This document shows, piece after piece, positions 1-64,000 of a stretch of 64,000 nucleotides of DNA. Numbering within the stretch: the stretch's first letter is position 1; each line of letters begins with the position of its first letter. This stretch comes from an uncultured Gemmatimonadales bacterium. GTDB taxonomy: Bacteria; Gemmatimonadota; Gemmatimonadetes; Gemmatimonadales; GWC2-71-9. The position numbers and the translations under genes were made by a program. Under the pieces are notes generated by a model, which saw nothing but the letters and a program-made list of their open reading frames with translations, made no database searches and had not been told where the DNA came from. The DNA is taken from the NCBI GenBank assembly GCA_963795085.1, contig CAWCFX010000004.1, forward strand, positions 544,001 to 608,000. The letters are read 5' to 3'.

Positions 1-2276
1 ATTCCGTTCCGCATCGCCTCCGCGATATAGGCGAAGGGATGGTAGAACCCGCCCCCGTTCGCCAGCACCGCGGCGAAGAACTCGGCGGGATGGTTGGCCC
101 GGAGATAACAGGAGTGCTGGGCCACCTGGATGTAGGAACAGGAGTGCCCCTTGCAGAAGCTGTAGCCGGCAAAGGACATCACCATGTTCCAGACCTTCTT
201 TGTGGTCTCCGGGTCGCGCCCCAGCGCCTCGGCGCCGGCGAAGAACTCCCCGGCATAGGCCACCAGGCGCTTGCCCGGTCGCTTGTGGGAGAGCGCCTTG
301 CGCAGCCCGTCCCCGCTGGACAGCGGCATCCCCGCGAAGGCGGCGCAGACGTTGACCACGTCCTCCTGGTAAACCATAACGCCGAAGGTTTCGCTCAGGG
401 TGTCGCGGAGTACCGGGTCGAGGGGCTCGTAGGGAGCGCCGTGGAGCCGCTCGAGATAGACCCGGATGTACTGGTTGGAGGCGGGACGGATGATGCTGGT
501 GTTGAGCACCAGCAGCTCGAAGGTGTTGGCCTGGCTCTTCTGGCAGAGCTGCCGCGAGGCGGGCGACTCGGTGTAGAACACGCCCATGGTCTGGCCGGTG
601 CGGAACAGCTCCCGGGTCTTCGGGTCGTCGCCCGCCTCCGACGAGGTGTAGTCGATCAGCGTGCCGGTGTGCTGGTGAACCGCACCGATGGCGTCGCGGA
701 TCACGGCCAATGAGCGGTTGCCCAGCAGGTCAATCTTGACCAGGCCGGCGTCTTCGGCCCCGTCCTTTTCGAACTGGATGACCGGCATCGTCAGGTCGGG
801 GTGTCCCTCCAGTGTCTTGACCGCGGGCTCGAGGGGGACGTAGTCGGTGAGCGCGCCCGGCACGATGACCACGCCGCCGGGGTGGAGCGACAGGTGCCGG
901 GGGATTCCCACCAGGGGCTCCGCCATGCGGGCCAGGTCGGCCCAGATACCGGGCAGTTCCAGGCTCCGGAAGTTGGGATGGCCCCGCATCATGTCCGCCA
1001 GGGTGGCATCGTCGTCTCCCCACCAGGGCAGCCGGCGGGTGACCTCGCGGATCTCGCCCGGCGGCCGGCCGTGGACCTTGGCGACCTCGCGGAGCGCGCC
1101 CCGAAGCCGGAAACAGTTGTGGTTGGCGACCATCGCGGCGCGGGGCCGGGGGTAACGACGAAAGACATAGGCCAGCACCTGGTCCCGCTCGTCCCAGGGA
1201 AAATCGAGGTCAATGTCCGGCGGGTCTTTCCGCTCCGGATTGAGAAACCGCTCGAAGAGAAGCCCCGCGCCCAGCGGCTCCACGTGGGTGATGCCGAGGC
1301 AGTAGCTGACCACCGAGTTGGCGACGGAACCGCGGCCGCAGTGAGTGGGGCCGTGCTGCACGATGTCGCGGACGACGAGGAAGTAATCGGCGAATCCCTT
1401 CATCTCGATAACCCGCAGCTCGTGCTCCAGCCGGTCGCGGGTGACCGGCGCGACGGTGCCATAACGGCGAGCCGCGCCCTCGTAGGCCAGTGCCCGCAAC
1501 TGCCCCATGGCATCTTCGTGTGCCGCCAGCCTGGGGGGGATGATTCGCCCCCGGGGAATCTGGTACCGGCACTCGTCGGCGATGGCCGCGGCGTTATGGA
1601 GTGCTTCGGGACAGTCGGGGAAGAGCCGGTCGAGGTCGGCGGCCGGCCGGAGCCAGGCCTCGCGCGGCGCCAGGCGGTCGGCCGGGCAGGCGGACAGGGC
1701 GGTGTTCAAGCTGATGGCGCGGAGCAGCCGGTGCCGTGACCAGTCTTCGGCGTTAGCAACCACTACGCCATTGGTGGCGACCGGTGGAAGGCCCAGCCGC
1801 CGCGCCGCCGCCAGCACCAGGTGGCGGTGTTTGCCGGGGACCAGCTCGGCATACAGGTTGTCGGGACCGCTCTCCTGGAGCAGGTGCTCCAGCAGCGCAA
1901 TGTCGGCGGAGAGGAGGGCCAGTCCCTCGCGGTCGGCGGCCAGGTGTCGCGCCAGCGAAAAACTCCCCGGCTCCCGTCCCCTGCCGCCCTGCCAGTGAAT
2001 CGCCGTGATCGCGCGGCAAAGTGCGGCCCAGCCGTGCTCGTCCCGGGCGAGGGCGACGGCTTCCTCGCCTCCGTGGACGAGATGGGCGCCCAGGATGGGA
2101 CGGATCCCCGCCGCCTCGGCGGCGTTCTGGAACTCGATGGCGCCATAGACCCCGTTGGTGTCGGTACAGGCGAGGGCGCTGAATCCCCGCGCAGCGGCAG
2201 CGGTGGCGAGAGCCTCCGGGCTGGAGGCGCCGATCCCGAAGGAGAAATGGGTGTGGACGTGGAGGTGGGTAAACAC
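1..2276 (-). CDS. dnaE2: Error-prone DNA polymerase III alpha subunit DnaE2 (3'-partial, runs off left edge)
   Basis: Absent from the ORF track because it has no stop in the window. Manual translation from GTG at 2276: MFTHLHVHTHFSFG...ACTDTNGVYG (PHP domain), CGRGSVANSVVSYCLGIT, FERFLNPERKDPPDIDLDF (catalytic Asps), KIDLLG, FAGYSFCKGH...NGGGFY. Start and distal motifs share a frame. Linked to an ImuB-like gene. Confidence 0.9.
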   Translation of the reverse strand, partial: MFTHLHVHTHFSFGIGASSPEALATAAAARGFSALACTDTNGVYGAIEFQNAAEAAGIRPILGAHLVHGGEEAVALARDEHGWAALCRAITAIHWQGGRGREPGSFSLARHLAADREGLALLSADIALLEHLLQESGPDNLYAELVPGKHRHLVLAAARRLGLPPVATNGVVVANAEDWSRHRLLRAISLNTALSACPADRLAPREAWLRPAADLDRLFPDCPEALHNAAAIADECRYQIPRGRIIPPRLAAHEDAMGQLRALAYEGAARRYGTVAPVTRDRLEHELRVIEMKGFADYFLVVRDIVQHGPTHCGRGSVANSVVSYCLGITHVEPLGAGLLFERFLNPERKDPPDIDLDFPWDERDQVLAYVFRRYPRPRAAMVANHNCFRLRGALREVAKVHGRPPGEIREVTRRLPWWGDDDATLADMMRGHPNFRSLELPGIWADLARMAEPLVGIPRHLSLHPGGVVIVPGALTDYVPLEPAVKTLEGHPDLTMPVIQFEKDGAEDAGLVKIDLLGNRSLAVIRDAIGAVHQHTGTLIDYTSSEAGDDPKTRELFRTGQTMGVFYTESPASRQLCQKSQANTFELLVLNTSIIRPASNQYIRVYLERLHGAPYEPLDPVLRDTLSETFGVMVYQEDVVNVCAAFAGMPLSSGDGLRKALSHKRPGKRLVAYAGEFFAGAEALGRDPETTKKVWNMVMSFAGYSFCKGHSCSYIQVAQHSCYLRANHPAEFFAAVLANGGGFYHPFAYIAEAMRNG

Positions 2277-2352
2277 GCGAACGATACCTTAAGTGTCATG
2301 CGTTTTTGCGCTCTGTTCAAAAACAGGATCTTGCCTAACTATGTGGCTGTGT

Positions 2353-2576
2353 AGACCCAGCCAGGTTGATCCACCCAGGCTCAGCTGGTTGATCAATACC
2401 AGGCCCAACGGTGATCTCTACCCGGCCCAGCGTGTTGATCACTATCCGGCCCAGCGTGTTGATCTCTATCCGGCCCAGCGTGTTGATCTCTACCCGGCCC
2501 AGCGTGTTGATCACTACCCGGCCCAGCGTGTTGATCACTATCCGGCCCAGCGTGTTGATCACTATCCGGCCCAGCG
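2353..2576. repeat. 24-bp tandem repeat array CCGGCCCAGCGTGTTGATC(A/T)CTA(T/C)
   Basis: Six near-identical units at 2422-2565, a partial unit at 2566-2576 and three degenerate units at 2353-2421. No unique spacers. Confidence 0.95.
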
Positions 2577-2652
2577 GGCCTGAATCCATGAGCCCAAGGC
2601 GGGAGCCTTGGGCTCGGGTATCAACCCAAATCCAGGCGGCCTGAAAGGCCGC
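2568..2652. repeat. REP-like hairpins left of tnpA
   Basis: GGCCC-AGC-GGGCC (2568-2580), AGCCCAAGGC-GGGA-GCCTTGGGCT (2591-2614), GCGGCCT-GAA-AGGCCGC (2636-2652). Confidence 0.75.
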
Positions 2653-2667
2653 GATACCCGTTCAAGC

Positions 2668-3119
2668 ATGCCGCAATCATTGTCCCGCATTCTCATTCAC
2701 ATGGTATTCAGTACCAAGCACCGTGCATCGGTACTCACGCCAGGAATCCGTGCGGAATTGCATCCCTATCTTGCCGCCGTCCTGACCAACAATGGCTGCC
2801 CCTCGCTGCGAGTTGGCGGCGTCGAAGATCATATCCATCTCTTCTTTGGCCTTCTCGCACGTTGACTGTTGCTCAAGTCGCAGAAATGGTCAAAACCAGT
2901 TCCTCCAAATGAATCAAGACCAAAGGCAGGGAGTTCAGCCAGTTTCATTGGCAAGGGGGATATGGAGCTTTCTCCGTGAGCGAGTCAGCCGCGGATGTCG
3001 TCATACGCTACATCAGGAAACAGCCGGAACATCACAAGCGACGGACTTACCAGGAGGAGTTCCGCAAGCTCCTCGGACATCACCATGTCACCTATGATGA
3101 GCGGTATGTCTGGGACTGA
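2668..3119 (+). pseudogene. tnpA: IS200/IS605-family (Y1 HUH, RAYT-like) transposase TnpA, disrupted
   Basis: MPQSLSRILIHMVFSTKHR...GGVEDHIHLFFGL (HUH motif). After a 1-bp frameshift near 2852 the reading continues RTLTVAQVAEMVKTSSSK*IK...FHWQGGYGAFSVS...YIRKQPEHH...YDERYVWD*. The in-frame TGA at 2910-2912 replaces the usual Trp. Confidence 0.88.
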
Positions 3120-3134
3120 TGATGTCGCCCGTCG

Positions 3135-3260
3135 CCCCGGCCCGATGGGCCGGGATGATGGATCACGCGCCGTTGGCGCGTTTCCGTGATCCGTGGGGCC
3201 ATCCCGCGCGACCCCGGCCCGATGGGCCGGGCTGACGAATCGCTCGCGCCGTTGGCGCGT
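3135..3260. repeat. Two copies of a REP-like double hairpin right of tnpA
   Basis: CCCGGCCC-GAT-GGGCCGGG...CGCGCC-GTT-GGCGCG at 3135-3181 and 3212-3260. Confidence 0.85.
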
Positions 3261-3302
3261 TGCTACTCGCGTGTCGCGGGCCTGTTTTCCGTATCCAGTT
3301 GC

Positions 3303-3869
3303 TCACCTGCGTTTCGCTCCCCGGCCTTGCTGCACCACCGCCCAGGCCGGCTTGAGCCGGGCGATGCGCCGGTACACCGGGCACTCCGGCGCGTGGGCGC
3401 CCCGCAGGTAGCCGATGCTCATCAGGAACTCGCCGACGATCTCTCCGCCGGTGAAGCGAAAGGTCTTCCTGAAGAGTGCCACCCATTCCTGTTTCGACCG
3501 GGGGTGGTGGGCCTCGAGCCATCCGGCAAAGGACCCGTGACTCTTCTGCAGTTCCAGGATGGTCTGCGCATTACTGATGGCCGCGTCGACCTTGAGGCGG
3601 TTCCGGATGACGCCCGGGTCTGCCAGGAGGCGGGCCCGGTCCCGGGCTCCAAATCGCGCCACTACCGCCGGGTCAAACCCCCGGTATGCCGAGCGGAACG
3701 ACTCTTGTTTTTTGAGGATCGTGAGCCAGGACAGACCCGCCTGGTTGATCTCCAGGACGAGACGCTCGAACAGCGCGGCATCGTCTCCGATGGGGAACCC
3801 GTACTGGGTGTCGTGGTACGGCCCGTGCCATTCATGGCCGGAAGCGATTTGACAATACGTGGTGGTCAT
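3303..3869 (-). CDS. tag: DNA-3-methyladenine glycosylase I
   Basis: YHDTQYG, LFERLVLEINQAGLSWLTILKK, GVIRNRLKV, FRFTG, C-terminal H...C zinc ligands. Confidence 0.93.
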   Translation of the reverse strand: MTTTYCQIASGHEWHGPYHDTQYGFPIGDDAALFERLVLEINQAGLSWLTILKKQESFRSAYRGFDPAVVARFGARDRARLLADPGVIRNRLKVDAAISNAQTILELQKSHGSFAGWLEAHHPRSKQEWVALFRKTFRFTGGEIVGEFLMSIGYLRGAHAPECPVYRRIARLKPAWAVVQQGRGAKRR

Positions 3870-3871
3870 AC

Positions 3872-3978
3872 CGAGTCATTGTGCGAAAGTGGCCTGCCCA
3901 ATCGTCGATCATAGTGCGAAGCGAGCCTACTCAATCTCGATCGAGTCATCGCGCGAAGTGAGCCTGCCCGATCTCGAA
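3872..3978. repeat. Three degenerate 34-37 bp tandem repeats
   Basis: Units at 3872-3905, 3906-3941 and 3942-3978; consensus approximately CGAGTCATnGTGCGAAGTGAGCCTGCCCAATCTCGA. Confidence 0.7.
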
Positions 3979-4086
3979 AGCACGAAATACCAAAAAACTC
4001 AGAGAACAGTACTGCTATCTGGTCGCGTTTTTCTTGCTTTCATCATTTATCGTCCGGCTGTCTCCGGCGGCCTTCCGAACTTTGCA

Positions 4087-5321
4087 TCAAGCCACGAGGC
4101 CAGCCGCTTTTCCCCGCACCAGTTTCCCCGCTCCCCAGCGAGTGGTGATGCGGTCAATGGCGGCCTGCAGGTTGCCCGGCGGGGTGTAGCGGACGGGGAC
4201 CTGCGCCGCGGAAGCGGGCCGGCGTTCACCCGCCTTGAGGAGGACATCAGACCAGAAGAGGTCCAGCTGCGATTCCTCTTCCACCAGGCGGTCAGCCCGG
4301 ACGGTGACCGTGCGGATCGCGACCGGCCGCGCCCTGGCCAGCGTGAACGCCCGGCGTGCGGCGTCCCACAACTCCACGTCCAGCAGGGCGGGGGCGAGGG
4401 CCAGCCCGTGACGGGCCGTCAGGTAATCGGTATAGCACAGTTCGATCACCACCCGCCGGGCCGCCAGGTGCCGGGCCCGCAGCCGGCGGCCCAGCCGCTC
4501 CGTCATCCGGCGAAGCAGGGTATGCAGCAGTCCCACATCGTTGCTGTCGCTTCCCAGCGTATGGCTCAACTCGAACTCGGCCCGCACGGCGGGCGGAAGC
4601 ACCGGGCGGGGATCAATGCCGCGGGCCCGGGTTACCAATTCGCGCCCCGGCCGCCCGAAGACCGAACAGGCCTGCTGCTCGGTCAGCGCCGCGACCTCGC
4701 CGATCAGGTCCAGCTGGTAATCGTCAAGCCGGGTCCGCATGGGCGCCGGCAGATCGGGCAGGAGTTCGACCTGGTGGGGCGCCAGGAAACCGGCCTCGTG
4801 ACCGGCTTGGACTTCCACCAACGGCTCGCCATCGCCGCCACCGTCTAGCCGGTCCGCCCGCACTGCCGCTTGGCTGACCAGCTTGTTGGTGGCCACCCCG
4901 ACGGTGAGGGGAAGCCGGATCCGGTCGCGGGTCTCCCGCTGGATCCGGTCCGCCAGGTCTGCGGCGGGGCCAAAGAGCCCGGCGGTGCCGCTCACATCGA
5001 GGAAGGCGTGGCCGTACCCCGCGGCTCGATGACCGGGGCATAGCAGCGAAGGACCTCGTGCAGCGCCCGCGATGCCCGGGCGTAGAGCTGGGGATTGGGC
5101 GGGAGAATCACCAGGTCGGGGCAGATTTTCCGGGCTCGGGGCAGGAGCATTCCTGGCCGGATGCCGGCCCGCCGGGCCTCCAAGGAAAGCGCCAGGACCG
5201 TGGCCCGGTCCGCCCCCGGGGGAGCGATCACGATGGGACGGCTCCGGAGCCCCGGCGCCGCCAATCCCTCTACCGTGGTACAGAAGGAAGGGGGGTCTAC
5301 ATAAAGAACGGCCCGGAGCAT
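4087..5321 (-). CDS. imuB: Y-family polymerase homolog, ImuB/DinB-like (probably catalytically inactive); frameshift at 5017-5020
   Basis: N-half is in ORF 4992..5375 from ATG 5321 (MLRAVLYVDPPSFCTTVE...RPIVI...EARRAGIRPGM...ARKICPDL). C-half is in ORF 4087..5385 (YGHAFLDVSG...VGVATNKLVS...ARGID...QLDLF clamp motif...AIDRITTRWG). One extra G in the GGGG run joins them. The DinB SIDEA motif reads GYGHA. Confidence 0.82.
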
Positions 5322-5375
5322 CTTCGGTCTTTCTTCGGTTATTCCGGAAGATATGCCTCCCGCCGCCGACGTCAA
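5322..5375 (-). promoter_or_regulatory. Sigma70-like promoter TTGACG-N16-TATCTT with downstream CCGAA-N6-CCGAA operator candidate
   Basis: -35 at 5375-5370, -10 at 5353-5348, CCGAA repeats at 5338-5334 and 5327-5323 next to the ATG. The same layout occurs at 16684-16738. Confidence 0.6.
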
Positions 5376-5503
5376 GGCTCAACACTTTTCCCCGGGACTG
5401 CTACTTTGAATCTCTGAAACGCAGTGGAATCTCCCGCCGTCTGACCGGTTACCTGGGCCCAGCTTTCCGGGGCCCGGCTCACTTTCACCGTGGACCTTCC
5501 TTC

Positions 5504-7128
5504 ATGACTGATCGCCGGGAATTTCTCAAGCTGGCCGGCCTCACGGCTGCCGCGGTCGCGGCGGACGGTGCGCTCCAGCGTGCCCTCGCTCAGGCCCGCC
5601 CCGCGGCACCCCGGGCTCCCACCATGGATCCCGCGACCCGGGAGCTGCTGATGGAGGCGCTCAACGCCGCCAAGCTATCGGGGGCGACCTACGCCGACGC
5701 CCGAATCGGCCGGCAGCGGCAGAGTTCGGTATCCACCCGCGAACGGCAGATCACCAATGTCTCCGACACCGAGACGATGGGCTGTGGCGTCCGCGCCCTG
5801 GTGGACGGCACCTGGGGCTTCGCGGCGACCCGCACCCTGACGAAGGAAGGCGTTGCCGTTGCCGCCCGCGAGGCCGCAGCCATCGCGAAGGCCAACCGGA
5901 TGGCCCGGGACCGCGCCGTGGAACTGCTCCCCTCGCCGGTCTACCAGGACGCCAGCTGGCAGAGTGCCTTCACTATCGACCCGTGGACCATCTCGGTCGA
6001 GGAGAAGGCCGACCTGCTGCTCCGGGCCAACGCCGAGGCGATCAAGGTGCCCAACGTCCAGTTCGTGAACAGCTCGCTGTTCTTGGTCAAGGACGAGCGG
6101 AACTACGCCAACACCGACGGCTCGGTCATCACCCAGTCGTTCATCCGGGTCTCGCCCAACTTCACCGCGACGGCGGTGGCGCCGGACCGCTCCGACTTCC
6201 AGCGCCGCTCGTCCGACATCGCGCCGATGGGCCGCGGCTGGGAGTATGTCCTCGAAAGCGACCTGGTGGGCAACGGGCCGGCAAGTGGGGCGAGGAGGCC
6301 GCCCAGAAGCTCTCCGCCACGCCCGGTGGAGGTGGGCCGCTACGACCTGATCCTGCATCCCTCGCACCTCTGGCTCACGATCCACGAGTCCATCGGCCAT
6401 CCCACCGAGCTCGACCGCGCCATGGGCTACGAGGCCAACTACGCCGGCACCAGCTTCATCGCGCCGCCGGACAAGATGCTCGGGCATTCTCAAGTACGGC
6501 CCCGAGTTCATGAACATCCAGGGCGACCGCTCGCAGGAGGGCGCCCTCTCCACGATCGGCTACGATGACGACGGGGTGAAGCCCGACGATTTCCTGATCG
6601 TGAAGAACGGCGTGTTCAACGACTACCAGACCACGCGCGAGCAGGCGCCCTGGCTCCGCTGGTGGTACGACCGGCAGGGCCAGCCCACGCGGTCGCACGG
6701 CTGCTCGTACGCCCAGAACTGGGCCAGTGTCCAGTTCCAGCGCATGCCCAACGTGTCGCTCCTTCCGGGCGAAGCCGACCACTCGTTCGAGGACATCATC
6801 GCCGCGACCGACCGCGGGATCGCCATCGTCGGCGACGGGTCATTCTCCATCGACCAGCAGCGCTACAACGCGCAGTTCGGCGGCCAGATGTTCCACGAGG
6901 TCCGGGGCGGCAAGATCGTCGGGATGCTGAAGGACGTGGCATACCAGATCCGCACGCCCGACTTCTGGAACTCGATGGACATGATCGGCGGTCGCCGGAG
7001 CTACCAGTTGGGCGGCACATTCTTCGACGGCAAGGGCCAGCCGGGCCAGAGCAACGCGCGTGAGCCACGGCTCGGTGCCGGCGCGCTTCCGCCAGGTCAA
7101 CGTGATCAACACCGGGAGGCGGGCATGA
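5504..7128 (+). CDS. tldD: TldD-family metalloprotease with twin-arginine signal; four apparent frameshifts
   Basis: MTDRREFLK (Tat), YADARI, GVRALVDGTWGFA, IHESIGHPTELDR (HExxGH), YDDDG, QRMPN, SFSIDQQRYNAQF, DGKGQPGQSN-VSHG. Frame breaks near 6275, 6322, 6484 and 7058. Reconstructed stop TGA 7126-7128 overlaps the next ATG. Confidence 0.85.
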
Positions 7129-8464
7129 GCGCCGGCATTCTTTCCCGCGAGGAGGCCCAGGCCCTGCTCGCCCGGGTCATCGGATACAGCAAGGCGGAGC
7201 GGATCCAGGCCGGGGTTAACAGCGGCCGGACCGCCAACACCCGCTTCGCCGCCAACCAGCTCTCCACCTCCGGCAGCGTGGAGAACGCGTCCCTCTTCGT
7301 CCGCAGCTGGTTCGGGGCCCGCAACGCCGGCTCCTCGACCAACGACTTTTCGGAGGAGTCGCTGCGCCGGGTGGTGGCCCAGTCCGAGACCCTCGCCCGG
7401 CTCGCCCCCGACGATCCCGAGGACATGCCGCTCCTCGGCCCCCAGACCTACGCCCCCGTCAGCGCCTATTTCGAGAGCACCGCGAACCTGACGCCGGCCG
7501 ATCGCGCGAGGGCGGCGATGACAGCCCTGGAAGCGAGCCGGTCGGCCGGCGACCTGGAATCGGCCGGCTTCATCGTGACCGGCGCCAGTGCGTCCGCGCT
7601 GGCCAACAGCGCCGGACTCTTCGCCTACCATCCCAGCACCGTTGCCAATTACACGCTCACCGTGCGGACCACCGACGGCACCGGGTCGGGCTGGGCCGGG
7701 GCGGACCAGAAGGACTGGACCAGGCTCGATTTCAACGCGGTGAGCGCCCGGGCCATCGACAAGGCGCGGGCCTCCCGGAACCCGGTGGCGATCGAACCGG
7801 GGCGGTACACGGTCATCATCGAGCCGCAGGCGGTGGGCGACCTGGTCCAGCTCATCCTGGGCTACGCCAGCGCCCGCTCCGCCGATGAAGGACGCAGCCC
7901 CTTCGTCAAGGAAGGCGGCGGCAACAAGATCGGCGAGAAGATCCTGGACGAACGGGTCAGCCTGGTCTCCGATCCCACCGATCCCGAACTCCTGGCCCAG
8001 CCGTTCGACGGCGAAGGCCTGCCGCTGGGCCGCCAGGTGTGGGTCGACAAGGGTACCCTGCGGCAGCTTTCCTATACCCGGTTCTGGGCCAGGAAGCAGG
8101 GCAAGACGCCGACCGGCGGAGCCTCGTCGGTGCGGATGGAAGGCGGGTCCTCCACGCTGGAGGAGATGATCGCCTCGACCGAACGGGGGGTGCTGGTCAC
8201 CCGGCTCTGGTATCTCCGCGAGGTAGATCCCCGGACGATCCTGTACACCGGTCTCACCCGTGACGGGACCTTCCTCATCGAGAACGGAAAGATCACCCGG
8301 TCGCTCCGGAACTTCCGGTTCAACGAGTCGCCGCTCTTCATGCTGAACAACCTGGAGGCCCTGGGCCGCCCGGTCCGCCTGGCCGGCACCGAGGCGGGCG
8401 GAAACATCGTGATGCCGCCGCTCAAGGTGCGCGACTTCAACTTCACCAGCCTCTCCGAGGCGGT

Positions 8465-8468
<4 letters not shown>
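7125..8468 (+). CDS. TldE/PmbA-family subunit
   Basis: MSAGILSREEA..., TRFAANQ, IEPGRYTVIIEPQAV, PFDGEG, TGLTRDGTFLIENG, NFRFNESP. No HExxH. ATGA overlap with tldD. Confidence 0.88.
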
Positions 8469-9432
<964 letters not shown>

Positions 9433-9436
<4 letters not shown>

Positions 9437-10380
9437 CTCCAATTCCTTCAATTCCTTCAATTCCTTCAATTCCCTCAATTCCCTCAATTCCCTCAATTCC
9501 TTCAATTCCCTCAATTCCCTCAATTCCCATGCTCCCCTACGGTCCCCTCCTCGACTCCCTCGCCGGCCTGCGCTGGCCCGCGCGGAGGGTGGCCGGAGCC
9601 GGTGCGTCGGGGATCCATCCATCCCGCCTGCGGGGAGCCACCTCGGATTTCACCGAGTACCGCCTCTACCGCCAGGGCGACGATTTCCGCCGGCTGGACT
9701 GGAAACTCCTGGCCCGGACCGACCGCGCCTACCTGCGCATCACCGACGACCACGCTGTTCGCACCACGCTGATCCTGCTCGATGCCTCAGCCTCCCTGGC
9801 CTTTCCCGCCGGGTCACTGGGCAAGTGGGTCCAGGCCCGCCGGGTGACGGTGGGATTGGCGGCGGTGGCGCGGAGTGGCGGAGACCCGGTCGGGCTGGTG
9901 GCGGCGGCCGCCCACGGGCTGGTCCGCCTGCCGCCCCGCTCCCGCCAGGGCACCATCGGGGAGATCGCGCGGGCCGTGGACGAGATCAGTCCCGCCGGCA
10001 GCACCGGCCTGGCCGGGGCGCTCGACCTGGTGCGCCCGGGGTGGCGCGTGGTAATCATCTCGGATTTCCTGGGAGACGAGGACGCCCTGCTGGCCGCCGC
10101 CGCGGCCCGCTCGGTGGCGGGGGCCGAGGTGTTTGCGCTGCATGTCGTGGCGGATGAAGAGACCGATCCGCCTGGCTCGGTGCGGCTGGCCACCGATCCG
10201 GAGCAACCCGGCCTGCAACGCGTGCTGCACGAGGAGGTTCGCGCCGGATACGTGGACGCCTTTGCGCAGTGGCGGTCGGCATTGGCGGGCCGCTGGCGCA
10301 GGGCTGGCCTCGAGTATGTCGAGATCCGCGACAGCGAGGACACCACCGCGGCCATCCGCAGGATCGTACGGCCGGCATGA
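9433..10380 (+). CDS. DUF58 (VWA-like) protein; start at GTG 9433 or ATG 9529
   Basis: GIHPSRLRG, DFTEYRLYRQGDDFRRLDWKLLART, LLDASAS (DxSxS), IISDFL. Confidence 0.9.
9440..9528. repeat. 9-bp tandem repeat CAATTCC(T/C)T x10
   Basis: Ten units read directly (last one truncated). In frame with the DUF58 gene they encode about (IPS)10. Confidence 0.97.
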
Positions 10381-11549
10381 CGTTTCTCGTCCCTGCCTGG
10401 CTTGCGGGCACCGCCGTGCTGATGGCCGCCGTGCTGGCGCTCCACCTGCTGGCCCGGAGCCGGCCCCGGCCCGCGATGCTGCCGACGGCGCGGTTCGTCC
10501 CCGACCGCCCGGCAACCGCTACGGCCCTCGCGCGCCGCCCCGCTGATCTCCTGCTTCTGCTGCTCCGGCTCCTGGTCGTGGCCCTGCTGGGGTTGTCCTT
10601 TGCCCAACCGATCCGACCGGGCACCCGCACGGTGCGGCTGGTGTTGCTCGATTCAGCGCGTATCTCGCCGGCCCTGGATTCGGCGACCCAGGCACTGGTC
10701 AAGCAGGCGGATGCCGTCATTTCCTTCGGCACACCGGACCAGGGGGCGCTTTCCGCCGCCCTGGTGGCCGCGGTCCGGGCGGCATCGGCGATAACAACAC
10801 CGGGCGACTCGGTGCTGCTCGCCATCGTCTCGCCGTTTCCGGCCGAGGCATTCGACGCGGCCACCCAGCGCATTCGGCGGCAGTGGAAGGGACGCATACA
10901 CCTCGTCGTCCTCCCGCCCCGGGTCTTCGTTGCGAGATCGCAGCCGCCCCAGTTGGCCGCGGATGATCCGCTCGCCGCCACCCTGGCCGGCGGGAGTTTT
11001 CCCGCTCGGCTGGTTCGGGGCCTGCCGAGCGCCGCCGATTCCGCGTGGGCCCGGGAGGGCGGAGCCCTGGTCATGTGGCCCCGGACGCCCGCCCAACCCG
11101 ACGCGCCGGCCGCGAGCGGAGACACCGTGAACGGCGTCGCCATGTCTGGCATCGCGATCGTTGCCCGGTTCCGGCGCGATGCGGCGCCGCCTCCCGGGAC
11201 GGCAGTCGCCTTCTGGCTGGATGGCCAGCCCGCCGCTACCGCAGCCCCGCTGGGACAGGGATGCGTGCGCTGGGTGGCTGTCCCCGTGCCGGAAACCGGC
11301 GACCTGGTCCTCCGCGAGAGTTTCGTCCGGTTCGCGCGGCAGATGCTGCAGCCGTGCCAGGGCCAGCTGAGTTCCGGGCCGGCCGCGCCGCACCTGCTGG
11401 ATAGCCTGCGAGGTGGCCAGCTTGCCCCGGCCCACCTGGCCGGCAAGCGCAATGAGCGCCGGGTCCCCGCCAATCCCTGGCTGCTGCTCGGCGCCGCACT
11501 CCTCTACGCCGGTGAGCCGCTCCTGCGCCGGCGGGTCGTGGCCCGGTGA
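10377..11549 (+). CDS. BatA N-terminal domain membrane protein
   Basis: ATG 10377 overlaps the previous stop. MTFLVPAWL...LALHLL...PTARF...LLLLLRLLVVALLGLSFAQP is the BatA double-TM signature. C-terminal TM helix. Confidence 0.8.
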   Translation: MTFLVPAWLAGTAVLMAAVLALHLLARSRPRPAMLPTARFVPDRPATATALARRPADLLLLLLRLLVVALLGLSFAQPIRPGTRTVRLVLLDSARISPALDSATQALVKQADAVISFGTPDQGALSAALVAAVRAASAITTPGDSVLLAIVSPFPAEAFDAATQRIRRQWKGRIHLVVLPPRVFVARSQPPQLAADDPLAATLAGGSFPARLVRGLPSAADSAWAREGGALVMWPRTPAQPDAPAASGDTVNGVAMSGIAIVARFRRDAAPPPGTAVAFWLDGQPAATAAPLGQGCVRWVAVPVPETGDLVLRESFVRFARQMLQPCQGQLSSGPAAPHLLDSLRGGQLAPAHLAGKRNERRVPANPWLLLGAALLYAGEPLLRRRVVAR

Positions 11550-13510
11550 CCGCGTTCGAACGCGTCGCGGGTGCCGCCCGCCTGCTGGTGCTGGCCGCCC
11601 TGGTGCAGGGCTTCTTCTGGGCTGCCGCCGCCGGGCTCGGTGTGCTGGCTGTGTCGAGATTGCTGGCCGCGCTGGCCGGCCGGCCGGTCGCGACCCGCCT
11701 CCTTGAGGTTGGGATAGCGGTAGCCGCCGCGGTTGTCGCGCTGGTCGTCGTCTTCTGGCGAATCAGGAAAGCGGGGGACCGGCTGGAGGTTGCTCTCTGG
11801 ATCGAGGAACGGGTGCCCCGCCTGCGCTATGCGCTGGTCACCCTGCTGGCGGATCCCGGTCCGGCCCGTGCTGCCCTGGAGGCACGGGTGGCGGACACAT
11901 CGTGGGCCGGCCCGCTGCGCCAGATGTGGCTGGGGCGGCCGCTGCTGGCCCTCGCGATTGCCCTGGGGGCCGCTGCTTTGCTGCTGATTATGCCGGCGCC
12001 CAGGGATGCGGCTTCCACGGCGGGCCGGGCGCGCGGTGGAGAAACCGCTCCCAATGGCGACTCCGATCCCTTCCGGAGTTTTCGCGTCACTGTCACGCCG
12101 CCCTCCTACTCCGGGCTCCGGACGCAGGCGCTCGACCGCCCTGAGACGATCACGGCGCTCGCCGGCAGCGCCCTCCGCGTGGACGGAGATGGCTGGTCCA
12201 CGGCGGCGCGCATGCCGGATACCGCGACGGCGTGGTGGCTGGAGCAGGCGGGGCGCCGGCGCCTCCTGGCCCTGTTCCCGGTGCCGGATTCTGTCCCCTC
12301 GGTTGAACTGCTGGTGCCCCGGGGGGACTCGGTGCTCCGCGAAGGCAGCGGCACGCTCCCGCTCCAGGCGCGGGCCCGGGATGATTACGGGCTCGTCGAG
12401 ACATGGCTGGAATACATCGTGAGCGCGGGCGAGGGCGAGAACTTCACCTTTCGGTCCGGCGTGATTGGCCGCCGCCACTTTACGAATGCCCGGGGCGCGG
12501 AGATCACGGGCCGCCTGTCGCTCGACAGCCTCCGGCTGGCGCCCGGCAACATCGTGCATCTCCGGGCCGTGGCGCGAGACGGGAACCAGGCGACCGGGCC
12601 CGGCACCGGATATTCCGACACCCGGACGCTGCGTATCGCCCGGCCGGGTGAAGGGGACTCGGTCTCGGTGGGCCAGGTAGCGCCGGCCGCCGGCGATTCC
12701 TCGCTTCTGAGCCAGCGGATGCTGATCATGATGACCGAAGCGCTGGAGCGCCGCCGCCGCGCCATCGCGCGGGACTCGCTGGTGGCTGAGTCGCGCCGGA
12801 TCGCGGCCGACCAGGCGGCTCTGCGGCGGCGGGTCGCGGATATCATCTTCCTCCGGCTGGGCGGCGAAGGGAGCATGGAGGAAAGCGAAGATTCCGCGGA
12901 GCCGCTCACCCCGGAGGCGCTGATGGCCGCCGCGGCCGAGGCCTCTGGAGCGGACGGTGTTCCCCTGGACTTCAGCGGCGATGAGACCCCGGTGGTCGCC
13001 CTCAACCGGCCGCTGCTGGAGGCGTACAACGCCATGTGGTCGGCCGGCCGTGAACTCGAGATCGGGGCACCCGGGCGGGCGCTGCCCCACATGCGGACCG
13101 CCCTCGAGGCGATTCAGCGGGCTCGGCAGGCGGAGCGGATCTATCTTCGCGGCCGCTCGGCGCCCATGGTCATTGATCTCGCAAAGGTTCGGCTGGTGGG
13201 GAAGGTCGCCGATGCCGCGCCCGGGTCGCGGCGCCCGGTGCCGGCCGGGCTGCGAAGCCGGGAGACCCTGCTGCGCCGGTTCACCGGGTTGTTCGCGCGG
13301 CAGCCGGGGCCGGAACTTCTCGATTCTCTGCAGCTGCTTCGCATTGACGCGCTGGCCGCCGAACCGGCGTTTGCCGCGGCGCTGGGAGACGCGGTGGCCC
13401 GGCTCCGCGATGGGGCGGACGCGACCGATGCCTTGATCCAGGCCCGCCGTGCTCTGGCGGGTGCCGTCGAGACCGCGGCCGGCCTTCGGGACTGGGACGT
13501 GGCGCCATGA
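11546..13510 (+). CDS. Membrane protein with Ig-like and coiled regions (DUF4175-like)
   Basis: Three N-terminal TM helices, VTVTPPSYSG, ARDDYGL, GEGENFTF, SQRMLI, AYNAMWSA, RQAERIYL. GTGA overlap. Confidence 0.65.
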   Translation: MTAFERVAGAARLLVLAALVQGFFWAAAAGLGVLAVSRLLAALAGRPVATRLLEVGIAVAAAVVALVVVFWRIRKAGDRLEVALWIEERVPRLRYALVTLLADPGPARAALEARVADTSWAGPLRQMWLGRPLLALAIALGAAALLLIMPAPRDAASTAGRARGGETAPNGDSDPFRSFRVTVTPPSYSGLRTQALDRPETITALAGSALRVDGDGWSTAARMPDTATAWWLEQAGRRRLLALFPVPDSVPSVELLVPRGDSVLREGSGTLPLQARARDDYGLVETWLEYIVSAGEGENFTFRSGVIGRRHFTNARGAEITGRLSLDSLRLAPGNIVHLRAVARDGNQATGPGTGYSDTRTLRIARPGEGDSVSVGQVAPAAGDSSLLSQRMLIMMTEALERRRRAIARDSLVAESRRIAADQAALRRRVADIIFLRLGGEGSMEESEDSAEPLTPEALMAAAAEASGADGVPLDFSGDETPVVALNRPLLEAYNAMWSAGRELEIGAPGRALPHMRTALEAIQRARQAERIYLRGRSAPMVIDLAKVRLVGKVADAAPGSRRPVPAGLRSRETLLRRFTGLFARQPGPELLDSLQLLRIDALAAEPAFAAALGDAVARLRDGADATDALIQARRALAGAVETAAGLRDWDVAP

Positions 13511-14118
13511 GCCGCTTCGTCTTCGCCACCGCGCAGTACGAGTCGGGCGACTGGGATTCGGCGCCGCTGGTGCCCGGCAATATCATCGACTCGGTGGCCC
13601 GCTACACCGCGATCGACGTGGCACCGTCCGGCGTTATCGTACCGCTGGGTTCGCCCGACCTGCTCCGCTATCCCTTCGTGTACCTGACCGGGCACCTCCC
13701 GGTCCGGCTGGACCAGGCCGAACGGCGAATGGTCCGGGCCCTGGTGGAGCGGGGAGGCCTGCTCTTCGTGGACGATCACAACCACGACGTGGACGGCGCC
13801 TTTCACCGCACCGTCACCGAGGAGATCGGCCGCGCCGTGGGACCGCTCAAGGAACTCCCCAACACCCATCCGCTCTATTCCGCCTTCTTCCGGTTTCCCG
13901 ACGGGCCGCCCACCACCAGCCACGAACTGAACGGCTGGGGCGACAACCTGGTGCACCCCCACCTGATGGCGGTCGAACGGGATGGGCGGATCGGGGTGCT
14001 CTACAGCAACAAGGACTATAGCTCGGAGTGGAGCTACCACCCCGAAACCAAACGGTTCCAGTCGGTGGACAACACCCGGTTCGGGGTCAACATCGTGGTC
14101 TATGCTCTCACCCGCTGA
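13507..14118 (+). CDS. DUF4159 domain protein
   Basis: QYESGDWD, YPFVYLTGH, GGLLFVDD, HPLY, NKDYSSEW, FGVNIVVYAL. Confidence 0.85.
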   Translation: MSRFVFATAQYESGDWDSAPLVPGNIIDSVARYTAIDVAPSGVIVPLGSPDLLRYPFVYLTGHLPVRLDQAERRMVRALVERGGLLFVDDHNHDVDGAFHRTVTEEIGRAVGPLKELPNTHPLYSAFFRFPDGPPTTSHELNGWGDNLVHPHLMAVERDGRIGVLYSNKDYSSEWSYHPETKRFQSVDNTRFGVNIVVYALTR

Positions 14119-15364
14119 CCGGGTCCTCGTGGAGCGGGTGCTCAGGGTGTGCGCGCTCGGCGCTCTTGCCTGGCTCATCATCGGCGCGTTCCGCGAGCGG
14201 CCGACACCCGGTGCCGTGACTGTCTCCGCGGACGTGGCCATCGCGTCGCTCGATCGTTGGGTGCGCCGGGCACCGGCGGAGACACTCGGGCTTCGGCTCG
14301 GCCAGGTCCCCAGCGTCGAGACCCGCGACTACCTGCGGGCCCTTCTCGCCAACGGCACCGCCCTCGCGTGGTCGAACGAGAGCATTGCCTCCATCATGCT
14401 GGACGCCGAGCCGCTGGCCGACCCTGCGGGCGGCGCCATCGCGCGAATCGCGGCGACCGGGGGATCTTCAGTTGTCCTGGGAGACAGCCTGGGAACGCTG
14501 GACAGCATCGAGTCCGTGGGGTCAGGTGCCACGGTGCGGCTCCCGGCAATTGCGGGCGGGTTGATGGCCCGGACCGGAGGGACGGTTGCCGCCCTGACGG
14601 TGTCGAGATACCAGGGGGACCGGTCGGCCGTGCTGCTGGGCATGGCAGGATGGGAATCGAAGTTTGTGCAGCGCGCTCTGGAGGAGCGGGGGTGGCGGGT
14701 GGAGTCACGCCTGGCGATCGCGCCGCGCCTGGCGACCGTGCAGGGTACGCCGCTTCCGCTGGACACCGCCCGGCACGCCGTAGTGATCGCGCTGGACTCG
14801 GTGGCGGGCGCCCATGGCCAGGAGATCCGACGCTTTGTCGAATCCGGGGGCGGCCTCGTCCTGGGAGAGGCCGCGGCCTCGGCCCTGCGGGCGTTGGCGC
14901 CGGGTGGCCGGGGGGCGCTGGTGCGCCCGGCCCCGGACGTGGCGGGAAGCGGGCGTGCGCGGCTGGATTTTCAGCGCCTGGATCCGCTTCGCGGAGGAGC
15001 CGCCGCGCTGGAGCGGCGGCGGGACGATGTTGCGGTGGCCGCCTGGCGGGTCGGCCGGGGCCGAGTGGTGCAGTCGGGATACCGGGATACCTGGCGCTGG
15101 CGCATGGAGGGGGGCGAATCGGCGGTGGCGGAGCACCGGGCGTGGTGGTCGGGGCTGGTGGCCGCGGCGGCCTATCGACCGTTGTCGGCAGCCGGCCCGG
15201 CCGGCAACCCCGCTCCGTTGGCGGCACTCATGGTCCAATGGGGGCCGCCGTCGCCGCTTCCTGTGTCCGGACGCGAGGCCGTGCTGTGGCCATGGTTGGC
15301 CGGACTGCTGGTACTGGCCGTGCTGGGCGAGTGGCTGTCCCGGCGGCTCCGGGGAACGGCGTAA
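14102..15364 (+). CDS. Membrane-anchored protein with class I glutamine-amidotransferase-like fold
   Basis: ATG 14102. N- and C-terminal TM helices, GWESKF, RRFVESGGGLV, GRGRVV...DTWRW, EWLSRRLRG. Confidence 0.6.
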   Translation: MLSPADRVLVERVLRVCALGALAWLIIGAFRERPTPGAVTVSADVAIASLDRWVRRAPAETLGLRLGQVPSVETRDYLRALLANGTALAWSNESIASIMLDAEPLADPAGGAIARIAATGGSSVVLGDSLGTLDSIESVGSGATVRLPAIAGGLMARTGGTVAALTVSRYQGDRSAVLLGMAGWESKFVQRALEERGWRVESRLAIAPRLATVQGTPLPLDTARHAVVIALDSVAGAHGQEIRRFVESGGGLVLGEAAASALRALAPGGRGALVRPAPDVAGSGRARLDFQRLDPLRGGAAALERRRDDVAVAAWRVGRGRVVQSGYRDTWRWRMEGGESAVAEHRAWWSGLVAAAAYRPLSAAGPAGNPAPLAALMVQWGPPSPLPVSGREAVLWPWLAGLLVLAVLGEWLSRRLRGTA

Positions 15365-15382
15365 GGTCCGGGGCCTGAAGAG

Positions 15383-16516
15383 CTACAAGCCAGCTATCCC
15401 CTGGAAGAGGGCGACCTGGTGGTTGGCGGGTTTCCGCGCGGGCGCGCGATAGCGTTCTTCCCGGGTCCGGCGGAAGCCAAACTCGGCTTGGAGTTCCTGC
15501 AGACGCCGGGTCAGGGCGGCCTGGTACTCCCGCGACACGTAGTAACGGCTCTCGAAGTGGGCGTGGTAGCGGGCCGCCACCTCGGGGAACTCCGCTGCCA
15601 CGAAGGCGAGGAAGCGGGGGGCCAGGACTGGATCGAGCCGGAGCGCCGACCCGTGGACGTAGTATGCCCCCGCCTCCTTCGCAGCGGCGAAGAGAGCGGC
15701 CAGCCCCGGGCGATCGTCACTGATGCCGGGCAGGATCGGCGCCACCAGCAAGCCGGCGTGAATCCCCCCGTTTACGAGCGTTCTGAGCGCACGGAGCCTG
15801 GCCGCCGGAATGGGCGACCTTCGCTCCAGCCGCCGGGCCAGCGCGGCGCTGGCGGTGAGGAGCGAAATGTTGACGGTGACCTCGTGGATCCGGGACAGCT
15901 GCTGCAACAGCTCGAGGTCCCGGGTTACCAGCGGCGACTTGGTGATGATCCCGATCGAGAGCCCACGGTAGGACCGGAGCCGCTCCAGGATCTGCCGGGT
16001 GATCCGGTACGTCCGCTCGGCCGGCTGGTAGGGATCGGTGGCAGTGCCTATGACCAGCGAACTGTCCCGGAGCCTGGCGGGGTCCAGTGTTCTTGCCAGG
16101 ACCTCGGGTGCAGTGGCCTTGACGAGGATGTCCTTCTCGAAGGCCTCAAACTCACCGCCCGGCCCCCTCTCCGTAAGCGGGGAGGGGGAGCCGTTGGCCA
16201 TGGCTCTCTCGGTGGCGTAGCGATGGGTCTCCCGGGCGTAGCAATAGCTGCAGCCGAATTCACATCCGACGTAGGGGTTGATGGACCAGTAGCCCATACC
16301 CGTGGTGGCCGGCGTGTTGAGCACCGAGCGGACGTCCCACTCGATGAAGCGGGCGCCGCGCTGGCGCTGATCCAGGACGGAGAGGGCCGGCGGACCGGCG
16401 GACAGCAGCACCAGTTGCGCTTCGCTCGTGCCTCGCTTGGCTGGGGTGAGCACGGGAAGTTCGCGCCTGGCATGTTGTCCGTCGGAACGCCGAGCCGTCT
16501 CTCCGGCTAGCCACAT
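15383..16516 (-). CDS. Radical SAM protein, SplB/Rv2578c/PA0069-like DNA-repair-associated family
   Basis: SINPYVGCEFGCSYCYA (CxxxCxxC), IGTATDPYQPAE, IITKSPLVTRD, APILPGISD. Start placed at ATG 16516, overlapping the upstream small ORF. Confidence 0.88.
   Translation of the reverse strand: MWLAGETARRSDGQHARRELPVLTPAKRGTSEAQLVLLSAGPPALSVLDQRQRGARFIEWDVRSVLNTPATTGMGYWSINPYVGCEFGCSYCYARETHRYATERAMANGSPSPLTERGPGGEFEAFEKDILVKATAPEVLARTLDPARLRDSSLVIGTATDPYQPAERTYRITRQILERLRSYRGLSIGIITKSPLVTRDLELLQQLSRIHEVTVNISLLTASAALARRLERRSPIPAARLRALRTLVNGGIHAGLLVAPILPGISDDRPGLAALFAAAKEAGAYYVHGSALRLDPVLAPRFLAFVAAEFPEVAARYHAHFESRYYVSREYQAALTRRLQELQAEFGFRRTREERYRAPARKPANHQVALFQGIAGL
16151..16190. repeat. Palindromic element embedded in frame in the radical SAM gene
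   Basis: CTCACCGCCCGG-CCCCCTCTCCG-TAAG-CGGGGAGGGGG-AG; encodes SPSPLTERGPGGE. Confidence 0.6.
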
Positions 16517-16674
16517 CTGCCCCATCCGCATTGCAGGCAGTGCACACAACCCGAGTTGCGCGCGATCGGCCCGGAGCAGTCGGGGCAGACGCGCACCAGG
16601 GCAATGAGCGCCGGTTTGATTTGCGGCGTGGGGGTGGCCGGGCGGGGTTCTTGGGGAGGGGGAAAGTGGAGCAT
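16507..16674 (-). CDS. 55-aa zinc-ribbon protein resembling the class II ribonucleotide reductase C-terminal tail
   Basis: Too short for the ORF track. Manual translation: MLHFPPPQEPRPATPTPQIKPALIALVRVCPDCSGPIARNSGCVHCLQCGWGRCG*. First ORF after a clear promoter; overlaps the radical SAM start. Confidence 0.75.
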   Translation of the reverse strand: MLHFPPPQEPRPATPTPQIKPALIALVRVCPDCSGPIARNSGCVHCLQCGWGRCG

Positions 16675-16683
16675 GGGTCTGCC

Positions 16684-16738
16684 TTCGGCTTATGTTCGGT
16701 ACTACATCCGAATATACGCCGAACCTTTTGGCCGTCAA
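16684..16738 (-). promoter_or_regulatory. Sigma70-like promoter TTGACG-N16-TATATT overlapped by TTCGG-N6-TTCGG-N8-CCGAA-N6-CCGAA
   Basis: -35 at 16738-16733, -10 at 16716-16711. Four pentamers at 16684, 16695, 16708 and 16719 form a symmetric 40-bp site. Confidence 0.65.
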
Positions 16739-16806
16739 GAACACCGTGCAAGTCACTCCCACCCGCGCATCCCCGGTTCTCACGCCACCCGAACAGTGAG
16801 GACCGT

Positions 16807-17706
16807 ATGCCCCGGAGACTTCTGCTGGCCCTGACCCTTCCGTTCCTGGCGCTGGCCTGCGAAGGCCGCCTGTCCAGCCCGGAAGCCAATGCCGTCGACG
16901 GCGGCTCCGCCGGCCGGATGGACGCCTTGCAGTCCCGTGGTTACGACGGTCCCGCCGAGCCGGCCACGCCGCCTCCAGGTCTTTCGATCAAGGCCGTTTC
17001 GTCGCCCGGAACCATTCCCCGGGACTCGGTCTCACTTTCCATGATCATCCGGACCGGCAACGCCTACATCGAGGTGGACTCCCTCGAGTCCGCTATCGCG
17101 GCCGTCCGGCGGCTGGCGGAGAGCGCCGGCGGGTATATCGCCAATAGCGCCATTCAGTCGGGCCAGGGCCAGCTCCGCCAAGCCACGCTGGAGATCAAGA
17201 TCCCCTCCACCCGCTACGACCAGGCCATTGGTGGCCTGGCCGCGATCGGCAAACTGGTGAACTCCTCCACCAGCGCGCAGGACGTGGGCGAAGAGTTCGT
17301 GGATGTGAGCGCCCGGGTGTCCAACGCCCGCCGGATGGAGGAGCGGCTGGTGAACCTGCTTGCCACCCGGACCGGGAAGCTGGAAGATGTGCTGGCGGTG
17401 GAACGGGAGCTGGCGCGGGTGCGGGAAGAGATCGAACGGTATGAAGGCCGGCTGCGCTATCTCCGAACCCAGGTCGCCATGAGCACGCTGTCGGTGACGG
17501 TATCCGAGCCGGGCCCAGTGGTGGGGCAGCCGGGTTCCAACGTGGTAGTCGAAGCGCTCAAGCAGGCCTGGCGCAACAGCGTGATGGTGGTGGCCAACGG
17601 GATTGAGATGCTGGGCGCGGTGCTGCCGGTGGCGTTGCTGGGCCTGGTGGCCTGGCTGGGCCTTCGGCGGTGGCGGTCGCGGAGGGCCGCGGTCTCACAA
17701 GCCTGA
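16807..17706 (+). CDS. DUF4349 domain lipoprotein
   Basis: ATG 16807, lipobox LALAC, MIIRTG, GGYI, QDVGEEFVD, DVLAVERELARVREEIE, C-terminal TM helix. Confidence 0.85.
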   Translation: MPRRLLLALTLPFLALACEGRLSSPEANAVDGGSAGRMDALQSRGYDGPAEPATPPPGLSIKAVSSPGTIPRDSVSLSMIIRTGNAYIEVDSLESAIAAVRRLAESAGGYIANSAIQSGQGQLRQATLEIKIPSTRYDQAIGGLAAIGKLVNSSTSAQDVGEEFVDVSARVSNARRMEERLVNLLATRTGKLEDVLAVERELARVREEIERYEGRLRYLRTQVAMSTLSVTVSEPGPVVGQPGSNVVVEALKQAWRNSVMVVANGIEMLGAVLPVALLGLVAWLGLRRWRSRRAAVSQA

Positions 17707-17722
17707 CCAACGGGGTGTCGCG

Positions 17723-18577
17723 TCAGCCGCCGGTTTCCACCGGGCCGAGCCGGCGCGACACCCACTCTTCGACATCTCCCAGCACCTCCCGCCAGTTGAG
17801 GTCCACGAAGAGGTTGTGATAGCCGCCCGGATAGATCCGGAGTTCCTTGTCCGGGTGGCGCACCCGCTCGTAGAACCAGGTGGTGCCCTCCGGAGCGGCG
17901 ACCTTGTCGTCCGCGCCGTGCTGCAGAAGCAGCGGGACCGCGAATTCACCGGCCTGCCCCCGCACCCGCGCAATCGCCGCCACGAGCTCGGTGCCCAGCC
18001 GCGCCGTGCCGCGGCCATGGACCAGCGGGTCCGCGTCCAGCCGTTCCACCGCTTTCGGGTCGCGCGACATGTTGGCGCTGTCGAGACCGGTGTCCAGGCC
18101 GAAGCCGGGCCAGACCCGTGACATCACCCGGCTCACCCGCATCAGGATCGGCGAGACACCGATATCGCCCAGCGCGGGACCCATGGCCACCAGCCCCCGC
18201 AGCTCGCTGCCGTAATGAAGGGCATAATCAATCGATATGAGCCCACCCATGCTGTGCCCCACCAGGTGAACCGGCACCGCGGGGCCGGCGGCCCGCGCCA
18301 GCTGCACCATGGTGTGAACATCCTCGCGGTACTCGGCCCACCGGCCGATATACCCCCGGGCGCCGGAGGATCGGCCGTGCCCCCGCAGGTCAAAGGTGAG
18401 CACCCGGTAGCCGCGCCCGACGAAGTACTCGCTGAGGTGATCGTAGATCGTGCCGTACTCCCCAAACCCGTGGACCACTACGAGCGTGGCGCGGGGCGAT
18501 GCGGTCCCGGCGGGGGCGGCCAGGCGGTAGTGCAGGGTGGTGCCGGAGGGTGTTCGGCGGGTGCCTTCGGCACTCAT
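17723..18577 (-). CDS. Alpha/beta hydrolase (lysophospholipase/monoglyceride lipase type)
   Basis: VVHGFGE, DLRGHGRS, GHSMGG, HGADD, YPGGYH. Confidence 0.92.
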   Translation of the reverse strand: MSAEGTRRTPSGTTLHYRLAAPAGTASPRATLVVVHGFGEYGTIYDHLSEYFVGRGYRVLTFDLRGHGRSSGARGYIGRWAEYREDVHTMVQLARAAGPAVPVHLVGHSMGGLISIDYALHYGSELRGLVAMGPALGDIGVSPILMRVSRVMSRVWPGFGLDTGLDSANMSRDPKAVERLDADPLVHGRGTARLGTELVAAIARVRGQAGEFAVPLLLQHGADDKVAAPEGTTWFYERVRHPDKELRIYPGGYHNLFVDLNWREVLGDVEEWVSRRLGPVETGG

Positions 18578-19476
18578 GCCGGCACCCGGTCTTCCTCTTC
18601 CAGCGACTGGTTGATTTCGCGAGCCGCTTCGGCGCCCTCGGCGGCCGCCACGATCACGAACTGGGTCGCCTTGGATGCATCGCCGGCGACGAAGAGGCCG
18701 GGAACGTTGGTGGTCTCGCAGTGGCCGGTCAGGACGGCGCCCTTGTCGGTGAATTCGCAGCCAAAATCGGCAGCGATCGCGGAGCGCTGCCGCTGGCCGT
18801 TGGTGAAGAAGAGCGCCCGGCAGGGAAAGGGGTCGCCCGATTCGAAGACCACCCGTTCCAGCCGGTCCCCGGCGCCTTCCAGCCGAGCCACCCGCTCCTC
18901 CCGGACGGCGATCCCGTGACGCTCCAGCATGGCACGGTCCCCTGGCTCGATGAGCGAAGGCCCGTCGGAACAGACCACGAGATTCCCGGTCCAGGTGCGG
19001 AGCGTCATCGCCAGGCCGGTCACTTCGGCGCCCTTGCCGTAAGCGGCGATGGGCTGGTCACGCACTTCCCACCCGTCGCAGTACGGACAGTGGTGGACGC
19101 TGGCTCCGTAGAACTGGTCCAGCCCCTCGACCGGGGGGATCTCGTCCACCACGCCCGTCGCGAGCAGAAGCCGCCGTGCCGATCGGGTCTCGTCGTTGGC
19201 CAGCCGGACGGTGAAATGGCCGGCTTCCCGCCGTGCGGATACGACCTCCATCGTTTCCTGCGTCACGGTTTCGTACTGCCGCAGGTCCTCCCGGCCGGCG
19301 GCGAGAAAATCCGCCGGAGCCATGCCGTCGCGGCTCAGGTAGCCGTGCATGGCGCCGGCCCGGATGTTCCGCGGGCTTCCCACGTCGCAGACCAGGACCG
19401 ACCGGCGGCAGCGGCCCAGCATGAGGGCGGCGCTGAGCCCGGCGGGACCACCTCCGACAATGATGACGTCGAGCAT
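18574..19476 (-). CDS. FAD-dependent thioredoxin-reductase-like oxidoreductase (CPYC)
   Basis: IVGGGPAG, LLATG, HCPYCDGWE, GLFVAGD. The NADPH GxGxxA motif is degenerate. Confidence 0.88.
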   Translation of the reverse strand: MLDVIIVGGGPAGLSAALMLGRCRRSVLVCDVGSPRNIRAGAMHGYLSRDGMAPADFLAAGREDLRQYETVTQETMEVVSARREAGHFTVRLANDETRSARRLLLATGVVDEIPPVEGLDQFYGASVHHCPYCDGWEVRDQPIAAYGKGAEVTGLAMTLRTWTGNLVVCSDGPSLIEPGDRAMLERHGIAVREERVARLEGAGDRLERVVFESGDPFPCRALFFTNGQRQRSAIAADFGCEFTDKGAVLTGHCETTNVPGLFVAGDASKATQFVIVAAAEGAEAAREINQSLEEEDRVPA

Positions 19477-19486
19477 AGGAGTAGTC

Positions 19487-19535
19487 GAGTGCAGAGTGCA
19501 GAGTGCAGAGTGCAGAGGGGAAAGTGCAGCGTGCA
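19487..19535. repeat. Heptamer tandem repeat (GAGTGCA)x4 plus degenerate units
   Basis: Four perfect units at 19487-19514, then GAGGGGA, AAGTGCA, GCGTGCA. Confidence 0.85.
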
Positions 19536-19554
19536 GCGTACCGCGTGCCGCGAG

Positions 19555-20082
19555 CTATTGCCGGATTACCAAGACCGGCTGGTTCTCCGGCAGCCAGGTT
19601 CCCGGTCCCTTCCGAACCGCCTCCACCGGAACATTAACCACGGGGAGACCTTTGTGGTCCAGGGAAAGGGAATTGTCATGGCTGAACTGCAGATAATAAA
19701 GCGTGGGGCCGGCATTGCGGGCGTGCTCGACCACGAATGAAGCCACCGCTTTCGGCCAGTGCCCTTCGGGCCGTACCTTCTTCTCAAGGGCCCGGCGATG
19801 GTTATCGAGCGCCCTGACGATCGCCTCCCGGTCCAGGCCAATCTCCTTGTACCTGGCCCTGAGGTGGGCCTCGTCCTCCCGGCTGAGCGGTTGCCGAAAC
19901 CGCACCAGGTCGCAGGAGCAGGCACCATGCACCAGCCGGAGCGCCGTCTGGGCGTCGGGGTGTTCGGCCAGCAACGCGCGTGCTTCGCCGGGATCCAGCA
20001 GCTCGGCGGAGAGGCCCGGGGCGATCATGGACCGCACCTCACTCAGGGTGAGCGGGCTGGCGAGGTAGAGGAAGTAACACAA
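19555..20082 (-). CDS. Hypothetical protein
   Basis: Coding-like ORF filling the gap; TTG start; HGACSCD motif; no family recognised. Confidence 0.65.
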   Translation of the reverse strand: MCYFLYLASPLTLSEVRSMIAPGLSAELLDPGEARALLAEHPDAQTALRLVHGACSCDLVRFRQPLSREDEAHLRARYKEIGLDREAIVRALDNHRRALEKKVRPEGHWPKAVASFVVEHARNAGPTLYYLQFSHDNSLSLDHKGLPVVNVPVEAVRKGPGTWLPENQPVLVIRQ

Positions 20083-20113
20083 GGGCAGTGAGAGGTGAGA
20101 AGGGAGAGGTAAA

Positions 20114-20446
20114 CTAGCCGGTTGGCGGGGTTTCGCGCTTCTGGAGGAGCATCCGGGCCGCGTCGCCGGCGGGTCCGCCGCTGGCCACGATCCGCTGGAG
20201 GGTCGCAGTGTCCTCGTCCTTGAGCATGCCGGCCATCATGACCAGCATGGCATGTGAGGTGTTGGCGGTCCGCCCATCGAGCCCGGCCTGGCGGGCCTTA
20301 TATCCGAGAAGCAGGGCACAGAGGAGGCAGAGGAAGAATCCGCCGAGGGAGAGGAGACCGACTTCGCGGGGCAGCACGCCGCGGGCGCCGGCCAGCCCAG
20401 TGGCGAGGAACCCGAGGGCCAGGATGAGAAAGACCCAGAGTCCCAC
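20114..20446 (-). CDS. Small hypothetical membrane protein (start uncertain)
   Basis: Two TM helices (GLWVFLILALGFLATG; LLSLGGFFLCLLCALLLG). GTG 20446 chosen to avoid overlapping groES. Confidence 0.55.
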   Translation of the reverse strand: MGLWVFLILALGFLATGLAGARGVLPREVGLLSLGGFFLCLLCALLLGYKARQAGLDGRTANTSHAMLVMMAGMLKDEDTATLQRIVASGGPAGDAARMLLQKRETPPTG

Positions 20447-20484
20447 GCGGTAGGGGCGGGCGGCGGACGGCGTTGGTGCTGGGC

Positions 20485-20847
20485 TCAGGTGTTCTGCCGG
20501 ATGAGGACGAGAATGGCGGCCTGGGGGACCACGAGGTAGCGCTTCTCCTCGAAGGTGATCTCGACCGCGGCCTTGCGGAAGAAGATCGCGTGGTCTCCGA
20601 TCCGGGCCTGCATCGGGCGGAAGCGGCCCTGCTTCTCGCCGGCGCGCCACGGCTCTTCGTCGAAGCTGCCGAGGTCGGGGACCGGGTCCCCGGGCCCGGT
20701 GGCGACGATTACGCCGCTCTGGACCTGCTGGGACTCAATGGCGGTGGGGGGCAGGTACAGCCCGACCCGGGTGCGCTCCTCGCCCTCTTCGGGAGAGATG
20801 AGCACCCGGTCGCCCACGACCATCAGTTCTTTGTGATCTGGATCCAT
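20485..20847 (-). CDS. groES: GroES-like co-chaperonin (no adjacent groEL)
   Basis: VVGDRVLI, RTRVGLYLP, GVIVATGPG, IGDHAIF, YLVV...IL. Confidence 0.85.
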   Translation of the reverse strand: MDPDHKELMVVGDRVLISPEEGEERTRVGLYLPPTAIESQQVQSGVIVATGPGDPVPDLGSFDEEPWRAGEKQGRFRPMQARIGDHAIFFRKAAVEITFEEKRYLVVPQAAILVLIRQNT

Positions 20848-20895
20848 CGAAACTCCGTGTTACCCCTGCTCACTTCACCTCGCACTTCTCTCTTC

Positions 20896-21363
20896 TCACT
20901 GCATCTCATGCGCCGTCATCAGGTCGGTGATCCGGAGCCGGCGCTGGCCATTGGGGAGCCGGAGGTCCACCTCATCTCCCGTCTTGCCATCCTTGAGGGC
21001 GCGGCCGAGGGGCGAGGCCACGGAGATATGGCCGAGGTCGAAGTCGGCCATCTCGCCCAGCACCAGCACGTAGGTCTCGGTCTCTCCGCTCTTGAGGTCC
21101 TCCACCGTGACCTTGGAGCCCAGGCCGACCCGGTCGGTGGGGGAGTGTCCGGTCATCTCGCTCAGCTGGCTCAGCCGCTGGTGCAGCTGTCCCAGCCGCG
21201 CCTGCACGAACTGCTGCCGCTCGAGGGCCGCCTTGTATTCTGAGTTCTCCCGGAGGTCGCCCAGCTCCACGGCGGTGGCGATGGCCTGCGGAAGGGTCAC
21301 ATTGAGTTCGTGGCTGAGCTGTTCGACTTCATGGCTCAGCTTCTCGCGCATTTCGCGTATCAT
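20896..21363 (-). CDS. greA: Transcription elongation factor GreA
   Basis: GDLRENSEYKAA, VGLGSKV, ISVASPLGRAL. Confidence 0.92.
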   Translation of the reverse strand: MIREMREKLSHEVEQLSHELNVTLPQAIATAVELGDLRENSEYKAALERQQFVQARLGQLHQRLSQLSEMTGHSPTDRVGLGSKVTVEDLKSGETETYVLVLGEMADFDLGHISVASPLGRALKDGKTGDEVDLRLPNGQRRLRITDLMTAHEMQ

Positions 21364-21378
21364 GGTGGCTTACAAGCG

Positions 21379-21413
21379 AAAAAAGGTTGACCCGGACGGC
21401 ACTCCGCCCGGGT
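21379..21413 (-). terminator. Intrinsic terminator-like hairpin in the greA leader
   Basis: Minus strand ACCCGGGCGG-AGTG-CCGTCCGGGT-CAACC-TTTTTT, ending 15 nt before the greA ATG. Confidence 0.6.
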
Positions 21414-21659
21414 TCCAGGGACTGCTGGCATGGGGCATTGTGGCCCCGCCAGTCTCAAGATACGCAACATTCCGCCGTTTGGGGAGAACCCCGGTTTCTT
21501 GCCGCTTGCGAGACTGCAAACCAGGTTGAAAAGTGTGGCATTATTGTACGGTTCCGCTGACCCCATGTTCAAATGTGTAAGCGTATGACATGGCTTCTCT
21601 TGACGGCTCTTTGCATCCTCGAAAACTGGGCAGGAAATGACCGGATCGACCACCGGAAT

Positions 21660-21676
21660 CTGGCATATGTTGTGCC
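21660..21676 (+). promoter_or_regulatory. Candidate sigma54 -24/-12 promoter
   Basis: CTGGCATATGTTGTGCC (TGGCA, GG-N10-GC), about 55 nt upstream of the M23 gene. Confidence 0.35.
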
Positions 21677-21731
21677 TTCTTCTTCGCTGACCTGATGCCG
21701 TCCCTGAGCCGCTCCTTTTCCTGAGTCCCTC

Positions 21732-22706
21732 ATGACCCCTCGGTGGCCTGCCCTTGTCGCGCTGCTCAGCCTGGTGCTGGCTCTGCCGGCGCGCGCCCGG
21801 GCCGGCGATCCATCGCGGGCTTCCATCACGATTCTCAGCACACCGCGTCATGACGGCGGTTATTGGGCGCCGCAGGTGATCCGGGCCGAGGGGTCGCTGG
21901 ATGGCTCGCTCTACCGCTCGTTCGCCGCGGTCTTTCCCGATAGCATTCTCAGTCAGCGGGAACGGGCTTACATGGCCTGGGAGGTGGCGGAGATCTTCCG
22001 GTGGCGCGCCGACTTTACCCGGGGCATCCAGCCCGGCGATCATTTCCGGGTCATCTTCGAGCGGCTGCTGTCGCCCCATGGGGAGGTCCGCTATGGCCGG
22101 TTGCTGGCGGCTGATATCGTGCTGCAGGGCCGGGTGCTCATCGCCTACGAGTTCGACGATCCCCAGGGCCGCACCGCCTTCTACGACCACGAGGGCAAGT
22201 CGCTCCAGCGGGATTTCCTCCGGGTTCCGGTCGAGTTCAAGCGGATCTCATCTGATTTCGGATCCCGTTATCACCCCATCCTGCGCCGCTGGCGCGACCA
22301 CGAAGGGATTGACTACGCGGCGCTTTCCGGCTCGCCAGTGATGAGCGTGGGCGAGGGCACCGTGATCCGGGCCGGCATGGCCGGCGGCTATGGCCGGCTG
22401 GTCGAAATTCGCCACGGTGATGGGATGATCACCCGGTACGCCCATCTGCGCGGCTACGGCGCTGGCGTCCGTGCGGGCGCCCGGGTGAGCCAGGGGCAGG
22501 TGATCGGCTACGTCGGGAAGACCGGCCTGGCGACCGGTCCCCATCTGCATTTCGAGTTCCGGGTGAACGGTGTGGCCCGTGATCCCGATGAGATCACCAG
22601 CGGCGAAGGCACTCCCGTGCCGGCCGGCCAGAGGGCGGCTTTCCTGGCGCAGGTGGAGCGGTACCGCCTCTACCTGGAACTGGAGCGCGAGTTGGCCCGG
22701 AACTGA
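21732..22706 (+). CDS. M23-family peptidoglycan endopeptidase (MepM/OapA-like)
   Basis: Signal peptide, RISSDFG, HEGIDY (HxxxD), YAHL, TGPHLHFE (HxH). Confidence 0.93.
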   Translation: MTPRWPALVALLSLVLALPARARAGDPSRASITILSTPRHDGGYWAPQVIRAEGSLDGSLYRSFAAVFPDSILSQRERAYMAWEVAEIFRWRADFTRGIQPGDHFRVIFERLLSPHGEVRYGRLLAADIVLQGRVLIAYEFDDPQGRTAFYDHEGKSLQRDFLRVPVEFKRISSDFGSRYHPILRRWRDHEGIDYAALSGSPVMSVGEGTVIRAGMAGGYGRLVEIRHGDGMITRYAHLRGYGAGVRAGARVSQGQVIGYVGKTGLATGPHLHFEFRVNGVARDPDEITSGEGTPVPAGQRAAFLAQVERYRLYLELERELARN

Positions 22707-22712
22707 GCTGAC

Positions 22713-22758
22713 CGGGAAGGGAAGGGAACGATCGTAATTCCCGTGATGTCCCTTCCCG
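22713..22758. terminator. Hairpin between convergent genes
   Basis: CGGGAAGGGA...TCCCTTCCCG inverted repeat just after the M23 stop. Confidence 0.45.
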
Positions 22759-22818
22759 ACGCATCAACCCTTCATTGCGTCCTGCCGGGTCTCCCTCGCA
22801 GTCGTGTCCCGCCCTTCC

Positions 22819-24096
22819 CTATTCTCTCAGATCAAACTGGTAGATGCGTCCCGGCAGTATCGCGGTGGGCCGGGTGACGAACAGCGTGCGGGTGGTACTG
22901 GAGTAGGTGACCGCCCAGATGTCCCTCGTATCCTCGCAGGAGTCCTGGTCCGGTGGCACCCCGAGGCTGGCCTGGAGTGCGAGTGTCGCGGGATCAAGAA
23001 CGAACAGACGTACCCGGCAGTCAGCTCCCACAACCGGCACGTAGAGCCCCGCCGTCCCCAGCGCAAGGCCAGCGGTCCAGCCCTGGAGTCCCCGGGTGGC
23101 CAGGATCTCTCCGTCCTCAGCGTCGGCCAACATCACCAGCGAGGAATCGCTGGTGATGCCCCCCGTCATGTACAGGTGGTTGCCATCAGGGGAGAAGGCG
23201 GCCGCGGCGTCCGATTTGATCGCGGTAATTCGATAGGCTACATCTCCGGTCGTCATGTCTAACACGGGTATGGCGGGATTATTCAATCCCGAACAGCAAT
23301 TAACGCCCGATGCGGCACGATTGGCGCTGGGGCTGTAGTACATGTGACTCAGGGGCCGAAAATCCTGGAAAGTCCGCACCCAGCTGCCTCCCCGGCCAAT
23401 TATGGTTCCAGAGCTGGTCGGGTCAACATTCAATTGTGAAAACACGAAGGCCGAATCGGCGACTTGGAACAGAATGCCACCGGAGAAGGGAAGGCTGTCA
23501 ATCAGCGTTGGGAGCGGCTCCAGTCGCCACCGCTCGGTCAGGTCGCGCTTCGGGACCAGGAGTAAGCCCTGCTGATAGCTGGTTCCGAGATAAATCGGAA
23601 CCCCGGCTGTACTCAATCCTGGAAAGCTCTTGAGACTTCCCGTCCTCGGGTCAAGGACGACGGGCGCAAACTGCCCGCCGGTGTTGATGTGCCCGAGGAC
23701 CTGCTGGCCGTTGGCGTCCGGCCAGCGACGCACGGGCGGGTACACGATCCCCGCAATGTCTCGCGCATCCTTGAACCCGGTGACCTCGACCGTGCCGAGC
23801 GGCCGGGTACCCCGGGAGGATTGGTAGCTCAGGGCAATGCTGCCACTCGACACCCCTGGCAGTGTCACCGCGATCGTGGAATCATCAACTCTCCGCCAGG
23901 CGAGGACGCTGTCGGCGGTCCGGATACTGAACCGGGGGAGCCCGCTCTCCACGAGCGCCCCCTGGATGGTGACTTCGGCGCCGCTCCATTGCCGGGAGGG
24001 CACGATGACCGGATCCTCGGACGGAAGGCCCACCGGAGGGTCGTTGCAGCCGAGCAGGCCCAGCAGACTCGCTAAACTGACTAGCACGGGTTTCAT
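22819..24096 (-). CDS. Hypothetical lipoprotein (Ig/IPT-like N-domain plus probable beta-propeller)
   Basis: ATG 24096, lipobox LLGC, GAEVTIQG...DDSTIAVTLP, AFSPDGNHLY. Visibly more AT-rich than its neighbours. Confidence 0.65.
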   Translation of the reverse strand: MKPVLVSLASLLGLLGCNDPPVGLPSEDPVIVPSRQWSGAEVTIQGALVESGLPRFSIRTADSVLAWRRVDDSTIAVTLPGVSSGSIALSYQSSRGTRPLGTVEVTGFKDARDIAGIVYPPVRRWPDANGQQVLGHINTGGQFAPVVLDPRTGSLKSFPGLSTAGVPIYLGTSYQQGLLLVPKRDLTERWRLEPLPTLIDSLPFSGGILFQVADSAFVFSQLNVDPTSSGTIIGRGGSWVRTFQDFRPLSHMYYSPSANRAASGVNCCSGLNNPAIPVLDMTTGDVAYRITAIKSDAAAAFSPDGNHLYMTGGITSDSSLVMLADAEDGEILATRGLQGWTAGLALGTAGLYVPVVGADCRVRLFVLDPATLALQASLGVPPDQDSCEDTRDIWAVTYSSTTRTLFVTRPTAILPGRIYQFDLRE

Positions 24097-24193
24097 AGGA
24101 AACTGGGCTAAGATGTCGTTGGGTCCGGGAGGGGACGAAGCCTGACTCAGCCTACAGCACCGGTGCCTGCGGGGGAAGACCATTCCGTTTCCC

Positions 24194-24219
24194 TGAAACC
24201 ACCTGACGGGGCCCCCGTA
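24194..24219 (+). promoter_or_regulatory. Candidate ECF sigma promoter TGAAAC-N16-CGTA
   Basis: Matches the SigW-type consensus, 41 nt upstream of the pepP ATG. Confidence 0.45.
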
Positions 24220-24260
24220 ACGACCCCGGCGGGTTTGAATTTCCACTTCCTGGAGGAACC

Positions 24261-25574
24261 ATGCGGTACGTCGTGTTTGCCCTGGTCGTCTCAAGCCTTC
24301 AGCCTGGCTTACTTCGGGCCCAGGCCGGCTCGCCCGCCGGACCGGTGCCGGTGGAGCGGCTGACCGCCCGCCGGGCCGCGCTGCTCGACCGCATCGGGGA
24401 CGGGGTCGCGATTGTCCGGTCGGCGGATGAAAAGAGCATCGAGGGGGACTACCCGCAGGACAGCGATTTCCGGCAGGACAACAACTTCTTCTACCTGACC
24501 GGCCTGGAAACCCCGAAGTCCTGGCTGGTGCTGGTGGCGCGAACCGCCGGTCCGGACAGCGTCATCCTGTTCATCCCGCCCCGGGACAGCATGCAGGAGC
24601 GGTGGACGGGCCCGCAGATGGGACCCGGCCCGGAGGCCACCGCCGCCACCGGGATCGCCGACGTGCGCTCCAACCGCGACCTGCGCGACCAGGTGCGGGA
24701 GCTGGTGCTGGCCGCAAAGTCTCCGGTCTTTCTTCCCCGGTACCGGGCGCCCCGCGACTCGCTGGTGCTCCGGGAACTGGGGCTGGCTGATTCCGCCACC
24801 CGGTCGATCGAAAGGAAATCGCTGGCGGGGCACCTGGCCGCGCTCCGCCAGGTCAAGGACGCCGACGAACTTGCCCGGCTTCGCCGCGCGATTGACATCA
24901 CCGCCGAGGCGCACCGGGAGGCGATGAAGGCGGCCCGCCCCGGGATGTGGGAATATGAACTGGAAGCGCTGATCGAGTACACGTTCCGGAGGCTGGGGGC
25001 CGAACGGGTGGGGTTTCCGACCATCGTCGGTACCGGGATCAACGCCACGACCCTGCACTATGACAAGGGGCGCCGGCAGAGCGCGGCCGGCGAGATGGTC
25101 GTCATGGACATTGGCGCCGAGTTCGGGTACTACTCCGCCGACGTCACCCGGACCATTCCCATCAGCGGCCGTTTCACTCCGCGCCAGCGCGACATTTATA
25201 ACCTTGTCCTGGGCGCCCAGCAGGCGGCCATAGACTCGGTCCGGCCCGGCATGACCATCAGCCAGCTGCAGCAGATCGCTTCCGATTATATGCGGGAACA
25301 TTCGGGGGATCTGTGCGCGCCCGGCCCCTGCAACCGCTACTTCATCCACGGCCTCTCCCACTGGCTCGGCATGGACGTCCACGACGTGGGGAACTACGCC
25401 GCGAAACTGGCTCCCGGCATGGTCCTCACCGTGGAGCCGGGGATCTACATCCCGGGCGAGGCCCTCGGTGTCCGGATCGAGGACGACATCCTGGTGACCG
25501 CGACCGGCTCCGAGAACCTCTCGGCCAAGGCACCCCGGACGGTGGAAGAAATCGAGCGGCTGATGCGCCGGTAG
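24261..25574 (+). CDS. pepP: Xaa-Pro aminopeptidase (M24B) with signal peptide
   Basis: RBS GGAGG; FRQDNNFFYLTG, TLHY, MDIGAE, ADVTRT, HGLSHWLGMDVHD, TVEPGIY, GVRIEDD. Confidence 0.92.
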   Translation: MRYVVFALVVSSLQPGLLRAQAGSPAGPVPVERLTARRAALLDRIGDGVAIVRSADEKSIEGDYPQDSDFRQDNNFFYLTGLETPKSWLVLVARTAGPDSVILFIPPRDSMQERWTGPQMGPGPEATAATGIADVRSNRDLRDQVRELVLAAKSPVFLPRYRAPRDSLVLRELGLADSATRSIERKSLAGHLAALRQVKDADELARLRRAIDITAEAHREAMKAARPGMWEYELEALIEYTFRRLGAERVGFPTIVGTGINATTLHYDKGRRQSAAGEMVVMDIGAEFGYYSADVTRTIPISGRFTPRQRDIYNLVLGAQQAAIDSVRPGMTISQLQQIASDYMREHSGDLCAPGPCNRYFIHGLSHWLGMDVHDVGNYAAKLAPGMVLTVEPGIYIPGEALGVRIEDDILVTATGSENLSAKAPRTVEEIERLMRR

Positions 25575-25580
25575 GCCCGG

Positions 25581-26069
25581 TCAGGTTTTGCCCGGGCCGG
25601 CCGTCCAGGCCGCCAGGTTCCGTTCGATCTGCCGGGCATGCACCTCCAGGTGCTCGGCGTAGAGTTCCATCCATTTTTCCACTCCGTAACTGGCGTGCTC
25701 GGTGTGGCGGCCGGCCTTGGCCCAGGCCGAATCCGGCAGGCTGGTGAGCAGCGGCACCGTATTGGCCCGAACCGCGACAATCGTGGCCAGCGCCGGTTCC
25801 AGCGGTAACTCGTGATAGTTGAAGGCCTTGGCCCACAGATCCTGGTCGTAGCCCACGATCAGCGGGTCGGCCTCGCCGAGGAGGTAGCGGATCCGCATAT
25901 GGGCATTGGTCTCGCTGTCCGCGCAGTGCAGGATGACCTCGTGCACCGACCATTTTCCAGCCGAGGGGCGCCATTTCCGGGCGCCCGGCGGAACCTTGTC
26001 CAGGGCCTGGCTGAGCAGGGCCGGGCCCTCGGCGTAGCGGCGGATGAGCGCTTCGTGGCTGTCGGGCAT
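25581..26069 (-). CDS. DinB/YfiT-like metal-binding protein
   Basis: GKWSVHEVILHCADSE, YDQDLWA, HLEVHARQI. Confidence 0.85.
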   Translation of the reverse strand: MPDSHEALIRRYAEGPALLSQALDKVPPGARKWRPSAGKWSVHEVILHCADSETNAHMRIRYLLGEADPLIVGYDQDLWAKAFNYHELPLEPALATIVAVRANTVPLLTSLPDSAWAKAGRHTEHASYGVEKWMELYAEHLEVHARQIERNLAAWTAGPGKT

Positions 26070-26122
26070 GGCGACCTCGGGTGACGGGGTTTGGAACTTA
26101 ACAAAGCCAGCGACTTAAGTGC

Positions 26123-26151
26123 TTGACTCAGCGGGGATTGGTAGCTATCCT
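26123..26151 (+). promoter_or_regulatory. Sigma70-like promoter of the cox operon
   Basis: TTGACT-N17-TATCCT upstream of coxB. Confidence 0.55.
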
Positions 26152-26206
26152 GCCCTCGATTTTTCAATAGCTTGCCCCACGTCATTTTCGTCGGGATAAA
26201 ATCCAC

Positions 26207-27307
26207 ATGAGCCTCCGGAAAGTCATTTCCGGTCCTGCCATCCGGGCATGGTTGCCGCTTCTCGCGATGTTGGTGCTCGCGGGCTGCTCTTCGGACCAGT
26301 TTCCGAACACCACGCTCGATCCGAAGACCGAGTTTACCACCATGATCGACGACGTCTTCATGACGACCGTCATGTGGGCGGTAGTGGTCTTCATCCTGGT
26401 TGAAGGGGCCCTGGTCTTCGCCATTCTCAGGTTTCGGGGCAAACCTTCCGACCCGGAACCGGTGCAGACCCACGGCAACACGACCGTCGAGATCGTCTGG
26501 ACGATCATCCCTGCCGTCATTCTCGCCCTGATCGCCGTGCCCACGATTCGGGGGATATTCTCCACCGCCGACACCCCCGAGGGGGCGCTGGCGGTCGAGG
26601 TGATCGGCCACCAGTGGTGGTGGGAGTTCCGGTATCCCGGCCAGAAAGTGGTGACCGCGAGCGAACTGCATGTCCCGGCCGGCCAGAAGGTCGTGCTCTA
26701 CATGAAGACGGCGGACGTGCTCCACAGTTTCTGGAGCCCTCAGCTGGCGGCCAAGCGGGACGTGTTCCCCAACCGATATACCACCCTCTGGTTCAGTGCG
26801 CCGGATACCGGCCGCTATGGCGGCCAGTGCGCCGAGTTCTGCGGCATCCAGCATGCGCGGATGGGGTTTGAGATCTTCGTGGACAGCCCGGCGGATTTCG
26901 AACGCTGGGTGGCGCGGCAGCAGGTTGGGTCGCCGATGATCAACGGCGGCCAGGTGGTTCGGGACACCACGGCGGCGGTGGACAGCGCATCGCTGGCGAG
27001 CCGGGGGGCCACGGACAGTCTGATGGCGCGCGGCACCCAGGCGTTCATCGGGGCCGGGTGCATCGGGTGCCACGCCATGGTGGGCACGCCCATGGCGGGT
27101 CAACTGGGGGTCATCGGGCCCAACCTGTCCCACGTCGGGAGCCGGGCCACCCTGGCCGGGGCCATGATGCCCAATACCGACGAAAACCTCGCCCGCTGGC
27201 TCCGGGATCCCCAGGCGGTGAAGCCGGGCACCCTGATGAAACTGCCGAGGAAGCTGACGGAGGAAGAAATCCAGACGCTGGTGGCGTACCTGCGCGCTCA
27301 CCAATAG
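26207..27307 (+). CDS. coxB: Cytochrome c oxidase subunit II with fused cytochrome c (caa3 type)
   Basis: Lipobox LAGC, EIVWTIIP, GHQWWW, DVLHSF, CAEFCGIQHARM (CuA), CIGCH heme c motif. Confidence 0.96.
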   Translation: MSLRKVISGPAIRAWLPLLAMLVLAGCSSDQFPNTTLDPKTEFTTMIDDVFMTTVMWAVVVFILVEGALVFAILRFRGKPSDPEPVQTHGNTTVEIVWTIIPAVILALIAVPTIRGIFSTADTPEGALAVEVIGHQWWWEFRYPGQKVVTASELHVPAGQKVVLYMKTADVLHSFWSPQLAAKRDVFPNRYTTLWFSAPDTGRYGGQCAEFCGIQHARMGFEIFVDSPADFERWVARQQVGSPMINGGQVVRDTTAAVDSASLASRGATDSLMARGTQAFIGAGCIGCHAMVGTPMAGQLGVIGPNLSHVGSRATLAGAMMPNTDENLARWLRDPQAVKPGTLMKLPRKLTEEEIQTLVAYLRAHQ

Positions 27308-27423
27308 CAGCAGAAGGATGCAGGACCGGAACTGGTAAAGTGGGAGCTGGCAATGCGTGACGCGGTGGCCGGGCTTTCCCGTTCACCACTCACCGCTTAC
27401 CGCTCACGATTCATTGAGGAGTT

Positions 27424-29247
27424 ATGGCGACTACGGCAATAGACCACTCCGACGCGCATGCGCATCCCCCGTCCGGGCTGTGGAGCTGGCTCACCACGGT
27501 GGACCATAAGCGCATCGGGATTCTCTACGGCGCCTCGGCCTTTGCCTTCTTCCTGATCGGGGGGCTGGAAGCCCTGCTGATCCGGATCCAGCTGGGCTCG
27601 GCGAACAACACCTTCCTGTCGCCGGAGGCGTACAACCAGCTCTTCACGATGCACGGCACCACCATGATCTTCCTGGCGGTGATGCCGTTGTCGGCGATGT
27701 ACTTCAACTACCTGATTCCGCTCCAGATCGGGGCCCGCGACGTCGCCTTTCCCCGGCTCAATGCGTTCAGCTACTGGGTGTTCATCCTGGGCGGGCTCTT
27801 CCTCAACGCCAGTTTCCTGTTCAACGCCGCGCCGAACGCCGGGTGGTTCGGCTACGCCAACCTGACCACCAGGCCCTATTCGCCGGGGCTCAACGTGGAT
27901 TTCTGGGTGCTGGGCCTCCAGATCCTGGGGATCGCGTCGCTGGCGGCGGGCGTCAACTTCTTCGTGACGATCATCAACCTGCGCGGACCGGGCATGAAGC
28001 TGATGCGAATGCCCATGTTCGTGTGGATGAGCTTCATCACCCAGATCCTGATCCTGCTGGCCTTCCCGGTGATCACGGTCGCGCTGATCATGCTGATGTT
28101 CGACCGGAACTTCGGCACCATGTTTTTCACGGTGGCCCAGGGGGGCGATCCCACCCTGTGGCAGCACCTGTTCTGGGTTTTCGGCCATCCCGAGGTGTAC
28201 ATCCTGATCCTGCCGGCCTTCGGCATCGTGTCCGAGATCCTGCCGGTCTTTTCCCGGAAACCGCTCTTCGGGTATGCCGCGATGGTGTTCTCGGGCGCCT
28301 TCATCGCGTTTCTCGGCTTCGGGGTGTGGGCGCACCACATGTTCGCCACCGGCATGGGCCCGATCGCGGACGCCGCGTTCTCGCTGACGACCATGCTGAT
28401 CGCGGTGCCCACCGGGGTGAAGATCTTCAACTGGATCGGCACCATCTGGGGCGGCTCGATCCAGATGAAGACGCCGATGTACTTCGCCCTCGGCTTCATC
28501 GCGATGTTCATCATCGGCGGCCTCTCCGGCGTGATGCACGCCTCGCCGCCGGCCGACCTGCAGCAGACCGACACCTACTTCGTGGTGGCGCACTTCCACT
28601 ACGTCCTGTTCGGCGGGAGTATCTTCGCCCTCACCGCCGGCGCCTATTTCTGGTTCCCCAAGATGTTCGGCAAGATGCTGGGCGAGGGTCTCGGCAAGCT
28701 CCACTTCTGGCTGATGTTCGCCGGGTTCAACCTGACCTTCATGCCGATGCACTTCCTGGGGCTCCACGGCATGCCGCGCCGGGTGTACACCTACCCCGAA
28801 GGGCTGGGCTTCGAGTTCTGGAACATGGTCCAAACGGCCGGGTCGTTCCTGCTCGCCGTCTCCTTCCTGGTGTTCATCTGGAACATCATCAAGAGCGTAC
28901 GGAGCCCGGAGCAGGCCCCGGCGGACCCCTGGAACGGCGCCACGCTGGAGTGGTCCATACCGTCCCCGCCGCAGGAGTTCAACTTCGCCGAGGTCCCGGT
29001 GGTCACCTCGCGTGACCCGCTGTGGGAGTGGAGGCGGGAGCGGGGCGGAGGACCCCTGCCGGAGCCGGCCCGGGTGAGCGGCAAGGGGATTCACATGCCC
29101 AATCCGTCCTACTGGCCGCTGGTCACCGCGATCGGCGTCCTGGTGACGCTGGTTGGGTTCATGGTGGGATTTCCCTACGTCAATCTGGTCGGCGCCGTGA
29201 TCCTGCTGCTCGGCATGTTCAAGTGGGCCTTCGAGCCGGCCGGCTGA
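27424..29247 (+). CDS. coxA: Cytochrome c oxidase subunit I (A1 type)
   Basis: DHKRIG, TMHG, GHPEVY, WAHH, AHFHY, GMPRR. Two extra C-terminal helices. Confidence 0.97.
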   Translation: MATTAIDHSDAHAHPPSGLWSWLTTVDHKRIGILYGASAFAFFLIGGLEALLIRIQLGSANNTFLSPEAYNQLFTMHGTTMIFLAVMPLSAMYFNYLIPLQIGARDVAFPRLNAFSYWVFILGGLFLNASFLFNAAPNAGWFGYANLTTRPYSPGLNVDFWVLGLQILGIASLAAGVNFFVTIINLRGPGMKLMRMPMFVWMSFITQILILLAFPVITVALIMLMFDRNFGTMFFTVAQGGDPTLWQHLFWVFGHPEVYILILPAFGIVSEILPVFSRKPLFGYAAMVFSGAFIAFLGFGVWAHHMFATGMGPIADAAFSLTTMLIAVPTGVKIFNWIGTIWGGSIQMKTPMYFALGFIAMFIIGGLSGVMHASPPADLQQTDTYFVVAHFHYVLFGGSIFALTAGAYFWFPKMFGKMLGEGLGKLHFWLMFAGFNLTFMPMHFLGLHGMPRRVYTYPEGLGFEFWNMVQTAGSFLLAVSFLVFIWNIIKSVRSPEQAPADPWNGATLEWSIPSPPQEFNFAEVPVVTSRDPLWEWRRERGGGPLPEPARVSGKGIHMPNPSYWPLVTAIGVLVTLVGFMVGFPYVNLVGAVILLLGMFKWAFEPAG

Positions 29248-29269
29248 TCTTCAACCCAGGGGTCTGACC

Positions 29270-29899
29270 TTGTCTCACGACGCGCACGCGATGCAGCTCG
29301 CGACCAGCACCGGTCTCGACAGCCGGAAGATGGCCATCTGGACCTTTATCGGGTCCGAATGCCTCTTCTTTGCCTCGCTCATTTCCACCTACATGGTGTA
29401 CAAGGGCAAGAGCATCACCGGCCCCTATCCGCACACGCCGTGGACCAATCCTGCTACCGGCGAAGTGGTTCCCCCGATCCTCAACATCCCGCTTACCTCG
29501 ATCAGCACCTTCGTCCTGCTGATGAGTTCGTTCGCGGTGGTGCTGGCGCTCTACGGCGCGCAGCGGGGCAACCGGAAGATGCTCATCGGCTGGCTGTCGC
29601 TCACCATGGTGGGCGGGCTGATCTTCCTGGGCGGCCAGGTGTACGAGTTCAGCCACTTCGTTCACCAGGGGCTGACCCTCAAGCAGAACCTGTTCGGCGC
29701 CACGTTTTTCACCCTGACCGGGTTCCACGGCGGCCACGTCACGGTGGGCCTGATCTGGCTGGGCACGGTGCTGGTCACCGCGGTCCGGGGCGACCTGCCG
29801 CCGGCCAAGGCGCTCAATCTCGAGATCGCGGCGCTGTACTGGCACTTCGTGGACGTCATCTGGATCATCATCTTCACCGTCCTCTACCTGATTCAATAG
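29270..29899 (+). CDS. coxC: Cytochrome c oxidase subunit III
   Basis: WTFIGSECLFF, LTGFHGGHV, LYWHFVDVIW. TTG start. Confidence 0.95.
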   Translation: MSHDAHAMQLATSTGLDSRKMAIWTFIGSECLFFASLISTYMVYKGKSITGPYPHTPWTNPATGEVVPPILNIPLTSISTFVLLMSSFAVVLALYGAQRGNRKMLIGWLSLTMVGGLIFLGGQVYEFSHFVHQGLTLKQNLFGATFFTLTGFHGGHVTVGLIWLGTVLVTAVRGDLPPAKALNLEIAALYWHFVDVIWIIIFTVLYLIQ

Positions 29900-29912
29900 G
29901 CCAGGCGCATCC

Positions 29913-30248
29913 ATGGACGCACACGCGGAAGTACATACCGGCGGCGGTGAGCATGCCCATCCGACGCCGGGACTCTATACCAAGATCGCGGTCACGCTGA
30001 TAATCCTGACGGCCCTGGAAGTGGCGGTGTACTATGTCGAATCCATCCGCGCCTTCCTGGTACCGATCCTGATCGTGCTGATGATCGTGAAGTTCGCCCT
30101 GGTAGGGATGTACTACATGCACCTCAAGCAGGACGCGAAGCTGTTCACCGGGCTGTTCGTGTTTCCCATCCTGCTGGCCGTCGGCGTCATCGTGGCACTC
30201 ATGGCCCTCTTCGGGGTCAGTCACCCGACGATGCCCGGAGCGCCGTAG
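29913..30248 (+). CDS. Cytochrome c oxidase subunit IV family protein
   Basis: LTALEV, KFALVGMYYMHLK, three TM helices. Confidence 0.88.
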   Translation: MDAHAEVHTGGGEHAHPTPGLYTKIAVTLIILTALEVAVYYVESIRAFLVPILIVLMIVKFALVGMYYMHLKQDAKLFTGLFVFPILLAVGVIVALMALFGVSHPTMPGAP

Positions 30249-30254
30249 CCGTCG

Positions 30255-31073
30255 TTGATTCCGCTCCCGTTCCTGTTTGACCAGAGGGTCCGGCCCGCCG
30301 GGCCCTTTGTCGCTGACTGGTCGCTCCACCCCAGCGTCCTGATTGGCACCGCCATCTTCGCCGGCCTCTACATTTACGGCATCACGGCCTGGCGCCGGCG
30401 GCACCTGCCCGATGCGCGCATCTCTCCCTGGCGCATCCTGTCGTTTGCAACGGGCTGCCTGCTCCTGCTCGGCGTCCTGAACGGCCCCATCCATGACCTG
30501 AGCGATTACTACCTCTTCTCGGCCCACATGTTTCAGCATCTGCTGCTGACCCTGGTGGTGCCGCCGCTCTGGCTGGCGGGAACCCCGTCCTGGCTGCTCC
30601 GGCCCCTGTTCGCCCGGCCCCGGGTGCGGTCGGCCGCCCGCCTGCTCACCCGGCCGGTGGTGGCCGGCCTGATCTACACCGTGACGATATCGGCCTGGCA
30701 CGTGATCCAGCTCTACGACCTGATGATGCGGAGCCACGAGGTCCACATCGTGACCCATCTCATGTTCATCGCCGTCGCGGTGCTGATGTGGTGGCCGATC
30801 CTGAGCCCTTCGCCCGAGGTGCCGCGGGCCACCCCAGGGGTGGGGATGCTCTATCTCTTCCTGGTGGGCATCCCGATGCAGATCGTGGCGGCCCTGATCA
30901 GCCTCTCCAAATCGGTCCTGTACGAGTGGTATGCCGCCGCGCCCCGAACCTGGGGCCTCAGCGCAATCGATGACCAGCAGATCGGCGGATTGATGATGTG
31001 GGTGCCGGGCGGACTCTACCTGGCCGGTGCGATCGGGATCGTCTTCTTTGTCTGGGCCGGCAGGGAAAAGTAG
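30255..31073 (+). CDS. ctaG: caa3-type oxidase assembly factor CtaG
   Basis: LFSAHMFQHLLL, WH...LYD, DDQQIGGLMMWVPG. Confidence 0.9.
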   Translation: MIPLPFLFDQRVRPAGPFVADWSLHPSVLIGTAIFAGLYIYGITAWRRRHLPDARISPWRILSFATGCLLLLGVLNGPIHDLSDYYLFSAHMFQHLLLTLVVPPLWLAGTPSWLLRPLFARPRVRSAARLLTRPVVAGLIYTVTISAWHVIQLYDLMMRSHEVHIVTHLMFIAVAVLMWWPILSPSPEVPRATPGVGMLYLFLVGIPMQIVAALISLSKSVLYEWYAAAPRTWGLSAIDDQQIGGLMMWVPGGLYLAGAIGIVFFVWAGREK

Positions 31074-31155
31074 GAGCACAGGTTCGTGGCTGACGCCGGC
31101 TGCCCTTCTCTCGATGGGTGAGCCTGCCCGGAACCACAAACCACACACCACAAAT

Positions 31156-31219
31156 CACGAAGGCACGAAGAAACAAGAAAAGTCGGTTGGGGCTCTTCCT
31201 GTTGTTTCGTGCCTTTGTG
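31156..31219. repeat. 27-bp imperfect inverted repeat between convergent genes
   Basis: CACGAAGGCACGAAGAAACAAGAAAAG / CTCTTCCTGTTGTTTCGTGCCTTTGTG with a 10-nt loop, preceded by AACCACA-type heptamers. Confidence 0.75.
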
Positions 31220-31329
31220 CCAATGCTGTTGCCGGACGCCGGTTTCCTTGTCCTTCGTTCTTTGTGGTCAAGGCTGGTAGCAGTTGGCCGAGCCCTCGGG
31301 TCCATGCCTGTTGTCCCTCGGGGTTTCCT

Positions 31330-31947
31330 TCATGAAAATCTGGCGATGGCCGCGGCAATGGTGGTCTCGAACCCCGCCTGGTCCGGGGTACCGAACAGCG
31401 TGACGGCCGCGGTTTCGAGGCATGCCGTCTCGGCGTCCTCCAGGGTTTCCAGGTCAAAGGGCTGCGGCGGGAGCGCCGGGTATCCGGGAAATTCCGCCAT
31501 GATCGGGCACTGGTTCTCGATTACCCGGCCGGCTGGAGTGACCATGCCCAGGCCGGTCATCCGGCAGACCAGGGGGCGGCTCTCGTAGATCCGGCAGACC
31601 CCCTCGTCGTCCAGCAGGGGACACGGCTCCAGCGCCATCCCCTCGCTCACCCGGTCGAAATCCTCGTCGCCGATGCCGGCGGTGCCTTTCAGCACATCCC
31701 ATCCCGGCTCAAGCTGCCCCATCCGGACTACCTGCTCCCGGGCTCGTGACCGTATGGTGGCTTGCGCCTCCGGCGGAAGCTCCCCGACGGCTGCTATCAC
31801 CAGCGCGGTATCGGCAACGCTGATATCAAAGGGCCCCCGGCAACAGGCGCTGCATCCGCGCCGGCAGGGCACCACGCCGGAGCGCGCCGCGGACTCGGCG
31901 AACCACCGGTCGAGGTGCTGCAGCAGGCTACGATAAGGTGCGGCCAT
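31330..31947 (-). CDS. YkgJ/FliB-family cysteine-cluster protein
   Basis: CRRGCSACC, PCPLL, CRIYESRPLVCR. Confidence 0.88.
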   Translation of the reverse strand: MAAPYRSLLQHLDRWFAESAARSGVVPCRRGCSACCRGPFDISVADTALVIAAVGELPPEAQATIRSRAREQVVRMGQLEPGWDVLKGTAGIGDEDFDRVSEGMALEPCPLLDDEGVCRIYESRPLVCRMTGLGMVTPAGRVIENQCPIMAEFPGYPALPPQPFDLETLEDAETACLETAAVTLFGTPDQAGFETTIAAAIARFS

Positions 31948-31988
31948 GGTCACCTGGGACCAGCAACAGGGACGGGAAAAGAAACGAC

Positions 31989-32402
31989 TTACTGATCGCT
32001 GCTTAAGGTGTGCGGCTCACTGCTCCCGGCAGTTCCGGCCCACGCGCAGATGACCAGCGCCAGCCATCCGGCCAGGAAGGCGGCTCCACCGAGAGGCGTG
32101 ATCATGCCGAAGCGGGCGACGCCAGTGAGGGCGAGCAGGTAGAGACTTCCGGAAAAGAGCACGATGCCGGCCACGAAGAACCAGCCCGCGTACTTCGCCA
32201 TGCTCCATCCCCGCGCCTCCAGGTACGCGGTGATGAACAGGGCGAGGGCGTGGTACATCTGGTAGCGGGCCCCGGTTTCGAAGGCGGCGAGGTGTTCCGG
32301 GGATATATGAGATTTGAGGGCATGGGCGCCGAAGGCGCCGGCGCCCACTGCGATGAACGCGCTCAACGCACCCAGGAAGGTAAAGAGGCCGGAGCGGCTC
32401 AT
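31989..32402 (-). CDS. DUF423 (YgdD/TMEM256) membrane protein
   Basis: GAFGAH, ARYQMYHAL, LFSGSLY, ITPLGG. ATG 32402. Confidence 0.92.
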   Translation of the reverse strand: MSRSGLFTFLGALSAFIAVGAGAFGAHALKSHISPEHLAAFETGARYQMYHALALFITAYLEARGWSMAKYAGWFFVAGIVLFSGSLYLLALTGVARFGMITPLGGAAFLAGWLALVICAWAGTAGSSEPHTLSSDQ

Positions 32403-33076
32403 GCGGGTGAGGCCGGCGGGCTCCGGTCGGCCCAGGCTGCCAGGGCGGCCAGTCCGAGAGTTCCCGCGATGGTCACGATCCCCACGGCCTGCAGGCTGGG
32501 CGGCGGCGGGCTGAGGAGGCTCACGGCGTACAAAGCCACCAGGATGCCGGCAAGCAGGAGAACCCGGTTCGATCCGGCGGGGTGCCGGGCCCGGCGCCAC
32601 CGCATGTAAATGACCAGCCCGGCTCCGAAGAGCACCGTCTCCAGGGCCAGTGTTGCGGCCAGGTGCCGCCAGAGGCCGAACCCAACCTTGGCCGTGGTGT
32701 CACCGGCCAGGGGAAGGTCCGGCAGGTGCACGAGGAGATCCAGGAACCAGTGGGAGGCGACCGCGACCCCGGCGATGACCGCTTTCAGCCGGTGGTGCCG
32801 GCTGGTGTCCCGGGTCGGCCAGGAGTACATGATGGCCGCGATGAGCAATCCCCAACCGAAGGCCGCCACCAGGCTGTGGGACAGCGGATAGCTGGTGAAC
32901 TCCAGCGGGGTGACGGGGGTGAGACCGGGGACGATCCGGGCCGATTCCCATCCGGCCAGGAGAAAGGCGCCCCACGCGGTGTCCACCAGCGCGACCGAGA
33001 AAAACAGGGTCCCGAGTGACAGGCGCGGCTCGGCCCGCTTGAGCGCCAGCGCGACACCGTAGTGGCCGAGAAACAT
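32399..33076 (-). CDS. Membrane-bound metal-dependent hydrolase-like protein
   Basis: MFLGHY, YPLSHSL, SHWFLDLLVH, GFGLW. ATG 33076. Confidence 0.78.
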   Translation of the reverse strand: MFLGHYGVALALKRAEPRLSLGTLFFSVALVDTAWGAFLLAGWESARIVPGLTPVTPLEFTSYPLSHSLVAAFGWGLLIAAIMYSWPTRDTSRHHRLKAVIAGVAVASHWFLDLLVHLPDLPLAGDTTAKVGFGLWRHLAATLALETVLFGAGLVIYMRWRRARHPAGSNRVLLLAGILVALYAVSLLSPPPPSLQAVGIVTIAGTLGLAALAAWADRSPPASPA

Positions 33077-33092
33077 GGGGCCTCTTTCCGTC

Positions 33093-33992
33093 TCAGGAGG
33101 TAGGTTCGAGCACTCCCATGCCCATGGCATGATAGCCGTTGTCCACGTACACCACCGAGCCGGTGATCGCTCCGCCGAGCGGACTGCAGAGGAATGCGGC
33201 GGCATGGCCGACATCCGCCGCTTCGATAGGACGGGGGAGGGGAGAGTTGGCGCTGGTGTACGTGATCATCGTATCGATAAAGCCGATCGCCGACGCAGCG
33301 CGGGAAGCCCAGGGGCCGGCCGAGATGGCGTTGACCCGGACTCCAAAACGCCGCCCCGCCTCGAAGGCCAGGGTACGGGTATCCGCTTCCAGGGCCGCCT
33401 TGGCGCTTGACATGCCGCCGCCGTACCCCGGGATCACCCGTACCCCGGCCATGTAGGTCAGGGAGAGAAACGATCCGCCCGGCCGCATGAGCGGGCTCAA
33501 CTCCCGGACCAGCGAAACATTGCTGTAGGCGCTCACGCTCACTGCCGCCAGGTAGCCTTCTCGGCTGGTGTCGATCAGCGGCTTCCTGACTTCGGGCGCG
33601 TTGGCGAGGCTATGCACGACAATGTCCAGGGGCTGGTCACCGAAATCGTTCCGCAGCCGGCTGGTCATGCCCTGGACGCTGAAATCGCCCACCTCGCGGT
33701 AGCGCTTGTTCTCCCGGACCTCGGCGGGAGCATCCTCCAGCGTGTCGTAGGCGGCGTCGAGCGGGTAGATCCGCTCGAACTGCATCCGGGACCCATCGGC
33801 CAGGGTCATGGATTCGTCCATTTTGCCCCGCTCGAGCAGCTTCTCGAAGATGCCGAGGGCGGGGGGCCAGCTGCCGACGCAGATCGTGGCCCCAGCTTCG
33901 GCCAAGGACTTGGCGATGGCGAATCCGAACCCGCCGTCATCAGAAACTCCGGCGATCAGGGCGCGTTTTCCCGTGAGGTCAATGGCAAGCAT
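33093..33992 (-). CDS. fabI: Enoyl-ACP reductase FabI, plant/chlamydial type
   Basis: [64 protein letters not shown]. Confidence 0.93.
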
Positions 33993-34209
33993 GACGATGT
34001 GTCTCCCGGCTGTCGTAAGGAAGTCCGACCAAGATAATAGGATGGGGCCGCCTTCCCTCTTGCCCCGCCCGTTCGGTCATCGAGCACAATATTCACGGGA
34101 GGAAGAAGATCAAGGCCATGATCCGGGATGGGGTTTGGATTACCTGCGGGCCTGATCCGGGTGCCGGCACGTGGGGCCGCGATTGACCGGCATCCCGGTC
34201 CCCGGCCGG

Positions 34210-36777
34210 TCACTCGGCCCGCAGCACCTCCAGCGGCGTGTTGCGGAGCACCTCGGTGCTGTTGAGGAGGCCGACGGAGACCGTGAGCGCCAGCATCCCC
34301 AGGGCGAGGCCGGTGAGCGGCAGGGCGGGGAAGGCGAAGGACGACTCGAAAACGTAGCGCATCAGCAGCCACCCGGCGCCGGTGGAGAGGAGCAGCGCCA
34401 GGGCCACGGCCAGCATGCCCAGGAACAGGTATTCCACGAAGAGGATGTGGAGGATCTGCTTTCGCGTGGCGCCCAGCGTTTTGAGCAGGACCCCCTCGCG
34501 AACCCGCTGGTACCGGCTGGTCGCCACGGCACCGATCAGCACGATCGCGCCGGTCGCCAGGCTGAACAGCGCCATGAAACGGATGACCAGGACCACCTTG
34601 TCAATCAGGCCCTCGATGGAGGCCTGGATCTGGGTCAGGTCCAGCGAGGTGATGTTGGGATATTGCTCCACCACCCGGCGCTGGATCACGCCCCGCTCGG
34701 CAGCCTCCGCAACCCGGGTCAGCAGCACGAACATCTGGGGAGCCTCGTTGAGAGGGCCATCCGGAAAGACGACAAAGAAGTTGGGCTCCATCCGGGCCCA
34801 GTTGACCTCACGCAGGTTGGCGACACGGGTAGTGATGGGGAGGCCCTGTACGTCCCACATAATCGTATCGCCGACCGTGACGTCAATGTCGCCGGCCACC
34901 TCGACTTCCATGGAGATCGGTACCACGCCTCCCATCCCGTCCCCCGGCTTCCACCAGTCGCCCAGGACCATTTTTTCCGATCCGACGAGGGTGTCCCGGT
35001 AGGTGGACCGGAATTCCCTCCGTAGCGCCCAGCGTCCCATCGGCGCCCCGGTGGAAGTGACCGCGTTGGTGTCGGCGAGGATCTCCCGCACCGGACGCCC
35101 CTTCACCGAGAGCAGGCGCATCGGGATGATGGGCACCGCGGGCTGGATCTCCTGCCCCGCGCCCGCGAGGGTGGCCTCGACCCCGGCCTTCTGGCCGGGC
35201 TGAATATCGAAGAGGACGAGATTGGGCCGCGGGCCGGTCCCGCCGAAACGGAACTCCCGGAGCAAATTGGACTGGACCAGGTAGAGGGTGCTGAGCAGGA
35301 AGGCGCCGAAGCCGAGCGACAACATCACCACCACGGTCTGGTTGGCCGGCCGGTAGAGGTTCGCGAGTCCCTGGCGCCAGAGGTAGGGCAGGCCCGAGGG
35401 AAACCAGCGCCGGAGAATGCGGATGAGCGCCAGGGCGGCCAGGGCCAGCACGCCGAGCACGATGCCGATCGAGGCCGTGAAGACCGCCCCGGAAACCAGG
35501 TTCCCGACCTGGATGGCTGCCAGCGCCGCGACCGCGACGACCATGAGCAGATACAGAGGCAGTCGTTTCCAGAGGCGCCGTTTTCCGCCTGCCGACTCGA
35601 AGTCCCGGCGCAGCACCACGAGCGGCGACACCTCCCGGATGGCCAGCAACGGCAGCAGGGCAAAAATGCTGGCTACCACGAGCCCGGTGGAGATGCCGAG
35701 CCCTACCGCCGGCCAGGAAACCGCGAACTCCACGTCCACCGGCAGGAAATCCTGGAACAGGAGTGGCAGCCCCGTCTGCAGTCCCACGCCGAGCAGCGCG
35801 CCCGCCACGCTCCCCAGGAGGCCCATGGCCGCAGCCTGGACGAGATACACCGCCACCAGCCTCCTGGAACTTGCTCCGAGGCAGCGGAGGATGGCGATGG
35901 TGTCGATCTTCCGGCGAATGAAGACATGGACCGCGCTGGCCACCCCCAGGCCGCCCAGCAGCAGCGCCACCAGCGCCACCAGGCCGAGGTAGCGGCCCAG
36001 CTGGTCCAGCGTTTCGTCCAGGTCGCGCTCGTCGTCGGCGACGGTCCGCACGGTGACCCGCTCCCCGGTCAGGATACCGCGCAGCCGCTCCGCGGCGGTT
36101 CCCGGGTCGCCGGACTCCAGCTGGATGAACCGCTCGTACTCCGCGCGGGAGCCCGTCACCAGGAGGCGAGTCGCCGCGACCGCCTCGCCCGGGATGAAGA
36201 TGCGGGGGCCAAAGGCGCTCCGGACACCGACATCGCCCGGAACATCCACGATGATGCCGGTGATCTGGAAGCGGGCTTCGCCGAGTGACAGCGAGTCGCC
36301 AATCCGGGCGCTCAAGGCCGCGAGCAGGGTCGCGTCCACCAGGACGTGGCGTCCCGACTGGAGGGCGTCCCAGGCCGGGGCGGGGTCGGTGCGGATCCGC
36401 CCGTAGAACGGATAGCCGCCGGTGATGGCCGCGACCTGCACCAGGCGGGTGCCTTCGGTGCGGGGTACGTAGGCCATCGCCGAGAAGCTGGTGACCAGGG
36501 CGGCCCGGGCGCAGGATGCCGCGGCGCAGCCGGCAACCGAATCGATGGCCGCATTGGCGCGGGGAGAAAACGGCGCCCGGGCCCGGACCGCGAGGTCGGC
36601 CCCCAGCAGGGACTGGGCCTGGCTGGCGACCGCGCTCCGCATGTTCGCGGTAAAGGAGTTGAGCGCCACCAGGGCTCCCACCCCGACCGTAACCGAGGCG
36701 GTCAGCAGGAGCAACCGGCGCTTGGCAGCCCGGCTTTCCCGCCAGGCCATGGCGAAGACGAAGCCGAGGCGGGTCAC
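34210..36777 (-). CDS. ABC transporter permease, YbbP/FtsX-like (duplicated)
   Basis: AWRESR, LLGADL, YPFYG, IAILRCLGA, PNFFVVF, LLKTLGA. Confidence 0.9.
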   Translation of the reverse strand: MTRLGFVFAMAWRESRAAKRRLLLLTASVTVGVGALVALNSFTANMRSAVASQAQSLLGADLAVRARAPFSPRANAAIDSVAGCAAASCARAALVTSFSAMAYVPRTEGTRLVQVAAITGGYPFYGRIRTDPAPAWDALQSGRHVLVDATLLAALSARIGDSLSLGEARFQITGIIVDVPGDVGVRSAFGPRIFIPGEAVAATRLLVTGSRAEYERFIQLESGDPGTAAERLRGILTGERVTVRTVADDERDLDETLDQLGRYLGLVALVALLLGGLGVASAVHVFIRRKIDTIAILRCLGASSRRLVAVYLVQAAAMGLLGSVAGALLGVGLQTGLPLLFQDFLPVDVEFAVSWPAVGLGISTGLVVASIFALLPLLAIREVSPLVVLRRDFESAGGKRRLWKRLPLYLLMVVAVAALAAIQVGNLVSGAVFTASIGIVLGVLALAALALIRILRRWFPSGLPYLWRQGLANLYRPANQTVVVMLSLGFGAFLLSTLYLVQSNLLREFRFGGTGPRPNLVLFDIQPGQKAGVEATLAGAGQEIQPAVPIIPMRLLSVKGRPVREILADTNAVTSTGAPMGRWALRREFRSTYRDTLVGSEKMVLGDWWKPGDGMGGVVPISMEVEVAGDIDVTVGDTIMWDVQGLPITTRVANLREVNWARMEPNFFVVFPDGPLNEAPQMFVLLTRVAEAAERGVIQRRVVEQYPNITSLDLTQIQASIEGLIDKVVLVIRFMALFSLATGAIVLIGAVATSRYQRVREGVLLKTLGATRKQILHILFVEYLFLGMLAVALALLLSTGAGWLLMRYVFESSFAFPALPLTGLALGMLALTVSVGLLNSTEVLRNTPLEVLRAE

Positions 36778-37442
36778 GCGGCACCGTCGGAGACCATCCG
36801 GCCATCCGCCAGCCGGATGACGCGGTGGGCCCGGGAGGCGAGTTCGTGATCGTGGGTGACCAGTACCAGGGTGGTCCCCAGCTCCCGGTTCAGCTCGGCC
36901 ATCAGGCCGATCACGGTGGCGCCGGTCGCGGCGTCCAGGTTCCCGGTGGGTTCGTCGGCGAACAGGATCCGGGGCCGGTTGCTGAAGGCCCGGGCCAATG
37001 CCACCCGCTGCTGCTCTCCGCCCGAGAGCTGGGCCGGATAGTGATGTCCCCGGTCGGCCAGGCCCACCCGGGCGAGCAGCTCGGTCGCCCGCGCCCCGGC
37101 ATCCTCGCCTCGCAGTTCCAGGGGCACTTGCACGTTTTCCCTCGCGGTCAGCGTGGGAATCAGGTGGAACGACTGGAAGACGAAGCCCACTTTTTCACCG
37201 CGGAGCCGGGCCCGCTGGTCTTCGGTCATCCCGGTCAGATCCAGGCCGTCGAGCAGGACCCGCCCTCGCCGGGGGCGGTCCAGGCCCGCCAGCAGGCCCA
37301 GCAGCGTGGTTTTCCCGCTTCCGGAGGGTCCCACGATGGCCAGGAACCCGCCGTCCTCGAGTTCGAAGCTGATATCCTCCAGCACGGTCAGTTCCCGGCC
37401 GCCCGAGAGATAAGTCTGGGTCAGAGATTCACAGCGAAGCAT
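36774..37442 (-). CDS. ABC transporter ATP-binding protein, YbbA/LolD-like
   Basis: GPSGSGKT, LSGGEQQRV, FADEPTGNLD, VTHD. Confidence 0.95.
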   Translation of the reverse strand: MLRCESLTQTYLSGGRELTVLEDISFELEDGGFLAIVGPSGSGKTTLLGLLAGLDRPRRGRVLLDGLDLTGMTEDQRARLRGEKVGFVFQSFHLIPTLTARENVQVPLELRGEDAGARATELLARVGLADRGHHYPAQLSGGEQQRVALARAFSNRPRILFADEPTGNLDAATGATVIGLMAELNRELGTTLVLVTHDHELASRAHRVIRLADGRMVSDGAA

Positions 37443-37622
37443 CGATATCCTGGAGGTACGAGGTCGGGGGATTCCATCGAGCCGGAATGATACTGCCGGA
37501 GTCCATACGCACCATATATAGTGAAGGCTTCATGCCGGTGGCGGCGCCCAACGGGAGCTCCCGGCGGGGCGTATTGGGGCAGGTCTGCGCCCGTCCGTCC
37601 ACCACCTGTACCCGGTCGTCTC

Positions 37623-40600
37623 ATGTATCGTTCCGTATGTACGCTCCTCTCCCTCCTGGCGCTGGCTCCGGCGATTCCCGCGGCGGCCCAGATCGGGGCG
37701 GCCACCGACATCATCACCGGACAGGTGACCGACTCCACCGGGCGGCCGCTGGCCGAGGCGGTGGTAGAAGCGCTGTCTCTGGAGACCCAGGTGATGCGGA
37801 CCGCCAAGACCAACGGGAGCGGCCGCTTCACCATCCTCTTTTCGGACGGCGGCGGACAGTACCGGATGACGGCCCGCTCGATCGGGATGAGCCCGTTCAG
37901 CGCGACGCTGTTCCGCCAGGGCGAGGAGGACCGGCTGGTCTGGAACGTCCGGCTGAGCAGCCGCCCGGTCGTGCTCGACGAGATTACCATCCGGGGGGGG
38001 CCTCGTCCGGTGATCAATCCCGACCGGCCCACCGCCGGGTCCACCGAGCGGAGCCTGACCCCCGACGCGCTGTCCCGGCTGCCCTTCGACCCCACCGATC
38101 TCAACCTGCTGGCCACCCTGGTGCCGGGCGTCGTCGGCCTCGCGGGCAGCGACAGCACCGCCGCCGCCTTTTCCGTAGCGGGGCTCGGGCCGGAGGCCAA
38201 TGCGCTCACGCTGGACGGGCTTCTGTTCGGCACCGGCCTGGTTCCGCAGGAAGGGATCCGCAATACCCGGGTGATCACCAACACCTATGACGTGGCGCGG
38301 GGCCAGTTCAGCGGAGGCCTGGTGTCGGTCACCACCCGGAGCGGCAGCAACGTGGTGCAGGGGACCGCGAACTACTCCCTCCGCGACCAGGCCCTGTCGG
38401 CCGGCGCGGACGACTCGCCCTTCGGGCAGGCGTATAACCAGCAGACGCTGAGCGGGGGGATCGGCGGGCCGCTCCGCCACGACCGTTTCTTCGGGTTCGT
38501 CTCCGGCCAGGCGCGGCTGCGAGATGACCAGACGCTGTCGCTGCTCTCCGCCAACCCGGTCGACCTGGGCCGGCTGGGCGTTGCGCCCGACTCGGTGGAC
38601 CGGTTCATCGGGCTGGTGGGCGCCGAGGGCCTCTCGCCGGTCACCGACAGCAGCGGGAACCGCTCCAGCGACAACCTGAGCGCGCTGTTGCGGCTGGACT
38701 ACCTGATCTCCAACGCGCACACGCTGACGCTCCGGGGCGACTGGCAGGGCACCAGCCAGGATCCGACCCGGATCAGTTCCGTGGCCCTGCCCCAGACCGG
38801 CGGGATATCCAGTTCCTCGAGCGGCGGGGGCATGGCGACGCTGACCTCCCGGTTTGGCGCCGCGGTCATCAATGAAGCCCGGGTGTACCTCTCCGGGGCG
38901 CAGAACGACGGGACCCCGTTTCAGCCGCTGCCTTCCGGCCGGGTCCAGGTGGCTTCCGACTTTCCTGACGGAACTCAGGGCATCACCACGCTGGGTTTCG
39001 GCGGCAATACATCGCTGCCCCGCGAAAGCAGCACCAGCGGCCGGGAAGCGGCCAACGAGATCTCCTGGCTCCCGGGCGACGCCAGTCACCGGATCAAGCT
39101 GGGCGGCCTCTGGAGCCAGCGCCGGTCAACCGACGTGGTGGCGGCCAACCAGTATGGCACCTTCAGCTACAATTCGCTGGCCGACTTCGAAGCGGGCCAG
39201 CCGGCTTCGTTTACCCGCACGCTGGCGCCGATCCGGCGCACCTCGTCCTCGGATGAGTTTGCGCTCTATGCCGGTGATACCTGGAGGCTCAGCTCCGCCT
39301 GGCAGCTCACCTACGGGCTGCGCTGGGAGGCCACCGGACTCGGCAACGCACCGGCCTACAACCCGGCCGTGGACTCGGTTTTCGGGCGCCGCACCGACCG
39401 CTTCCCGGCCGACCGCCACCTGAGCCCCCGCATCGGCTTCAACTACATGGTGGGAACCGGCGGGGGCCTGCCCTCCCTGGTCATCCGTGGCGGAGTGGGT
39501 GAGTTCCGCAGCCAGATCGCCTCGCGGCTGGGGGCCTCCGCGGTGAGCGCGACCGGGCTCCCCAACTCCGAGGGCCAGATCTTCTGCGTCGGTGCCGACG
39601 TGCCCACACCCGACTGGGCCGCCTACCACCAGGACCCGTCAACGATTCCGGCCAGTTGCCTCGGCAGTGGAGGCCCGGCGAACCCGGCTCCCAGGAACGT
39701 GACGGTATTCGGCGAGGATTTCGGCGCTCCCCGGGCCTGGCGCAGTTCCCTCGGTGTCCAGAAAACGTTGACCGGCCTGATCCGGTTAACGGCGGACGCG
39801 AGCTACTCCCGGGGGGGGAGCCAGACCGGGTACCGGGAACTCAACCTGCGCAGCCAGCCGGCCTTTACCCTGGCGGCGGAGGGAAACCGCCCGGTGTTCA
39901 GTCCGGCCGCGGGTATCGTCCCAGAGACCGGCACGGTGCCGTTCACCGCCTCCCGGGCCGACTCTTCGTTCGGGCACGTGCTGGAGATCGGATCGGGAAT
40001 GGAATCGGAGGCGCTGCAGTTCTCGGTTGGCCTGACCGGAGTGACCCGCTCGGGAATCATCTTCAACGGGTCCTACACCTGGGCCAGCGCCCGGGATGCG
40101 GTGACCGGGATCGGGATGGGTCCGGAGGGGGGCAGCACGGCCGGCGATCCCAATGCCGGCCAGTGGGCTTCCAGCTCCTTTCAGCGGCGCCATTCCATTC
40201 TGCTCACGGCGATGGTTCCCCTCGGGCGGTCGCTGGAGCTGACGACCATCACCCGCCTTACCTCGGGCGCGCCGTTCACTCCGCTGGTGGGGTCGGATAT
40301 CAACGGCGATGGCTACCGAAACGACCAGGCTTTCATCTTCGGCGCCAACGCGCCGGCTGCCGTGGCGGCCGGCATGGCGAACCTCCTGGAAAATGCCTCG
40401 GGGCGGGTCCGGGCATGCCTGGAGTCCCAGGCGGGCAGGGTGGCCGATCGCAACAGCTGCAACGGGCCGTGGCAGCCCTCGCTGGACCTGCAACTGAACT
40501 GGCGACCCGCGTTCTGGGGACTCAATCGCAAGCTTTCCCTCCAGCTGGTTACCGTGAACATGCTGGGCGGGCTGGACCAGCTCCTTCATGGCAGCGACAA

Positions 40601-41234
40601 TCTCCACGGCTGGGGACAGAACACCCGGCCCGACCCGACGTTACTGTACGTGACCGGATTCGATTCCGGCAACCAGGCGTTTACCTACGCGGTAAACGAG
40701 CGGTTCGGGGCGGCCAACAGCAGCGCCAGCGCGTTCCGGTCGCCCTTCCAGATCGGGATCCAGGCCCGCATTACGATTGGTCCCGACCGCACCCGGCAGG
40801 CCATTGACGGGCTGCGCGGAGGCCGGGGCGGCGGCGGGGAGGGAGGGGGTCGCGGATTCGACCGGGAAACCATGATGCAGCGGCTGCGGGAGGCCTGGGT
40901 CAATCCGGCCCGCGGCGTCCTCGACCTCAAAGACACGCTGCAGCTCAGCGAAGCGCAGACCCTGGCGATTACCGCGCTGGCGGACTCGGTGCAGGGGAAA
41001 CAGGAGGCGCTGATCACGGCATTGTCCCGCCAGCTCGAGGAGGGCGGCTCCGGCGGCGACCCGCAGCGGATGATGGCTGCCCTGCAGCCCCTGTTCCAGG
41101 AGGGCATGACCACCACCCGCGACGCGGTCCAGCGGCTCCAGTCCCTGTTGACGCCGGACCAATGGGCCCGGGTACCGGAAACCATAAAGAACCCGGTGGG
41201 ACGTTTCGGCGGGCGGGGACGGCCTCCGCAATGA
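37623..41234 (+). CDS. TonB-dependent receptor-like outer-membrane protein (carboxypeptidase-regulatory-like N-domain) with C-terminal helical extension
   Basis: ATG 37623, signal peptide, ITGQVTD...GRF...GGQY, YDVARGQFSGGLV...TRSG plug motif, alternating barrel strands, PFQIGIQARITIG. Confidence 0.8.
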   Translation: MYRSVCTLLSLLALAPAIPAAAQIGAATDIITGQVTDSTGRPLAEAVVEALSLETQVMRTAKTNGSGRFTILFSDGGGQYRMTARSIGMSPFSATLFRQGEEDRLVWNVRLSSRPVVLDEITIRGGPRPVINPDRPTAGSTERSLTPDALSRLPFDPTDLNLLATLVPGVVGLAGSDSTAAAFSVAGLGPEANALTLDGLLFGTGLVPQEGIRNTRVITNTYDVARGQFSGGLVSVTTRSGSNVVQGTANYSLRDQALSAGADDSPFGQAYNQQTLSGGIGGPLRHDRFFGFVSGQARLRDDQTLSLLSANPVDLGRLGVAPDSVDRFIGLVGAEGLSPVTDSSGNRSSDNLSALLRLDYLISNAHTLTLRGDWQGTSQDPTRISSVALPQTGGISSSSSGGGMATLTSRFGAAVINEARVYLSGAQNDGTPFQPLPSGRVQVASDFPDGTQGITTLGFGGNTSLPRESSTSGREAANEISWLPGDASHRIKLGGLWSQRRSTDVVAANQYGTFSYNSLADFEAGQPASFTRTLAPIRRTSSSDEFALYAGDTWRLSSAWQLTYGLRWEATGLGNAPAYNPAVDSVFGRRTDRFPADRHLSPRIGFNYMVGTGGGLPSLVIRGGVGEFRSQIASRLGASAVSATGLPNSEGQIFCVGADVPTPDWAAYHQDPSTIPASCLGSGGPANPAPRNVTVFGEDFGAPRAWRSSLGVQKTLTGLIRLTADASYSRGGSQTGYRELNLRSQPAFTLAAEGNRPVFSPAAGIVPETGTVPFTASRADSSFGHVLEIGSGMESEALQFSVGLTGVTRSGIIFNGSYTWASARDAVTGIGMGPEGGSTAGDPNAGQWASSSFQRRHSILLTAMVPLGRSLELTTITRLTSGAPFTPLVGSDINGDGYRNDQAFIFGANAPAAVAAGMANLLENASGRVRACLESQAGRVADRNSCNGPWQPSLDLQLNWRPAFWGLNRKLSLQLVTVNMLGGLDQLLHGSDNLHGWGQNTRPDPTLLYVTGFDSGNQAFTYAVNERFGAANSSASAFRSPFQIGIQARITIGPDRTRQAIDGLRGGRGGGGEGGGRGFDRETMMQRLREAWVNPARGVLDLKDTLQLSEAQTLAITALADSVQGKQEALITALSRQLEEGGSGGDPQRMMAALQPLFQEGMTTTRDAVQRLQSLLTPDQWARVPETIKNPVGRFGGRGRPPQ

Positions 41235-41929
41235 CCGGGCGGCCGTGGAATACCGGGATCCTGATGGCCCTCCTGGCATGCTCGGGGCAGGAGCAGCCGC
41301 GCGCCCAGCCGGACGCCACCGACCGGCAACCCGTTCCCCCCGTGACCGCGGCCCGGCCCACAATCGTCTTCCTGGGGACCAGTATCACGGCCGGGCTGGG
41401 GCTGGATCCCGCGCAGGCCTACCCGGCCCTCATCCAGGATCGGCTGGATTCGCTGGGCCTTGGCTACGAGGTGATCAACGCGGGAGTAAGCGGCGAGACA
41501 TCGGCGGGGGCCCTGGCGAGGATCGGCTGGGTGCTGCGGCAGCAGCCGGCCGTACTGGTCCTCGAGACCGGCGCCAACGACGGACTCCGCGGCCAGCCGG
41601 CGGACGCGATCGCCGGGAATATCCAGGCCATCATTGACCGCACCCGGGAACTATCACCCACCACGGCGATCATCCTGGCGGGCATGCAGGCGCTCCCCAA
41701 CCTCGGCAACCGCTACGTGCGCGGTTTCGTGGCGATCTACCCCGAACTGGCCCGGTCGAACGGGCTGCCCCTGGTGCCGTTCATCCTCGAGGGCGTGGGG
41801 GGCGTGGACTCACTCAACCAGTCCGACGGCATTCATCCCACGCCCGCCGGGCAGCGCATCGTCGCGGACAATGTCTGGAGAGTCCTGGAGCCGGTCCTGC
41901 GCTCCCGGCCTCCGGATTCGCCTGCCTGA
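41231..41929 (+). CDS. tesA: Arylesterase/thioesterase, TesA-like SGNH hydrolase lipoprotein
   Basis: ATGA overlap, lipobox LLAC, FLGTSITAG, NAGVSGET, GAND, DGIHP. Confidence 0.9.
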   Translation: MTGRPWNTGILMALLACSGQEQPRAQPDATDRQPVPPVTAARPTIVFLGTSITAGLGLDPAQAYPALIQDRLDSLGLGYEVINAGVSGETSAGALARIGWVLRQQPAVLVLETGANDGLRGQPADAIAGNIQAIIDRTRELSPTTAIILAGMQALPNLGNRYVRGFVAIYPELARSNGLPLVPFILEGVGGVDSLNQSDGIHPTPAGQRIVADNVWRVLEPVLRSRPPDSPA

Positions 41930-41940
41930 CCGCGGCCCGG

Positions 41941-42411
41941 CTACTCCTGGATGGAGAGCCGGGGTACGTCGGTGTCCTTCCCGCCCTCCCGCAGGTGCTG
42001 GCGCGCCTGCTTCGCCATCTCCAGGTAGACCCGCTGAAAACGGGACAGCTCCTCCGACGAGAGTTCCTCGAGGTCCAGCAGGGCGGTGTGGGCGCCTTTA
42101 TGCGACCGGATCAGCTCGTCCAGCTTGAGGTGGATCGCCACGGTATCCCGGTTCTGGGTGTTCTGGATCAGGAACACCATCAGGAAGGTGACGATGGTCG
42201 TGCCGGTGTTAATGACCAGCTGCCAGGTGTCGCTGAAGTGAAAGAGCGGGCCGGTGACGGCCCAGGCCAGGATGATCCCCGCGGCGCCGATAAAGGCGAT
42301 GGGCCGCCCGGACGTGCGGGCGGCCCATTTCGCGAACCTGGTGAAGGGATCCCGCCGGCCGAGCGAGGTGGGCCGCGGCTCCACGGTGAGTTCTCGGACT
42401 TTTCTGGGCAT
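41941..42411 (-). CDS. Low-affinity iron permease (Fet4) family protein
   Basis: FSDTWQLVINTGTTIVTFLMVFLIQNTQNRD...KLDELI. Confidence 0.92.
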   Translation of the reverse strand: MPRKVRELTVEPRPTSLGRRDPFTRFAKWAARTSGRPIAFIGAAGIILAWAVTGPLFHFSDTWQLVINTGTTIVTFLMVFLIQNTQNRDTVAIHLKLDELIRSHKGAHTALLDLEELSSEELSRFQRVYLEMAKQARQHLREGGKDTDVPRLSIQE

Positions 42412-42412
42412 T

Positions 42413-42844
42413 TCAGCTTTCCAGCGTGGCCTCCATGTTCACCGTGATGTTTCCCTTGAACGCCTGCGAAACCGGACATCCATTCTTCGCGCCTTCGGCC
42501 GCGGCCGCGAACGCCGCCTGGTCTATACCCGGCACCTTGCCACGGACGACCAGGCGCATGGTCGTAATCTTGAACCCTTCGGCGACCTTCTCCATGGTGG
42601 CGGAGGCGGTGGTGGTGATGGTCTCGGGGACATGGCCGCCGCGCTCCAGCGCGCCCGACAGGGCCATGCTGAAGCAGGCGGCGTGGGCCGCGGCCAGCAG
42701 CTCTTCGGGGTTGGTGCCTGGTGCGCTTTCGAACCGGGTCGGGAATGAATAGCTGCCCTTGAAGGCTCCGGTCTTCGCCTCAAAGGTGCCCTTGCCGCCC
42801 TTGAGCCCGCCGTCCCATCTGGCGTTGGCCGTACTGATGGTCAT
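42413..42844 (-). CDS. osmC: OsmC-family peroxiredoxin
   Basis: GTNPEELLAAAHAACFSMAL, AKNGCPVSQA. Confidence 0.93.
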   Translation of the reverse strand: MTISTANARWDGGLKGGKGTFEAKTGAFKGSYSFPTRFESAPGTNPEELLAAAHAACFSMALSGALERGGHVPETITTTASATMEKVAEGFKITTMRLVVRGKVPGIDQAAFAAAAEGAKNGCPVSQAFKGNITVNMEATLES

Positions 42845-42883
42845 GAGTCTGCTCCTGCCGGCTGCCGGGCCGGCGGTTGGTTG

Positions 42884-43359
42884 TTAGAACGGAAACGTCA
42901 CTCCCGCGCCGATGCGGAAGATCGTTTCGGAGTTGACGAAGGTCCATCGTCCCTCGACATAGATCTGGCTGCCGGGCCGGGGTATGGGCCGGAAACCGAG
43001 GAACAAGTTAACGCCGGTGCCGGTGTCGTCGCCGGAGTCGAAGGCCCGGTGAAGATAGGCCACGCCCGCCCCGATGTAGGCCTGGTCCCGGGGGCCTCGC
43101 AGCGCCAGGTCCCCGTTGATCTGGAAGTCGTCGCCGATGTCTTTCAGCGCCAGGTCGCCGGAGGGCCGGAGGTCCAGCGTCCGGGCCAGCGGAATCCGGA
43201 GGTGGGCGCCGGCGGTCCAGGTGTCCGCCGAGAAATCCCGGCCGGCCCGGAGCCCCACTTCCGGCGCGGCCCGTACCCGGCTTCCGTATCGCTGGGCCTG
43301 CGCCGCACTGCCGGAACCGAGCAGCAGGGCAATGCCGATGGCCACCGCGCGTACCTGAA

Positions 43360-43363
<4 letters not shown>
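42884..43363 (-). CDS. Small outer-membrane beta-barrel protein
   Basis: ATG 43363, signal peptide, about 8 amphipathic strands, C-terminal GAGVTFPF. Confidence 0.7.
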
Positions 43364-45633
<2,270 letters not shown>

Positions 45634-45714
45634 ATGCTGGACTATAGCCACCGATGACCGTTGCGCTAGGCCGGGTGGCGTACCACCCGGCCCGGTGCCA
45701 TGGCGTGAGGAATT

Positions 45715-46308
45715 TCAGCGGGCGCCCATCCGGCGGGCGATGGGAATGCCGAGCAGCAGGCCCAGCGCGAGGACCGCACCGGCGGGAATGCCGGCATCCG
45801 TGCCTGCCGGACGGCCGGTGTTGAGCGCCACCTGGGCCCGAAGCGCCGCATCGATGTCCTGGCGGGTGAGGGGACGCGGAATGATCCACCGGCCGCCCTC
45901 GCCGGAGCGGCTGGGCACCTGAACGGTGCCGGGCATACCACTCTTATCGACGGCCACCAGCATGCCGGCCCCATCGGCCTGGCCCAGCTGAAACGCCAGC
46001 ACCCAGGTCCCATTCCCCTGCGGCGCAAAGCGCACCGCAAAGACGCCAGGCTTGGAGGTCGCAACGATCTCCAGCCGCAGGGTCTGCCGGCGGCCGTTGA
46101 CCAGCCCCTCGGCGGTCCCGGTCAGCGGAAACTGGGTCGGGGTTCCGTGGTGATACGTGTGAACCAGGAGAAAGGCTCCCCGGGTGACCGCCTCATGCGG
46201 GTTGGCGGGAAACTCGGCCGAGATCCAGGGTGGGCCGGCGACGGCCGGTGTCGCGACGAGACTCAAGGCGGCGACAGCGCTGAGAACGGACAGCAGGGGG
46301 GAGGGCAT
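45715..46308 (-). CDS. Exported hypothetical protein with C-terminal anchor (separate gene inside track ORF 45715..47277)
   Basis: Own RBS (GAGG) and ATG 46308, signal peptide MPSPLLSVLSAVAALSLVATPAVA, own promoter motif at 46353-46378. Confidence 0.7.
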   Translation of the reverse strand: MPSPLLSVLSAVAALSLVATPAVAGPPWISAEFPANPHEAVTRGAFLLVHTYHHGTPTQFPLTGTAEGLVNGRRQTLRLEIVATSKPGVFAVRFAPQGNGTWVLAFQLGQADGAGMLVAVDKSGMPGTVQVPSRSGEGGRWIIPRPLTRQDIDAALRAQVALNTGRPAGTDAGIPAGAVLALGLLLGIPIARRMGAR

Positions 46309-46352
46309 GGGGGCCTCGCTTTTCGGGGGAAGGATCATGGTGCCGTAGATCA

Positions 46353-46378
46353 GATGTCGCCCGGCGCCCCCGGGTTTA
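46353..46378 (-). promoter_or_regulatory. Candidate ECF promoter TAAACC-N16-CATC
   Basis: Same elements and spacing as at 48481-48506. Confidence 0.6.
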
Positions 46379-46385
46379 GAGACTC

Positions 46386-47277
46386 CTATTTTTTCCGCAA
46401 GAAGAATATTTCCCTTGAACGAGCGCACCGAGATATCGGCGCCGCCACCATCCCCGGTGCTGAAGGACTGCTCTATCCCGGCCCGGCCGGAGCCGGAGGC
46501 CGGCGGGCCAAACTCGTTGCGGATGGTGCCGTGATAGCTGGAGAGGTCGAAATCCGCCTTGATGTCACGGGGGAGGAGGATGTCGATCATTCCGCTGTGG
46601 GTCTCGATGGTGAGGTCGCCGTCGCGGGTGAGCCAGCCGGAAAATTCCAGGTCTCCGGTCACCGACTCGATGCGGGCCCGCCGCATGCCGGCGGAGAGCA
46701 TGCTCACCGACCCGCTGACCGTGGCGGCGCCGACGTCCTCGCCCGGACCCCGGATGGTGATGGCCCCGCTGGCGGTCTTGGCCCGGATCCAGGTTCCGCC
46801 GGCATTCACCTCGATGTTGCCATCCATGGTCTCGAGGTTCAGTTGATCCGGCTCTCCCTCGAACCGGATGGTGCCGCTGGTGCTGAACCCATCCACGCCC
46901 CCGCGCAGCCCGGTAAACACGATGGTGGCGGTGGCGGTCTTCACCCACACTTTGGCCCGGGCGGGAACCCGGAGGTAGAGATGAGCCGGCGGCTGGTCCA
47001 GTTCGAGTGGCCCTTCCACGCCCATTTTGGCGGCCCGGCGGTTTCCGCCCATGAAGAAGCGGGTGGTCGGGCTGCCGGCCAGCGAGCCGGTGACGGCCAC
47101 GGTATCCCGGTCCCAGCCTTCGATCCGGACCGAGCCGGCCATGTTGTGGATCCGGAGCGAGACATCGGGATCCACCGCGATGCGGCGGTCGATTCGCTGC
47201 TCGCCCGACTGGCCCCAGAGGGGCGGGGCCGCCAGGGCGAGCGCAAGTACGGCCGCGAGGGCGCTAGCTGGCCGCAT
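46386..47277 (-). CDS. DUF4097 (beta-strand repeat) exported protein; probable 1-bp insertion near 46400
   Basis: Signal peptide, GSVRIEGWDRD, repeated T/S-x-x-G-x-I units. Removing one base gives the end FKGNILLRKK* (TAG 46388-46386). Confidence 0.75.
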
Positions 47278-47872
47278 GCTGCGCCGCCCGCTCGAGCAGA
47301 TCGAGCTTCTTTTCCCAGGAGGCCCACAGCGACTCGGCTACCCGCTGGTTGCCGGGATTCTCCGCCAGGGCGGCCTGGGTCTCCCGGATGGCTTCGTCAA
47401 TGATGCGGAGGTTCTGCTCCACCACGGCCAGCGCGGCGGGGGTCAGCTGGGTCCGCCGCCGGTCAAGCGCCAGCGCCAGTTCTTCCGCGGCCTGGCGGTA
47501 GGTGGCTTCGGTCACTTCGAAGCTGCTGACCGGTACCGCGCCGGGCGGCCGGCGCACCACCACCGCGGTGACCGCCGAACTCAGAGCCATCAGGAGGATC
47601 GCGGCGGCCACCAGGAGCCCGCGGCGGCTCCACCACGCGGATGCGACGATCGGGGTCACGCCACGGGTCCGGATACCGGGCCAGAGCGATACCGGCGGGG
47701 TGACCTCCCGGGGGAGCGCCGCCACCGCGCCTTTCAGCGTCCGCTGGAACCGGAAATCAGCCCGGCACTCCTCGCAGGCCAGCAGGTGCTGTTCTATCGC
47801 CTCGGCCTCGGCCTGGTCCAGCCGGCCTTCGTGGTAGGCATCGAGCCGCTCGAAGAGTTGCAGGCAAGTCAT
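47264..47872 (-). CDS. Zinc-binding (ZAS) anti-sigma factor
   Basis: HLLACEEC (HxxxCxxC), LWPGI, single TM helix. Confidence 0.88.
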   Translation of the reverse strand: MTCLQLFERLDAYHEGRLDQAEAEAIEQHLLACEECRADFRFQRTLKGAVAALPREVTPPVSLWPGIRTRGVTPIVASAWWSRRGLLVAAAILLMALSSAVTAVVVRRPPGAVPVSSFEVTEATYRQAAEELALALDRRRTQLTPAALAVVEQNLRIIDEAIRETQAALAENPGNQRVAESLWASWEKKLDLLERAAQHAAS

Positions 47873-48471
47873 CGGTCCAGCATCTCCCGTAACAGGCGCC
47901 GGGCGCGGAACAGCTGCGCCTTGGAGGTTCCCGCGGCCACGCCGCTCATCTCCGCGATTTCTTCATGTTGATAGCCTTCGATGTCATGGAGCACAAAAAC
48001 AGCCCTGGCTCCCGCCGGCAGTGACGCAATAGCCCGCTCCAGGTCCATCCGGATACCGGGCGCCGCGATCCGGGCGGGACGGTCAAGGTTGGCCAGGTCG
48101 GATCCCAGCGAAACCCGGGCTTCGCGACGGCCCCGGGCCCGCCGCTCCGTCAATGCCACGTTGACCGCGAGCCGGTGGAGCCAGGTGGAAAAGGCGCTCT
48201 CACCCCGGAAAGTGTCCAGCTTCTCCCAGGCCCGAACGAATACATCCTGGGTCAGCTCCTCAGCCAGGGCGGGGTCGGCCGCCAGGCGGAGACAGAGGGC
48301 GTACACCCGGTCCACCGACCCCTCGTAGAGGGACCGGAAGGCGGATTCGCTGCCATCCCGGGCGGCGGCGACCAGTTCACCGACAGCCGCCGGAGGCCCT
48401 GGATCCATCAAGCGGAGCCTGGGTGGCCCAGTTTCGGGGGCCGGGGCGGATGGGAGCCTTCTGATTTGCAC
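47869..48471 (-). CDS. ECF RNA polymerase sigma factor
   Basis: AEELTQDVF, FRGESAFSTWLHRLAVN, EGYQHEEIA, GTSKAQLFRAR. Confidence 0.95.
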   Translation of the reverse strand: MQIRRLPSAPAPETGPPRLRLMDPGPPAAVGELVAAARDGSESAFRSLYEGSVDRVYALCLRLAADPALAEELTQDVFVRAWEKLDTFRGESAFSTWLHRLAVNVALTERRARGRREARVSLGSDLANLDRPARIAAPGIRMDLERAIASLPAGARAVFVLHDIEGYQHEEIAEMSGVAAGTSKAQLFRARRLLREMLDR

Positions 48472-48480
48472 ACCTAATGG

Positions 48481-48506
48481 GATGCCGGTGGGAGACCGGG
48501 GGTTTA
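48481..48506 (-). promoter_or_regulatory. Candidate autoregulatory ECF promoter TAAACC-N16-CATC
   Basis: Ends 9 nt upstream of the sigma GTG. Confidence 0.6.
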
Positions 48507-48854
48507 TCCCTCGACCCGGACGACTTCCACGATCGGGCCGACCATACAGGTGCTCATCAGGTCGGGCCGGGGGCGGAGTATCAGGATGGCCTGTTTCCCG
48601 TCCGCCAGGAGGCCCGCGGGTGCCGAGCCGCGCGACAACTCGTAGTGCTTCCCATCATTGGCCTCGAAGCGCCAGCAGCCGCCTTCGACGTTTACGGAGC
48701 GAACGGTTCCGGTCGCCCGGAATGTGGTGGAGTCGGGCATGGGTTCCTGGGCCGTGGGTGGGGCCGAATCGGGCCGCTGGAGGGCGCCGTTACTGGCAGG
48801 ACGGCAGGCCACCAGTACGGCGGCAGCCAAGACGAGCGTCAGCGTGCATTTCAT
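48504..48854 (-). CDS. Hypothetical lipoprotein
   Basis: Lipobox LVAC; GTVRSVNVEGGCW...STCMVG. Confidence 0.7.
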   Translation of the reverse strand: MKCTLTLVLAAAVLVACRPASNGALQRPDSAPPTAQEPMPDSTTFRATGTVRSVNVEGGCWRFEANDGKHYELSRGSAPAGLLADGKQAILILRPRPDLMSTCMVGPIVEVVRVEG

Positions 48855-49240
48855 GCTTCCTCCTTGGCGAATTCGGCCAGGATCACCGTGGTCCCGCAGG
48901 GGGCCCGGATCCCGATCTCCTCCGCGCCGTAAAAGGTCTTGCGTTGGGGAACCACCACCTTGGCGCCCTGGAGGCGGGGAAGGTAATCCCCCAGGGATTC
49001 CACTTCGATGAAGAGATGGGTCCGGGAGACGAACGGGTCGAGCGCCAGGGCGGGGACGTCTTTGGCGACGCTGGCCCTGCTCTGGTACATCACTTCGACC
49101 GGCCCGCTGGCGAGAATGGCGAACCCCATCTGGTCGCCTTCCGGCAGACTCATGACCAGGGTAAATCCCAGCCGATCGGTCCAGAATGGCAGGACCGGCT
49201 CGATGGTTTCGACGAAAATGACGGGGGTGAGTTTTTTCAC
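48851..49240 (-). CDS. VOC/glyoxalase-family protein
   Basis: KLTPVIFV, FWTDRLGF, LFIEV, RKTFYGAEEIGIRAPCG. GTG 49240. Confidence 0.8.
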   Translation of the reverse strand: MKKLTPVIFVETIEPVLPFWTDRLGFTLVMSLPEGDQMGFAILASGPVEVMYQSRASVAKDVPALALDPFVSRTHLFIEVESLGDYLPRLQGAKVVVPQRKTFYGAEEIGIRAPCGTTVILAEFAKEEA

Positions 49241-49315
49241 GGTCGGCGGTCCGGTTGGGGCAGGCGCGCTGCTATTATACACCCGGCTGAAAGAAGCCCG
49301 GCGGGAGGCCGCATG

Positions 49316-49341
49316 GCAACCTTTCGCTCCCCCCGCCTATC
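49316..49341 (+). promoter_or_regulatory. Candidate autoregulatory ECF promoter GCAACC-N16-TATC
   Basis: 12 nt upstream of the second sigma ATG; same spacing as the two TAAACC-N16-CATC sites. Confidence 0.5.
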
Positions 49342-49353
49342 CAACCCCACGCA

Positions 49354-49929
49354 ATGACCAACACCGGCCGCGGAGTCGATACTCTGAACGAAAACCGGGA
49401 CGTGGTGCCGACTGAGAATGATGCAGTCGACGCGGTGATGGCCGCGGCGGGGGATGCCCGCGCCTTTGAGCGGCTCTACCGGCGGCACGTGGCCCGGATT
49501 CACAGCCTGGCCCGGCGGATGATCGGGCCGGACGAATCCGATGACGTCACCCAGGCGGTGTTCGTGAGGACCTGGGAGAAGTTGGGGACGTTTCGGGGCG
49601 AATCGGCCTTCGGGACCTGGCTGCACCGGCTGGCGGTCAACGTGATACTGGCGCGGCGGACTTCGCTGGGGATCGAGCGGGGACGGCTGAAGGATGGCGA
49701 GGGGGTAACGGAGGCGATCGCCTCCCGCCCCGGACGGCCCGATCTCTCGGTGGATTTCGAAGCGGCGATGGCGAAACTGCCGGGCGGAGCGAGGGAGGTC
49801 TTCGTGCTTCACGACATCGAAGGCTATAAACACGAGGAAATTGCCGGCATGCTGGGCATCGTCGCGGGAACGTCGAAGGCCCAGCTGCACCGGGCCCGGA
49901 TGGCGCTCCGCGGGTACCTGGGCCGATAG
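49354..49929 (+). CDS. ECF RNA polymerase sigma factor (paralog)
   Basis: AFERLY, FRGESAFGTWLHRLAVN, EGYKHEEIA, GTSKAQLHRAR. Confidence 0.95.
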   Translation: MTNTGRGVDTLNENRDVVPTENDAVDAVMAAAGDARAFERLYRRHVARIHSLARRMIGPDESDDVTQAVFVRTWEKLGTFRGESAFGTWLHRLAVNVILARRTSLGIERGRLKDGEGVTEAIASRPGRPDLSVDFEAAMAKLPGGAREVFVLHDIEGYKHEEIAGMLGIVAGTSKAQLHRARMALRGYLGR

Positions 49930-49938
49930 GAGGAATTC

Positions 49939-50607
49939 ATGATCGACGAATGGACCGAACGACTCTCGGAGTACCTGGACGGGGAACTCGCGCCGGGAGA
50001 TCGGCAGGCGCTTGAAGCCCACCTGGCCGGCTGCATGCTTTGCCGCGGGGTTCTGGCGGACCTGGAACTGGTGGCGGCGCGGGCCCGGACGATCGAGGAC
50101 CGCGACCCGGCCGGCGATCTCTGGCCCGGTATTCGGGCCGCCATCGAGGGCGGGCGGGTCCTGCCCCTGGCTCCCCGGCGACCGCCGGTCCGCCGCTTTA
50201 CGTTCTCGTTTTCCCAATTGGCGGCGGCGGCGGCGGCGTTGGTCCTGCTCTCCGGCGGTGCGGTGTGGCTGGCTACCGGGGCCGGCGGTCCTGCTCCGGC
50301 TCTTTCGGAAGCCGCCGCGCCGGCCGCCGCCATCAAGCTGGTGACCTTTGATCCCCGGGGCCGGGCCGACTCGGCCATCGCGGAACTGGAGCGATACCTG
50401 GATGCGGGCCGGGGCCATCTCGATACCAGCACGGTCCGGATCCTGGCCGGCAATCTCGCGCTGATTGACCGGGCGATCGACCAGGCCCGGTCGGCGCTGG
50501 AGGCCGACCCCGCCAACGCCTACCTGAACGATCACCTTGCGCGGACCATGCGCAAGAAAATTGAAGTCCTCCGCCGTGCGGCCGACCTGGCGCAGGCGGC
50601 GACCTGA
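49939..50607 (+). CDS. Zinc-binding (ZAS) anti-sigma factor
   Basis: LSEYLDGEL, HLAGCMLC, LWPGI, TM helix. Confidence 0.9.
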   Translation: MIDEWTERLSEYLDGELAPGDRQALEAHLAGCMLCRGVLADLELVAARARTIEDRDPAGDLWPGIRAAIEGGRVLPLAPRRPPVRRFTFSFSQLAAAAAALVLLSGGAVWLATGAGGPAPALSEAAAPAAAIKLVTFDPRGRADSAIAELERYLDAGRGHLDTSTVRILAGNLALIDRAIDQARSALEADPANAYLNDHLARTMRKKIEVLRRAADLAQAAT

Positions 50608-50625
50608 CCTGAGAGGAATCGAACC

Positions 50626-51492
50626 ATGATGCTCACGTTGGCGCTGGGAGCCGCGCTCTTCGCTCCCCTGCCCCAGGACACCACGGTGCCGGTACCGGCG
50701 GGGACCCGGCTGGAACTCAGTGCCCGGACCGGATCCATCACCGTGCGCACCTGGAGCCGGAGCGCGATCCAGGTCTCCGGCGATAACGGCTCCGGCGCTG
50801 CCCTGGCCGTCAGGGTGACGGTGAGCGGGGGTGTCGCCCGGGTCGGGCCGGAGCGGGGCCGGGGCCGGCACGGCTCCCCCGAAGACTACCGGCTGACGGT
50901 GCCGGCCTGGATGGACCTCGAGCTGTCCACCACCGAGGGGGATATCGCCGTCACCGGGTCCGAAGGCCGGCTGCGAATCTCCTCTGTGGAAGGCAATGTC
51001 AGCATCCGGGGCGGCCGGGAGTTCGTCTCCGTCACCTCGGTGGAGGGCGAGGTGCTGGTGGACGGGGCGCGGGGGCGGGTGGAAACCAGTTCCGTTGACG
51101 GCGGTATCACCATCCGTAACACTGACGGCGTTATCGTGGCCAGCACGGTGGACGGGGACATTACTATGGAGTCGATCGTATCGGGCGACGTGGACGCCAC
51201 CACCGTGGACGGCAGCATTAGCCTGCGCGGCCGGGTGAGCCCGACCGGCCGCTACCGGCTGAATTCCCATGACGGGGACATCACCCTGGAGTTGCCCGGC
51301 CTGGACGCGATGGTGACGGTGTCCACCTTCGATGGTGAGTTCTCCACCTGCGGGTACCCGGCCACGGTGGTGCCCTCCGGCGATCGGCCCAGCCGGAAGC
51401 GTTTCAGCTTCAAGGTCGGCACCGGCCAGGGCCGGGTGGACCTCGAATCCTTTGACGGCAGCATCTTCCTGGTGAAAACCGGCTGTCGCTGA
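50626..51492 (+). CDS. DUF4097 beta-strand repeat protein
   Basis: Signal peptide, repeated S/T-V-E/D-G-x-I units. Confidence 0.85.
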   Translation: MMLTLALGAALFAPLPQDTTVPVPAGTRLELSARTGSITVRTWSRSAIQVSGDNGSGAALAVRVTVSGGVARVGPERGRGRHGSPEDYRLTVPAWMDLELSTTEGDIAVTGSEGRLRISSVEGNVSIRGGREFVSVTSVEGEVLVDGARGRVETSSVDGGITIRNTDGVIVASTVDGDITMESIVSGDVDATTVDGSISLRGRVSPTGRYRLNSHDGDITLELPGLDAMVTVSTFDGEFSTCGYPATVVPSGDRPSRKRFSFKVGTGQGRVDLESFDGSIFLVKTGCR

Positions 51493-51514
51493 TCCCTGAC
51501 TTCTGGAGGACGCA

Positions 51515-52330
51515 ATGAAATCAGTACTGGTACTTGCGGTAGCCGGCTTCCTTCTTCTGCCGGCCCTGGGCACCCCGGGTGGCCGGGCCGTGGAAGGCCA
51601 GCCGTCAGGCGCCGACGACTTCTCGTGGCGCAAGCGGATGGCGGCGGGCCAGACCCTGGAGATCAAGGGGATCAACGGCGATGTCCGGGCGGTGCTGGCG
51701 GACGGCGCCGAGGCGGAGGTAACCGCCACCCGGACGGCGCGCCGGAGCGATCCCGAGTCAGTGGAGATCAAGGTGGTCGAGCACGGGGGCGGCGTGACGA
51801 TCTGCGCGGTCTATCCCACCCCCTCCCGGTCCCGGCGGGAAAACGTCTGTGCCCCGGGAAGCGAAGGTCACATGAACAACGAGCGGAACGACGTTACCGT
51901 GACCTTCGTGGTGAAGGTCCCCCGCGGCGTCCACTATGCTCCTTCTACCGTGAACGGTGAGATCCGCGCCGCCGGGCTCCAGTCGAACGTGCGGGCGGGC
52001 ACGGTCAACGGCAGCGTCCGGGTCTCGACCACCGGCCGGGCCATCGCCAGTACGGTGAACGGCTCCATCGAGGCCAACATGGGCCGGGCCGACTGGGGCG
52101 AGGACGTGGCCTTCTCCACCGTCAATGGCGAGATCGTTCTCGAACTGCCGGCCGACGTCAATGCCGAGTTGCGGGCGTCCACCGTCAATGGGAACATCAC
52201 CAGTGATTTCCCGGTTACCGTGCAGGGCCGTTTTGGTCCTCGGCGCGTCAGCGGGACCCTGGGCCGGGGCGGCCCGGAGCTGGAACTGGAGACGGTGAAC
52301 GGCAGCATCACCCTGCGCAAGACACCGTAG
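51515..52330 (+). CDS. DUF4097 beta-strand repeat protein
   Basis: Signal peptide, repeated TVNG-x-I units. Confidence 0.85.
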   Translation: MKSVLVLAVAGFLLLPALGTPGGRAVEGQPSGADDFSWRKRMAAGQTLEIKGINGDVRAVLADGAEAEVTATRTARRSDPESVEIKVVEHGGGVTICAVYPTPSRSRRENVCAPGSEGHMNNERNDVTVTFVVKVPRGVHYAPSTVNGEIRAAGLQSNVRAGTVNGSVRVSTTGRAIASTVNGSIEANMGRADWGEDVAFSTVNGEIVLELPADVNAELRASTVNGNITSDFPVTVQGRFGPRRVSGTLGRGGPELELETVNGSITLRKTP

Positions 52331-52389
52331 GGACGTTTGCAACCGCTGGGGTCCGGGGTAAGTTCTGTTGACCCATTACCGCCGGACCC

Positions 52390-53490
52390 ATGCGTCTCTT
52401 CGATAGCAAGCACCAGCGCGCCGCCTTCCTGATCCTGCTCCTGGGGGCGGCGCTGATCATTGCCCTGGCGCCGTTCGCCACCGGCCTGATCGGCATTCCC
52501 GTACTCTATATCATCTTCTCTCCGGTGTACCTGGAGCTGGAGCCCCGGATCAAGCCGACCGCCGCGGCCGCGGTAACCGTGGGCCTCGCCCTGGTTGTCA
52601 TCGTCCTGATGGCGCTGGTCATCACGCTGGTCATCGTGCAGCAGGCGCCGGATATCGCACGCGGCATCCTGGACAGCCCGCTGCGGGTGCGGCTGGCCAA
52701 CGTGACGATCGGGCCTTACGAGTTGGGGCCCCAGCTGGCCGCCATGAGCGAGCGGGTGGTGAGCTGGCTGGGTACCGGGGCCCTGGGGTTCATCGGGACC
52801 GCCACCCGGCTGACGCTGAACCTGACCATCTCGCTGTTCGGCTTCTTCTACCTGCTGCTGAGCGCCGGCCAGATCTGGAGCGCGGTCGCGCCGTATATCC
52901 CCTTCTCGCCTACCAACAGCCAGCTGCTCAAGGCCCGGTTCCGGCTGGTGACCATCTCCACGCTGATCGGCACCGGCCTTACCGCGCTGATCCAGGGCCT
53001 GCTGGTGGGCGTCGCGTTCCTGGTGGTGGGCCTGCCCAACGCGCTGTTCTGGGGTGTCGTCACGACGATCCTGTCGGTGCTGCCCATCGTGGGAAGCGGG
53101 CTGATCTGGGTTCCTGGGGCCATCGTGCTTTTTCTGCAGGACCGCTACGGCGCCGCGGCCGCCCTGGGTCTCTGGGGGCTGCTCATCGTGGGGAACATCG
53201 ACAACGTCATCCGGCCGATCGTCTTTCGCCGCTATGCCAAGATCCATCCCCTGCTCACCCTGGTCGGCGCCTTTGCCGGGATCCGGTACTTTGGCCTCCT
53301 CGGGCTCCTGGTCGGCCCGCTGGCGCTGTCGTACTTCTTCGAGTTGATCCGGATGTACAAGGAGGAGTACATCCGGACCCCGTCCCGGCAGCGCCGGATG
53401 GAAGACCCCCGGGAGCCGCCGGCGGCTACCGAGCTGGCTGGCGCGAGCGCGCCTTCCAGAACAGAAATACCGGAATACCCAGGCCAATGA
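52390..53490 (+). CDS. AI-2E family transporter
   Basis: Multi-TM; ALIQG, LPIVGSGLIWVP, IDNVIRP, IHPLL, GLLGLLVGP. Confidence 0.9.
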   Translation: MRLFDSKHQRAAFLILLLGAALIIALAPFATGLIGIPVLYIIFSPVYLELEPRIKPTAAAAVTVGLALVVIVLMALVITLVIVQQAPDIARGILDSPLRVRLANVTIGPYELGPQLAAMSERVVSWLGTGALGFIGTATRLTLNLTISLFGFFYLLLSAGQIWSAVAPYIPFSPTNSQLLKARFRLVTISTLIGTGLTALIQGLLVGVAFLVVGLPNALFWGVVTTILSVLPIVGSGLIWVPGAIVLFLQDRYGAAAALGLWGLLIVGNIDNVIRPIVFRRYAKIHPLLTLVGAFAGIRYFGLLGLLVGPLALSYFFELIRMYKEEYIRTPSRQRRMEDPREPPAATELAGASAPSRTEIPEYPGQ

Positions 53491-54784
53491 GCAGCGTGCC
53501 CCGGAGCGCGTTGCCGGGGTTCGACTGGACCGAACTGACCACCACGTAGGCGGCCGCCAGGATGAAGAGCGCGGGCGTCACCGGATATCCCGGCGTCCGG
53601 AAGGCGCCGGCGGGCGTCGGGCCGATTCCCCGGGCCCGGTCCCGGGCCCGGAACACGTAGAGCGTCGCGACGGTCATGCCGAAGAAGATCCAATCCCCGA
53701 ACACCACATAGTCCACCAGGTCACCGTACTTCCCGGTGAGCGCCAGGCCGATCGCCCAGACCGCCTGGAAGACAATTGCCGCCGTCGGGGTCCGGTACCG
53801 GGGGTGCAGCCGGGCCATCCGGGGAAAGAAAAGGCCGTCGGCGGCCATCGCCTGGTACACCCGGGGCGACACCAGGATGACCAGGTTGAGAAACCCGAAG
53901 GTCGAGATGGCGATCCCGGCGGCGATGACGGTGCCGCCCGCCGGACCCACCGTGACCCGCATGGCATCGGCCGCGGGCGCGGTGCTCGCGGCGAGGCCGT
54001 CGATGCCCAGGGCCCGGATGTACGCCACGTTGGCGAGGACGTACACGGCGACGACCGCGACCACCCCGATGAGCAGCGCCCGAGGCAGGTTCTTCGGGGC
54101 GTCGATAATCTCCTCGCCTACGAAGTTGGTCTGCTGCCATCCGCCATAGGAAAAGAGCACCGGGACCAGGGCCCACCCTACGGCCACACCGATTCCCAGG
54201 AACCCGGCGGGGGCCGCCAGCGCCGGCGCCGGCACTGCAGCGCTCCCGCCGCTCCGGGCGAGGAAGATCCCAGCGCCAATCAGGAGTGCCAGCGGCACCA
54301 GCTTGAGCACGGTGAAGATGTTCTGGGTAATGGCGCCCGGCTTGACCCCGACGTAGTTGATCGCCGAGAGCAGCACGATGGCCCCGACGGCCAGGGGGAC
54401 GGTCGCCGACGCGGGCAGGTCCAGCAGGTTGATGGTGTAGTCCGCGAAAGTGACCGCGACGCCGGCGATGGCGCCGGTGGCGATGATCAGGAGCAGCGAC
54501 CACGCGTACAGGAATGCCGGCAGCTCGCCGAAGGCGTCCCGCAGGTACACGTAGCCTCCGCCGGCCCGCGGGTTCCGGTTCCCCAGCTCGCCATAACAGA
54601 ACGCGCCGATCAGCGCGATGACGCCACCGGCGATCCACACCGCCAGCGTCAGTTCGGTGGTGACTACCCGCCGGGCCACTTCGGCGGGGTTCCGGAAGAT
54701 GCCGGCGCCGATGATGCCGCCGATCACCATCATGACGCCGGAGAAGAGGCCGAGCCGGCGGGCATACTGGACGGGAGGGGTCAC
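53426..54784 (-). CDS. APC-family amino acid permease
   Basis: GTG 54784; IIGAGIF, YGEL...PRAGGGYVYL, FSYGGW, PRVYQAMA, TPGYP. Confidence 0.92.
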   Translation of the reverse strand: MTPPVQYARRLGLFSGVMMVIGGIIGAGIFRNPAEVARRVVTTELTLAVWIAGGVIALIGAFCYGELGNRNPRAGGGYVYLRDAFGELPAFLYAWSLLLIIATGAIAGVAVTFADYTINLLDLPASATVPLAVGAIVLLSAINYVGVKPGAITQNIFTVLKLVPLALLIGAGIFLARSGGSAAVPAPALAAPAGFLGIGVAVGWALVPVLFSYGGWQQTNFVGEEIIDAPKNLPRALLIGVVAVVAVYVLANVAYIRALGIDGLAASTAPAADAMRVTVGPAGGTVIAAGIAISTFGFLNLVILVSPRVYQAMAADGLFFPRMARLHPRYRTPTAAIVFQAVWAIGLALTGKYGDLVDYVVFGDWIFFGMTVATLYVFRARDRARGIGPTPAGAFRTPGYPVTPALFILAAAYVVVSSVQSNPGNALRGTLLIGLGIPVFLFWKARSRQPAR

Positions 54785-54905
54785 CGGGTGCTCCTGGCTG
54801 ATCCGGGAGGGCGACAAGGAACGCGAGAATATAGCGGGGAGGGGGAGGGGGCTTGAGGGATTGCCACTGGGCGTCATATATTCTTGATCGACGCCGGAGA
54901 CATAT

Positions 54906-55391
54906 GTGATTGACGCCATTGATACCCAAATCCTGACGATTCTTCGGGACAACGCCAGAATATCGAACGTTGAGATATCCCGGCAGGTCGGTATGGCCCC
55001 TTCCGCCGTCCTCGAGCGGGTCCGCAAGCTGGAGTCCCGCGGGGTCATCACCGGCTATGAAGCCCGGGTCAGCCCCAAGGCCCTCGGCCTGGGGCTGCTG
55101 GCCTACGTGTTCGTCCGCGCCGAGGACCGGCTGGGCAGCGAGCAGTCGGGCGAGGCCCTGGCCCAGATCCCCGAGGTCCTCGAAGTCCACCACATCGCCG
55201 GCGAGGACTGCTTCCTGGTCAAGGTCCGCACCGCCGACACCGAGTCGCTGGGCCGGCTGCTGCGCGAACAGTTCGGCGCCATCAGCACCATTCGCTCCAC
55301 CCGCACCACCATTGTCATGAACACCATCAAGGAAACGGCGCAGCTCCCGCTGGAGTTACCGGTAGGAGCGGATTCCCATGACCCCGACTGA
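54906..55391 (+). CDS. Lrp/AsnC transcriptional regulator
   Basis: IDTQIL...NARIS...RVRKLESRGVITGY, IAGEDCFLVKV. Confidence 0.95.
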   Translation: MIDAIDTQILTILRDNARISNVEISRQVGMAPSAVLERVRKLESRGVITGYEARVSPKALGLGLLAYVFVRAEDRLGSEQSGEALAQIPEVLEVHHIAGEDCFLVKVRTADTESLGRLLREQFGAISTIRSTRTTIVMNTIKETAQLPLELPVGADSHDPD

Positions 55392-56346
55392 GGCCGCGCC
55401 CAAGCGCTGGCACCTGATTCTCGCCTTCGCGTCGGTTTACCTGATCTGGGGCTCCACTTACCTGGCGATCAAGTTCGCCATCGAGACGATCCCGCCCTTC
55501 TTCATGGCGGGCGTACGCTTCCTGATTTCGGGCAGCATCCTGTACGCGTGGGCCCGGATGCAGGGTGCCGCCCGGCCCACCCGAATCCATTGGAAGTCCG
55601 CCGCGGTGGTCGGCGTCCTGCTGCTGCTGGGCGGTAATGGGGGCGTGGTCTGGGCGGAGCGGGTGGTGCCCTCCGGGGTCGCCGCCCTGATCGTCGCCAT
55701 TGTACCGGTGTGGATCGCGCTGCTGGAGTGGATGCGGCCCGGCGGCAAGAAACCGGGCTGGCAGGTGACGGCGGGCCTGGCCGCGGGGACCCTCGGCCTC
55801 CTGCTTCTCGCCAGCCCGGGCGAGGCCGCGCTGGGCGCGCGGGTGGATTTGGTGGGGGCCGCCGTCCTGGTCTTCGCGACCCTGTCCTGGGCGGTGGGGT
55901 CCATCCAGGCCAAGCATTCCCCGTTGCCCGACTCTCCCTGGCTGGCCACCGGCATGGAGATGCTGGCCGGGGGCGCATCGCTCATGCTGGTCGGGCTGCT
56001 TACCGGGGAAGCCGGCCAGCTCGACTTCGGCTCGATGTCTCAGAAATCGCTGCTGTCGATGATCTACCTGACCACGTTCGGGTCGCTGGTCGGGTTCACA
56101 GCCTACATCTGGCTGCTCCGGGTCGGCTCCCCCACCAGGGCCGCGACCTACGCGTATGTGAACCCGGTGGTGGCGGTGTTCCTGGGCTGGCTTCTGGCCA
56201 GCGAGGCCATCACGCCAAGAACTGTCCTGGCCACCCTGGTAATCGTGGGCGGGGTGGTGTTGATCACCAGCGCGCGTACCAGGGCTCCATCGGCCTCGGC
56301 GCCGGCCGACCCGGTCACGCCGCCGCTGGTCCCCAACCGCCGATAG
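55378..56346 (+). CDS. EamA/DMT transporter (YedA-like)
   Basis: YLIWGSTYLAIK, SGVAAL, YAYVNPVVAV. Confidence 0.92.
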   Translation: MTPTEAAPKRWHLILAFASVYLIWGSTYLAIKFAIETIPPFFMAGVRFLISGSILYAWARMQGAARPTRIHWKSAAVVGVLLLLGGNGGVVWAERVVPSGVAALIVAIVPVWIALLEWMRPGGKKPGWQVTAGLAAGTLGLLLLASPGEAALGARVDLVGAAVLVFATLSWAVGSIQAKHSPLPDSPWLATGMEMLAGGASLMLVGLLTGEAGQLDFGSMSQKSLLSMIYLTTFGSLVGFTAYIWLLRVGSPTRAATYAYVNPVVAVFLGWLLASEAITPRTVLATLVIVGGVVLITSARTRAPSASAPADPVTPPLVPNRR

Positions 56347-56365
56347 GCCGCTCATGGGAGGCGCC

Positions 56366-56842
56366 ATGCATTCACGAATCGAGAGCCTGTTGCTGCTGCT
56401 GCACCAGGGGTGGGGGCCGCGCGCGTGGCACGGGACGGCCCTCAAGGGCGCCGTCCGTGGTGTGAGCGCGCGGCAGGCGCTGTGGCGGCCGGGGCCGGGG
56501 CGCCACAACATCCGCGAACTGGTCCTCCACATGGCCTATTGGAAGTATGCCGTCATTCGGCGGCTGACCGGCGAGACTCGCGGCGGTTTCCCCCGGGACG
56601 GGTCCAACTGGATCGAGGTGGCGGATCCTTCGGACCGGGGGTGGAAGTCCGATATCGCGCTGCTGCACGCCGAGCATGACCGGCTGGTCCGGACGGTCCG
56701 GGCCTTCCCGGTCCGCCGTCTGGATGCCAAAGACGGACTCCAGTGGACCTGCGCCGAGCAGATCGCCGGCGCGGCGGCCCACGATCTCTACCATACGGGA
56801 CAGCTGCAGCTGATCAAGAAACTCGCGCCCCGGCGCCGCTGA
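56366..56842 (+). CDS. DinB/YfiT-like protein
   Basis: AWHG, HNIRELVLHM, HDLYHTGQL. Confidence 0.85.
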   Translation: MHSRIESLLLLLHQGWGPRAWHGTALKGAVRGVSARQALWRPGPGRHNIRELVLHMAYWKYAVIRRLTGETRGGFPRDGSNWIEVADPSDRGWKSDIALLHAEHDRLVRTVRAFPVRRLDAKDGLQWTCAEQIAGAAAHDLYHTGQLQLIKKLAPRRR

Positions 56843-56877
56843 GGGAAGCGACCATCACCCCGCGGCCGCCCGGCATG

Positions 56878-56991
56878 CAAAAAAGCAGCGCTCACGACCT
56901 TCGTGAACGCTGCCTTTGTGTTTTCGCTCCGCTATACCCGGGGCACAGGGCCTCCGGGGAACTACAGCGGGCGGGTACGGAGACCCGCCCG
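56878..56991. terminator. Hairpins between convergent dinB-like and ompA genes
   Basis: AAAAGCAGCG-c-TCACGA-cct-TCGTGA-a-CGCTGC-c-TTT (56878-56917) and CGGGCGGGT-ACGGAG-ACCCGCCCG (56968-56991). Confidence 0.6.
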
Positions 56992-56999
56992 TTGCCGTG

Positions 57000-58463
57000 T
57001 TACTCGCCGCCGTCGGTCCGGACCAGCTCCACCCGGCGGTTCTGCTTCCTGCCCTCTTCGGTCGCGTTATCCGCGATGGGCTGCGTTTCGCCATAACCCT
57101 TGGAGGTCATGCGGGACGCGCTCACGCCCTTGTCCTGGAGGTACGCCCGGACTGACGCGGCGCGCCGCTCCGAGAGGTTCATGTTGTAGGAGTCCGAGCC
57201 CTCGCTGCTGGCATGGCCCTGGATCTCGAACGTGACGTCGGTGTTCGCGTTCAGCGACTGGGCCACGAAGTCGAGGATCTTCTTCGCGTCAATCGTGAGC
57301 TCGGCCCGGTTCACCACGAAGTTCACGCCTTCGAGGACGACGTTCTTCTTGCCCTCGACGAACAGCACCAGGCAGCCGTTGGGGCCCACCAGCATGCCCG
57401 CGGGCGTATCGGGGCAGCGGTCGGCGCTGTCGAGCACGCCGTCGCCGTCGGAATCGCGGGCCGGGCAGCCCTGGCCGTCCACCTTCTCGCCGGCCGGGGT
57501 ATTGGGGCAGCGGTCCGCCGCATCGGTGACGCCATCGCCATCCGAGTCAATCGGGCAGCCGGTCGCATCGACCGCGGTGCCGGCGGGCGTGTTGGCGCAC
57601 CGGTCGTTGGCGTCGATCACGCCGTCCTTGTCGCTGTCCAGCGGGCAACCGGTGGCGTCCACCTTCTGGCCGGCCGGGGTGTTGGCGCAACGGTCGGCAT
57701 CATCCAGCACGCCGTCGTTGTCGGAATCCTTGACGGGACAGCCGCTGCCGTCCACCCGGGTTCCCGCCGGGGTGTCGGGGCAGCGATCAAAGTTGTCCCG
57801 GACGCCATCGTTGTCGGTATCGGGGCAGCCGTTGGTGTCCACCGCGGCGCCGCGGGGCGTATCGGGGCACAGGTCGGCCACATCCAGCACGCCGTCGTGG
57901 TCCCGGTCCTTGGAGCCGTACCCGCCGAACAGCAGGCTCAACCCGGCGCGGGCGCCGTAGTTGATGTTGCGGTCCACGGTCGCGTCGTTGATCAGCGAGC
58001 CGGTCATGTAATCCATGGTGCCGTCCAACCGGAGGATCAGGTGGTCACCCATGCCGATCTTGAAGCCGGCCAGCGCGGTGAAGCCGCTCTCGCTGTTGTC
58101 ATAGAACTCCCCGAGCCGGGTGCGGACGTATCCGCCGCCGATGGCCAGCCGGGAGCGGCCGCCGATGGGGATGTTATAGACCAGCCGGGCCCGCATCGGC
58201 ATGACCGAGACTTCACGGTCCGCCGGAAGGGCGTCCTGGGTGGTCGAAGTCCGCGAAATGTCGGCTTCGAGGGCCAGGTTGCTCGCGAGGTAAATCCCGA
58301 GCTGGCCGCCAAAGCCGACCTTGTTGGAGAACTGCAGGCTCTGGTCGAACTGGGGATAGACACCATACGCGCCCAGTTCCACACTGCCCCCTTTTTGAGC
58401 CTCGAGCGGGGCGTTAAGTGTGAAGGCTGCGGCTGCCGCAATAACGATGTGTCTCCATGACAT
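57000..58463 (-). CDS. OmpA-family protein with N-terminal barrel and six thrombospondin type-3 repeats
   Basis: Six DxDxDGVxDxxDxC repeats; C-terminal GHA...YNMNLSERRA...GYGETQP...NRRVE. Confidence 0.93.
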   Translation of the reverse strand: MSWRHIVIAAAAAFTLNAPLEAQKGGSVELGAYGVYPQFDQSLQFSNKVGFGGQLGIYLASNLALEADISRTSTTQDALPADREVSVMPMRARLVYNIPIGGRSRLAIGGGYVRTRLGEFYDNSESGFTALAGFKIGMGDHLILRLDGTMDYMTGSLINDATVDRNINYGARAGLSLLFGGYGSKDRDHDGVLDVADLCPDTPRGAAVDTNGCPDTDNDGVRDNFDRCPDTPAGTRVDGSGCPVKDSDNDGVLDDADRCANTPAGQKVDATGCPLDSDKDGVIDANDRCANTPAGTAVDATGCPIDSDGDGVTDAADRCPNTPAGEKVDGQGCPARDSDGDGVLDSADRCPDTPAGMLVGPNGCLVLFVEGKKNVVLEGVNFVVNRAELTIDAKKILDFVAQSLNANTDVTFEIQGHASSEGSDSYNMNLSERRAASVRAYLQDKGVSASRMTSKGYGETQPIADNATEEGRKQNRRVELVRTDGGE

Positions 58464-58675
58464 GGTCTAGTTCCTCGCTCCGTGAGAAAAGCAATGACGA
58501 CGTGAAATCTCCGGCCCTGTTTGGCCGGCTGACAGGGCTATATGTCGTACATCTCCCGAGATTTGTACGTGACTGCCGTCACCCATGGCGGCAGTGTGGC
58601 CCCCGTCACATGCAGAAATGAGGTGCATCACCACGCGAGCGCTTATCTTCCGGGGAATATCCTCCCGAGGGTTCC

Positions 58676-61600
58676 ATGCTTCCCGCCCGCTTCCTTTTGC
58701 TTGTGGGCCTCTCCGCCTATGCGGCGGACCCCGGCGACCCGCTGCGCGTTCTCCGGGTGACCCCGGCTGCCGATCCAGGGCCGGCCTCGGTCATCACCGT
58801 ATCGTTCGATCGCCCGGTCGCGGGGTCCCTCGACCGCACGGTTGATCCGGCGGCCATCTTCTCCATCTCGCCCGGCGTTCGAGGCAAACTGGAATGGCGG
58901 GATCCCATCACCCTTCGGTTCGTGCCGGCCGGTCTCCTTGAGCCGGGGACCGCCTACACGGTGACCGTCGCCCCGGCCTTTACCGCGATGGACGGCAGCC
59001 GCCTCGCCGAGCCGTTTGTCCATTCGTTCCGGGTCCGCGGTCCCGAAGTCCTGGCCACGTCGGTCAGCCAGGGCAACAGCCGGTACCTGCGTCCCGACGC
59101 CGGCTTCTCGCTGGCGGTCAGCGCGGCAGTGGATCCCCGGATCGTCGAGCGAGTCGTGTATCTCGAGTTCGAGGCGGCCTGTCCTACGCGGACCGTGCGG
59201 TTCCGGGTCACCGGCCAGCGGGGCATCGAGGACGCGGACGGCTGGGAATACCGCGAGGCCGGCGGCTGGGAGCGGAACCGGTCGCTGGATGGGCTCCGGC
59301 GGGTGGTGGAACTGCGCCCCGCCACTTCGCTGCCGCGTGGGTGCGAGGGCAACCTCGTTACGCCGGACCGGCTCGACCAGCTTGCGTCCGGGGAGCTGCG
59401 CCGGTTCGCGCTGGCGACCTACGGTGATTTCTGGATGCGGGGCACCAGCTGTCCCTGGGGGGAATGTCCTACCGGGCCGGTATCGGTTTCCTTCTCCACG
59501 CCGGTGAAAGGCGCCGAGGTGCTGCGGCGGCTTCGCCTGCAGCCGGCCACCCCGTTCACCATCAGCGACACGACCGACGAGCGCGCGGACTGGGTGCTGC
59601 ACGCGGGACTGGACCCGAGGACGGGCTATGCGGTCGTCGCCGATACCGGGCTGCACGACATCTTCGGGCAGCGGCTGACCTGCGGGCCGGCCGCCCCCCG
59701 GTGCGACGCCCGGATCCCCAAGGCGGTGGCTTTCTTCACCCCTGGCTATTCACCCACGGTGGACTATCCGTTCGGCCGCCTTACCGTCGAGCGGGATGGG
59801 TTTCGCACCCTGGCGGTGCGGCACATCAACGTGGACACCCTGATCGCCGCGATTGCGCCGGTGCCCGATTCGCTCGCGGCGATCTTTCTGGCCCGGTCGG
59901 AGTGGGGCTGGGATGATCTCTGGCCCCGGGTCAGCGCCGGCGCGGTGGTGCGCAAGTTCGTCGTGACCAACGAACGAGACCGGGCCCGCATCCATGGGAT
60001 TCCCCTGCCGCTCTTCAACGCCCAGCGGCCCGGCGGCCCCACGCTCCTCGCGGTGCGGGTGCGGGCTCCCAACCTGCCCGTGGCCGAGGGCGCCGCTCCC
60101 AGCCTCGGTCCGCTCGCCCTGGTGCAGGTGACCGACCTCGGCGTCCACGCGAAAATCGGCGTACAGGAAGGCCTGGTCTGGGTGACGCGGGCATCCGACG
60201 GCCAGGCCCGAAGCGGCGCCCGGGTTGAGCTGCGCAACCTGCAGGGCCGGCTCCTCGCATCGGGAACCACCGATTCGCTGGGGCTGGTCCGGCTTCACGG
60301 CTACCGGGCGCCGCCGGTGCCTGCCGAAGACGATGAAAACCCCGCCGGCAACCTCGAAGCGGTGGTGATCGCCACCCACGGCGGCGACCGCGCAATCACC
60401 GCGATCAACCAGTACGATCCCGACCTGAGCCCGTGGCGGTTCAACGTCTGGAGCGCGTGGCAGCAGGGGCGAGTGCCCATGGCCGGCGCGGTCTTCACCG
60501 AACGCGGCATCTATCGTCCCGGCGAATCGGTTTATGCCAAGGCCATTCTCCGGCAGGGCCCGCTCGGCGCTCTGCGCGTGCCGGAGCGGGGCGACTCGCT
60601 GCGCTGGATCTTCTACGACCGGGAGCGGGGCACGCTGGAACAGCGCCACGTCCCGGTGTCGAGGTTCGGCACCGCGGACCAGGTATTCCGGCTGCCCGAT
60701 GACCTGCCGCTGGGCGACTACTCCCTCGAAGTCCAGTTCCAGTGGGGCCGGGACTGGCTGGAGCTGGCGACGACCTCCTACCGGGTGGCCGAGTACCGGC
60801 CCCCCGAGTTCCTGGTGGGCGTCACCGCTGATTCGGGGCCGCTGTTCGCGGGTGGCCGCCTGGCCGGCGCGATCGAATCGCGGTACCTCTTCGGCGCCCC
60901 GATGGCTCGTGCGGCCGTGGCCTGGACCGCGCGGCTTGCGCCAGCCGCCGGCTGGGAGGCCGCCATTCCCTCGCTGGCGGGATACCACGTGGGCGAAACT
61001 GACAACTGGTGGGAAAACCAGTCCGGCCAATCGGGCACGACCCACCTGGCAACCGGTACCGACACGCTGGACCAGGCGGGGCGGCTGGCGGTGGCGGTGG
61101 ACATCCCCGCCTTGCCCAACGGGCGGCCGGCGCGGGCGACCCTCCAGGCCGTGGTGACCGACGTGAACCGGCAGGCCATCGGCAACGCCGTGTCCGTCCT
61201 GGTCCATCCCGCCGATTTCTACCTCGGCGCCAGGCCCGCCGGCTCCAGCTACTTCTGGAAAGCCGGTTCTCCGGAGCGTATCGCGGTGCTGGCGGCGCGG
61301 CCATCGGGGGCCACGGTGAGCGGCGTCCGGGTGGAAGGCTCGATCGTCCGGCGCGAGTGGCACCGGGTACGCCGGGAACGGGCCGGCATTGCGGAAGAGG
61401 TGGGCCAGTGGGTGATGGATACGGTCGGCGCCTGCAACGTGACAACGGCGGCGGCTCCGGTTTTCTGTACCTTCACGCCCGAGAAGGGCGGCATCTACGT
61501 CGTTTCGCTCTCGGCCCGCGATCCCCAGGGCCGGCAGGCCGCGACCAGCTTCAGCCGCTGGGCCTCCGGCAGCGACTGGGTTCCGTGGAACGATGAAAAC

Positions 61601-64000
61601 CAGTTCAAGATGGACGTGATCGCCGACCGGCCCCGCTATTCGGTCGGGGATACCGCGACCGTGCTCTTCGCCTCGCCGTTTACGGGGACGGAAGCCTGGA
61701 TCACCGTCGAGCGGGAAGGGCTGATCGAGCAGCGCCGGCTCCGCCTCACCTCCGGGTCCACCACGCTCAAGTTCCCGGTGACGGAAGCGTACGCCCCCAA
61801 CGCCTATGTCTCGATCGTGGTCGCCCGGGGCCGCTCGGCGCCGCCGGGACCGCTGGACGATCCCGGGCGGCCAACCATCCGGGTCGGCTACACGGAGCTG
61901 CGGGTGACGCCCGAAGTCAAACGACTGGAGGTCACGGTGGAGCCGGCGCGGCCCGAGTTCCGGCCCGGGGACAGCGCCAGCGTGCGGATCCGGGTGCGGG
62001 ATGCACAGGGCGGCGGGCACCGGAGTGAAGTGACGCTCTGGGCTGTGGACGAAGGCGTCCTGGCCCTCACCGGATACCAGACTCCGGATCCACTGGACCT
62101 GATCTACCGGTCCAGAGGCCTCGGTCTTCGCCTGGCCAGTAACATGGTGTCGGTGGCGCCGCAGGTGCCGGAGGGCGAGAAAGGGCGCCGCGCGCCCGGC
62201 GGGGGGGGCGGCGCCGGCGACGCCGACATACTCCGGTCCCGCTTCCAGACCACGGCCTTCTTCCTGGGCTCGGTCGTGACCGACTCCGCGGGAACGGCGG
62301 TGGCACGGGCCCGGCTTCCCGACAACCTGACGACGTTCCGGGTCATGGCCGTGGCCGTCACCGCCGGAGACCGCTATGGACACGGCCAGTCCAGCATGCT
62401 GGTCACCCGGCCGCTGGTCGCGCGGCCGGCGTTGCCCCGCTTCCTGCGCGCGGGAGACCGGTTCTCAGCCGGCGTTGTCGTGAACCAGCGGGCCGGCGGC
62501 ACTCCGAGGGTCACGGTAACCGCCGCCGTCTCGGATGTCACCCTGATGGGGCCGGCGACTCGGAGCGCCCAGCTTGAGGCCGGCCGGGGACGGGAGTTGC
62601 GATTCGATTTCCTGGCTCGTCCGGCCGACACGGCGGCGGTCACCTTCCGGGTCACCGGCGCCGGCGATGCCGATGCGGTACTGGCCCGGCTTCCGCTCAA
62701 GGAGGCATTTCGTCCCCGTTTCCATACCATTGCGGGCGTACTCGCGGATACGGCCACGGCCGAGTTCCTGCTTCCCGCCGATATTGATCCGGCAAGGTCT
62801 GAACTCCAGCTGAGCCTGGGGTCCTCGCCGCTGGGAATCATCCGCGGAGCGTTCCAGTCCCTCCGCGTCTATCCCTACTACTGCACGGAGCAGGTGGCCA
62901 GTTCGGCGCTGCCGCTGATCGCGCTGTTCCGGGCCGGCATGGCTCTGAAAGACAGCGGCCTGGCGCCGCCGTCCGCGAAGCGGGACATCGAACTTGCGGT
63001 GGCGACGCTGTCGCGCCGGCAGCGGCCCGACGGCGGGATCGGGTTCTGGGCCGCCTCCGACTGGACCACGCCGTGGCTGAGCGCCTACGCGGGGCTGGCC
63101 TTGCTGGAAGCACGCGCCGCCGGGATCCGGGTGAGCGACTCGGTGCTCGGCCGGCTGGGGACTTATCTGCGCGAGACCCTTGCGGACCGGGGGGCGGTTT
63201 ATTCGCCGGTGGCCCACTGGTATGAGGATCGCGCCATCACTCTGGCCGAGCAGGTGGCGGCCGTGGATCTGCTGCGGCGGCTGGGGTCGCCGGATGTCGC
63301 GACGGAGAACGAGCTATTGCGGCAGGCCGCCCAGCTGGACTGGGAGGACCGGGTGCGGCTCGCCGACGTCCTCGCCCGGCGGAGGGACCCTGGGCCGGCC
63401 CGGGAACTGCTTCGCGCTTCGCTGGCGCCGGTCCGCATCGAGGGGCGGGTGGCCGTGATTCCCGATTCCCTCTACCGGCGCTTCTACTTCCAGTCCAGTG
63501 TGCGTCCCACGGCGCAGCTGCTCACCGCCTTGCTGGCCATTGATTCCTCCCACGCCCTGATTGGTCCCCTGGTGGAACAACTGGTCCAGGGCACCCGGAT
63601 CACACCGCTCTTCCAGTGGAACACCCAGGACTACGGGTCGGCGGTCCATGCGCTGGCGGTATTCCAGCGGCGGCAGGCCCGCGCGGCGGCCCGCGGCGTC
63701 GCCGTCCGCGCGGGTGGCCGAACCCTTTTCCAGGCGGGGTCGGTCGGGCCGGTGGGCGAAGCGACGGCGCCGCTGACGCGGCTGCTGACCGATGCGCCGG
63801 GAGGCCGCCAGACCCTGCGGGTATCGCTCGCGGCAGCCAGGACCGGCTTGCCGGTGTACTACTATCTCACCGTCCGGGAAATTCCTCGAACTCCGCCGGT
63901 CCGCCCCGACGAAACCGGGATCGCCGTCGAGCGATGGTACGAGTCTTACTCCGATGGCAAGCCGGTCACCGAAGTGATGGAGGGCGGACTGGTACGGGTT
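58676..64000 (+). CDS. Bacterial alpha-2-macroglobulin (3'-partial, runs off right edge)
   Basis: Absent from the track because it has no stop. ATG 58676 MLPARFLLLVGLSAYAA..., VTDLG, FTERGIYRPGE, VAEYRPPEF, WAVDEGVL, LPDNLTTFRVMA, PRFLRAGD, thioester YPYYCTEQ at 62870-62893 in the same frame as the start. Confidence 0.92.
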   Translation, partial: MLPARFLLLVGLSAYAADPGDPLRVLRVTPAADPGPASVITVSFDRPVAGSLDRTVDPAAIFSISPGVRGKLEWRDPITLRFVPAGLLEPGTAYTVTVAPAFTAMDGSRLAEPFVHSFRVRGPEVLATSVSQGNSRYLRPDAGFSLAVSAAVDPRIVERVVYLEFEAACPTRTVRFRVTGQRGIEDADGWEYREAGGWERNRSLDGLRRVVELRPATSLPRGCEGNLVTPDRLDQLASGELRRFALATYGDFWMRGTSCPWGECPTGPVSVSFSTPVKGAEVLRRLRLQPATPFTISDTTDERADWVLHAGLDPRTGYAVVADTGLHDIFGQRLTCGPAAPRCDARIPKAVAFFTPGYSPTVDYPFGRLTVERDGFRTLAVRHINVDTLIAAIAPVPDSLAAIFLARSEWGWDDLWPRVSAGAVVRKFVVTNERDRARIHGIPLPLFNAQRPGGPTLLAVRVRAPNLPVAEGAAPSLGPLALVQVTDLGVHAKIGVQEGLVWVTRASDGQARSGARVELRNLQGRLLASGTTDSLGLVRLHGYRAPPVPAEDDENPAGNLEAVVIATHGGDRAITAINQYDPDLSPWRFNVWSAWQQGRVPMAGAVFTERGIYRPGESVYAKAILRQGPLGALRVPERGDSLRWIFYDRERGTLEQRHVPVSRFGTADQVFRLPDDLPLGDYSLEVQFQWGRDWLELATTSYRVAEYRPPEFLVGVTADSGPLFAGGRLAGAIESRYLFGAPMARAAVAWTARLAPAAGWEAAIPSLAGYHVGETDNWWENQSGQSGTTHLATGTDTLDQAGRLAVAVDIPALPNGRPARATLQAVVTDVNRQAIGNAVSVLVHPADFYLGARPAGSSYFWKAGSPERIAVLAARPSGATVSGVRVEGSIVRREWHRVRRERAGIAEEVGQWVMDTVGACNVTTAAAPVFCTFTPEKGGIYVVSLSARDPQGRQAATSFSRWASGSDWVPWNDENQFKMDVIADRPRYSVGDTATVLFASPFTGTEAWITVEREGLIEQRRLRLTSGSTTLKFPVTEAYAPNAYVSIVVARGRSAPPGPLDDPGRPTIRVGYTELRVTPEVKRLEVTVEPARPEFRPGDSASVRIRVRDAQGGGHRSEVTLWAVDEGVLALTGYQTPDPLDLIYRSRGLGLRLASNMVSVAPQVPEGEKGRRAPGGGGGAGDADILRSRFQTTAFFLGSVVTDSAGTAVARARLPDNLTTFRVMAVAVTAGDRYGHGQSSMLVTRPLVARPALPRFLRAGDRFSAGVVVNQRAGGTPRVTVTAAVSDVTLMGPATRSAQLEAGRGRELRFDFLARPADTAAVTFRVTGAGDADAVLARLPLKEAFRPRFHTIAGVLADTATAEFLLPADIDPARSELQLSLGSSPLGIIRGAFQSLRVYPYYCTEQVASSALPLIALFRAGMALKDSGLAPPSAKRDIELAVATLSRRQRPDGGIGFWAASDWTTPWLSAYAGLALLEARAAGIRVSDSVLGRLGTYLRETLADRGAVYSPVAHWYEDRAITLAEQVAAVDLLRRLGSPDVATENELLRQAAQLDWEDRVRLADVLARRRDPGPARELLRASLAPVRIEGRVAVIPDSLYRRFYFQSSVRPTAQLLTALLAIDSSHALIGPLVEQLVQGTRITPLFQWNTQDYGSAVHALAVFQRRQARAAARGVAVRAGGRTLFQAGSVGPVGEATAPLTRLLTDAPGGRQTLRVSLAAARTGLPVYYYLTVREIPRTPPVRPDETGIAVERWYESYSDGKPVTEVMEGGLVRV

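Follow-up and report, generated by a model that had tools for sequence, protein, structure and literature searches.

Organization of the locus

The window analysed in this work, i.e., the whole stretch of 64,000 nucleotides, contains between 15383 and 16738 two genes read from the minus strand, together with their upstream signals. The first gene (16507..16674 (-), stop included) was recognised from the ORF listing, the comparison with relatives and modelling, and encodes a peptide of 55 aa. The second (15383..16516 (-)) encodes a radical SAM enzyme (rSAM) of 377 aa, which is Rv2578c/PA0069-like with a fold like that of spore photoproduct lyase (SPL), according to NCBIfam, Pfam, the structure model and Foldseek. 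The two genes share a 10-nt overlap, ATGTGGCTAG (16507..16516 (-)), in which the rSAM ATG lies inside the last peptide codons. Upstream of them are a -35 hexamer TTGACG (16733..16738 (-)) and, after a 16-nt spacer, a -10 hexamer TATATT (16711..16716 (-)). Actually, this is the only sigma-70-like promoter that the scan of 15200-17000 returned (16738-16711 (-), 10/12 matches), with 0.2 expected from shuffled sequences. An earlier note on this DNA had proposed a small ORF of a particular cysteine pattern just before the rSAM gene, overlapping its ATG and preceded by a strong promoter. All of these elements were found in place: the ORF at 16674..16507 (-) carries the claimed pattern, the stop/start overlap joins both genes in one operon, and the promoter lies just before the peptide ORF.

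The small ORF is a gene under purifying selection

The peptide translated from 16674..16507 (-) closes with CPDC-x9-C-x2-C-x2-CGWGRCG-stop; its Cys are residues 30, 33, 43, 46, 49 and 54. They belong to a six-Cys zinc-ribbon domain (residues 30-55, 16510..16587 (-)), which NCBIfam and hhalign mark as a homologue of the C-terminal tail of NrdJ, the class II ribonucleotide reductase (RNR). Residues 1-29 are Pro-rich, variable, leader-like and modelled at low confidence, and the C-terminal part is conserved among 25 aligned peptides, in which none of the six Cys is changed.

We have further compared the 27-codon ribbon in 96 distinct DNA copies, which were chosen by the six-Cys pattern and therefore all keep the Cys codons. 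Codons for Cys, Pro, Gly and Trp are constant at positions 1 and 2, except that a single one of the 96 Trp codons is TCG, and position 3 varies freely; for instance, Gly21 is GGC in 45, GGG in 27, GGA in 15 and GGT in 9 copies. The copies thus show strong purifying selection at the amino-acid level over 26 residues. As the region is overlapped in other frames by many spurious ORFs of similar size, one might suspect a chance ORF of GC-rich DNA instead of a gene. The comparative data contradict this: the frame is conserved, the Cys are invariant, the third positions change synonymously, and the protein databases hold 223 small homologues. We consider the probability of a chance ORF to be negligible, and the ORF is, judged from its sequence conservation, a true gene.

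The family has no model of its own in Pfam or NCBIfam. Where the sources name its members, they are called 'hypothetical', except for two RNR alpha chains and one rubrerythrin. One of the homologue scans carried a bias towards the pattern CGW[GA]RC. The free-standing peptide was found in two Gemmatimonadales families only.

The overlap of the two genes is also a general feature. Of 67 distinct junctions, 61 have an rSAM-frame start codon positioned from -10 to +3 of the end of the peptide stop. The codon of ribbon Arg24 is AGG or AGA in 25 of 94 Arg codons, compared with a share of 5.4% among the 2,911 Arg codons counted in rSAM ORFs, and it is AGA at this site that creates the overlapping ATG. 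In locus L011, the conserved Q-L-x-L of the enzyme begins 11 nt past the peptide stop, so close that the rSAM start must fall inside the peptide gene there. Together with the unconserved N-terminal half, such an arrangement could mean that the small ORF is a cis-acting leader, whose translation controls the rSAM start or delivers ribosomes to it, and whose peptide product is functionless in itself. However, strong amino-acid-level selection on 26 residues in a zinc-ribbon pattern, the homology of the ribbon to a functional protein domain, and the monocistronic copies with no gene downstream on the same strand all argue against this explanation, and make it very improbable.

Candidate LexA boxes at the promoter

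Two candidate LexA boxes accompany the promoter. Box 1, TTCGGcgtataTTCGG (16708..16723 (-)), overlaps the -10 hexamer and has the motif also present at lexA and recA. Box 2 is inverted, reads TTCGGcttatgTTCGG on the plus strand (16684..16699 (+)), and lies between the -10 hexamer and the start codon. In most related loci, TATATT is conserved within box 1, and a CCGAA-N5/6-CCGAA element occupies the site of box 2. In the genome of the window (G000), TTCGG-N6-TTCGG is found at lexA (twice), recA, an rSAM_link_UDG gene and the peptide-rSAM operon. It is present at lexA in 24/24 relatives, and 41 of 43 additional loci from across the phylum have it upstream of rSAM. Since its two boxes have the motif of recA and lexA, the operon is probably under SOS control; that is, the predicted operators over and beside the promoter imply that it is part of the LexA regulon of this lineage. 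The term 'damage-inducible' in the earlier note thus gains backing at the level of predicted operators. A look-up of sequencing runs gave two DNA runs with small shares and no RNA run.

We have also considered whether TTCGG and CCGAA form an RNA hairpin in the 5'-UTR. This was set aside, since the first TTCGG is upstream of the -10 hexamer, and lexA has the same direct repeats without an inverted partner. A description of a Gemmatimonadales LexA box was not found in the literature search, and TTCGG-N6-TTCGG is a candidate for it.

SOS regulation or LexA control of the SplB/COG1533 gene class is reported for several phyla (PMC8565304; PMC3765255), and a LexA ChIP site is given for Rv2578c (PMC3381160). 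The enzyme studied here shares with these genes, i.e., with the Rv2578c and PA0069 families, its best NCBIfam matches and the LexA-type control. It differs from them in the zinc-ribbon partner encoded upstream, of which the searched portions of the literature on these genes make no mention.

The zinc ribbon is homologous to the NrdJ tail

The peptide matches positions 731-759 of 759 in the NCBIfam model NF006417 (E=1.1e-5). In addition, hhalign aligns the peptide alignment with Gemmatimonadales NrdJ tails over 37 columns (97.6%, E=4.3e-12), and the spacing C-x2-C-x9-C-x2-C-x2-C-x4-C-G-stop is the same in the peptide and in the NrdJ tails of the same lineage. The RNR-tail likeness that had been perceived from the letters alone is thus real homology: by sequence, the ribbon is homologous to the C-terminal cysteine array of NrdJ. 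The longer matches of the peptide profile are NrdJ proteins that carry TSCPD.

In G000 itself, the nrdJ gene is cut by the end of contig C6 beyond model position 581, and NrdJ tails were therefore read in relatives. In all four peptide-bearing genomes where NrdJ was located, it has its own intact tail, and the tail is also present in most genomes of family f1 in the phylum sample (two matches each). A tail split off from NrdJ was therefore rejected as the origin of the peptide; with NrdJ still ending in a ribbon in these genomes, the peptide is a paralogue.

The closest described counterpart is the zinc finger in the CRD of NrdJd (Loderer et al. 2017, PMC5704485). According to that paper, all six Cys are required for electron delivery, Zn is bound, the redox pair is placed at C933 and C945, and the tail of one subunit is able to serve the active site of another; a native reductant was not found in that study. 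The Cys of the peptide match NrdJd C920, C923, C933, C936, C939 and C945, with a last gap of 4 versus 5. The two have in common six Cys, all invariant, at the very end of the chain, the pattern C-x2-C-x9-C-x2-C-x2-C-x4/5-C, and a partner enzyme that works via a 5'-deoxyadenosyl radical. On the other hand, the peptide is free-standing and only 55 aa long, has neither TSCPD or another part of the CRD nor an RNR catalytic domain, is encoded with rSAM under LexA boxes, and has basic rather than acidic residues between its Cys. It also falls outside the CRD class, which is described as RNR-linked and 150-220 aa long (PMC5704485), and no TSCPD or RNR match was returned for it by Pfam.

The two also differ in charge, with a mean of +0.9 for the non-Cys residues of the ribbon (n=96) versus -2.9 in NrdJ tails (n=8). 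This shift from acidic to slightly basic fits a new partner, and equally fits nucleic-acid binding. A precedent for a cysteine array on a polypeptide separate from the enzyme it serves is NrdJb, as described in PMC5704485: in NrdJa+b enzymes, the CRD is on a separate gene. There, however, the whole CRD has been split from the RNR, whereas the peptide is the terminal ribbon only and its neighbour is not an RNR. Unlike in NrdJa+b, NrdJ is unsplit in the peptide-bearing genomes and keeps its own tail.

The radical SAM enzyme

The downstream enzyme belongs to the radical SAM superfamily, with a CxxxCxxC 4Fe-4S motif (CEFGCSYC, residues 85-92, 16241..16264 (-)) and a PF04055 match at 7.9e-13. These three cluster ligands are the only Cys in the whole enzyme. 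They are invariant across 119 rSAMs, among which no further Cys is conserved. The best NCBIfam matches are NF038135 (Rv2578c family, 1.6e-58) and NF033668 (PA0069 family, 2e-57), both under the curated cut-offs (198.3 vs 430 bits and 194.8 vs 360). By sequence, the enzyme is therefore a member of a subfamily related to Rv2578c/PA0069, and not an equivalog of either.

For the structure model, the top 6 Foldseek matches are spore photoproduct lyases (PDB 4FHC etc., E from 9e-8 to 4e-7), with TM of 0.52-0.59 and an identity of 13-14%. The likeness is one of fold only, as the SPL family model TIGR04070 reaches no more than E=0.065 and 12 bits, the cut-off being 400. The rSAM profile found no relevant match among PDB sequences. 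Overall, the Rv2578c/SplB-like character suggested earlier is borne out by these family matches, sub-threshold as they are, and by SPL as the nearest solved fold. The titles of the SPL entries in PDB name C140 mutants as mechanistic targets, C140 being, as we take it, the H-atom donor. The rSAM has no fourth Cys, hence no SPL-type non-cluster catalytic Cys. SPL is a radical SAM DNA-repair enzyme and the best structural match, and the rSAM differs from it by having only the cluster Cys and by disordered ends with clamp-binding-like motifs. One of these, QLVLL (16403..16417 (-)), lies in the disordered N-terminal part as judged from the alignment and the model; by eye, most rows of the rSAM alignment have a Q-L-x-L stretch there, which presumably resembles beta-clamp-binding motifs. 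The other, QVALF (15404..15418 (-)), was recognised in the alignment near the C-terminus and is of the form Q-x-x-L-F/L. Its Q367 is nearly invariant, and a loose clamp-like motif occurs within the last 25 aa in 80 of 119 rSAMs.

A Cys-rich peptide next to an rSAM also recalls SCIFF/ranthipeptide-type systems, in which a Cys-rich precursor is paired with an rSAM maturase that has SPASM or auxiliary clusters. The peptide might accordingly be a RiPP-like substrate modified by the adjacent enzyme: it has six Cys in about 50 aa, its gene is immediately before that of the rSAM, and a variable N-terminus precedes a conserved C-terminus. However, no precursor family in NCBIfam matches it at E<=0.1, the NrdJ tail being the sole match. 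The enzyme shows Radical_SAM only in Pfam, without SPASM/twitch, and has no conserved Cys for auxiliary clusters; its fold is SPL-like, and it is under LexA boxes and widespread without the peptide. No transporter or protease was noted alongside in the loci read. The pair thus lies outside the SCIFF/ranthipeptide systems, and there is very little chance that the peptide is such a substrate.

Synteny and distribution of the pair

A six-Cys ribbon ORF is directly upstream of rSAM in 25 of 30 related loci anchored on rSAM. That is, both the Cys pattern and the reading frame, whose loss upstream of orthologous rSAM genes had been named beforehand as the outcome that would speak against the proposal, are kept. 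When the loci are anchored on the peptide instead, rSAM follows it in 75 of 80, and within 213 nt in 71. In the phylum sample, the peptide occurs in 46 of the 54 genomes of family f1, together with rSAM in 43 of the 46. By comparison, the peptide is found in 0/28 sampled genomes of family f2, where 18 carry rSAM without it; a LexA box is present at all 13 f2 rSAM loci read. The enzyme is also alone in G071, G102 and G114 (f1), and in G026 (f3, truncated remnant).

The reverse case has been observed as well. In about three lineages the peptide is intact and rSAM is absent: in G070 a lone intact peptide is preceded by a LexA box, and others occur in G126 (=L084), L089 and L108. The rSAM alignment profile found no rSAM in G070 (98% complete) or G126 (99%). 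Since a few genomes have the peptide without rSAM, and many have rSAM without the peptide, the partnership is strong, as seen from the loci, but not obligate. The two-protein module of the earlier note stands as one operon with a conserved synteny; the boxed f2 rSAMs without a peptide and the lone peptides speak against an obligate pairing.

The peptide could also have NrdJ as its target. A free tail would deliver electrons to it in trans or compete with its own tail, tuning the dNTP supply in repair, and the link to rSAM would be one of co-regulation. This would be in keeping with the homology to the NrdJ tail, with the inter-subunit action of the tail in NrdJd and the separate-gene CRD in NrdJa+b (PMC5704485), and with the few genomes having NrdJ in which the peptide outlives rSAM. 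However, NrdJ does not lack a tail in the peptide-bearing genomes or in most f1 genomes, the peptide is without the TSCPD part of the CRD, and other residues stand in place of the charged ones by which it would dock on NrdJ. Moreover, it is the spot directly upstream of rSAM that is retained in the 75 of 80 loci, and in none of the loci examined is the peptide beside nrdJ. We regard this target as quite improbable.

Possible role of the peptide

On the basis of its sequence, the locus is very probably an SOS-regulon operon of Gemmatimonadales, in which the promoter with two boxes is followed by a 55-aa paralogue of the NrdJ tail and an overlapping SPL-like rSAM. Such a pairing of an RNR-tail ribbon with a photoproduct-lyase-like rSAM seems undescribed, and the portions of the literature covered by our search contain no zinc-ribbon partner upstream of an SplB/COG1533 rSAM.

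The ribbon was modelled with pLDDT 86-90 as three short strands. In a fold search against PDB, no structure reached E<=0.001 with the peptide model. What came up were generic zinc ribbons, and the nearest neighbours, all non-significant, are TFS4, ribosomal proteins and PriA. Pfam returned for the peptide only sub-threshold matches (TackOD1, IBR); the IBR/parkin-type Cys patterns, which also appeared against PDB sequences (E>=0.066), are weak and were judged a compositional resemblance. Separately, a complex of rSAM residues 40-377, the peptide, 4Fe-4S and Zn was predicted without controls and scored 0.00, which speaks neither for nor against an interaction.

A generic zinc-ribbon fold, with neighbours from nucleic-acid machinery, would suit an adaptor: a structural Zn(Cys)4 ribbon that binds damaged DNA or an SOS/replisome protein and recruits or positions rSAM, with no redox function. 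The charge shift, the clamp-binding-like motifs of rSAM, which suggest work at the replisome, and the persistence of the peptide alone, boxed in G070 and present in the three other cases above, may be read in the same way. However, Zn(Cys)4 needs four Cys and all six are invariant in the 25 peptides, with the two extra ones coinciding with the redox-pair positions of NrdJd (PMC5704485). The net charge is only about +1, and no known DNA-binding family was matched in NCBIfam or Pfam. An adaptor is, in our opinion, unlikely.

The explanation that we favour as a whole, namely an SOS operon with an NrdJ-like tail serving the rSAM, has a little less than an even chance of being right. DNA damage would cause LexA to leave the boxes, so that peptide and rSAM are made together, the latter by coupled re-initiation of translation. 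The peptide would fold on Zn via C30, C33, C46 and C49, leaving C43 and C54 as a redox-active pair comparable to C933/C945 of NrdJd. The peptide would then stand to rSAM as the tail stands to NrdJ, feeding the active site of an enzyme that works with the 5'-deoxyadenosyl radical, either with thiol reducing equivalents or with an H atom. As the rSAM has only its three cluster-ligand Cys, it could not itself supply such a thiol. The role of the peptide as a redox or thiol donor is inferred by analogy with NrdJ, and the joint chain from LexA release and joint expression through the Zn fold and the Cys pair to service of the rSAM is a tentative proposal, clearly short of even probability.

Two long-standing questions meet at this locus, namely the role of the widespread SOS-regulated SplB/COG1533 rSAMs and the passage of electrons by the Cys-rich tail of most class II RNRs. 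A natural free-standing tail of 26 residues, co-expressed with another radical enzyme, offers a small and manageable system in which to test both. If the peptide serves rSAM, the tail would be a redox module that can pass from one enzyme to another, and the repair enzyme would have two components; if not, the peptide would still represent, by its predicted control, a new SOS-induced small protein family.

A more far-reaching version, which we hold to be rather doubtful, is that the NrdJ tail is a portable thiol/electron module copied from the RNR gene and now the second subunit of an SOS-induced radical DNA-repair enzyme, where it would supply an H atom or reducing equivalents to an SPL-like rSAM free of such Cys; in relatives without the peptide, an internal Cys, e.g., Cys343, would take its place. 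At alignment position 343, Cys is found in 0 of 95 peptide-linked rSAMs versus 14 of 22 peptide-less ones, a contrast that tracks phylogeny (mostly f2 vs f1+f3) and represents few independent events. G071 and G114 have neither the peptide nor Cys343.

A conserved small gene upstream of the radical SAM gene

The small ORF lies on the minus strand at 16674-16507 and encodes a 55-aa peptide, whose last 26 residues read CPDC-x9-C-x2-C-x2-CGWGRCG-stop. It is followed on the same strand by a radical SAM (rSAM) gene of 377 aa (16516-15383), whose ATG lies inside the final 10 nt of the peptide ORF, ATGTGGCTAG. In the promoter scan of 15200-17000, TTGACG-16-TATATT (16738-16711, minus strand) is the only sigma-70-like promoter (0.2 expected), and the divergent neighbour, a DUF4349 lipoprotein gene recognised by family scan, starts at 16807.

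The earlier note had staked this ORF on its conservation upstream of orthologous rSAM genes, and this is what we have observed. The rSAM gene is present in 33 of 41 related genomes, and in 25 of the 30 rSAM loci returned an ORF with six Cys immediately precedes this gene on its own strand, with the cysteine pattern kept. The exceptions are a locus cut by a contig end (L013), one with the ribbon ~1.07 kb upstream and one ORF between (L030), one with a 16-codon peptide remnant behind an intact operator (L026), and two from genome family f2 without any peptide upstream (L033 and L035). Judged by eye, the intervening ORF of L030 looks DinB-like.

The suggested synteny also appears from the peptide side, where we used the best 80 of 202 relatives from a pattern scan with one genome per species. 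The rSAM gene is downstream in 75 of these 80 loci, at most 213 nt away in 71; two contigs end within 53 nt past the peptide, and three loci (L084, L089, L108) have 2.5 kb of downstream sequence with rSAM absent. By title, 78 of the 80 belong to Gemmatimonadota, Gemmatimonadetes, Gemmatimonadales, Gemmatimonadaceae or Gemmatimonas, and the other two are short contigs binned elsewhere. Our counts partly include the unpublished genomes G018 (L024), G083 (L175) and G121, without which each shifts by at most 1.

Of 110 loci, 105 contain the ribbon, in 96 different DNA versions. In these, the six Cys codons and those of Pro31, Gly50 and Trp51 are fixed at positions 1 and 2, with a single exception (TCG at one of the 96 Trp codons), and variable at position 3. 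Judged from such conservation, the small ORF is a gene. A search of the big protein collection at E ≤ 1e-3 gave 223 small homologues; no Pfam domain occurs among the 120 matches listed, whose names, where the source gives them, are 'hypothetical' except two RNR alpha chains and one rubrerythrin.

The peptide and the tail of class II ribonucleotide reductase

The likeness to a ribonucleotide reductase (RNR) tail, claimed earlier, has been borne out. In NCBIfam, peptide residues 27-55 align with the C-terminal 29 positions of the model for B12-dependent RNR (NrdJ), with E = 1.1e-5, and the profile-profile comparison with Gemmatimonadales NrdJ tails gives 97.6% probability and E = 4.3e-12. The cysteine spacing is exactly that of the Gemmatimonadales NrdJ C-terminus, CPDCGSQLEFAEGCVKCHVCG[YF]SECG-stop. 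In addition, at E ≤ 1e-3 a profile search of the representative library gives 2,220 proteins. The best-scoring of these are mostly 43-105 aa long and carry the domain at their C-terminal end; among the longer proteins that were scanned, the majority are NrdJ, whole or fragmentary, that carry a TSCPD domain.

Of the five peptide-bearing genomes checked, four yielded an NrdJ, each time with its own ribbon at the end, and most f1 genomes of the phylum sample show both a short-frame match and an NrdJ-tail match. Since NrdJ keeps its own ribbon in the same genomes, these sequences indicate that the peptide is a paralogue of the NrdJ tail; that it is a tail split off NrdJ is rejected on the same ground. 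In G000, the genome of the window, the contig stops within NrdJ (C6:4-1809), at position 581 of the 759 in the model. In the relatives G020, G021 and G024, genomes of few contigs, the NrdJ matches fall in two or three separate frames, perhaps through frameshift errors.

According to PMC5704485, C920, C923, C933, C936, C939 and C945 of Stackebrandtia NrdJd, a characterised NrdJ type, bind Zn, the native reductant was not found, and the cysteine-rich C-terminal domain as a separate gene is mentioned as NrdJb. The AlphaFold model of our peptide is a small three-stranded ribbon with pLDDT 86-90 at residues 31-55 and a low-confidence N-terminus, and a PDB fold search with it gave no significant neighbour. 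The non-Cys residues differ between the two ribbons, with a mean net charge of +0.9 for the peptide (n = 96) versus -2.9 for the NrdJ tail (n = 8).

The radical SAM enzyme and its overlap with the peptide gene

The rSAM protein contains a Radical_SAM domain (Pfam), and its best NCBIfam matches are Rv2578c (1.6e-58) and PA0069 (2e-57), both under the curated cut-offs. Its model is confident over residues 53-351, and its six best PDB fold hits all belong to spore photoproduct lyase (E 9e-8 to 4e-7, TM 0.52-0.59), alike in fold but with an identity of 13-14%. Among 119 rSAM sequences, the conserved cysteines are the three cluster ligands only. Leaving out L026 (the remnant) and L178 (contig start), a Cys at alignment position 343 (Q343 in the window) is found in 0/95 peptide-linked and 14/22 peptide-less enzymes (loci L197-L216, L033 and L035), and Cys at positions 258 and 290 in 0/95 and 9/22, a contrast that we regard as a lead and no test because it is phylogenetically confounded, being largely f2 against f1 and f3.

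There is good support for the peptide gene, for its descent from an NrdJ tail, for the operon and for the SOS boxes. By analogy with NrdJ, the likeliest role of the peptide is that of a Zn-held thiol pair, which would serve a 5'-deoxyadenosyl-radical enzyme without Cys of its own beyond the cluster ligands; this mechanism we infer. As the earlier note had supposed, our literature searches turned up neither such a peptide nor a peptide-rSAM pairing of this kind.

In 61 of 67 distinct junctions, a start codon of the rSAM frame (ATG, GTG or TTG) falls at -10 to +3 from the end of the peptide stop, partly because the conserved R-C-G-stop codons force overlapping starts. Arg24 of the ribbon is AGG or AGA in 25 of 94 Arg codons, versus 5.4% of 2,911 in rSAM ORFs, and AGA creates the overlapping rSAM ATG, window included. 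Residues 1-52 of rSAM are disordered in the model and variable in sequence, with a Q-L-x-L stretch recurring, by eye, in most rows of the rSAM alignment. In locus L011 this stretch begins just 11 nt past the peptide stop, and therefore rSAM translation must begin inside the peptide gene there.

Both disordered ends of the window enzyme carry motifs conserved in relatives, namely Q-L-x-L-L at residues 34-38 (16403-16417, minus strand) and Q-x-x-L-F/L at residues 367-371 (15404-15418, minus strand), the latter present as Q-x-x-L-L/F by loose pattern in 80 of 119 rSAMs. They look like beta-clamp-binding motifs; if they bind the clamp, the enzyme would be placed at the replisome.

Candidate LexA boxes and probable SOS control

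The DNA upstream of the peptide is conserved, with the -35, TTCGG-N2-TATATTCGG, CCGAA-N5/6-CCGAA and ATG in that order. Counting both strands, G000 has 42 copies of TTCGG-N5-7-TTCGG, and the low-GC intergenic ones precede lexA (two in tandem), recA and the peptide-rSAM operon, as well as an rSAM_link_UDG gene, a weakly 'mobile pair protein A'-like gene and a Y-family-polymerase-like gene. The strict direct repeat, TTCGG-N6-TTCGG, lies within 130 nt of the start in 24/24 primary lexA orthologues of relatives (L144-L167), and 23 of these have two copies, around the -10; at second LexA-like paralogues it occurs in 0/5. These second genes (L168-L172, all f2) are divergent, with 26-36% identity to G000 LexA and no TTCGG box upstream. 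The strict repeat also stands upstream of 41/43 further rSAM loci across the phylum, peptide present or not. Given its places at lexA, recA and these rSAM loci, we read the repeat (G000 C2:35965-36005; window 16684-16723; L144-L167) as the candidate LexA box of the Gemmatimonadales lineage, which agrees with the earlier proposal of a damage-inducible operon. Its period is that of the alphaproteobacterial LexA box type, GTTC-N7-GTTC.

A literature search yielded no paper on a Gemmatimonadetes LexA motif, judged by title and abstract. SplB/COG1533 genes are reported to be under SOS control in other phyla (PMC8565304, PMC3765255, PMC3381160). In our data, rSAM reads as a core SOS gene, with the peptide gene apparently inserted between operator and rSAM.

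The Y-family-polymerase-like gene (4087-5385, minus strand, starting at ~5320; DinB/ImuB type, translation read by eye) is directly preceded by a strict CCGAA-N6-CCGAA box at 5323-5338. Its reading frame is split over two overlapping ORFs, 4992-5375 and 4087-5385, which may be a frameshift or assembly error. Two other radical-SAM-related genes of G000 stand behind TTCGG-N6-TTCGG, at C1:802881-804191 (minus) and C1:3281-4120 (plus); one is rSAM_link_UDG (TIGR03916) and the other bears a weak resemblance to 'radical SAM mobile pair protein A'.

Where the two genes occur together and apart

In the phylum sample of 121 genomes, the free peptide, taken as a short-frame match of 39-70 bits, is found in 46 of 54 f1 genomes (45 and one partial match) and in 0/28 of f2; it is also present in 7 of the 8 f3 genomes of the first sample. 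NrdJ-tail matches are widespread (27-41 bits, frames of 729-1260 aa). Of the f1 genomes, 43 contain the peptide gene together with rSAM, three rSAM alone, three the peptide alone (one at a contig edge) and five neither. Since rSAM-only and peptide-only genomes exist, each gene is able to exist without the other. The G070 peptide gene forms a monocistronic unit after a strict LexA box, with a convergent gene facing it; opposite-strand genes follow the peptide in L089 and L108, and in G126 (L084) no rSAM is downstream.

Such stand-alone copies, together with the charge change from NrdJ tails, keep two other readings alive. Both observations favour a DNA- or protein-binding adaptor, which we consider unlikely, and the stand-alone copies would also suit a role directed at NrdJ, which seems slighter still; the thiol pair serving rSAM is the reading we prefer.

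A short-frame (161 aa) match to the peptide profile at 38.8 bits occurs outside f1 and f3, in a genome of f7 (G135:C13:4408-4515), and may represent a free-standing ribbon beyond these families. In L062 (2772-4131), and also in L064, PEP_mutase-family and DinB_2/mycothiol-S-transferase-like genes sit between peptide and rSAM, and the thiol-transferase-like protein of this operon type may bear on thiol chemistry.
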